Below, in pieces: positions 1 through 25,110 of a DNA stretch of 25,110 nucleotides. The position numbers and the translations under genes were made by a program. The notes beneath the pieces are model-generated. The model was not told where the DNA came from, made no database searches, and saw only the letters and a program-made list of their open reading frames with translations. Source of the DNA: a virus (Duplodnaviria; Caudoviricetes); IMG/VR virus record IMGVR_UViG_3300032243_001428, positions 1-25,110 of that record. One strand, given 5' to 3'. Each line of letters opens with the position of its first letter. Positions within the stretch are counted from its first letter, which is position 1.

Positions 1-687
1 AAAACACCCGATGCTCTAATGAACGGGCAGGGCATGGTTGAAGTTATACGTAGCTGTTGTCCCAATATCAAAAATGCCTGGGCCATGCCGGCTGTGGATG
101 TAGATGCTATTTTTATTGCCATTAGATTGGCCAGCTACGGCAGTGACATGGATATCGTTACAAACTGCGCCGACTGCGGGGAGAAGAACGAGCATACTAT
201 CAGTTTAAATCATTTGTTGGATAGTTTTAAAATTGCAGAATACAGTAAACCTGCATTTTTTGATGAATTGAAATTCAAGTTTAAACCACAGACTTATAAA
301 AACATCAGTGACATGGGCATAATCACCTATGAAGAACAGCGTTTGGTTGACAGTATCATTCGTAACGAATCACTCAGTGATGAAGAAAAGGCCGCACGGT
401 TTGCAGAAAGTTTCAGCAAACTCAAACAGCTAAACATAGATTCCATTGCTGTTTGTATTGAAAGCATTACCCCGGAAGGTCAGGAACCGGTCACCGACAA
501 GAAGTTCATTGCTGAATATTTGGAAAATTGCAGTAGAGAATCATATCAAGCCATCAAAGACAAGATTGATGAAATCATAAAAGAAAACAAACTAAAACCC
601 ATGACCCTGACCTGTGCAGAATGTCAAAAGGAATATGAATCAAGTCTGGAGTTTAATCAATCAAATTTTTTCGCCAGCGGCTTTTGA
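1..687 (+). CDS. gp26: T4 gp26-like baseplate hub/tail assembly protein, 5'-truncated by the window
   Basis: Frame is open from base 1 (KTPDALMNGQG...). It has the family-like AIRLASYG segment and two CxxC pairs (CADC, CAEC), and ends in ...NFFASGF*. It is followed by a small gp51-like ORF, as in T4-like cyanophages. Confidence 0.7.
   Translation, partial: KTPDALMNGQGMVEVIRSCCPNIKNAWAMPAVDVDAIFIAIRLASYGSDMDIVTNCADCGEKNEHTISLNHLLDSFKIAEYSKPAFFDELKFKFKPQTYKNISDMGIITYEEQRLVDSIIRNESLSDEEKAARFAESFSKLKQLNIDSIAVCIESITPEGQEPVTDKKFIAEYLENCSRESYQAIKDKIDEIIKENKLKPMTLTCAECQKEYESSLEFNQSNFFASGF
663..672 (+). other. Candidate -1 programmed ribosomal frameshift site
   Basis: A_AAT_TTT_TTC contains two in-register X_XXY_YYZ heptamers (663-669 and 666-672) in the gp26-like frame. 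The -1 frame reads FFRQRLLTLDNEQ... into the next ORF. Confidence 0.65.
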
Positions 688-902
688 CCCTGGACAATGA
701 GCAAGTCATTGCCTGGCTAGACAGCCTGGAAAAAGAGTCAAAAGCCTTAAAACGAGAAATCATGCAGTTGTGTTGGTACATGAGAGGCAGTATCTCATAC
801 ACCGAAGCCATGGAACTTGCGCCATCAGAGCGAGAAATCATAGTCAAGTTAATCAAAGAGAACTTAGAAACTGCTAAGAAATCAGGAATGCCATTCTTTT
901 AA
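684..902 (+). CDS. Small gp51-like tail/baseplate assembly chaperone; probably the -1 frameshift extension of the upstream gene
   Basis: 72-aa ORF with LCWYMRGSISYTEAMELAPSEREII, resembling the short helical second-chaperone ORFs of contractile tails. It has only a TTG start with no obvious SD, and the frame is open back to 657. Confidence 0.6.
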   Translation: MTLDNEQVIAWLDSLEKESKALKREIMQLCWYMRGSISYTEAMELAPSEREIIVKLIKENLETAKKSGMPFF

Positions 903-927
903 GATCTCTAACGAGATCTGTTGTTTC
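902..927 (+). terminator. Possible intrinsic terminator of the + strand genes, or the 3' hairpin of the - strand RNA
   Basis: Perfect 7-bp stem AGATCTC-TAAC-GAGATCT at the gp51-like stop, followed by only a weak T-rich tail (GTTGTTT). Confidence 0.3.
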
Positions 928-1326
928 GCTTGCCAGCTCACAACTGTATTTCTTCTAAGAGCGAAGCGATTATAGTTTCATCCAGATTGTTTGGTCACAC
1001 TTTGCCCACACAGGGCAAAGATAGCTTCATCCGAGTCGACTCAGTCACTTAGCGTTACAACAATTACAGAGGCGGTTGTCCGATACCTCGAGTTGCGTCT
1101 TTTACAACGGCGGTCAAATACACATACGCTAACACACATATTTGACGTGCTCAATCACTTGAGCGTCTTTTTAGCCTTAAATTCCTATTCAAACAATCAA
1201 ACTGCGGCAATTAGCAGTCTACATCCTTCTCGGGTAGTGATTGAGTACTCTTAACGGCGAGAGATTTACGTCCCTGTGACCCGAGGTCCAGTTTTCGTGT
1301 ACACAAGATATTGGCCTGTGTGAGCC
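902..1326 (-). ncRNA. Putative large structured non-coding RNA of unknown family
   Basis: This is the only long intergenic region in the window. Inverted repeats lie at 902-919, 1000-1020, 1069-1089, 1113-1146, 1149-1164, 1201-1218, 1219-1237, 1248-1263 and ~1274-1291. On the - strand the 1113-1146 stem extends through G-U pairs and 1149-1164 closes a GUGA (GNRA) tetraloop. Long-range complements are 1049-1055/1126-1132 and 985-993/1190-1198. The ends are approximate. Confidence 0.7.
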
Positions 1327-1758
1327 TTAACCGTTTAATTTTTTTATGTGGGAGCCATGGACACGGACACTGATTTGTCCGTTGTAGTAATCTTGGGATT
1401 CTAGCACTTTGTGTGTAAATTGTTCTCTTGCTTCGATATAACTACATTCGGCTTTAGAGCGACAGTAATACATGATTTCTCTTGTAAACTGATCTGCGCC
1501 TAATGCCGCAACATCTTTATTCAATTCTTCGTTTGAGCCATAATATGTTTGCCAGTCAGAATCAATTTTACTTCTGATCTTTTTCTTTTTCTTTGTGCCG
1601 TTTTTGAGTTTTACTACTCGATATGTTGTCTTAGAGAATTTTGCTAGTTTTTTACCTATGTATTTGCGCCCTGATACTTTATTCGTGATGACATAGACGA
1701 AGCCTACACAGTCTTCGGGAAGTTCTAAAACCGGGGAGTCTTGATAAGTCCATGTCAT
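1327..1758 (-). CDS. Stand-alone GIY-YIG family (Seg-like) endonuclease
   Basis: Motifs GFVYVITN...KYIGKK, SDWQTYYGS, a catalytic-type Glu (YIEAREQ) and Asn (YYNG). It carries a Lys-rich insertion and is 143 aa with no C-terminal DNA-binding domains. Confidence 0.85.
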   Translation of the reverse strand: MTWTYQDSPVLELPEDCVGFVYVITNKVSGRKYIGKKLAKFSKTTYRVVKLKNGTKKKKKIRSKIDSDWQTYYGSNEELNKDVAALGADQFTREIMYYCRSKAECSYIEAREQFTHKVLESQDYYNGQISVRVHGSHIKKLNG

Positions 1759-1764
1759 GCATTA

Positions 1765-1772
1765 TAATTATG
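1765..1772 (-). promoter_or_regulatory. Late-promoter-like element CATAATTA upstream of the GIY-YIG gene
   Basis: Variant of the T4 late TATAAATA box ending 6 nt before the ATG; no SD present. Confidence 0.35.
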
Positions 1773-1777
1773 ATCTT

Positions 1778-2782
1778 TTACCATGAAGTTGAATATTCTT
1801 GATTTACTATGTTTTTGTTACATTTTTGTTGGCATTCTTGCCATTTGAAAGCCTTAAGGTCAGTTTCCCAAAATGGGTCTGCGACTGCATCTGTTAAGGT
1901 CCTGTGATGCAGATTGAATTGGTCGGCTAGAGTCTGCCATTCGGTGTTGTGTGTGTAGCGATTTGCCACCCAACAACAAGGAAACAGCCTGCCCCTGGCG
2001 TCTATATAAATGCCTTTGTTACCAATCTCACACAAGGGCTTGACGTTGTTTTGTACTGTGACATCTCTATATAATTGTAGGTTAGTTTGTGATATTTTAC
2101 TGGTTCTATTGGTAAAGTCGGTAACGTCCCGTTCAAATCTATGACTTGTGCTGACAAATCGAACGCTGGGTTGTAATGGATCGTTGTCGCCATAGCTGGG
2201 GTACACGCTACCAAACTTGGTACTGCGAGTCAGTTGGAATCGATCAACACCCAAGGACTTTGCTATTGTTTTCATACGATCTAAATGATCTTCATTAAAC
2301 TTAAATGCAATAGCGACCCACACAATGGTACATGAGCTTGCGACTCTTAATGTCCGTAAACCTGCGACGATACTGTCGTGATCACTGTTTACACGGTACA
2401 AGTTGTTGCTAGGGTTGTCGTAACCGTCAATGCTGAAATGCACACTATCATTGTAGTCTAATAGTTTACCCAACTGTTGCCACCACGATGTCTTTTTATG
2501 ACTACCATTTGTGATGATCACAATCTCAACGGCCTTGATGCTTTTGATATACGCAACAACATCTATTAGATCATGTGCATATATAGGATCGCCATCGTCA
2601 CCGCAGAATGTAATTTTCTCCACACGAGATCTGATGAACTCGGGTGTAAAGTTACGTTTGAAAAATTCCAAATCCAACTCAGTGTTGACCAGACCATCGG
2701 GAACTTCTTGACGGGCACAGCGAGGACAGCGCAAGGTACACTTGCTACTGATTTCTATGTGAAAGTGCCAGGTTGCTAACAT
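1778..2782 (-). CDS. Radical SAM protein with C-terminal SPASM/Twitch-like Fe-S domain
   Basis: CTLRCPRC (CxxxCxxC), FCGDDGDP, ITNGS, FSIDG, and C-terminal C...GRLFPCCW...CQQKC. The start is moved to the ATG at 2782 (MLATWHF), which overlaps the upstream stop; the ORF track start is 2803. Confidence 0.88.
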   Translation of the reverse strand: MLATWHFHIEISSKCTLRCPRCARQEVPDGLVNTELDLEFFKRNFTPEFIRSRVEKITFCGDDGDPIYAHDLIDVVAYIKSIKAVEIVIITNGSHKKTSWWQQLGKLLDYNDSVHFSIDGYDNPSNNLYRVNSDHDSIVAGLRTLRVASSCTIVWVAIAFKFNEDHLDRMKTIAKSLGVDRFQLTRSTKFGSVYPSYGDNDPLQPSVRFVSTSHRFERDVTDFTNRTSKISQTNLQLYRDVTVQNNVKPLCEIGNKGIYIDARGRLFPCCWVANRYTHNTEWQTLADQFNLHHRTLTDAVADPFWETDLKAFKWQECQQKCNKNIVNQEYSTSW

Positions 2783-3651
2783 AGTGGTAGGTCTCGTTGC
2801 CATTGTCCTGTATAGTTAGACATGTTATTGACTGTGCTACAGGTTTCTCGACAGGTGGGATTACAGGAGTCTGTGTTCCAAGTTGCTGTTATAGCATCAA
2901 AGTCATTGATGGTATTTTCGCCATAGCCCAACCAACAACAGGGATGGTACACACCCTTTGCACTGAGATATATGCTTTGATCCCGATTTCTAAAGCAATC
3001 AATGGGACCTTGTTCTACAACAGGTCGAGTCCAACCTCGGGGCGGTTGGAGCCAGTCAACGGTGGATTCGCGCTTGCTGACCTTGGCACGAAACCAACCA
3101 AAGCCCATGTCTCGGGCCAGTTGTTCACATGCTTCAACTTGATGTTCGTTGTGTTCATACACTAACATGTCCCATTGTGCATTGCCTCCAGCACGAATAA
3201 ATGTTTCTGCATTACGCATCACCCTGTCCCAACTAACGTTTCGGCGATACATGTGATTGGTATCTTCCAAGCCGTCAATGCTGAATACCACATAGTCAGT
3301 GGGCCGGTGCAGTACATTGGCTAAATCAGTCCACCAGAGGGAATTTTGTAGTCCACCGTTGGTGTTCATGCCCAATACAATGCTACTGTTAACTGATCTA
3401 AAATAAGAAAAGATATCAAGTGATTCACTGTTGGCAGCCGGATCTCCGTAGTTACCGCACATGAACATTTTATCTAGTCTGTAGATAATTCGTTCGGGTA
3501 ACAGACGCTTGATATCGGCCACAGTCAAACGATGTTGTATATCTTGATTGAAAGAGGAATCTGTTTCGCGGGCACAGCTAGGACAGGCCGCTTGACATAC
3601 ATCAGTGGGCTCTATGTGCAGTACTCTAACTGTTTCAAATAATTTCGACAT
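2776..3651 (-). CDS. Radical SAM protein with C-terminal SPASM/Twitch-like Fe-S domain
   Basis: CQAACPSC, MCGNYGDP, NTNGG, FSIDG, and C-terminal C...GVYHPCCW...CRETC. The start overlaps the end of gp46 by 17 nt. Confidence 0.88.
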   Translation of the reverse strand: MSKLFETVRVLHIEPTDVCQAACPSCARETDSSFNQDIQHRLTVADIKRLLPERIIYRLDKMFMCGNYGDPAANSESLDIFSYFRSVNSSIVLGMNTNGGLQNSLWWTDLANVLHRPTDYVVFSIDGLEDTNHMYRRNVSWDRVMRNAETFIRAGGNAQWDMLVYEHNEHQVEACEQLARDMGFGWFRAKVSKRESTVDWLQPPRGWTRPVVEQGPIDCFRNRDQSIYLSAKGVYHPCCWLGYGENTINDFDAITATWNTDSCNPTCRETCSTVNNMSNYTGQWQRDLPLC

Positions 3652-5407
3652 CAGTGTTGTATGTTGTAAACCCGTTTTCTTTGACCACGTGCAAGGTGTT
3701 GTTTACACGCCCAGCCAATTCATCTTTATGACTTACCAACCAAATTGATTTGTTGCTGTCACGGCTCATCTTCTTTAGAATAGCCAGGCTGTTTTCAACA
3801 CCGCTTGAATCCATGCCTGAATCAACCAGTTCATCAATGAACAACAGGTTGATGGGCTGATATAGGCTTTCCCATACATCACGGAACGCCCACGAAAGAC
3901 TCAAGATGAGTCTATTGCGCTCACCACGACTCAAGTTGTCGAAGTCTAGATCTCTACCCAGTTCAGTGATGGCCACAGTCAAGTCGTTGTTAAATTGCAC
4001 AGTATGCGGAAGTCCAATGCGATCTAAGTATTGCCCCAATCGTGCATTCAAATAACTTAGGTTTTGATCAATTATACGTTTGCGAATAAACGAATCTTTA
4101 TTGGTCAACAGTTTGAGCAAGAACTCTTGGTGTTCCTTTAGGCTTGTCAACTCATTCATTGTGCCAAAGTCAATTTGTTCCAGTGCCTGTTCGCTCATCT
4201 CTCGTATCTGTTCGCTGTAAGGATCCGCCTCGGCTTCTTTGGCCGACAACTGTGCCAGTATACTGGCCATGCTACTACGATGTTCAAATGCATCACTTTC
4301 ACGATCATAGAACACAACAGGTTGTGCGCCCAATTCGCCTAGAGCTTGTAGTGCATCAGTATGCTCTATCCACTGCCCGTTTGTGGCCAATGCTTGTAGT
4401 GCGGCTTCTTGTAAATCTTTTTTCTTTTGTGCCAACACAGCTTGTTGTTTTTCATCGTGGAATCCTTGTCCACAAGCATGACAAGTATGATTTTCTAAAC
4501 TGGCAATGTCAGCCTTTAACTTTTCAATAGTTTTGGTTTCTCTAGCCTCATCCAGTTCACAACGCCGGACCCAGTTGGTTAATTCTTTGATCTGTTTTGA
4601 TTTTTCGTTATATTCAGACAACAACAGATGTGCGCTCAGTTCTGATTCGATGTCCAACTTGCTTAGTTCATCAAATGCCGACTGAAATTTATCAACATCC
4701 TCGTTGTGTTTGGCCTGCCACATGCGTTGTCGTCTACGTAGATTTTCAATTTGTTCTTCTATGCGTCGGTTGGCATCGCCTACAGCTTTGATACGAAATT
4801 CTTCGGCAGTGATGGCATCTTTTGTGGCTTTGCCTAGTTCTTTGAGACGTTCGGCTTTTTCACTCAGTAGTGTGATGCCCAACAACTGCTCAATGATAGT
4901 TCGTTGATCGTTGGCTTTCAAACTAAGGAATGGTTCTGTATAGGTATTAAGAGCCACAATGTGTTTAAACATGTCGTGACTCATGCCCAGCATGCGTTCA
5001 ATCTCTGCTTGGGTCTCCCTCGAATCTCCTTGGCTATCGTCTGTGATTTCTTTTTCGTTTCCGCCGATCCAGAACTTCATTATGCCGGGCTTGCGTCCAC
5101 GCTCAATACGATAATCCGTGCCATTGACTTCAAAGTCAATACAAACCAACATGCCCTTGTTGTTGGTCTTGTTGATCAAGTTGTCTTTCTTGATGTTGGT
5201 AAGGGCGTTGCCGTAAAGGGCATAGCTCAGAGCATTAATTATGGTTGTCTTCCCGGTCCCGTTACGAGCTCCTGAGTCATCGCCCCCTAGGTCTAAGTTT
5301 TCACCCAACACCAAGGTCAAATCCTTGCGATCAAAATTAACGGCCTGCGTGGCATTGCCTACACTCATGAAATTCTTCACGGTAAGATCTTTAATCTTAA
5401 AAGTCAT
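3635..5407 (-). CDS. gp46: Recombination endonuclease ATPase subunit (T4 gp46 / SbcC / Rad50-like)
   Basis: VKNFMS N-terminus, Walker A NGTGKTT, coiled coil with a CHAC zinc hook, signature LSRGE, Walker B LLFIDE, and H-loop VSH. Confidence 0.95.
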   Translation of the reverse strand: MTFKIKDLTVKNFMSVGNATQAVNFDRKDLTLVLGENLDLGGDDSGARNGTGKTTIINALSYALYGNALTNIKKDNLINKTNNKGMLVCIDFEVNGTDYRIERGRKPGIMKFWIGGNEKEITDDSQGDSRETQAEIERMLGMSHDMFKHIVALNTYTEPFLSLKANDQRTIIEQLLGITLLSEKAERLKELGKATKDAITAEEFRIKAVGDANRRIEEQIENLRRRQRMWQAKHNEDVDKFQSAFDELSKLDIESELSAHLLLSEYNEKSKQIKELTNWVRRCELDEARETKTIEKLKADIASLENHTCHACGQGFHDEKQQAVLAQKKKDLQEAALQALATNGQWIEHTDALQALGELGAQPVVFYDRESDAFEHRSSMASILAQLSAKEAEADPYSEQIREMSEQALEQIDFGTMNELTSLKEHQEFLLKLLTNKDSFIRKRIIDQNLSYLNARLGQYLDRIGLPHTVQFNNDLTVAITELGRDLDFDNLSRGERNRLILSLSWAFRDVWESLYQPINLLFIDELVDSGMDSSGVENSLAILKKMSRDSNKSIWLVSHKDELAGRVNNTLHVVKENGFTTYNTDVEII

Positions 5408-5442
5408 TCTTTATATTGCCTCATTATGAGTTATTATATAGG

Positions 5443-6318
5443 TTATGCGGGACTTCCGCAATAGTTCATGCAGAATAAATGCACCGAATCAGGATTATCA
5501 AGTTGGGACGATATATCCATCAGTTGGCTTGGATCATTGTTTGCGTGACGATGATTAAAGAAACAGCACATGCTCACAGTACCATTGGCATTTACATACA
5601 AGCTGGGCAACTCCAAATGAATACAATCTTTTTTATCAACTCGATTTTTTACAAATGTCAACGGATTGTACTCGGTATTCCGACTCCACGGCTGTATATC
5701 AACTGGTGCGCCTGTTCTATAGTCCCGAGCACTAAAGTTTGTACGCACACGCCGATACAATTCAAACTTTTTAAATCCCATTTTTTGACTAAGACGTAAA
5801 CAGTCTTTGATCTGATGTTCGTTGTGTGCAAACGGTATAAACTGCCAAGTGGCATGTCCGCCTGCTTCGATAAATGCTGTTGCATTGCGAATGATCTTTT
5901 GCCAATCTGTGCCTTGTCTGTAGGTATGATGTGTATCTTCCAGGCCGTCCAGGCAGAACCAAACATTATGCTGGTGACCTGCCAACAGCTTGGCATAGTC
6001 TTGCCACCATTCTTCATTGCGCAGGCTACCGTTGGTTTTTACTATCACAGTTGGTATGCGTTGTTTAGCAATCTCAGTTAGTTCTACGATGTTTGCGGCA
6101 GCAATGGCATCACCAAACGTGCCACAAAACTCAACAGTTTCGACATTAGGTACCGATTTTAGAATTTCTACTAGCCTCTCAGTTTTCAAGTCTTCAACAA
6201 CTAATCCATCTGCCAGCCCGTATCCGTTGTTGTTTCTTGGACAACCGGGACACCAGGCATTGCACTTGCTAGAGGCTTCGATTTGTAGCCATTTAACTGT
6301 TGATAAGTCTATCATCAA
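5443..6318 (-). CDS. Radical SAM protein with C-terminal SPASM/Twitch-like Fe-S domain
   Basis: CNAWCPGC, FCGTFGDA, KTNGS, FCLDG, and C-terminal C...GTVSMCCF...CMNYC. The start overlaps the gp47 stop (ATGA). Confidence 0.88.
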   Translation of the reverse strand: MMIDLSTVKWLQIEASSKCNAWCPGCPRNNNGYGLADGLVVEDLKTERLVEILKSVPNVETVEFCGTFGDAIAAANIVELTEIAKQRIPTVIVKTNGSLRNEEWWQDYAKLLAGHQHNVWFCLDGLEDTHHTYRQGTDWQKIIRNATAFIEAGGHATWQFIPFAHNEHQIKDCLRLSQKMGFKKFELYRRVRTNFSARDYRTGAPVDIQPWSRNTEYNPLTFVKNRVDKKDCIHLELPSLYVNANGTVSMCCFFNHRHANNDPSQLMDISSQLDNPDSVHLFCMNYCGSPA

Positions 6319-7331
6319 AGATTGCGGTAAATGTCCAACAACAAGTTTTTATTAAACTTGTCGCTTTCAATACTGCTGAGTTGTCCTGTGACAATTTGAT
6401 CAACACTTTCAAACGCAATATTGCCCTGTATTTGGTATTCGGTCAAGTCGGTTATCTTGGCCGGGATCAGTGTAATTTCTCGTAACCGGTATTGATCGAT
6501 AAAAGTTTCTTTGATAAAGGTGGCTTCTTCATAACTGATGTCCACATCCAAGTTGACACGACAATGCATACCAGGTTGCAACATCACTTCTGTGTGCTGT
6601 AACACATCACTGAGTTGGAACACACGATAACGGGGTTGATCAGGCCATGCATGATGTACCGGCTCTCGGCCCCACTCTAATATCATCAAGCCACGGTCGT
6701 CATCGCCGGCATCAGCATAGTTGTGCGGAAAGCAATTGCCGATGTAGGTGATATTCTTTTGTGTTTGGCGTTTGTGAAAGTGTCCGGTAAACACATGATC
6801 AAATCCGCCAAAGTGTTCTCTGCGCACATCACCATGCTCGGGCATGGCCACCATGGCGTTCATCAAGTAGCCTGGCAACTCAAAGTGCCCAAACATGTAT
6901 TTGGCAGAAAGTTTGGGAATTCGTTTGTGATCATCTCCGACAAGCCAAGGAGCAATAACCACATCACCATCAGAAAACCAATCGTTAACAATTTGAACAT
7001 TCGGGAGGTGACGAGCCCATTCAACCGATTGAATATCACGTTTATCACGATAATACAAATCGTGATTTCCAGGGATAAAATAAACACGTTCAAAATTGTC
7101 ATTCAGATGCTCCAGAGCTCGTAAACTGTAGTTGAGTGTGACAATGTTGATGGCCGCACGGTTGTTGTGCCAATCGCCTAGGAACATGGCCGTTTCACAG
7201 CCCTCTTCTCGCGCTTTGGCAGTGGCCCATTTAACGAAGTTCAAACAGTCATCATTGTGACTGGTGCTGTTTGATTTCAACCCAAAGTGAATGTCAGTGA
7301 AGACCGCGGCCTTCTTAAAAAGGTTACTCAT
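6315..7331 (-). CDS. gp47: Recombination endonuclease nuclease subunit (T4 gp47 / SbcD / Mre11-like)
   Basis: Metallophosphoesterase motifs TDIHFG, LGDW, PGNHD, FGHF and TGHFH; lies upstream of gp46. Confidence 0.95.
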   Translation of the reverse strand: MSNLFKKAAVFTDIHFGLKSNSTSHNDDCLNFVKWATAKAREEGCETAMFLGDWHNNRAAINIVTLNYSLRALEHLNDNFERVYFIPGNHDLYYRDKRDIQSVEWARHLPNVQIVNDWFSDGDVVIAPWLVGDDHKRIPKLSAKYMFGHFELPGYLMNAMVAMPEHGDVRREHFGGFDHVFTGHFHKRQTQKNITYIGNCFPHNYADAGDDDRGLMILEWGREPVHHAWPDQPRYRVFQLSDVLQHTEVMLQPGMHCRVNLDVDISYEEATFIKETFIDQYRLREITLIPAKITDLTEYQIQGNIAFESVDQIVTGQLSSIESDKFNKNLLLDIYRNL

Positions 7332-7339
7332 ATAGATCT

Positions 7340-7369
7340 ATTATAACAGAAATTACACAGCAAGAGCAA
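7340..7369 (-). promoter_or_regulatory. Sigma70-type promoter for gp47
   Basis: TTGCTC (7369-7364), 18-nt spacer ending in TGn, TATAAT (7345-7340). The ATG follows after 8 nt. Confidence 0.6.
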
Positions 7370-7377
7370 CTGGTAAT

Positions 7378-8289
7378 TTACTCATCAGTGTCGTAACCGC
7401 CACTGGAGAATCCACCGCCCATGCCCTGTCGTGTGTAACTTGGCGTTAACCCGTTCATCTCCAAGATATCATCACGCAGGTTTTGACTACGCTTTTCGAT
7501 ATTCAAGACACGAGTAAAGCTATTAGTGATAGCGGCAGTATAATACGCAAAAGGGTTCTGCGATTTTGATTCATCGAATTGCAATCCGATTTGGCTGAGT
7601 TGCAAGAGTGCTTGGCTTCGCATTTCATCATTGTAGGTGTATCCTCTCCAGTTTGATCTTGTGGCATAACGCTCGCACAGCTTCATAAACATGTGTGCCA
7701 GTTTCTTGGTCATGGTGCCGTGATCCTTACTGAACTCCCCAGTGATCAAATCACCTTTCCAATGACTTTTGCCAACCACATAGGGTGTGCCATCTTCCAC
7801 AACCTTGTAGTGAAAAAATGGAGGAAAGTTACATTTGGTATACTTGGTGGGCGCCTTGACCACATCCGGATCGTCATACTCAGTAAGCAGTAGATCTTCT
7901 TCGGGCTCTTCTATAACGACAGCACCTTTTTTGACCTTGGGCGCGGCAGCCGGCACATGTTCCCAGGTCATGACTCTAAAAACCACTGATTCGGCCGGAA
8001 CATCTTTGAGTTTGACTTCAAAATCTTCCAGTTTCTTTTTGTTTGCTTTTACAGTTTCCCCTGCATTGGCTTCTTCAAATGCCAATTTGGTCAAGCGTTC
8101 TGCACGATTTCTACGGGCCTGCATGATATTTTTCTTGTTGATTTTATCCACATCCAGCAAAATCATGTCATAATCGGCGTCGGTAGAATTCAAGAATGTG
8201 CAGTAAGTGGTCTTGCTACGATGTATTTCTTTAAGAATATCTTTGTTGTTTAAGTAATTTTTTACTTTGATTGGTATTAATGTTTCCAC
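7378..8289 (-). CDS. gp55: T4 gp55-like sigma factor for late transcription, with a large internal insertion
   Basis: N-terminal NYLNNKDIL; C-terminal block ERYATRSNWRGYTYNDEM...FDESKSQNPFAYYT...NSFTRVLNIEK. GTG start with AAGGA upstream; T4-like 55-47-46 gene order. Confidence 0.88.
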   Translation of the reverse strand: METLIPIKVKNYLNNKDILKEIHRSKTTYCTFLNSTDADYDMILLDVDKINKKNIMQARRNRAERLTKLAFEEANAGETVKANKKKLEDFEVKLKDVPAESVVFRVMTWEHVPAAAPKVKKGAVVIEEPEEDLLLTEYDDPDVVKAPTKYTKCNFPPFFHYKVVEDGTPYVVGKSHWKGDLITGEFSKDHGTMTKKLAHMFMKLCERYATRSNWRGYTYNDEMRSQALLQLSQIGLQFDESKSQNPFAYYTAAITNSFTRVLNIEKRSQNLRDDILEMNGLTPSYTRQGMGGGFSSGGYDTDE

Positions 8290-8316
8290 AAAAAGCGGTT
8301 CCTTTACAGTTAGCGC

Positions 8317-8346
8317 ATAGTAACATATTTACTTACAAAGTGTCAA
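8317..8346 (-). promoter_or_regulatory. Sigma70-type promoter for gp55 with an embedded late box
   Basis: TTGACA (8346-8341), 18-nt spacer ending in TGn, TACTAT (8322-8317). AGTAAATA (8333-8326) lies inside the spacer. Confidence 0.65.
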
Positions 8347-8374
8347 CCTTTATCTGTTTACAAATCTTTATAGT

Positions 8375-8399
8375 AGCCTATTTTGTCTACCCATAAATA
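8375..8399 (+). promoter_or_regulatory. gp55-dependent late promoter of the baseplate operon
   Basis: CATAAATA at 8392-8399 (T4 consensus TATAAATA) with AGCC..TTTTGT upstream. SD AAGGA at 8407-8411, ATG at 8419. Confidence 0.7.
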
Positions 8400-8418
8400 T
8401 TGTATTAAGGATTGATGC

Positions 8419-9393
8419 ATGGGATTATTCGACGCAGTAGGAAGTCAACTGGGTGGGCAAGCACTAGGTGATGTTACAGGTTCAGCAGGTCGCTTGGCCG
8501 TGGCCGGCCTGATCCCCGGCGGCAGTATCCCATTCAAAATTGGTGGAGCCAAGGTCAATATCAATCTCAACGGTGGTGCACCAGACTGGCGTCTGCGTGT
8601 TAGCCTGGCAGAATCCGCTGACTATTTCTACAAAGCACAAAGTCCAGCCGACCGTGGCATAATGAGCCCTTTGTTTGGCAGTGCCACACAAAACGGCGTG
8701 ATATTTCCCTATACCCCGCAGGTACAAGTAACGCACACAGCCACGTATAGCCAACAAAAATTCACGCACAGCAACTACCCAGGTTACTATTATGAAAACT
8801 CGGAAGTGGCCGCAATATCCATCACAGGCGATTTCACTGTACAAAACACCATAGAAGGCCAATACCTGATGGCGGCCATCACGTTCTTTAGATCTTGTAC
8901 CAAGATGTGGTTTGGTGCCAGCCAGAGTCGACAAGGCTTCCCTCCTCCCATGGTGTTTTTAAACGGCTACGGAGAAAATTATCTTCCCAATGTACCCTGT
9001 GTTGTTACCAGCTTCAGTCATACCATGCCCAGTGATTGCGATTACATTGATGTGGCCACAGTGATCCCGGGTGGACCCGGCGCAGGCGGCATTGGATCAT
9101 CCATCAGCCAGGCCGTGGGCGGCCTAATGCAAGGCGGCAGTCTTGGCAGCGTGACTGGAGCATTGACCGGCGGCCTGCAAAGTGCAGTTGGTGCCACACT
9201 GGGAGCCAGTGGTGCTGGCATTGCCAGCCTACTGGGTGCAACAGGCAAAGGTTCAACACGCTTGCCAACCAGTAGTCAAATAACTGTGGCATTGCAACCA
9301 GTGTATAGCCGCAAGGCCGTGTCGGGATTCAATCTTGATGATTTTGCCAAAGGCAACATGATTGGCAAAAACAGCAAGGGAGGATTTATTTAA
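8419..9393 (+). CDS. Tail tube initiator / baseplate tube-cap-like protein (gp48/gp54-like tube fold)
   Basis: GVIFPYTPQV, ISITGDFTVQ, PPPMVFLNGYG and PCVVTSFSHT are typical of contractile-tail tube-initiator proteins. It is the first gene before gp53, hub and spike, and has a Gly-rich insertion. Confidence 0.65.
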   Translation: MGLFDAVGSQLGGQALGDVTGSAGRLAVAGLIPGGSIPFKIGGAKVNINLNGGAPDWRLRVSLAESADYFYKAQSPADRGIMSPLFGSATQNGVIFPYTPQVQVTHTATYSQQKFTHSNYPGYYYENSEVAAISITGDFTVQNTIEGQYLMAAITFFRSCTKMWFGASQSRQGFPPPMVFLNGYGENYLPNVPCVVTSFSHTMPSDCDYIDVATVIPGGPGAGGIGSSISQAVGGLMQGGSLGSVTGALTGGLQSAVGATLGASGAGIASLLGATGKGSTRLPTSSQITVALQPVYSRKAVSGFNLDDFAKGNMIGKNSKGGFI

Positions 9394-9692
9394 TGGCCAA
9401 ATATACCAGATATAGCCCTTACTATGCCACAGACAGTTTTGGTAAATTCTTAGATGTCATGACCGACCGTAAAATTACTGCTCGGGCATCCGATGTACTT
9501 TATACCATTGACAAAGTGTACGAGAATAGACCCGATCTATTGGCATTTGACTTGTACGGCAGTTCTTCGTTATGGTGGGTATTTACACAACGCAACCCCG
9601 ATGTTATTCAAGATCCCATATATGATTTTCGAGCCGGAAGAAACATTTACATTCCTACCAAAGATCAATTGAATTCAGACCTGGGAGTGTAA
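9393..9692 (+). CDS. gp53: Baseplate wedge protein, T4 gp53-like (LysM-like fold)
   Basis: YENRPDLLAFDLYGSSSLWWVF...N...DP...G..IYIP motif; GGAGG SD and TAATG stop/start coupling. Confidence 0.8.
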   Translation: MAKYTRYSPYYATDSFGKFLDVMTDRKITARASDVLYTIDKVYENRPDLLAFDLYGSSSLWWVFTQRNPDVIQDPIYDFRAGRNIYIPTKDQLNSDLGV

Positions 9693-9695
9693 ACC

Positions 9696-12600
9696 ATGGC
9701 ACTAAGTCCTGCTGACAATCTCAAATTTGCTGAACAGGCCCTGGCCGTTGATCAGCAAAGGCTGATGAACCTCACAGCTCAGCGACATGCAATTGCAGCC
9801 AATGGTGGAGATACAACTCAAATTGATTCTGCCATTGCAAATCTTAGAGAAGATGTGGTGGCAGGTCAAGAGGATCTAATAAAAGCTCAAGCAGATGTTG
9901 AAGATCAAAAAACTGCTGAAGCTGGTGATACTGCCGGCGACACAGTGGAAAACACCGAGCAACAGGCCGGCGAACCATTGGACAGCAATGAAAAATCAAA
10001 TCTAGAAAATAAAGAACAACCGGGTGATAGCCCCGATACAGCGCCTGCCAATGACAATGGCGGCGCAACTGATTCCAATCCAGAACAACGGACGGAACCG
10101 GTGATAGAAAAACCCACCACTGTGAGTGCCACAGCAGTTCCTTTTGCCGGCAATCCCGATGATGAAGAAATAGCCAAGGGCAAGGCCGAGAAACATAATA
10201 AATCTGCAGTGGGCGCAAATAAACAGGTTCCGGTGTACATTCCTAGAGACAATCCCCTACACCAATATGCCACCTACACTTACAGTATAGCCTTGTACAT
10301 ATTGAGTTCAGAAGATGTCAATCTACTAACATCAAACCCGTCGGCCTGGAAACCCAATTCAATCACAGTCAAAGGTCAAACTGTCAACACCTGTTTGATT
10401 GCCAGTGGCGGAAAAAATGCAGGGCAATACAAGCGCAATTCAAACTTTACCGATGACTTTTATTTTGACAATTTAAAAATGACCACGGTCATAGGCATGA
10501 ACAGTCGTAGCAAATCTACCAACGCTGTTGAAATTGGTTTTGGAATCCTAGAGCCCTATGGCATGAGCCTGTTGGACCGCATAATTGAAGCGGCCGCTGA
10601 TGTGCAAGCACCCAATTTCAAAGCCATGCCTTACCTGTTAGAAATTGAATTTTATGGGTACGATGACAATGGCAAGCAGATATTAATTGAGAATCAACGC
10701 AAACGTATCCCGATACAAATTATTGAATTAAAAATCAAAGTGGGCACCAAGGGTGCAGAATATGCTGTCAAAGCTGTGCCATGGAATCATCAAGCACTGA
10801 GTCAAAGTGCGGCCAGCACACCCATCAACATTGAGGTCAAGGCCGGCACTGTGGAGGAATTTTTCCACAACAATTTGGCTGATCAATTGGCAGTTGCTCA
10901 ACAAGATGCAGACAAGGTTGCGGCAACTTCAAAGGCTCAGCGCAAAGAGTCCGATCTCAAGGCCGCAGAAGACGCTGACAGAAAATCACGTCAAGAGGAA
11001 AGCGACAGGAACTACAGAGCTGTCAGCGAAGATCCCGGAGCCACTCCCAAGGTCAGCCCGTCGGTGCGCAAGCCTGAAGACCAAACAGAACTCAGCAAAT
11101 TACACGGTGTGGTCAATCGTGCGTTTGCAGTCAGCAGTTATTGTGGTGGAGTCAATGCCTGGTTCAATGATCTAGTGCTGAAAAAACTACGGGGCACACG
11201 TGATCAAATCATGTTTGATGTTCACCCAGACATTGCCAAAACTAAAATTGTGGTACCCGATCAGAAAGACATCACCAAGTCAGCCACACGAGATGACAAA
11301 CCAGTTGATGCCGCGGCAGCCGCTGCCAAAGATGCCAACCGTGTGTTTACAGATGCACAGGCATTTCCCATCAGCTCGGGCACCAGTGTAACACAGGTCA
11401 TTGACATGATCATGCGCAACAGCGAATACATTACCAGTCAAGTCAAGGATCCCAAAAATATGACACCACAGGACCTGGCTGAAAAAGAAGGTCGACCTTT
11501 GAAGTGGTACAAGGTCGTTCCCACAGTGAAAGTGGCAGATTATGATTATGCATTGAACAAGTTCAGTACCATTACCACGTATCACATCATGCCTTACATT
11601 GTGTATGACAGCAAACATCCGCAAGGACCCGTGGCACCACCACAAGGAGCCATGAAACAGTACAACTACAGTTACACCGGTAAAAACGTCGACATATTGG
11701 ATTTCTCCATTGATTTTGACACACTATTCTATACTGCTGTAACAGCAGGAGCCGCAAAATGGCAATCAGACATAGCCATTGAAGCAGCCAAACAACAAAG
11801 TGATACCGCTGAACATATTGCCAACGAAAATCCAGAGTTTGCCAAGGAATTGGTAAACAGGCAATTGCGTCTAGTTCCGGAGCTGCCACAAACCGGCGGC
11901 AGTGGGGCCAAGACAGATGTAAAACAAGTGGCTGCCACAGACATACAAAAAGGTCAGTACAGCAATAGCCGTGGCGACATGTTGAACTTAAAGTTGAAGA
12001 TCATCGGTGACCCTGAGTTGATCAAACAAGATGATATCTACACAAACCCCAGTCAAGGCGGCTACGACAAACAGATCAATACCACAGGAGTCATGAGCGA
12101 CAATGGTAGTGTGCCCATGGACAATGGCGAAGTCATGTGTGAAGTCACATTCAAAACCATACTGGACATGGACGATACCAAAGGCACACCGGATAAAAAT
12201 CCCAAGTATGAAAACAACAGCGTGTTCTCGGGTGTGTACAGAATCTTAACAGTGGAAAATGTGTTTCAAAATGGCAAATTTGAACAAACAGTGGACATGG
12301 TGCGCATGCCCGACACAATAAACAATGCTACCAAAAATGCCGGTGCAGGCAAGCCGGTAGACAACAGCCAATCCATGTCAGTGGCTGCCAATGACGCCAA
12401 ACAGGCCACCGCAGTGAGAATGCCTGAAACAGCATCAATTGCAATTCCCAACTACCGTCCGGTTAACATTGATTCTCTCAAGCCCAAAATTGAAGCAACA
12501 GCGGCTGCCTTGTTGGCGTCACGGCAAGACGAGGGACTACCAGACCCGCGTGACGAAACATCAACCTTTGATGAATGGGATCTGGCAGAATATACCGTTC

Positions 12601-12704
12601 CCGAGGCAGCACCGGTGTTAAATATCGATGACTATGTGGCACAAGAATCAACTGACCCTGAATCACCTGTGCCACGTAGTTTTTTCACTAGCACAATATC
12701 ATAA
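9696..12704 (+). CDS. Baseplate central hub protein (gp27-like), with extended termini
   Basis: Located between gp53 and gp5. Hub-like segments include ILEPYGMSL, PYLLEIEFYG, LKIIGDP and FSGVYRILTVENVFQNGKFEQT. GGAG SD. Confidence 0.65.
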   Translation: MALSPADNLKFAEQALAVDQQRLMNLTAQRHAIAANGGDTTQIDSAIANLREDVVAGQEDLIKAQADVEDQKTAEAGDTAGDTVENTEQQAGEPLDSNEKSNLENKEQPGDSPDTAPANDNGGATDSNPEQRTEPVIEKPTTVSATAVPFAGNPDDEEIAKGKAEKHNKSAVGANKQVPVYIPRDNPLHQYATYTYSIALYILSSEDVNLLTSNPSAWKPNSITVKGQTVNTCLIASGGKNAGQYKRNSNFTDDFYFDNLKMTTVIGMNSRSKSTNAVEIGFGILEPYGMSLLDRIIEAAADVQAPNFKAMPYLLEIEFYGYDDNGKQILIENQRKRIPIQIIELKIKVGTKGAEYAVKAVPWNHQALSQSAASTPINIEVKAGTVEEFFHNNLADQLAVAQQDADKVAATSKAQRKESDLKAAEDADRKSRQEESDRNYRAVSEDPGATPKVSPSVRKPEDQTELSKLHGVVNRAFAVSSYCGGVNAWFNDLVLKKLRGTRDQIMFDVHPDIAKTKIVVPDQKDITKSATRDDKPVDAAAAAAKDANRVFTDAQAFPISSGTSVTQVIDMIMRNSEYITSQVKDPKNMTPQDLAEKEGRPLKWYKVVPTVKVADYDYALNKFSTITTYHIMPYIVYDSKHPQGPVAPPQGAMKQYNYSYTGKNVDILDFSIDFDTLFYTAVTAGAAKWQSDIAIEAAKQQSDTAEHIANENPEFAKELVNRQLRLVPELPQTGGSGAKTDVKQVAATDIQKGQYSNSRGDMLNLKLKIIGDPELIKQDDIYTNPSQGGYDKQINTTGVMSDNGSVPMDNGEVMCEVTFKTILDMDDTKGTPDKNPKYENNSVFSGVYRILTVENVFQNGKFEQTVDMVRMPDTINNATKNAGAGKPVDNSQSMSVAANDAKQATAVRMPETASIAIPNYRPVNIDSLKPKIEATAAALLASRQDEGLPDPRDETSTFDEWDLAEYTVPEAAPVLNIDDYVAQESTDPESPVPRSFFTSTIS

Positions 12705-12713
12705 GGACTACCA

Positions 12714-15700
12714 ATGGATCCAAGACTAGGAACTAAACTACCAGACTACGCCAATCAAGACAAAGTCGGTGGTATGAAGTTTGACAAGTACATATATTCT
12801 GGCATTGTCAAACTGAATGTGGACCCTTTGCGCATGGGACGTTTGCGTGTGTGGATCGCCGACATGGGCGGCAATGAAGATGATGCAAATAATTGGCGTT
12901 GGGTCGCCTACGCCAGCCCCTTTTACGGACATACCACGCAGAATCAAAATATCAAAACCAATTCCTACAAGGCCACAGAAAGCACCTACGGCATGTGGAT
13001 GGTGCCACCGGATGTGGGCAATACTGTGCTTTGTTGTTTCATCAACGGCGACCCAGGTCGCGGTTATTGGTTTGCTTGTGCAACTACTCCCAAGATCAGC
13101 CACGGCATGACACCTGGCATGGGACAGTACACAGACAACAAGGAAAAAGGCACAGTAGAAAGTCCTTTGGTTAGAGCTGCCATAGATCGCGCAGAACCCA
13201 CATTTCTTCCCACAGCAGAATTTAACGAAAATGTCAAAGCCAACAAGACTGGCGGCTTTGTAAACAATAGATTCCCCATACATGAACCTCAGGCCGAAGT
13301 GTTGATTAACCAAGGTCTAGACACAGATCCTGTGCGTGGTGCCACTAGTACCAGTAGCATGCGTGAAGCTCCCAGTAGTGTGTTTGGCATCAGCACTCCG
13401 GGCCGCCCGGGCGACAACAACAAAGTCGTTCCCAAGTATCGTGCTGGTGGACATACCTTTGTCATGGACGATGGAGACTCCACAGGAACAGATCAAATGA
13501 TTCGTTTGCGAACAGCAGGCGGCCACCAGATATTGATGAACGACAGTGAGCAGGTTTTATATATTGCCAACAGCACAGGAACAGCCTGGATGGAATTTGG
13601 CAACAATGGACAAATTCACATGTATGCCAATCAAGGATTCAATGTGCGAACCGATGGTGATATCAACATGCACAGCAAGCAAAATATCAACATACAGGGA
13701 GATGAAGTACGTATCAAAGGCACCAGCAGAGTAAATCTAGAAACAGCGGCCATGGCTGTACGTGCTTCCAATAAATTACACATGTACAGTGGCAAAGTTG
13801 ACATTGGCAGCACCGGTACCATGAGCCTTACAGCAGCCGGCACATTGGGTGTAGCATCAAAAGCTGAATTGAAGTTGGTTGGCGATTATATTAGACTCAA
13901 CGACGGTGCAGTGGCCACTGTGGCCGATCCTGGATTTGTCACAGCCAACCAGTTGGTACAAACCACCAAAACAGCAAATCAACTGTATCAATCCAACCCT
14001 GCAGATTCCCCAGATCATTTAGAAAGCATAGTCACTGTTGCACCCGACCACGAACCTTGGCCACGCAACACCAGCCCTATTCCCATTGTACAGATAGTGA
14101 TCACCGACGAGGGTGGTTCACAAACAATTTCTGCATTGGATGTACAAGTGGCTCCAACATCAGGTATTTGTGCAGACACGCCACCCGGTACCGGCTCTGG
14201 AGCATCAAACTCACCAAGCGGAGCAGGCCCACTGGGAGATACCATTGCCAACTACGAATCTAGTCCAGCTGGATACAATGCATTCAATAGAGGCTCAAGT
14301 CCACCCAAAGGTACAGGTAGTCCCTATGAGTCCATGGACATAGTCAACATGACTGTACAACAAATTTTAGATCTAGGCAATTTACCTCAGACCTCAGACA
14401 ATGCTTCTAAGCGATTGTTTGCGGTGGGACGTTATCAATGTATTCCCACAACACTGGCAGAGGCAGTTAAAAAATTAGGTATAGATAAAAATTCTAAATT
14501 TAGCATAGAACTACAAGACAAAATATTTGTCAATCATCTATGCAAAATTGGTTCGCTAAGAGCATACCTGGATGGCAATAGTGCCGATGATTCGGCAGGA
14601 TTGATAAACGCGGCCAGCACAGTGGCCGGTATATGGGCATCGGTAGAAGATCCCAAATTGGGACGTGGACGTTATGATGGAGTGGGCACAAACACAGCAC
14701 ATTGTAAATCTGCCGAAATACAAGCCGCACTAAAAAAACAGTATGCCTTTTTAAGAAAAGGTTCTGTAGTTTCCGGCTCAGGATCCGTAATAACCGACGG
14801 CACAGGTGTTCCGATTAAATCAGGAGGTATAGCCTCCGATGATTCGGGATTACAGGCCTGTGCCGGCAAAGAAGTAACACAAAAAGCTCCGTACGAAACC
14901 ATGAGTACCAGCAAGGTTTCAGTCAACGGCGATCTAGTGGGACGAGGAACACCGGGCGATAAAAACAGTATACCAGGTTTGACAGCCAAGCAACAAAAGG
15001 CTCTGATAGTTGAAATCGGCCATGCAGAAAGTGGTGGCAAAATTGATTACAAAACCACCGAGCGTGTGGGCAAGTATGCCATCAATGCTGTTCTACTAGC
15101 CGAGTACGGTTATATTAAAAACGATTATCTGAGCAAGTACAAGCTGGATGCCATCAACCATGACGCTGCCTGGGCCGGCAAAGACGCAATACGCAGTCTT
15201 GATGATTTCTTAAAATCAGAAACTGCTCAAGATATCTGTATGATTAGCTTTGTCAAAGATGCCTATGCCAAGTTATGCAGTAGCCGAGGAATTTGGTTTG
15301 ATGACAGCATCTGCGTGGCCGGCGGCATGATATATGTAACTTACTTTTTCCGTGATCAAACGCAATCATTTGGCAGTGATGTCAATGCAATGATCACTGC
15401 GGCCAACAACTGGCGTAAACAAAATGTTGGGCGAGATAAATCAGGTGCAACACCGCATGATGTATACAATCGCGGCCGCTACGCCATAGACTTGCTGAGT
15501 CAGGTAGGCAGTACTGGTGCGGTTGTTAGAATAGCCGACCAGCGAACCAACAGACCAACCACCGGCGCTGCCGTGGTAAACAAACCTTCAGTGGACATTG
15601 ATCCAATTGATGTGTTGGTCTTCACCACCAGATCTGGGGATCGTGCGCACTTTGATGCGGCCACAAGCGAGTTTCAAGATGCCATACTGCAAATGGCGCA

Positions 15701-16055
15701 AGATTATAAAAAACAAACTGGAAAGAAAGTCACTGTGTCCAGCACAGTGCGCACACAACAGGAACAACAGGCAATATACGACGGATGGGTCAGTGCAGGC
15801 GGTCATTTGCCTGACAGGCCCACAGTCAATGTGTCTCCGTACGGCAGCATCAGTAGACCAGTTGCAAAGGTTGGTGTACACGGTCACGGGCAAGCCATGG
15901 ATATTTCTCCGCCGCAGGCCGCAGAATTGGAACAAATGGGACTGTTGGCCAAATATGGACTTTACAGATTTGATCCCATCGGAGATCCGCCACACGTACA
16001 GCCTAAAAAATCCCTGGCAGAACTTACCAGTGGCCCAGTTATACAAAAAATATAA
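12714..16055 (+). CDS. gp5: Baseplate central spike (T4 gp5-like) with peptidoglycan hydrolase domains
   Basis: N-terminal OB-fold (DPLRMGRLRVWI, YGMWMVPPDVG), beta-helix-like repeats, two lysozyme-like domains (ES...YN...AVGRYQ; AESGG...VGKY) and a C-terminal M15-like peptidase (RT..EQ, HGHGQAMD, DPPHVQ). AAGGA SD. Confidence 0.85.
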   Translation: MDPRLGTKLPDYANQDKVGGMKFDKYIYSGIVKLNVDPLRMGRLRVWIADMGGNEDDANNWRWVAYASPFYGHTTQNQNIKTNSYKATESTYGMWMVPPDVGNTVLCCFINGDPGRGYWFACATTPKISHGMTPGMGQYTDNKEKGTVESPLVRAAIDRAEPTFLPTAEFNENVKANKTGGFVNNRFPIHEPQAEVLINQGLDTDPVRGATSTSSMREAPSSVFGISTPGRPGDNNKVVPKYRAGGHTFVMDDGDSTGTDQMIRLRTAGGHQILMNDSEQVLYIANSTGTAWMEFGNNGQIHMYANQGFNVRTDGDINMHSKQNINIQGDEVRIKGTSRVNLETAAMAVRASNKLHMYSGKVDIGSTGTMSLTAAGTLGVASKAELKLVGDYIRLNDGAVATVADPGFVTANQLVQTTKTANQLYQSNPADSPDHLESIVTVAPDHEPWPRNTSPIPIVQIVITDEGGSQTISALDVQVAPTSGICADTPPGTGSGASNSPSGAGPLGDTIANYESSPAGYNAFNRGSSPPKGTGSPYESMDIVNMTVQQILDLGNLPQTSDNASKRLFAVGRYQCIPTTLAEAVKKLGIDKNSKFSIELQDKIFVNHLCKIGSLRAYLDGNSADDSAGLINAASTVAGIWASVEDPKLGRGRYDGVGTNTAHCKSAEIQAALKKQYAFLRKGSVVSGSGSVITDGTGVPIKSGGIASDDSGLQACAGKEVTQKAPYETMSTSKVSVNGDLVGRGTPGDKNSIPGLTAKQQKALIVEIGHAESGGKIDYKTTERVGKYAINAVLLAEYGYIKNDYLSKYKLDAINHDAAWAGKDAIRSLDDFLKSETAQDICMISFVKDAYAKLCSSRGIWFDDSICVAGGMIYVTYFFRDQTQSFGSDVNAMITAANNWRKQNVGRDKSGATPHDVYNRGRYAIDLLSQVGSTGAVVRIADQRTNRPTTGAAVVNKPSVDIDPIDVLVFTTRSGDRAHFDAATSEFQDAILQMAQDYKKQTGKKVTVSSTVRTQQEQQAIYDGWVSAGGHLPDRPTVNVSPYGSISRPVAKVGVHGHGQAMDISPPQAAELEQMGLLAKYGLYRFDPIGDPPHVQPKKSLAELTSGPVIQKI

Positions 16056-16065
16056 CATAAGAAAG

Positions 16066-16073
16066 AGTAAATA
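16066..16073 (+). promoter_or_regulatory. Late promoter box before gp25
   Basis: Intergenic AGTAAATA ending 5 nt before the ATG at 16079. Confidence 0.55.
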
Positions 16074-16078
16074 CTAGT

Positions 16079-16453
16079 ATGGCAATCTATCGTGGGTTCA
16101 GCACAATTGGTCAATCTAAGAAATTTAGAGCCACAGATGCGGCCCTAATCAAACAGGATCTAGTCAATCATTTCAACATACGCAAGGGCGAAAAACTCAT
16201 GAACCCAACATTTGGCACCATCATTTGGAGCATGTTGTTTGAACCCCTTACCAACGACACCAAAGAAGCCATTGTCACAGACATCACACAAATCATCAAC
16301 TACGATCCCAGAGTCAATGTGAACAATGTGCAGGTCAACGAAATGGAACATGGTCTACAAGTAATTGTGGATTTGACCTATATAAACAACAATCAAAGTG
16401 ATGCCCTGTTGTTGAATTTCAACAATCAAAGTCAAAAACTTACCTACGCTTAA
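16079..16453 (+). CDS. gp25: Baseplate wedge subunit / sheath initiator, T4 gp25-like
   Basis: LIKQDLVNHFNIRKGEKLMNPTFGT...LFEP...YDPRV family motif; 124 aa; lies between gp5 and gp6. Confidence 0.92.
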   Translation: MAIYRGFSTIGQSKKFRATDAALIKQDLVNHFNIRKGEKLMNPTFGTIIWSMLFEPLTNDTKEAIVTDITQIINYDPRVNVNNVQVNEMEHGLQVIVDLTYINNNQSDALLLNFNNQSQKLTYA

Positions 16454-16457
16454 TGTA

Positions 16458-16482
16458 AGCCGTTTTTGTATGTGAATAAATA
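16458..16482 (+). promoter_or_regulatory. gp55-dependent late promoter before gp6
   Basis: AATAAATA at 16475-16482 with AGCC..TTTTGT upstream at the same spacing as at 8375. SD TAAGGT at 16489-16494. Confidence 0.7.
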
Positions 16483-16500
16483 CTACAATAAGGTATATCT

Positions 16501-19500
16501 ATGGCTTTAACTACTCGTCAAACTAATCTGTTGGTCCAGCAGGACTGGACCAAGATTTATCAGACTTTCCAAAACGCGGATTTCACCAGCTACGATTTTG
16601 AAACGCTACGCAAGACCATGATTGATTACTTGCGTACCACATACCCCGAAGATTTCAACGACTTCACAGACTCGAGTGAATACATTGCCCTGATCGATCT
16701 TATTGCGTTCATGGGACAAAGTCTCGCATTCCGTGCAGATCTCAATGCCCGCGAAAACTTTATTGATACAGCACAACGTCAAGACAGTGTGTTTAAATTG
16801 GCACGTCTAGTGGGTTACAGTCCCAAGCGTAACACAGCCGCTCAGGGTGTATTAAAAATTGAAAGTATCAGTACCAGCGAGCAGATATTTGACAGTAACG
16901 GTACAGATTTAACCAATTTGATCATCAATTGGAACGACAGCTCCAACGAAAATTGGTACGAACAAATGACAGCAATTTTCAATGCTGGACTGGTCAACAG
17001 CCAAGTGATTGGCAAACCCGGAAGTACTGCCACGATCAACAGTATACAGACCGATACTTACAGTTTTAATATTGTTCCTGGGCAAACTCCGGTGTACAGT
17101 TTTAACGCATCAGTGGAAAATCGTACCATGGCTTTTGAAGCAGTCAGTGCCGCAACCACAGGACGCGATTACATCTACGAGCCTGCACCAGTACCAAAAT
17201 CTATTTTCAACATTTTGTACAGAAATGATAACTTGGGCAATGGCAGCAACAACACTGGATTTTTTATATTTTTTAAACAAGGCAGTTTGAACAAAATTGA
17301 TTTTAGCCTGGGTGAAAATATACCTAATCGTACAGTTAATATAAATTTTAACAACATTAATAATTCAGACGCCTGGCTGTATGGAACCAATGCACAGGGA
17401 GTGGCCAATCAATACTGGACACAGGTGGCCGCAGTGGCCGGAACCAACGTGGCCTATAGTCAAACAGCAAACAGATACATTTATCAGATCAACACACGGG
17501 CCAATGACCAGGTAGATTTGATATTTGGCGACGGAGTATTTGCCAATATCCCACAAGGTAACTTTACTTTTTACTATCGCCAAAGCAACGGGTTAAATTA
17601 TAAAATCACGCCAGATGAAATCAGCAAGGTGAATATTCCGGTATCTTATGTGAGCCGAACAGGTCGAGTTGAGACAATGACTTTGACAGCCAGTTTGCAA
17701 TACACAGTTACCAACTCCAGTTCGTCAGAAAGCCTGGCCGATGTTCGTGCCAATGCCCCGCAACAGTACTACACACAAAATCGCATGATCACCGGTGAGG
17801 ATTATAATATCCTACCATTCAGCTTGTTTAATTCAGTGGTCAAAGTCAAGGCTGTGAATCGTACCAGCAGTGGTGTAAGCCGATTCCTAGATGTGTTGGA
17901 TGTCACAGGCAAATATTCCAGTACCAACATTTTCTGCGACGACGGATATCTTTACAGAGACACCAACTCCACGGATTCATTTAACTTTAGTTTTTCAACC
18001 ATTGGCGATGTCAATGATGTTGTATACAATCAAATTCGTCCCATATTAACAACACAAAAGTTCACACATTTTCGTTATAACACAACTCCTAGATACACAT
18101 TGTCAACGGATGATGGTGGATCACTATACTGGAATAGTCTCACAGCATTTACCAATGGCGGAACTGGCCAGTTAGAAAGTTCTCCGCCCTCTTCAACCAC
18201 GTCAGTGGGCACAGCACTGTCAATTGGCGCAGGCTTGGCCTCACCAACTTCGCATAGAAATATGATTAATCAAGGTGCAATGATTAAATTTACTGCACCC
18301 ACTGGGTATTTCTTTTCTGCACAAAACACAATCAAAGCAGGAACAGCACAGTATCAAGGTGAGCATAATTATATCTATGCCGCGGTAATGGCAGTAAATT
18401 TAACCACTAGACAATTGACATTAAATGCTCATATACCCGATGGTGCCATTGCGTCGCAAGTGATTCCGGTGCAGGCCACAGATTTTGCTGTGGATTCTAA
18501 AGCCAATTTATACACCGATGAAGTCACGGTGTCAAGAATTTCAACGTTGATACGATCATATCAAAGTTTTGCCATCAGATATGATCTAGTCACCGGCACA
18601 TTTAGAATCGTAACAGCTACCAATATCAACAGCACTGGCGTGTTCAGTTTGGACAACGCAGAAGATGCATCTGGAAAGGCATTAAATTCCAGTTGGTTAA
18701 TTTTGGTCATGTACAACAACAATCAGTTCACTGTGACCAGTCGTGGATTGAATTATGTATTTGAAAGCGTGGGAGAGACTACGTTCTACTATGATACCAA
18801 ACTTAAAGTATATGACAGCAAATCGGCCAAAGTACTGCAAGATCAAGTTGTTGTGTTAAAAATTAATCAAGCACCTGACAGCGCCAATGCAATTGGGCAA
18901 AATATTGTTTGGCAAATTTACAGCAATGTGATCAGCAGTGATGGTTATAAAGATCCCACTAGAGTATTAATTACATTCCCTGACAGTAACAACGATGGGG
19001 TACCAGATGATCCAGATCTATTTGATACTGTGGTAAATCCCACAGTGAATATATCAAGTAAACTGGTGTTCTTCAAACAACAAGTTGATCCAAACAATGA
19101 TGCATTTATCAACACAATACCAGTGGATAAAGCCAGTATAGTGACCGACTATACAACTTTGACAGACGTTAAACTACACGGCGATGCTTATATCCCCGGA
19201 CAGATATTTTATGCCACTGCTGAAGGTAAATTCTACAGCCTGGACAGCACAAACCCCACAGTGACCAGCATGTTAACAGATCATGTTGCTTACTCAGGCC
19301 GCCAACAATTGAGTTTCCAATACAAACACGTGAGTCCAAACAATCGTAGAATTGATCCTAGTCCCAACAACATCATGGATTTGTTTATATTGACCAAGGA
19401 CTATTCTACCAGTTATCAGGCTTGGATACGCGATACATCAGGCACAGTGATGGAACCCACGGTTCCAACCAATGAAGAGCTATCCAGCGCCTACAGCACA

Positions 19501-19950
19501 TTAAACAACTACAAGGCTCTCAGCGATAGCATTGTTTATAATCCAGCCACATTCAAACCTCTTTTTGGAAACAAAGCCGATGCCAGTCTGCGAGCAAAAT
19601 TCAAAGTAGTTGCCAATCCAAATATTGTAACCAGCGACTTTGAAATTAAATCAGCGGTGATTGCTGCCATCAATGCGTACTTCACTGTGGACAACTGGGA
19701 CTTTGGTGAAACTTTTTACTTCTCAGAGTTGAGTGCATATTTGCATCAAACATTAACTCCCATTGTTGCCAGTATTATTATTGTGCCAGCTGATCCCAGT
19801 ATTCAATTTGGTGCAATGTATCAAGTCAATGCCGACAGCAACGAAATTATTACCAGTGCTGCCACAGTGAACAATGTGGAGGTAATAACTTCTATCACTG
19901 CAACCAATTTGAATCAAACAACCACCTATAATGCACAACTTGGAATATAA
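16501..19950 (+). CDS. gp6: Baseplate wedge subunit, T4 gp6-like
   Basis: DFETLRKTMIDYL, ENFIDTAQRQDSVFKLARLVGYSP, LIFGDG, and ES...R.NAP..YYTQNRMITGEDY. Confidence 0.92.
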   Translation: MALTTRQTNLLVQQDWTKIYQTFQNADFTSYDFETLRKTMIDYLRTTYPEDFNDFTDSSEYIALIDLIAFMGQSLAFRADLNARENFIDTAQRQDSVFKLARLVGYSPKRNTAAQGVLKIESISTSEQIFDSNGTDLTNLIINWNDSSNENWYEQMTAIFNAGLVNSQVIGKPGSTATINSIQTDTYSFNIVPGQTPVYSFNASVENRTMAFEAVSAATTGRDYIYEPAPVPKSIFNILYRNDNLGNGSNNTGFFIFFKQGSLNKIDFSLGENIPNRTVNINFNNINNSDAWLYGTNAQGVANQYWTQVAAVAGTNVAYSQTANRYIYQINTRANDQVDLIFGDGVFANIPQGNFTFYYRQSNGLNYKITPDEISKVNIPVSYVSRTGRVETMTLTASLQYTVTNSSSSESLADVRANAPQQYYTQNRMITGEDYNILPFSLFNSVVKVKAVNRTSSGVSRFLDVLDVTGKYSSTNIFCDDGYLYRDTNSTDSFNFSFSTIGDVNDVVYNQIRPILTTQKFTHFRYNTTPRYTLSTDDGGSLYWNSLTAFTNGGTGQLESSPPSSTTSVGTALSIGAGLASPTSHRNMINQGAMIKFTAPTGYFFSAQNTIKAGTAQYQGEHNYIYAAVMAVNLTTRQLTLNAHIPDGAIASQVIPVQATDFAVDSKANLYTDEVTVSRISTLIRSYQSFAIRYDLVTGTFRIVTATNINSTGVFSLDNAEDASGKALNSSWLILVMYNNNQFTVTSRGLNYVFESVGETTFYYDTKLKVYDSKSAKVLQDQVVVLKINQAPDSANAIGQNIVWQIYSNVISSDGYKDPTRVLITFPDSNNDGVPDDPDLFDTVVNPTVNISSKLVFFKQQVDPNNDAFINTIPVDKASIVTDYTTLTDVKLHGDAYIPGQIFYATAEGKFYSLDSTNPTVTSMLTDHVAYSGRQQLSFQYKHVSPNNRRIDPSPNNIMDLFILTKDYSTSYQAWIRDTSGTVMEPTVPTNEELSSAYSTLNNYKALSDSIVYNPATFKPLFGNKADASLRAKFKVVANPNIVTSDFEIKSAVIAAINAYFTVDNWDFGETFYFSELSAYLHQTLTPIVASIIIVPADPSIQFGAMYQVNADSNEIITSAATVNNVEVITSITATNLNQTTTYNAQLGI

Positions 19951-19955
19951 AATAA

Positions 19956-22900
19956 ATGGCTGCTAATACCTCAAAATTTTTACCGTCGATATTCCAAACT
20001 GACGCCAACAAAAAGTTTTTAAATGCCACGCTAGACCAATTGACAACTGACGCTGACCTACGCAGGGTCAATGGTTATATAGGTCGTAAATTTGCACCAA
20101 CTTATAAAACGTCAGACAATTATGTAACTGAGCCCACCAAAGCAAGACAGAATTATCAACTTGAACCCAGTGTAGTGGTGCAAGATAAACAGACCAACAC
20201 AGTAAGTTTGTTTAGCACTTATATAGATCTAATACAGCAAATTGGTATTCTGGGCGGCAATACATCAGACCATAGTCGTTTATTTTCCAGTGAAAATTAT
20301 ACTTTCAGTGGCTTGTTTGATTTTGACAAGTTTGCCAACTACAATGATTACTACTGGTTGGCTCATGGACCAGACACAGTACAGGTGTATGCAGATGTGG
20401 TTGAACGACAAAAAACCTACACGGTCACAAGAAATCTCGCTGTCAGTGGATACAATTTCAGTGGCAGTGGCACAGGAGCCAATCCAACGTTAACATTAGC
20501 CCGCGGCGGAACTTATACCTTTGATGTTGACCAAGGAAGCACAGGTTTCTGGATACAATCAGAACCGGGCACTTCGGGCACACGAGCCACTCAATCAAAT
20601 ATTTCCACACGAGTGGTATATGGCGTGGACAACAACGGCGCCTCGGCCGGATCGGTGACCTTTACGGTTCCTCGCAAAACTGCACAAGACATTTACAGCA
20701 AAATGCCACTGGTGGCTCAAGTAGATTTTGTAACAACCTACACGTATGGGCAAATACAAAATCAATTGCTTAGTGTATTGTTGGCCGCGTACCCAGATGT
20801 ATTTGATGGTGTAACCACCAATTTGAGTAACAAGACGCTGGTATTTGTTAACCCCGAACAAGGCGAGGAATTCTGGCAAACAGCAGGATCATTTGACAAA
20901 ACTACTCAGGATCCTTTTACCGGCAACATGTTGTACCCAGAGCCGTTTGACTCAACATTATACGATGCAGGTTATGTTGTGGCTGAAGCCGACCGCAGAG
21001 GTGTTTGGACCATCACATTGTCGCCCACCGGCGATGGCGATTATGTGGTCAATGTGGCACCCGCAAGTGCTGTCAATGTCAATGAGCGTGTCTATGTTAA
21101 AAGTGGACTTGAGCATGCCACGCAAGAATACTATTATGATCGATTGGGCATATATCAGCTGGTGCCTGTGGTCACTGCATCTTTAGATACACTATTTTAT
21201 CAAGATGGTTCTGAAACAGGTCTGGTGGGAATAATACAATTGGTTGACAGTGAAGGGTACGCAATTGATGTGGCCGGTGATATCATTGGACAAAAAGCCT
21301 ATACCAGTCCCAACGGTGTGACATTTACCAATGGATTAAAAATTCAATTTGATAAAACTACAACCGATTCGGCCTATTGGTTGAATACATATTATATCGA
21401 AGGTGTTGGTAAATCTATACGATTAATTGATGCTGCCACCTTGGTCACACCCGAAGCCTATGCGGCCAATGGAATTACCACACCCGATTACATCACTATC
21501 AACCGAGATAGTGTAGATCGCAATGCCTGGAGCCGTAGCAATCGTTGGGTTCATGTGGATGTAATCAAAGCCGCCGCAGGTTATAACGCGACCACAGCTT
21601 TACCTGACCAAAATTTACGTGCTCAGCGTCCTATCATTGAGTTTGAAGGACATCTGCAATTGTATAATTCAGGTCGTGTGGCCAAACGCCCTGTTGATTT
21701 GTTGGTTGACAGCAACGCCATCACAGATGCCATGAATACTGTTGAAGGTTTTGGGCTGGTGGGCGGCAATATCAGTGGCGTGGTAAACGGAGTGACATTT
21801 ACCGACGGCATGCGAGTAATTTTTGCAAGTGACTTTGATAACTCTGTGCGCAATACCATATATCAAGTTCAGGCCATTGACGTCACCAATGGTGTTACTC
21901 TTAACAGACAATTACATCTGACTCCAACTGATGATGCAGTCATCACAGAGGGGCATTGTATCACAGTGATACAGGGCACGAATGCCGGATTAAATTTTTG
22001 GTACGACGGCTCTGCATGGAATCGTGGGCAACTAAAAACATCAGTAAATCAACCACCCATGTTTGATGTGGTTGATAACAACGGTAATAGCCTAGGCAAC
22101 ACAAATTATTATCCAGTAAGTAGCTTTGAAGGCACACCAATCTTTTCATATACTACTGGAACAAGCACAGTAGACAAGGTACTGGGATTCCCGCTTAGTT
22201 ATAGAAATTTTAACAGCATCGGTGATATACAATTTACCAACAACTTTGATGCCGACACAGTGACTTATGCCAGCGGACCCAGCACTATAACGGTGCCGAT
22301 CAATTACAACTTCCTGCGACAAAACATAGATTTAACCAACTATTCTAATAGAAATATTTGGGTTAAAAACGATGAAAAAAGCAAACAGTATCAAATATTT
22401 TCTTTTGCTTACAATGGCTCAACCAACTATTTCCCTGTGGATGTGTTGCCAGAACCTGAAGCACAAACACCCTACACCAGAGTGTTTGTCAACAACCAAC
22501 TATTATCGTCAGCCGACTACGAATACAAACTGGTTGGAGCTAGACAAACAGTAAGAATCAATCATACGCTGTTGGCAGCCGACGACAAGATTGATGTATT
22601 AATATACAGCAAATCATCAACTGTAACTGGTTACTACGAAATACCCAGCAACCTGGACCTCAACAGTAAAAATGCCAAATTTACATCATTGACACTGGGA
22701 CAAATTAGAAATCATGTAACTAGAATTAAAGAAAATACCAAACTAGCAGTTGATGCTGGGGTCACTGAATTCAAAGGATTACGCGACATTCAGTACAAGA
22801 GCAATGGCGGCAATATTCTACAGCAAAGTGCCCCGGTGATGTACAGCAATATTTTCTTGACTGACAAGAATTTAAATTTTGCACATGCAGTTGAATATGC

Positions 22901-25110
22901 TTCAAGAGAATACACCAGATTTAAGAATAAATTTTTAGAACTAGCAACTAAGATAGATGAGATCAGTCCCACTGATATTGCCGGTAGTGTTGATCTAATT
23001 TTAAAAAATATCAACACAGTTAAAAATAAAACATTTCCTTGGTACTACTCCGACATGGTGCCTTACGGTGATAATAAAAATGTAATCAACTATACTGTAA
23101 TAAACCCGCTGACCAAGCAGTATGAAATTACACAGGTTTTTGTTGTTTCGCAATTGAGCAATCAATCTGTGTTGGTTTATCTAAATGGCGTTCAATTGAT
23201 AAGCGGGATAGACTTTGTTTTCCCACAAGATCGTAGTGCTATTATTTTTGCTGACACTGTGACATTGAACGCAGGCGATAAAATTAAAATCAACGAATAT
23301 TACGACACCGATGGTTGTTTCATACCCGAGACCCCTAGCAAATTGGGGCTGTATCCAAAATTTATTCCATCGAGATTTACTGATACCAGTTATATCAAAC
23401 CTGCCGCAGTGTTGCAGGGACACGACGGATCAATCACACCAGTGTTCAATGATATTCGTGACGAGCTATTATTTGAATTAGAAAAGCGTATCTATAACAA
23501 TATCAAGATTGATTATGAAACACATATATTTGATCTGTACGATCATTTGCCTGGCAAGTTCCGTGATACAGATTATTCGCTGACCGAGTTCAATCAAATC
23601 TTAAGCAGTAGATTTTTGCGTTGGGTGGGTGACAATCAAGTTGACTACAGCACCAATGGATACTTTGACTCCAACAACGCATGGACCTGGAATTATAAAA
23701 AATTCAAAGACCGTGTCGACGGTGAAAAATTGCCGGGTACCTGGCGTGCCATTTATAGTTATTTCTTTGACACATACAGACCCAACACACACCCCTGGGA
23801 GATGTTGGGATTTGGACAAAAACCCATGTGGTGGGAAGCACGATATGGTGTGGCACCTTACACAGGAAGCAATACTTTGTTGTGGGAAGATTTATCCAAT
23901 GGTTACATTCATGCAGGAAATCGTGCCGGCATTGATTTCCGTTTTACTAGACCGGGACTGCTAGACATTATTCCTGTGGACGATTATGGTAATTTGTTGA
24001 GTCCAGAGACGTGGGCCACCGCTTCATTTGACAGCGCCAAGGCCAATGCCAGTTATAGTGTGGGCGACCAAGGACCCGTGGAATTCGCCTGGCGAACCAG
24101 CAGTTTATATCCTTATGCATTGCAATTTGCTCTAGCACTAAGCAAACCTGGATACTATTTTGGTAGCTTGATCAACATTGATCGCTACTATCGTAACCCC
24201 TCTCTGGGCCAATTGGTAACCAATGACACATATCAACGCATCACCCCAGACTCGGTGGCCATAAACGGATATTCCACGTCCGGAGTCATAACCAGGTCTG
24301 CCGGTTATTTAAATTGGATACGCGACCATGTGTTGAGTATTGGCATGGACCCAGATATCAATATAAAAACCTATCTAGATACAGCAACAGTTCAACTGGG
24401 GTACAAGGTTGGTGGATACACTGATAAAAAGTTTATTGAAGTATTGGCAGAACAGGGATCTCCAACCAATACCAACAACAGTATCATTATACCCACTGAA
24501 AACTACAGCATACAGTTGTCAACAAGTACACCTGTGCGCAAGGCTGTTTATAGTGCCGTGGTGATAGAACGAACACAAAATGGCTACACTGTCAACGGTT
24601 ACAATCAAAGCAGTCCATATTTTACTATTATTCCAAGTCTGGCCAACAATAACTATTATGCTATTTCGGTACTAAAATCTCGTGGCATAATTTATAAAGA
24701 TTATCAGCCCATTAAATTAACTGTGCCTTATGGTTATGAATTTGGAACCACGCAAGAAATAGTTGACTTTTTAATCAGCTACGGCCGCTACTTGGCATCA
24801 CAGGGTTTTAGATTTGACCAACAAGATGAAAACTTACAAGAAACACGCAACTGGGTATTGAGCTCAAAAGAGTTTTTAAACTGGAGTCAGCAAGGCTGGA
24901 ACCCCGGCAGTATCATTATACTGAGCCCGGTGTTTGACAAGATTACCTGCGTTCAATCCGATGGTGCGATTTCTTACATTGAAAATACACCCAGTGGCAC
25001 AAAGATATTAAATCAAAACGGCAATTTTATTAAGAACAGCCAATTCAACGAAATGCGAGTAGGTAATACATTTACGTTGTCTGTGTCGGACAATCAGACC
25101 ATTTGTTTGG
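19956..25110 (+). CDS. Very large baseplate/virion structural protein (gp7-like wedge), 3'-truncated by the window
   Basis: ATG at 19956 (MAANTSKFLPSIFQTDANKKFLNATLDQL...). The frame reads as open at every position checked (NAWSRSNRWVH ~21520-21555, WYYSDMVPYG at 23040, ...SVSDNQTICL at the end), giving ~1718 codons. It directly follows gp6 and is absent from the ORF track, consistent with no stop in the window. Confidence 0.8.
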   Translation, partial: MAANTSKFLPSIFQTDANKKFLNATLDQLTTDADLRRVNGYIGRKFAPTYKTSDNYVTEPTKARQNYQLEPSVVVQDKQTNTVSLFSTYIDLIQQIGILGGNTSDHSRLFSSENYTFSGLFDFDKFANYNDYYWLAHGPDTVQVYADVVERQKTYTVTRNLAVSGYNFSGSGTGANPTLTLARGGTYTFDVDQGSTGFWIQSEPGTSGTRATQSNISTRVVYGVDNNGASAGSVTFTVPRKTAQDIYSKMPLVAQVDFVTTYTYGQIQNQLLSVLLAAYPDVFDGVTTNLSNKTLVFVNPEQGEEFWQTAGSFDKTTQDPFTGNMLYPEPFDSTLYDAGYVVAEADRRGVWTITLSPTGDGDYVVNVAPASAVNVNERVYVKSGLEHATQEYYYDRLGIYQLVPVVTASLDTLFYQDGSETGLVGIIQLVDSEGYAIDVAGDIIGQKAYTSPNGVTFTNGLKIQFDKTTTDSAYWLNTYYIEGVGKSIRLIDAATLVTPEAYAANGITTPDYITINRDSVDRNAWSRSNRWVHVDVIKAAAGYNATTALPDQNLRAQRPIIEFEGHLQLYNSGRVAKRPVDLLVDSNAITDAMNTVEGFGLVGGNISGVVNGVTFTDGMRVIFASDFDNSVRNTIYQVQAIDVTNGVTLNRQLHLTPTDDAVITEGHCITVIQGTNAGLNFWYDGSAWNRGQLKTSVNQPPMFDVVDNNGNSLGNTNYYPVSSFEGTPIFSYTTGTSTVDKVLGFPLSYRNFNSIGDIQFTNNFDADTVTYASGPSTITVPINYNFLRQNIDLTNYSNRNIWVKNDEKSKQYQIFSFAYNGSTNYFPVDVLPEPEAQTPYTRVFVNNQLLSSADYEYKLVGARQTVRINHTLLAADDKIDVLIYSKSSTVTGYYEIPSNLDLNSKNAKFTSLTLGQIRNHVTRIKENTKLAVDAGVTEFKGLRDIQYKSNGGNILQQSAPVMYSNIFLTDKNLNFAHAVEYASREYTRFKNKFLELATKIDEISPTDIAGSVDLILKNINTVKNKTFPWYYSDMVPYGDNKNVINYTVINPLTKQYEITQVFVVSQLSNQSVLVYLNGVQLISGIDFVFPQDRSAIIFADTVTLNAGDKIKINEYYDTDGCFIPETPSKLGLYPKFIPSRFTDTSYIKPAAVLQGHDGSITPVFNDIRDELLFELEKRIYNNIKIDYETHIFDLYDHLPGKFRDTDYSLTEFNQILSSRFLRWVGDNQVDYSTNGYFDSNNAWTWNYKKFKDRVDGEKLPGTWRAIYSYFFDTYRPNTHPWEMLGFGQKPMWWEARYGVAPYTGSNTLLWEDLSNGYIHAGNRAGIDFRFTRPGLLDIIPVDDYGNLLSPETWATASFDSAKANASYSVGDQGPVEFAWRTSSLYPYALQFALALSKPGYYFGSLINIDRYYRNPSLGQLVTNDTYQRITPDSVAINGYSTSGVITRSAGYLNWIRDHVLSIGMDPDINIKTYLDTATVQLGYKVGGYTDKKFIEVLAEQGSPTNTNNSIIIPTENYSIQLSTSTPVRKAVYSAVVIERTQNGYTVNGYNQSSPYFTIIPSLANNNYYAISVLKSRGIIYKDYQPIKLTVPYGYEFGTTQEIVDFLISYGRYLASQGFRFDQQDENLQETRNWVLSSKEFLNWSQQGWNPGSIIILSPVFDKITCVQSDGAISYIENTPSGTKILNQNGNFIKNSQFNEMRVGNTFTLSVSDNQTICL

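Follow-up and report, generated by a model that had tools for sequence, protein, structure and literature searches.

A conserved pseudoknotted RNA of large lake phages with co-changing repeat words, a candidate R-loop replication origin also found in Polynucleobacter islands

A gap of 424 nt in the genome of a large uncultured lake phage was found to be a real, conserved structured element. The window, by which we mean the whole stretch of 25,110 nucleotides that was analyzed, is a piece of a T4-like phage with a gp26-like hub gene, gp46/47, a gp55-type sigma factor and baseplate genes, and the gap extends from the stop of a plus-strand ORF to the stop of a minus-strand nuclease gene (Table 1). 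As judged by covariation, the phage RNA of the minus strand was shown to have a conserved double-pseudoknotted fold, behind which lie two direct repeats whose short words change together. From the sequence evidence we give an even chance to the reading that the folded RNA and the adjoining DNA site form a transcription-activated, ColE1-like R-loop replication origin, common to the phage and a likely satellite.

Table 1. Coordinates of the element's parts and of its neighbours in the window
Feature	Position	Strand	Remarks
Convergent neighbour, 72-aa ORF	684..902	+	follows gp26-like gene (1-687); borders the element, lies outside it
Tail of three hairpins	902..970	-	GCTTCGC 961-967; GA-GC..GC-GA hairpin 920-944; terminal hairpin 902-919; predicted displaced-strand ssDNA signals
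Repeat copy 2	975..998	-	GTGAC box 998-994, ATCT, word GGATGAA 983-977; predicted DNA target
8-bp hairpin	1000..1020	-	between the two repeat copies; kept by all types; 1/8 pairs with two-sided changes, i.e. little covariation
Repeat copy 1	1024..1048	-	GTGAC box 1048-1044, ACTC, word GGATGAA 1032-1026, two wobble-tolerant bases; predicted RNA anchor
Conserved core	1049..1111	-	most conserved sequence of the element; holds pseudoknot 2
Pseudoknot 1	loop 1126-1132 with 1049-1055	-	7/7 pairs with two-sided changes; 97.9% paired; mutual information z 13-16
Pseudoknot 2	1104-1108 / about 1074-1078, crossing nested 1092-1096 / 1057-1061 and GAGG/CCUC	-	covariation
Long G-U-rich stem	1113..1146	-	8 bp plus 7 in-register pairs; 13/13 pairs with two-sided changes
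Hairpin, 6 bp, GUGA (GNRA) loop	1149..1164	-	5/6 pairs with two-sided changes; 78% paired
5′ RNA domain, Rfam Polynucleobacter-1 (RF01718)	1191..1326	-	105 bits; compensated helices
Stand-alone SegE-like GIY-YIG nuclease domain	1327..1758	-	143 aa; Lys-rich beta-hairpin insert; PF19835, E 7e-34; phrog_447
Late-promoter-like motif CATAATTA	1765..1772	-	just upstream of GIY-YIG start; predicted transcript start

Extent, family and fold of the element

The gap is by far the largest in the window, as the preliminary description had claimed, with a runner-up of 129 nt among the 15 gaps separating main ORFs. The stems which that description placed on the minus strand were all recovered (two of 8 bp, one of 6 bp, and the 7-bp terminal hairpin of the tail), and its report that tRNA and tmRNA are absent was borne out by search. 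The G-U-rich extension of the 1113-1146 stem is real as well, although it comprises seven pairs with six G-U where six with five had been counted. When folded as a single sequence the gap did not exceed shuffled sequences beyond chance, with z values of -1.5 on the minus strand and -2.2 on the plus strand, and the case for structure therefore rests on homologs.

A covariance-model scan of Rfam produced a strong match of the 5′ domain to Polynucleobacter-1 over the full model (positions 1-141; 105.3 bits against a gathering threshold of 37 bits), so that the family, which had been left without a name, is a known one. Among other Rfam families there was just a chance match to SCARNA7 at 16 bits. 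The Rfam model spans one third of the element, with the pseudoknotted core, the repeats and the DNA tail all outside it. The table of a 2010 survey (Weinberg et al. 2010, PMC2864571) enters the motif as a probable RNA and probable cis-regulator with 16 representatives, and the accessible text of that survey states no function and no phage or island context for it. A literature search found the motif name nowhere beyond this survey; among the papers it covered, with those under subscription outside its range, DUF6641 (the family of a gene beside the RNA in islands, described below) was not named anywhere, and, with preprint supplements also outside its range, no account of the 3′ extension, the repeats or the islands was found.

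Conservation was assessed on an alignment of positions 990-1190 in 27 sequences, in which 90.9% of the cells were paired and 34 of 48 pairs had two-sided changes, for a structure that was drawn from the same families and hence leans towards them. None of 500 shuffles reached this result, and slid structures paired 37-45%. Mutual information in 97 sequences of the window's own type (type A, below) recovered helices over the whole length, including two pseudoknots which lie outside the Rfam model. The helices of pseudoknot 2 were 98.5%, 93.3% and 100% paired in the 27 sequences, with two-sided changes at 3, 4 and 1 pairs, respectively. In three helices G-U outnumbered C-A by 199:12, 152:0 and 63:5 among the 97 sequences, a large excess which points to RNA of the minus strand. 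Homologs thus support what had been proposed from the window alone, a large structured minus-strand RNA of a T4-like phage that is kept downstream of a GIY-YIG gene. The proposal that the element is RNA throughout held for the front part, by its G-U bias, whereas the last ~75 nt (902-970) resemble single-stranded DNA hairpins; and an account of the element as structured RNA, while correct, had overlooked the two co-changing direct repeats.

Phage loci and integrase islands

Viral loci were collected by way of the upstream protein (80 loci, 70 with at least 700 nt downstream), and the conserved core was present downstream of the protein gene in 66 of these 70. The four core-less loci comprised one with the Rfam domain (L079), two of a third type (L014 and L060) and one with nothing (L072). 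Among loci found by the RNA pattern, 64 of 72 informative cases had the GIY-YIG gene no more than 900 nt upstream and 7 more had it at about 1.05-1.3 kb, where an inserted ORF separates gene from RNA. Three phage types were distinguished, A (window-like), B (L004) and C (L014), with different 5′ domains and a common 3′ layout, and types B and C gave no Rfam match. The scaffolds of L004, L014 and L060 stand directly after the GIY-YIG stop and share the repeat module and the tail; in the type B fold 32 of 85 predicted pairs were compensated. In six loci (L002, L003, L022, L027, L028 and L032) tandem TATAG-type units form an AT-rich insertion behind the CCGCC motif of the core and lengthen one loop by 15-50 nt. 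A pattern scan of a genome collection returned 22 matches, of which 15 were chance matches in unrelated sequence and 7 were real elements on MAG contigs. No DNA match to the element was obtained in the collection of isolate phages searched, nor any blastn match among 72,556 plasmids. Genes downstream of the element vary and are often convergent.

The upstream protein is, as modelled, a bare GIY-YIG catalytic domain. Its model had a pLDDT of 85.6 and aligned to the I-TevI catalytic domain with a Z of 8.2 (rmsd 2.6, 83 aligned), and residues G19, Y22, Y33, G35, E109 and N126 were invariant in 40 sequences. Foldseek returned no match at E 0.001, a PDB sequence search returned none below 0.028, and a single-sequence structure model was poor. 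The label 'NAD synthetase' carried by phrog_447 is a misannotation for this fold. While the gene is a constant neighbour in the phage clade and absent from islands, distant homologs occur in isolates (499 records), and the four inspected all leave no space for the RNA.

Three near-complete T4-like genomes of 337-347 kb each carry one copy of the element, 7-11 kb from the main divergent strand switch and co-oriented with 72-75% of coding DNA. All three encode a family B polymerase and a 5′-3′ exonuclease; in none of them was RVT_1 (PF00078) found, with positive controls, or the RNase H family PF00075. The late-promoter-like motif of the window has counterparts of the form TAA(C/T/G)TA within 45 nt of the GIY-YIG start in 54 of 68 phage loci versus 4 of 68 control windows, and exact TAAATA was seen at that place in 0 of 68. 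TAAATA, which resembles the T4 late promoter (PMC5259590), precedes 56 of 339, 57 of 326 and 64 of 347 ORFs in the three genomes versus 1-3 inside genes. A sigma-70 consensus scan gave 3 sites where 2.6 were expected, which is chance level. Elsewhere in the window, a run of T was noted at 660-690 where the gp26-like ORF overlaps the next one, and three radical-SAM-like ORFs (1778-3651 and 5443-6318; two were scanned and matched PF04055) stand among the gp55, gp47, gp46 and GIY-YIG genes, in a slot which carries other cargo in relatives.

RF01718 was also detected above its cut-off in bacteria, namely in 17 of 151 genomes sampled in the genus Polynucleobacter (that of genome G100) and in 2 of 151 from the family. 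As regards gene content, in 11 of 11 island regions examined the RNA formed part of a module whose other members are a divergent DUF6641 gene, a small tyrosine recombinase and a gp44-like clamp loader (phrog_168, E 8e-17), plus two unknown proteins. An integrase was present in 10 of the 11, and tRNA-end repeats in several, for example G177 and G180, the island of the latter being about 10 kb. With integrase and att repeats, and with no structural genes recognised among the core genes scanned, the islands are likely a family of phage satellites. In 21 of 21, TAAATA stands 32-66 nt upstream of the island RNA. No GIY-YIG match was obtained in the 17 island loci tested or among island core clusters, and since islands carry the RNA without this gene the nuclease is not obligatory; the link between RNA and GIY-YIG gene that had been drawn earlier holds in phages, but the element also occurs without the gene. 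No Rep, helicase or primase was recognised among the island core genes scanned. The two core proteins (275 aa and 244 aa), together with alternative-slot ORFs, received no assignment from Atlas and family scans; both could be initiators or packaging factors.

Repeat words, hairpin tail and the proposed origin

Behind the core, two copies of the layout box-N-A(CTC|TCT)-word flank a hairpin, with the words 49 nt apart in the window and the copies 47-65 nt apart across elements. Using a pattern which fixed the shape of the word and left identity between the copies free, the two 7-nt words, which vary at four positions, were the same in all of the 147 non-redundant phage elements; two elements were left out as pattern mismatches, one of which, L088, has words that are identical although they fall outside the pattern. 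A tree of 97 elements built with the words masked required at least 36 word changes, and among those switches there was no discordant state. Nine words occurred among the phage elements, and L014/L060 and L088 add further variants. The island loci numbered 101, of which 49 were pattern mismatches and 9 duplicates; in the 43 kept, words were identical in 37, and the 7 kinds seen in islands were none of those seen in phages. The six non-identical island elements comprised four with a single transition inside the word, three in the forward wobble direction and one in reverse, and two which differed otherwise.

At positions +7 and +8, mismatches between the copies ran in one direction. The forward combinations (G in copy 1 with A in copy 2, or T in copy 1 with C in copy 2) were found 109 and 30 times in phages versus 2 and 1 in reverse, which by word class amounted to 12 versus 2 and 7 versus 1, and in islands they were found 23 and 10 times versus 0 and 0. 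Such a one-way bias is what wobble pairing of RNA copy 1 with the complement of copy 2 permits. Positions 3 and 4 of the GTGAC box were likewise forward (7 and 20 versus 0 in reverse), while its first base ran in the reverse direction by 15:1, positions -6 to -1 failed to fit pairing, and CTC in copy 1 versus TCT in copy 2 is fixed. Wobble inside the word was seen in 0 of 147 phage elements, a stringency beyond the demands of simple hybridisation and a hint that a protein or reciprocal pairing is involved. No complement of the 7-nt word was found in cis, either at a constant place or by mutual information, and no residue of the GIY-YIG protein covaried with the word. Folding that is blind to pseudoknots predicted copy 1 to be partly paired within the RNA. 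Some simpler interpretations of the repeats were discarded. A K-turn or box C/D motif and a stop codon for ribosome bypass were both rejected by eye, as variants (L005, L019 and island words) lose the GA pairs and the stop, respectively; for tandem promoters, the box-word pair was not repeated elsewhere in 3 genomes.

The tail differs in character from the front. In 140 elements the terminal loop read cGNAg in 78, cGNNAg in 22 and the reverse complement in 3, and G-U to C-A counts of 5:1 and 4:22 left the tail with almost no G-U. Island tails had GNA triloops in just 11 of 43 by the same strict test. The GNA triloop is a stable DNA loop (PMC10085684), and we infer that the tail may act as the non-template strand in single-stranded form, so that the front of the element would be RNA and its rear DNA.

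Words that are identical yet free, combined with a one-way wobble, have their simplest explanation in an upstream RNA copy which pairs with the template at the downstream copy, and such pairing of RNA copy 1 with the DNA template at copy 2 probably takes place. In the proposed origin, RNA polymerase with the phage gp55-type sigma would start from the TAA(A/C/T)TA motif, a scaffold of about 290 nt would fold so as to present copy 1, and as the polymerase passed copy 2 a hybrid of about 9 bp, together with the GTGAC box, would form between copy 1 and the template and keep the duplex open. The displaced strand could then fold into GNA-loop hairpins on which helicase or primase would load, and a nuclease (the phage 5′-3′ exonuclease/RNase H-like protein, host RNase H or the GIY-YIG protein) would free a 3′-OH for the phage polymerase. 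With the arrival of the phage late sigma, integrase islands in the host genus would replicate by the same module.

This origin reading is favoured by the clamp loader in islands whose scanned core genes include no recognised Rep, helicase or primase, by the single copy near the strand switch in three genomes with a family B polymerase and a 5′-3′ exonuclease, by the DNA-type tail loops with nearly no G-U, and by the precedents of ColE1 and T4 oriF/oriG. Other observations weigh against it. Fourfold-site skew tracked gene strand only, without change at the element in 3 of 3 genomes, and so gave no origin signal. The promoter motif is of late type, whereas the R-loop origins of T4 use middle promoters and are off late. 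The lack of wobble inside phage words, the misfit at -6 to -1, the reversed first base of the box, the partial pairing of copy 1 in the pseudoknot-blind fold and the low share of GNA triloops in island tails also disfavour it, as does the possible initiator or packaging role of the two island core proteins. Contigs from six RNA-labelled runs weigh on the same side, being of thin cover, mostly from relatives, without ends or strand, and with DNA as a possible source; a few span the gene into the 5′ part of the RNA (for example X4 record 14 at 1260-1618 and X7 record 8 at 1235-1485), and joints skipping from copy 1 to copy 2 were not seen among them, cover there being too thin to reveal such joints.

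A bolder version, which we put forward tentatively and regard as doubtful, is a programmable DNA-opening RNA, in which a double-pseudoknot scaffold would present a 7-9 nt guide that invades beside a fixed ATCT and primes replication without an initiator protein. It would be common to uncultured ~340-kb T4-like lake phages and to an undescribed family of Polynucleobacter satellites, in which the late sigma of the helper would set it off, and a changed guide would retarget the opening. If true, RNA anchoring on DNA by a freely changeable short word would amount to a compact initiator-free origin or R-loop tool. The analysis offers a testable function for an orphan RNA motif of 2010, the known extent of which is tripled. 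It also names a candidate origin in one clade of uncultured jumbo phages from lakes, and the likely satellite family points to Polynucleobacter as a host. Natural compensatory word variants already outline the classic ColE1 rescue experiment.

Known systems and rival explanations

The ColE1 RNA anchors itself on the template by pairing a run of rG with a run of dC, and helicase and primase are loaded onto the strand that this displaces (PMC4412123). The element resembles RNA II of ColE1 in that a long folded transcript has an upstream segment predicted to pair with the downstream template (PMC4412123, PMC5043065, PMC4555960) and, by analogy, in a displaced strand predicted to expose loading signals. 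It differs from RNA II in its anchor, a mixed and free word of 7-9 nt instead of an rG/dC run, in the lack of a plasmid sequence match, and in having a phage late-type promoter and a phage or island as carrier. The 5′ third belongs to a known orphan family, and the element as a whole may, on this likeness, work as RNA II does. Plasmids that carry T4 oriF or oriG are replicated in infected cells, and strand switches are found close to several of the T4 origins (PMC3016281). The likeness to them would consist in a T4-like phage, a predicted R-loop made by transcription, the vicinity of a strand switch and use by a passenger replicon. As described in the accessible part of PMC3016281, oriF and oriG comprise about 100 bp with a middle promoter and a sequence-independent unwinding element, without a structured RNA or repeat. 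The element by contrast has a conserved fold of ~300 nt, a late-type motif TAA(A/C/T/G)TA and a strongly conserved downstream sequence, and judged from the upstream motif and the downstream conservation it is not an origin of the T4 oriF type.

Because of the late-type promoter and the coupling of T4 terminase to gp55, packaging initiation was considered the main rival. The self-anchored R-loop would here mark a pac-like or concatemer-processing site, at which the DNA, opened by late transcription, would receive its first cut from terminase or the GIY-YIG protein; islands would carry the site so as to travel in helper capsids. The promoter in 21 of 21 islands and its variant in 54 of 68 phage loci agree with this, as do the one copy per genome and the skew without signal; satellites, moreover, need a packaging signal no less than an origin. 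T4 terminase gp17 interacts with the late sigma gp55, and extracts deficient in gp55 package about 100-fold less (PMC3012670). The same paper, in its accessible part, places the preferred T4 pac in gene 16 with no structured RNA needed; in addition, the sole recognisable phage-like island protein, the clamp loader, is a replication factor, and DNA hairpins behind an RNA-DNA hybrid fit the ColE1 layout, for which reasons we consider packaging unlikely.

The remaining rivals assign the words to other partners. In OMEGA- or TIGR-like RNA-guided nucleases, RNA and nuclease gene are obligately linked, and a variable guide matches a target with a fixed adjacent motif. The RNA might in this sense be scaffold and guide of the neighbouring GIY-YIG protein, with ATCT as the target-adjacent motif and the 7-9 nt word as seed. 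Such a role would suit the tight linkage in phages, counted from either gene or RNA, the bare catalytic domain, and the fixed CTC/TCT difference with a strict proximal seed, which recalls the self/non-self marking of RNA-guided systems. The word is indeed variable and preceded by fixed ATCT at copy 2 and ACTC at copy 1, but the sole evident target lies in cis, 49 nt away inside the element. Obligate linkage also fails, with RNA in islands that lack the nuclease, isolate homologs that leave no room for RNA (4 of 4 inspected) and unrelated ORFs that may separate gene and RNA; we therefore find a guide improbable. Little probability also attaches to words acting as homology points for a template jump or strand exchange, as when a polymerase hops the hairpin or a recombinase uses the words as its overlap. 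Such a role would suit the identity without internal wobble in 147 of 147, the word length, 7 nt being common for overlaps, and the tyrosine recombinases of the islands; yet the flanks do not form inverted arms, the wobble bias runs one way, RVT_1 was found in 0 of 3 genomes, and the spacing of 49-72 nt is short and variable. Template RNAs of the retron or DRT kind come with a linked reverse transcriptase, for which the three near-complete genomes yielded no PF00078 match. A free or cis-regulatory RNA whose repeats are twin binding sites of one protein would accord with the 2010 table entry (PMC2864571) and with the twofold box-N-word layout, which could bind a dimer. Protein sites are normally degenerate, whereas here at least 36 word switches left no discordant state and no covarying GIY-YIG residue, and downstream genes vary and are often convergent, so that we give twin sites scant credence.

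With phage satellites, both PICI-like ones and islands transduced by jumbo phages (PMC12595487), the Polynucleobacter islands have in common tRNA-site integration, direct repeats, a tyrosine integrase and no recognised structural genes. From these satellites they differ in a core of DUF6641, RNA, small recombinase, two unknown proteins and clamp loader, with no recognised primase/Rep or AlpA. The jumbo-phage-borne islands of PMC12595487 are of another kind.

At DUF6641 loci that did not match, the slot behind TAAATA was filled by other modules, except that L369 proved to be a diverged form with concordant words. Three of these loci (L342, L347 and L374; reverse strand, about 550-950 nt upstream of the DUF6641 gene) hold a second type of structured RNA without an Rfam match, which sits behind TAAATA and an unknown ORF of ~110-130 aa and has its own short direct repeat around a hairpin, followed by the same tail. 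In four others (L373, L381, L384 and L392; reverse strand, 130-400 nt upstream of the DUF6641 gene) TAAATA is followed by an array of short AGTTGC/GCAACT repeats and then by an ORF of ~150 aa without Pfam or PHROG match, an arrangement which resembles an iteron-type replacement of the RNA. Repeated palindromic sites, TGTCGTTTTAAACGACA or TGTCCTTTTAAAGGACA, were observed several kb apart in L284, L286 and other island regions and are possibly targets of the small tyrosine recombinase. What looks like an insertion of foreign sequence interrupts the island RNA of L321 downstream of the 5′ domain.

Follow-up and report, generated by a model that had tools for sequence, protein, structure and literature searches.

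In ColE1, an rG stretch of RNA II pairs with a dC stretch of the template strand, and the sections of the literature drawn on here describe this contact as essential for a persistent RNA–DNA hybrid (PMC4412123, PMC5043065). The resulting R-loop is followed by single-stranded-DNA signals (PMC4412123, PMC5043065, PMC5935869, as far as the excerpts used go). The origins of phage T4 are described in the same excerpts as a promoter combined with an unwinding element that forms an R-loop (PMC4412123, PMC5043065). GNA mini-hairpins, which are stable as DNA, are reported in the consulted part of a further source at the priming sites of phage G4 and ssiA and in N4 promoters (PMC13037366). The last system to be considered is an orphan RNA, Polynucleobacter-1 (RF01718). 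The alignment published by Weinberg et al. in 2010 is about 280 nt long, runs through a pseudoknot (pseudoknot 1 below) and stops at the first bases of what is called module 1 below. In the supplementary material consulted, pseudoknot 1 is drawn and a second one (pseudoknot 2 below) is absent from the structure lines (PMC2864571). No function has been assigned to this RNA since 2010 in the literature searched.

The DNA analysed here, referred to as the window, comprises positions 1–25,110 of the virus record IMGVR_UViG_3300032243_001428 (Caudoviricetes), 25,110 nt in all. It is part of a T4-like phage in which + strand baseplate genes converge on a − strand operon of late sigma factor (gp55), gp47-like, gp46-like, radical SAM and GIY-YIG genes. 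We assign the names gp46 and gp47 from the look of the translations. Radical SAM genes are interleaved with the gp46/gp47-like genes at 1778–3651 and 5443–6318; two of them are confirmed by PHROGs and a third is similar by eye. The RNA element that follows the operon is a member of Polynucleobacter-1. Conservation extends from the stop codon of the GIY-YIG gene to just past a second module, about 355 nt, of which the Rfam model covers the first 136 nt only. The features of the locus are collected in the table.

Table. Features of the RNA locus and its neighbours in the window
Feature	Position	Strand	Details
Convergent baseplate-hub gene and 72-aa gene bounding the RNA element	1..902	+	phrog_150, PF12322, ORF list
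A-rich stretch with small hairpins downstream of module 2	902..971	.	Composition, terminator scan
Module 2: GTGAC, variable core, ATCT, repeat GGATGAA (983–977), A	972..998	-	Sequence, identity covariation
Spacer hairpin, conserved 8 bp	1000..1020	-	399/431 cells paired
Module 1: GTGAC, variable core, ACTC, repeat GGATGAA (1032–1026), G; proposed RNA anchor	1021..1048	-	
Middle domain	1049..1190	-	Hairpins 1165–1148 and 1146–1113; helices 1096–1093:1057–1060 and 1089–1069; two pseudoknots
5' domain (RF01718), holding both segments earlier named as partners of the module cores	1191..1326	-	105.3 bits over the full model length (gathering threshold 37 bits)
SegE-like GIY-YIG gene, 143 aa, last gene of the operon	1327..1758	-	PF19835, E 7e-34; phrog_447

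Homologous loci were gathered by protein scans (at least 80 viral and at least 80 metagenomic) and by six DNA-pattern scans of viral contigs, and all locus counts given here are among the matches listed. The fold was analysed by mutual information and pair counts in 54 non-redundant type-A sequences, which recover a set of nested helices and two pseudoknots. Helices 1321–1317:1301–1305, 1243–1238:1194–1199 and 1218–1214:1201–1205 are paired in 99–100% of cells with compensatory changes. In the notation of the 2010 alignment, this level of pairing applies to P1, P4 and P6 and to its pseudoknot. Pseudoknot 1 (1131–1126:1050–1055) is paired in 311 of 312 cells with 48 both-side changes and ends two bases before module 1, while pseudoknot 2 (1108–1104:1075–1079) is paired in 267 of 270 cells with 18 both-side changes. 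Positions 1234, 1223 and 1202 show a three-way covariation (C/U/A versus U/C/G), which suggests a base triple in the 5' domain.

Among the subfamilies the 5' domains differ or diverge more and the twin-module end is the same; Rfam gives no match for eight loci with other 5' domains (L004, L014, L161, L425, L524, L582, L719 and L774). One locus (L336) has lost the second half of the middle domain together with module 1, so that the pseudoknot loop region is joined directly to module 2. Contigs of relatives in RNA libraries span both the ORF–RNA boundary and the module region; these are assembled contigs and are uninformative on transcription, strand or ends.

A first-pass annotation of the window had described the two modules and the 8-bp hairpin between them, and had noted that the middle of module 2 (985–993) is a perfect complement of 1190–1198 and that the core of module 1 can pair with 1250–1242 around a 2-nt bulge. 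All of these sequences lie where they were placed, and the modules are the only two sites of the form GTGAC-N-GGATGAA-N-CTAT in the 25-kb window. The twin architecture is conserved as well, being found in 169 of the 210 GIY-YIG loci listed (L176 among these is a false match), with 17 loci too short and 24 showing none within 800 nt. The locus is a structured non-coding element with two related modules, and the relationship between these modules is under strong selection.

The two helices that had been drawn from this complementarity are a different matter. In the 54 type-A homologs the pairing of the module-2 core with 1190–1198 is kept in 344 of 486 cells (71%) with 6 both-side changes, and that of the module-1 core with 1242–1250 in 284 of 454 cells (63%) with 9. 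The competing helix 1243–1238:1194–1199 is paired in 322 of 324 cells with 75 both-side changes, and 1248–1249, inside the other supposed partner segment, pairs with 1262–1263. The partner segments occur in 11 and 17 variants and the cores in 33 and 30, all nine pairs being kept in only 6 of 74 distinct partner/core combinations. Folding of the window gives a pairing probability of 0.0 for the module-2 helix and about 0.3 for the module-1 helix. The cores therefore do not covary with their internal partners in the homolog alignment, the outcome that the annotation had itself named as speaking against it, and the conformational switch it had proposed finds no support, since it rests on these helices.

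The signal that covaries between the modules is identity. The 7-mer that follows each core is equal in 170 of 171 distinct module pairs, representing at least 276 loci, with each module recognised by a permissive pattern; chance alone would give a match in 52–55% at the two purine positions that vary. In a scan blind to the 7-mer, a shared word of at least 7 nt occurs in 97 of 100 pairs versus 655 of 3000 cross-pairings (22%). Positions 1032/983, 1028/979 and 1026/977 carry the same base in 54/54, 54/54 and 53/54 type-A homologs, and the two repeats lie 47–66 nt apart. The sequence itself is free: at least 34 distinct matched 7-mers occur over four subfamilies, about three of them shifted frames of another, and a one-base insertion is shared by both copies (GGTCAAGT versus GTGTCAAGT). 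Subfamily D is looser, with 20 of 43 pairs fully identical and 14 differing by one base.

Trees built from the protein and from the RNA 5' part give 24–26 concerted changes at one position and no discordant tip. This figure overcounts because both modules appear to move as one recombining block, and given block exchange among close relatives the roughly 30 distinct repeats are the safer measure. Near-identical RNAs switch to a different sequence at or just after the modules. In one pair of loci, 98% identical over 597 bp, the same G-to-A change is present in both repeats. A repeat that is free in sequence yet matched between modules suggests that the RNA pairs with the DNA of its own locus. 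Pairing alone does not account for the invariant GTGAC or for the spacing. Candidate CsrA sites and K-turns were dropped, as GGA and GA are not kept.

A fold of the RNA by itself, in which each module finds its partner in an upstream segment or, through like-with-like pairs, in the other module, would draw on the complementarity present in the window and, in its second form, would also yield identity. Such a fold is extremely improbable: the upstream helices fail covariation, antiparallel module–module duplexes gain nothing over permuted pairs (−8.5 versus −8.4 kcal/mol), and like-with-like pairing would require seven consecutive homo-pairs of any base.

What enforces the match can be narrowed by genomes that carry several copies. 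One (G012) has two copies, with the repeats ACGAAAT/ACGAAAT and GACAGGA/GACAAGT. Another (G011), the 318-kb phage record behind L582, has four, at 120469 (+), 251982 (+), 315110 (−) and 12340 (−); three of these carry CGGAAAT, AGGTAAT and ACGGAAAT, and the fourth is degenerate. Both are metagenomic contigs that could be chimeric. Two of the G011 copies share a nearly identical AT-rich downstream region, which suggests a recent duplication. Since the copies within one genome carry different, locally matched repeats, a single trans-acting reader of the repeat is unlikely.

Nor is there another copy in sight that could hold the two modules together. A recurring third copy or complement of the repeat is absent from the RNA, from 200 nt upstream of the ORF and from 300 nt downstream in 136 loci. 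When two complete genomes (G001 and G002) are aligned over 151 kb, only the two modules change together among nine GGATAAT sites, and a third genome (G003), aligned over only about 30 kb, shows no third covarying copy there.

These observations bear on the proposal, already made in the first-pass annotation, that the modules are two sites for a protein dimer. In its broader form this would have the modules bound by a dimer or by two protein copies, or acting as iteron-like DNA sites, and co-evolving with the protein. The fixed parts of the modules fit such a design, GTGAC being invariant, ACTC and ATCT fixed and the spacing narrow, and the GIY-YIG protein has a lysine-rich segment that could serve it. 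By eye this segment presumably sits at the position of the catalytic arginine helix of I-TevI; no solved structure of a relative was found, and a single-sequence structure model (pLDDT 47) is too poor for use. The earlier description of fixed flanks around variable cores holds for GTGAC and fails for GGATGAA, which varies, jointly in both modules. This variation is what weakens the proposal. There are at least 34 different repeats, including one with an indel, the repeats differ among copies of one genome, and mismatch types are biased. The best GIY-YIG column explains only 22–40% of the entropy of any variable position; because no residue tracks the repeat, the GIY-YIG protein does not enforce the match. 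Binding sites of this kind are therefore an unlikely account of the modules.

The annotation had also likened the modules to box C/D, TIGR and bridge RNAs. Taken further, the variable cores would be guides that send the GIY-YIG protein to other targets. The number of core variants (30–33 among 54 homologs) and the usual place of the RNA behind a nuclease-fold gene are what such guides would show, and the other observations make the idea very unlikely. No module match beyond chance length is found in three own genomes, each locus has one unit and no array, the two cores are partly identical to each other, and some loci have the nuclease gene displaced or lack it. Protein-domain searches of five related genomes, three of them at least 90% complete, find no Tas-type Nop protein (PF01798, a model that may miss divergent Tas proteins) and no IS110 DEDD recombinase (PF01548).

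With these candidates set aside, the remaining simple partner is likely the complement of one module, present as the template strand. On the pattern of sequence variation, the partner of the repeat is probably the template DNA strand of its own locus. The mismatches suggest which module would supply the RNA. Among discordant core cells, 17 have G in module 1 against A in module 2 and 3 have the reverse, a count among relatives that are not independent and from which four misregistered rows (L412, L476, L572 and L621) were left out. This bias is expected if module-1 RNA pairs with the template of module 2, because G:T wobbles and the reverse is an A–C mismatch. Twelve further discordant core cells are transversions and count against the rule. 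At position +2, C/T is seen 7 times versus 25 expected. With RNA–RNA energies as a proxy, the duplex of module 1 with the complement of module 2 is stabler than the reverse in 157 of 171 pairs, and in the window the values are −28.0 versus −17.8 kcal/mol.

Other features of the modules fit this direction less well or are neutral to it. The three bases before the repeat are C/T, T/C and C/T in 171 of 171 pairs; two of them fit the reverse direction, and the proposed one needs a bulge there. The G/A at +1 in 132 of 171 pairs is a fixed asymmetry equal to the column-frequency prediction, with no covariation. Furthermore, the module 2 of the transcript itself would pair with the template far better than module 1 (−47 versus −23 kcal/mol), so timing or folding must favour module 1.

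An alternative is DNA-to-DNA pairing or copying, by a slipped strand or by primer or strand transfer between the repeats, in which the RNA has a role only upstream. It would leave the same identity and G/A bias. The 98%-identical pair of loci with its paired G-to-A change agrees with this, as does a spacer hairpin that can form in either DNA strand, and whole-block recombination can explain that pair. Fixed differences on either side of the repeat (171 of 171 pairs on the 5' side, 139 of 171 at +1) make plain homogenisation unlikely, since simple homogenisation would erase them. In addition, pseudoknot 1 ends right before module 1, and no RVT_1 reverse transcriptase (PF00078, the retron/DRT-type domain; divergent enzymes could be missed) is found in the five genomes. 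This DNA-only alternative is quite unlikely.

The preferred reading, to which a probability of roughly one half is given, is that the element is a ColE1-like self-anchoring primer RNA and origin. In this model a pseudoknotted RNA gene of about 355 nt, found in T4-like jumbo phages, carries matching 7-nt repeats in its two 3' modules. Module 1 of the transcript would pair, some 50 nt downstream in its own locus, with module 2 on the template DNA strand, and this pairing would seed a persistent RNA–DNA hybrid. The hybrid would then prime phage DNA replication as RNA II does in ColE1, with 3'-end processing and replisome loading as candidate later steps. By analogy, the combination of a folded RNA, a self-anchor, AT-rich DNA and single-strand signals is the anatomy of ColE1-type and T4 R-loop origins.

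The DNA downstream of module 2 supplies the last two of these parts. In the window, positions 902–971 contain GCGAAGC (+ strand, 961–967), a GAGC-N-AGCGAA stem near 924–939 and a hairpin at 902–919 that a terminator scan also scores as terminator-like for the + strand. Hairpins with a c(GNA)g triloop, on either strand, occur no more than 130 nt from module 2 in 104 of 133 homologs versus 0.3–2% of random windows, which were taken from the genomes and not matched to intergenic DNA. Genome-wide, GNA hairpins with stems of at least 6 bp are rare. One contig of 335 loci (L442) folds back at a terminal GNA-type hairpin some 90 nt past module 2; this is probably an artefact of assembly or amplification.

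How the RNA would be made differs among the loci. All four G011 copies have, as read from the sequence, a sigma-70-like promoter site (TTGAC-17-TA..T) just upstream. In the main clade no conserved sigma-70 promoter precedes the RNA (10 scattered matches over 169 loci), and transcription would reach it as the final stretch of the operon upstream. A motif (G/C)(A/C)TAA(C/T/A)T(A/T) is found no more than 30 nt from the start of the GIY-YIG gene in 64 of 123 homologs (1759–1777, − strand, in the window); it is no general promoter motif in four genomes, where ATAAATA is enriched upstream of genes. In subfamily D, TTGNNA occurs at module 2 in 30 of 71 loci, 19 of them with a −10-like hexamer, a count made with no control for AT content. 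In L526, L556, L557, L562 and other loci of this subfamily module 2 overlaps TTGACA or a close variant, and the −10-like hexamer often follows 16–18 nt past it. Module 2 may thus double as a promoter in subfamily D; as a general sigma-70 −35 element it was rejected, the main clade having no such rule.

Signals of replication were sought in related genomes. A T4-type 5'–3' exonuclease (PF02739) is present in five of five. The RNase HI domain (PF00075) is absent from the same five, and a host enzyme or another one would therefore be needed. In three near-complete genomes the curve of cumulative GC skew does not bend at the element. In six genomes, skew measured at four-fold sites reflects gene direction alone, with no replication signal; one-directional replication on the RNA strand, which had appeared after a crude codon correction, was rejected once its signal was gone at these sites.

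The neighbourhood of the RNA raises another alternative, in which the same self-pairing serves another purpose: a stop for RNA polymerase at the convergent junction, a recombination hot spot, or a nicking or packaging mark for a nearby nuclease. All of the identity evidence fits this alternative, and the element sits where two operons converge. The switch of sequence at or just after the modules in near-identical RNAs fits it too. In most loci the syntenic copy comes after a gene for a nuclease, either a GIY-YIG protein or a RusA-like resolvase. The GIY-YIG gene is upstream of the RNA in 50 of 52 loci listed, the other two being too short, and in 113 of 120 loci listed in a second set, with one at 916 nt and six too short. 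In G011, which is 85% complete and lacks this GIY-YIG gene, the RusA-like resolvase stands in its place. Against such a purpose, the space between the nuclease gene and the RNA freely accepts other genes, and the extra copies in G011 and G012 have no evident adjacent nuclease gene and are not all at convergent junctions. The alternative is thus rather unlikely, and the GIY-YIG gene is a usual, not an obligatory, upstream neighbour of the RNA, to which it is only loosely tied.

Between the GIY-YIG gene and the RNA lies a hot spot of insertion, with extra genes of 60–310 aa in several loci (L401, L441, L460, L333, L425, L053 and L087) and the element staying at the operon junction; one inserted gene resembles a second GIY-YIG homing endonuclease. 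The protein itself has 499 matches among cultured phages. Its family, phrog_447, is labelled 'NAD synthetase' in many T4-like phages in culture, yet it matches the GIY-YIG domain. In the three cultured phages inspected (Melnitz, S-SRM01 and phiN3) only about 30–150 nt separate the homolog from the next gene, and the RNA element has no DNA match among 50,697 phage records. One scan of bacterial genomes returned a phage-like contig (L133) and a chance match (L134).

If the identity rule holds, the ColE1 principle of an RNA that anchors to its own template would extend to a structurally unrelated phage RNA, whose anchor nature has rewritten about thirty times. If the primer reading is true, the element would mark origins by sequence in hundreds of phage contigs. 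Standard screens for base-pair covariation do not see identity covariation, and other orphan RNAs may hide the same signal. A more tentative extension, doubtful at present, is that replication in a widespread jumbo-phage family starts through a self-addressed, reprogrammable RNA strand invader, for which any 7–9-nt anchor matching the downstream copy would work. Each locus would then serve as an origin orthogonal to the others, and the RNA scaffold could be redirected to open DNA elsewhere.

A comparison with the described systems shows what is shared and what is particular to this element. Within Polynucleobacter-1, the part of the published description consulted (PMC2864571) does not contain the twin modules and their identity covariation, pseudoknot 2, the downstream DNA hairpins or the subfamilies with other 5' domains; a description of the twin modules was likewise not found in the literature searched, which takes in few subscription journals. 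Like TIGR-Tas, IS110 bridge and box C/D RNAs, the element has conserved motifs framing two short variable segments, with a hairpin in between. TIGR arrays consist of repeated dual-spacer units, most often 5–15 according to the text consulted (PMC12045711), compared with one twin unit per locus here. Their proposed avoidance of their own DNA, as stated in that text, is a further difference, since the partner here appears to be the element's own DNA (PMC12045711). Box C/D RNAs are set apart by the GGATGA 'box', which homologs replace with GGTCAAG, TGCCAAG, GACATGT, CGGAAAT and others. By the features tested, the element is no TIGR, bridge, box C/D or retron-type RNA.

The R-loop origins are closer. 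With T4 oriF and oriG the element shares a T4-like phage, transcription from a promoter or operon into an AT-rich region, and several copies in some genomes; it differs in its large pseudoknotted RNA and twin repeats, which the excerpts of their description used here do not mention. It resembles ColE1 RNA II in being a long folded RNA, of which one segment is proposed here to pair with the template strand of its locus. The rG stretch of ColE1 lies far upstream of the dC stretch. In this element, the anchor is instead a freely varying mixed 7–9-mer in a twin-module frame about 50 nt apart, and the element belongs to a phage that has replication genes of its own. Searches for RNA II or RNA I homology give no Rfam match up to E 10 and no match in 72,556 plasmids. 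The element most likely works like ColE1 RNA II, by analogy of its parts, without being homologous to it.
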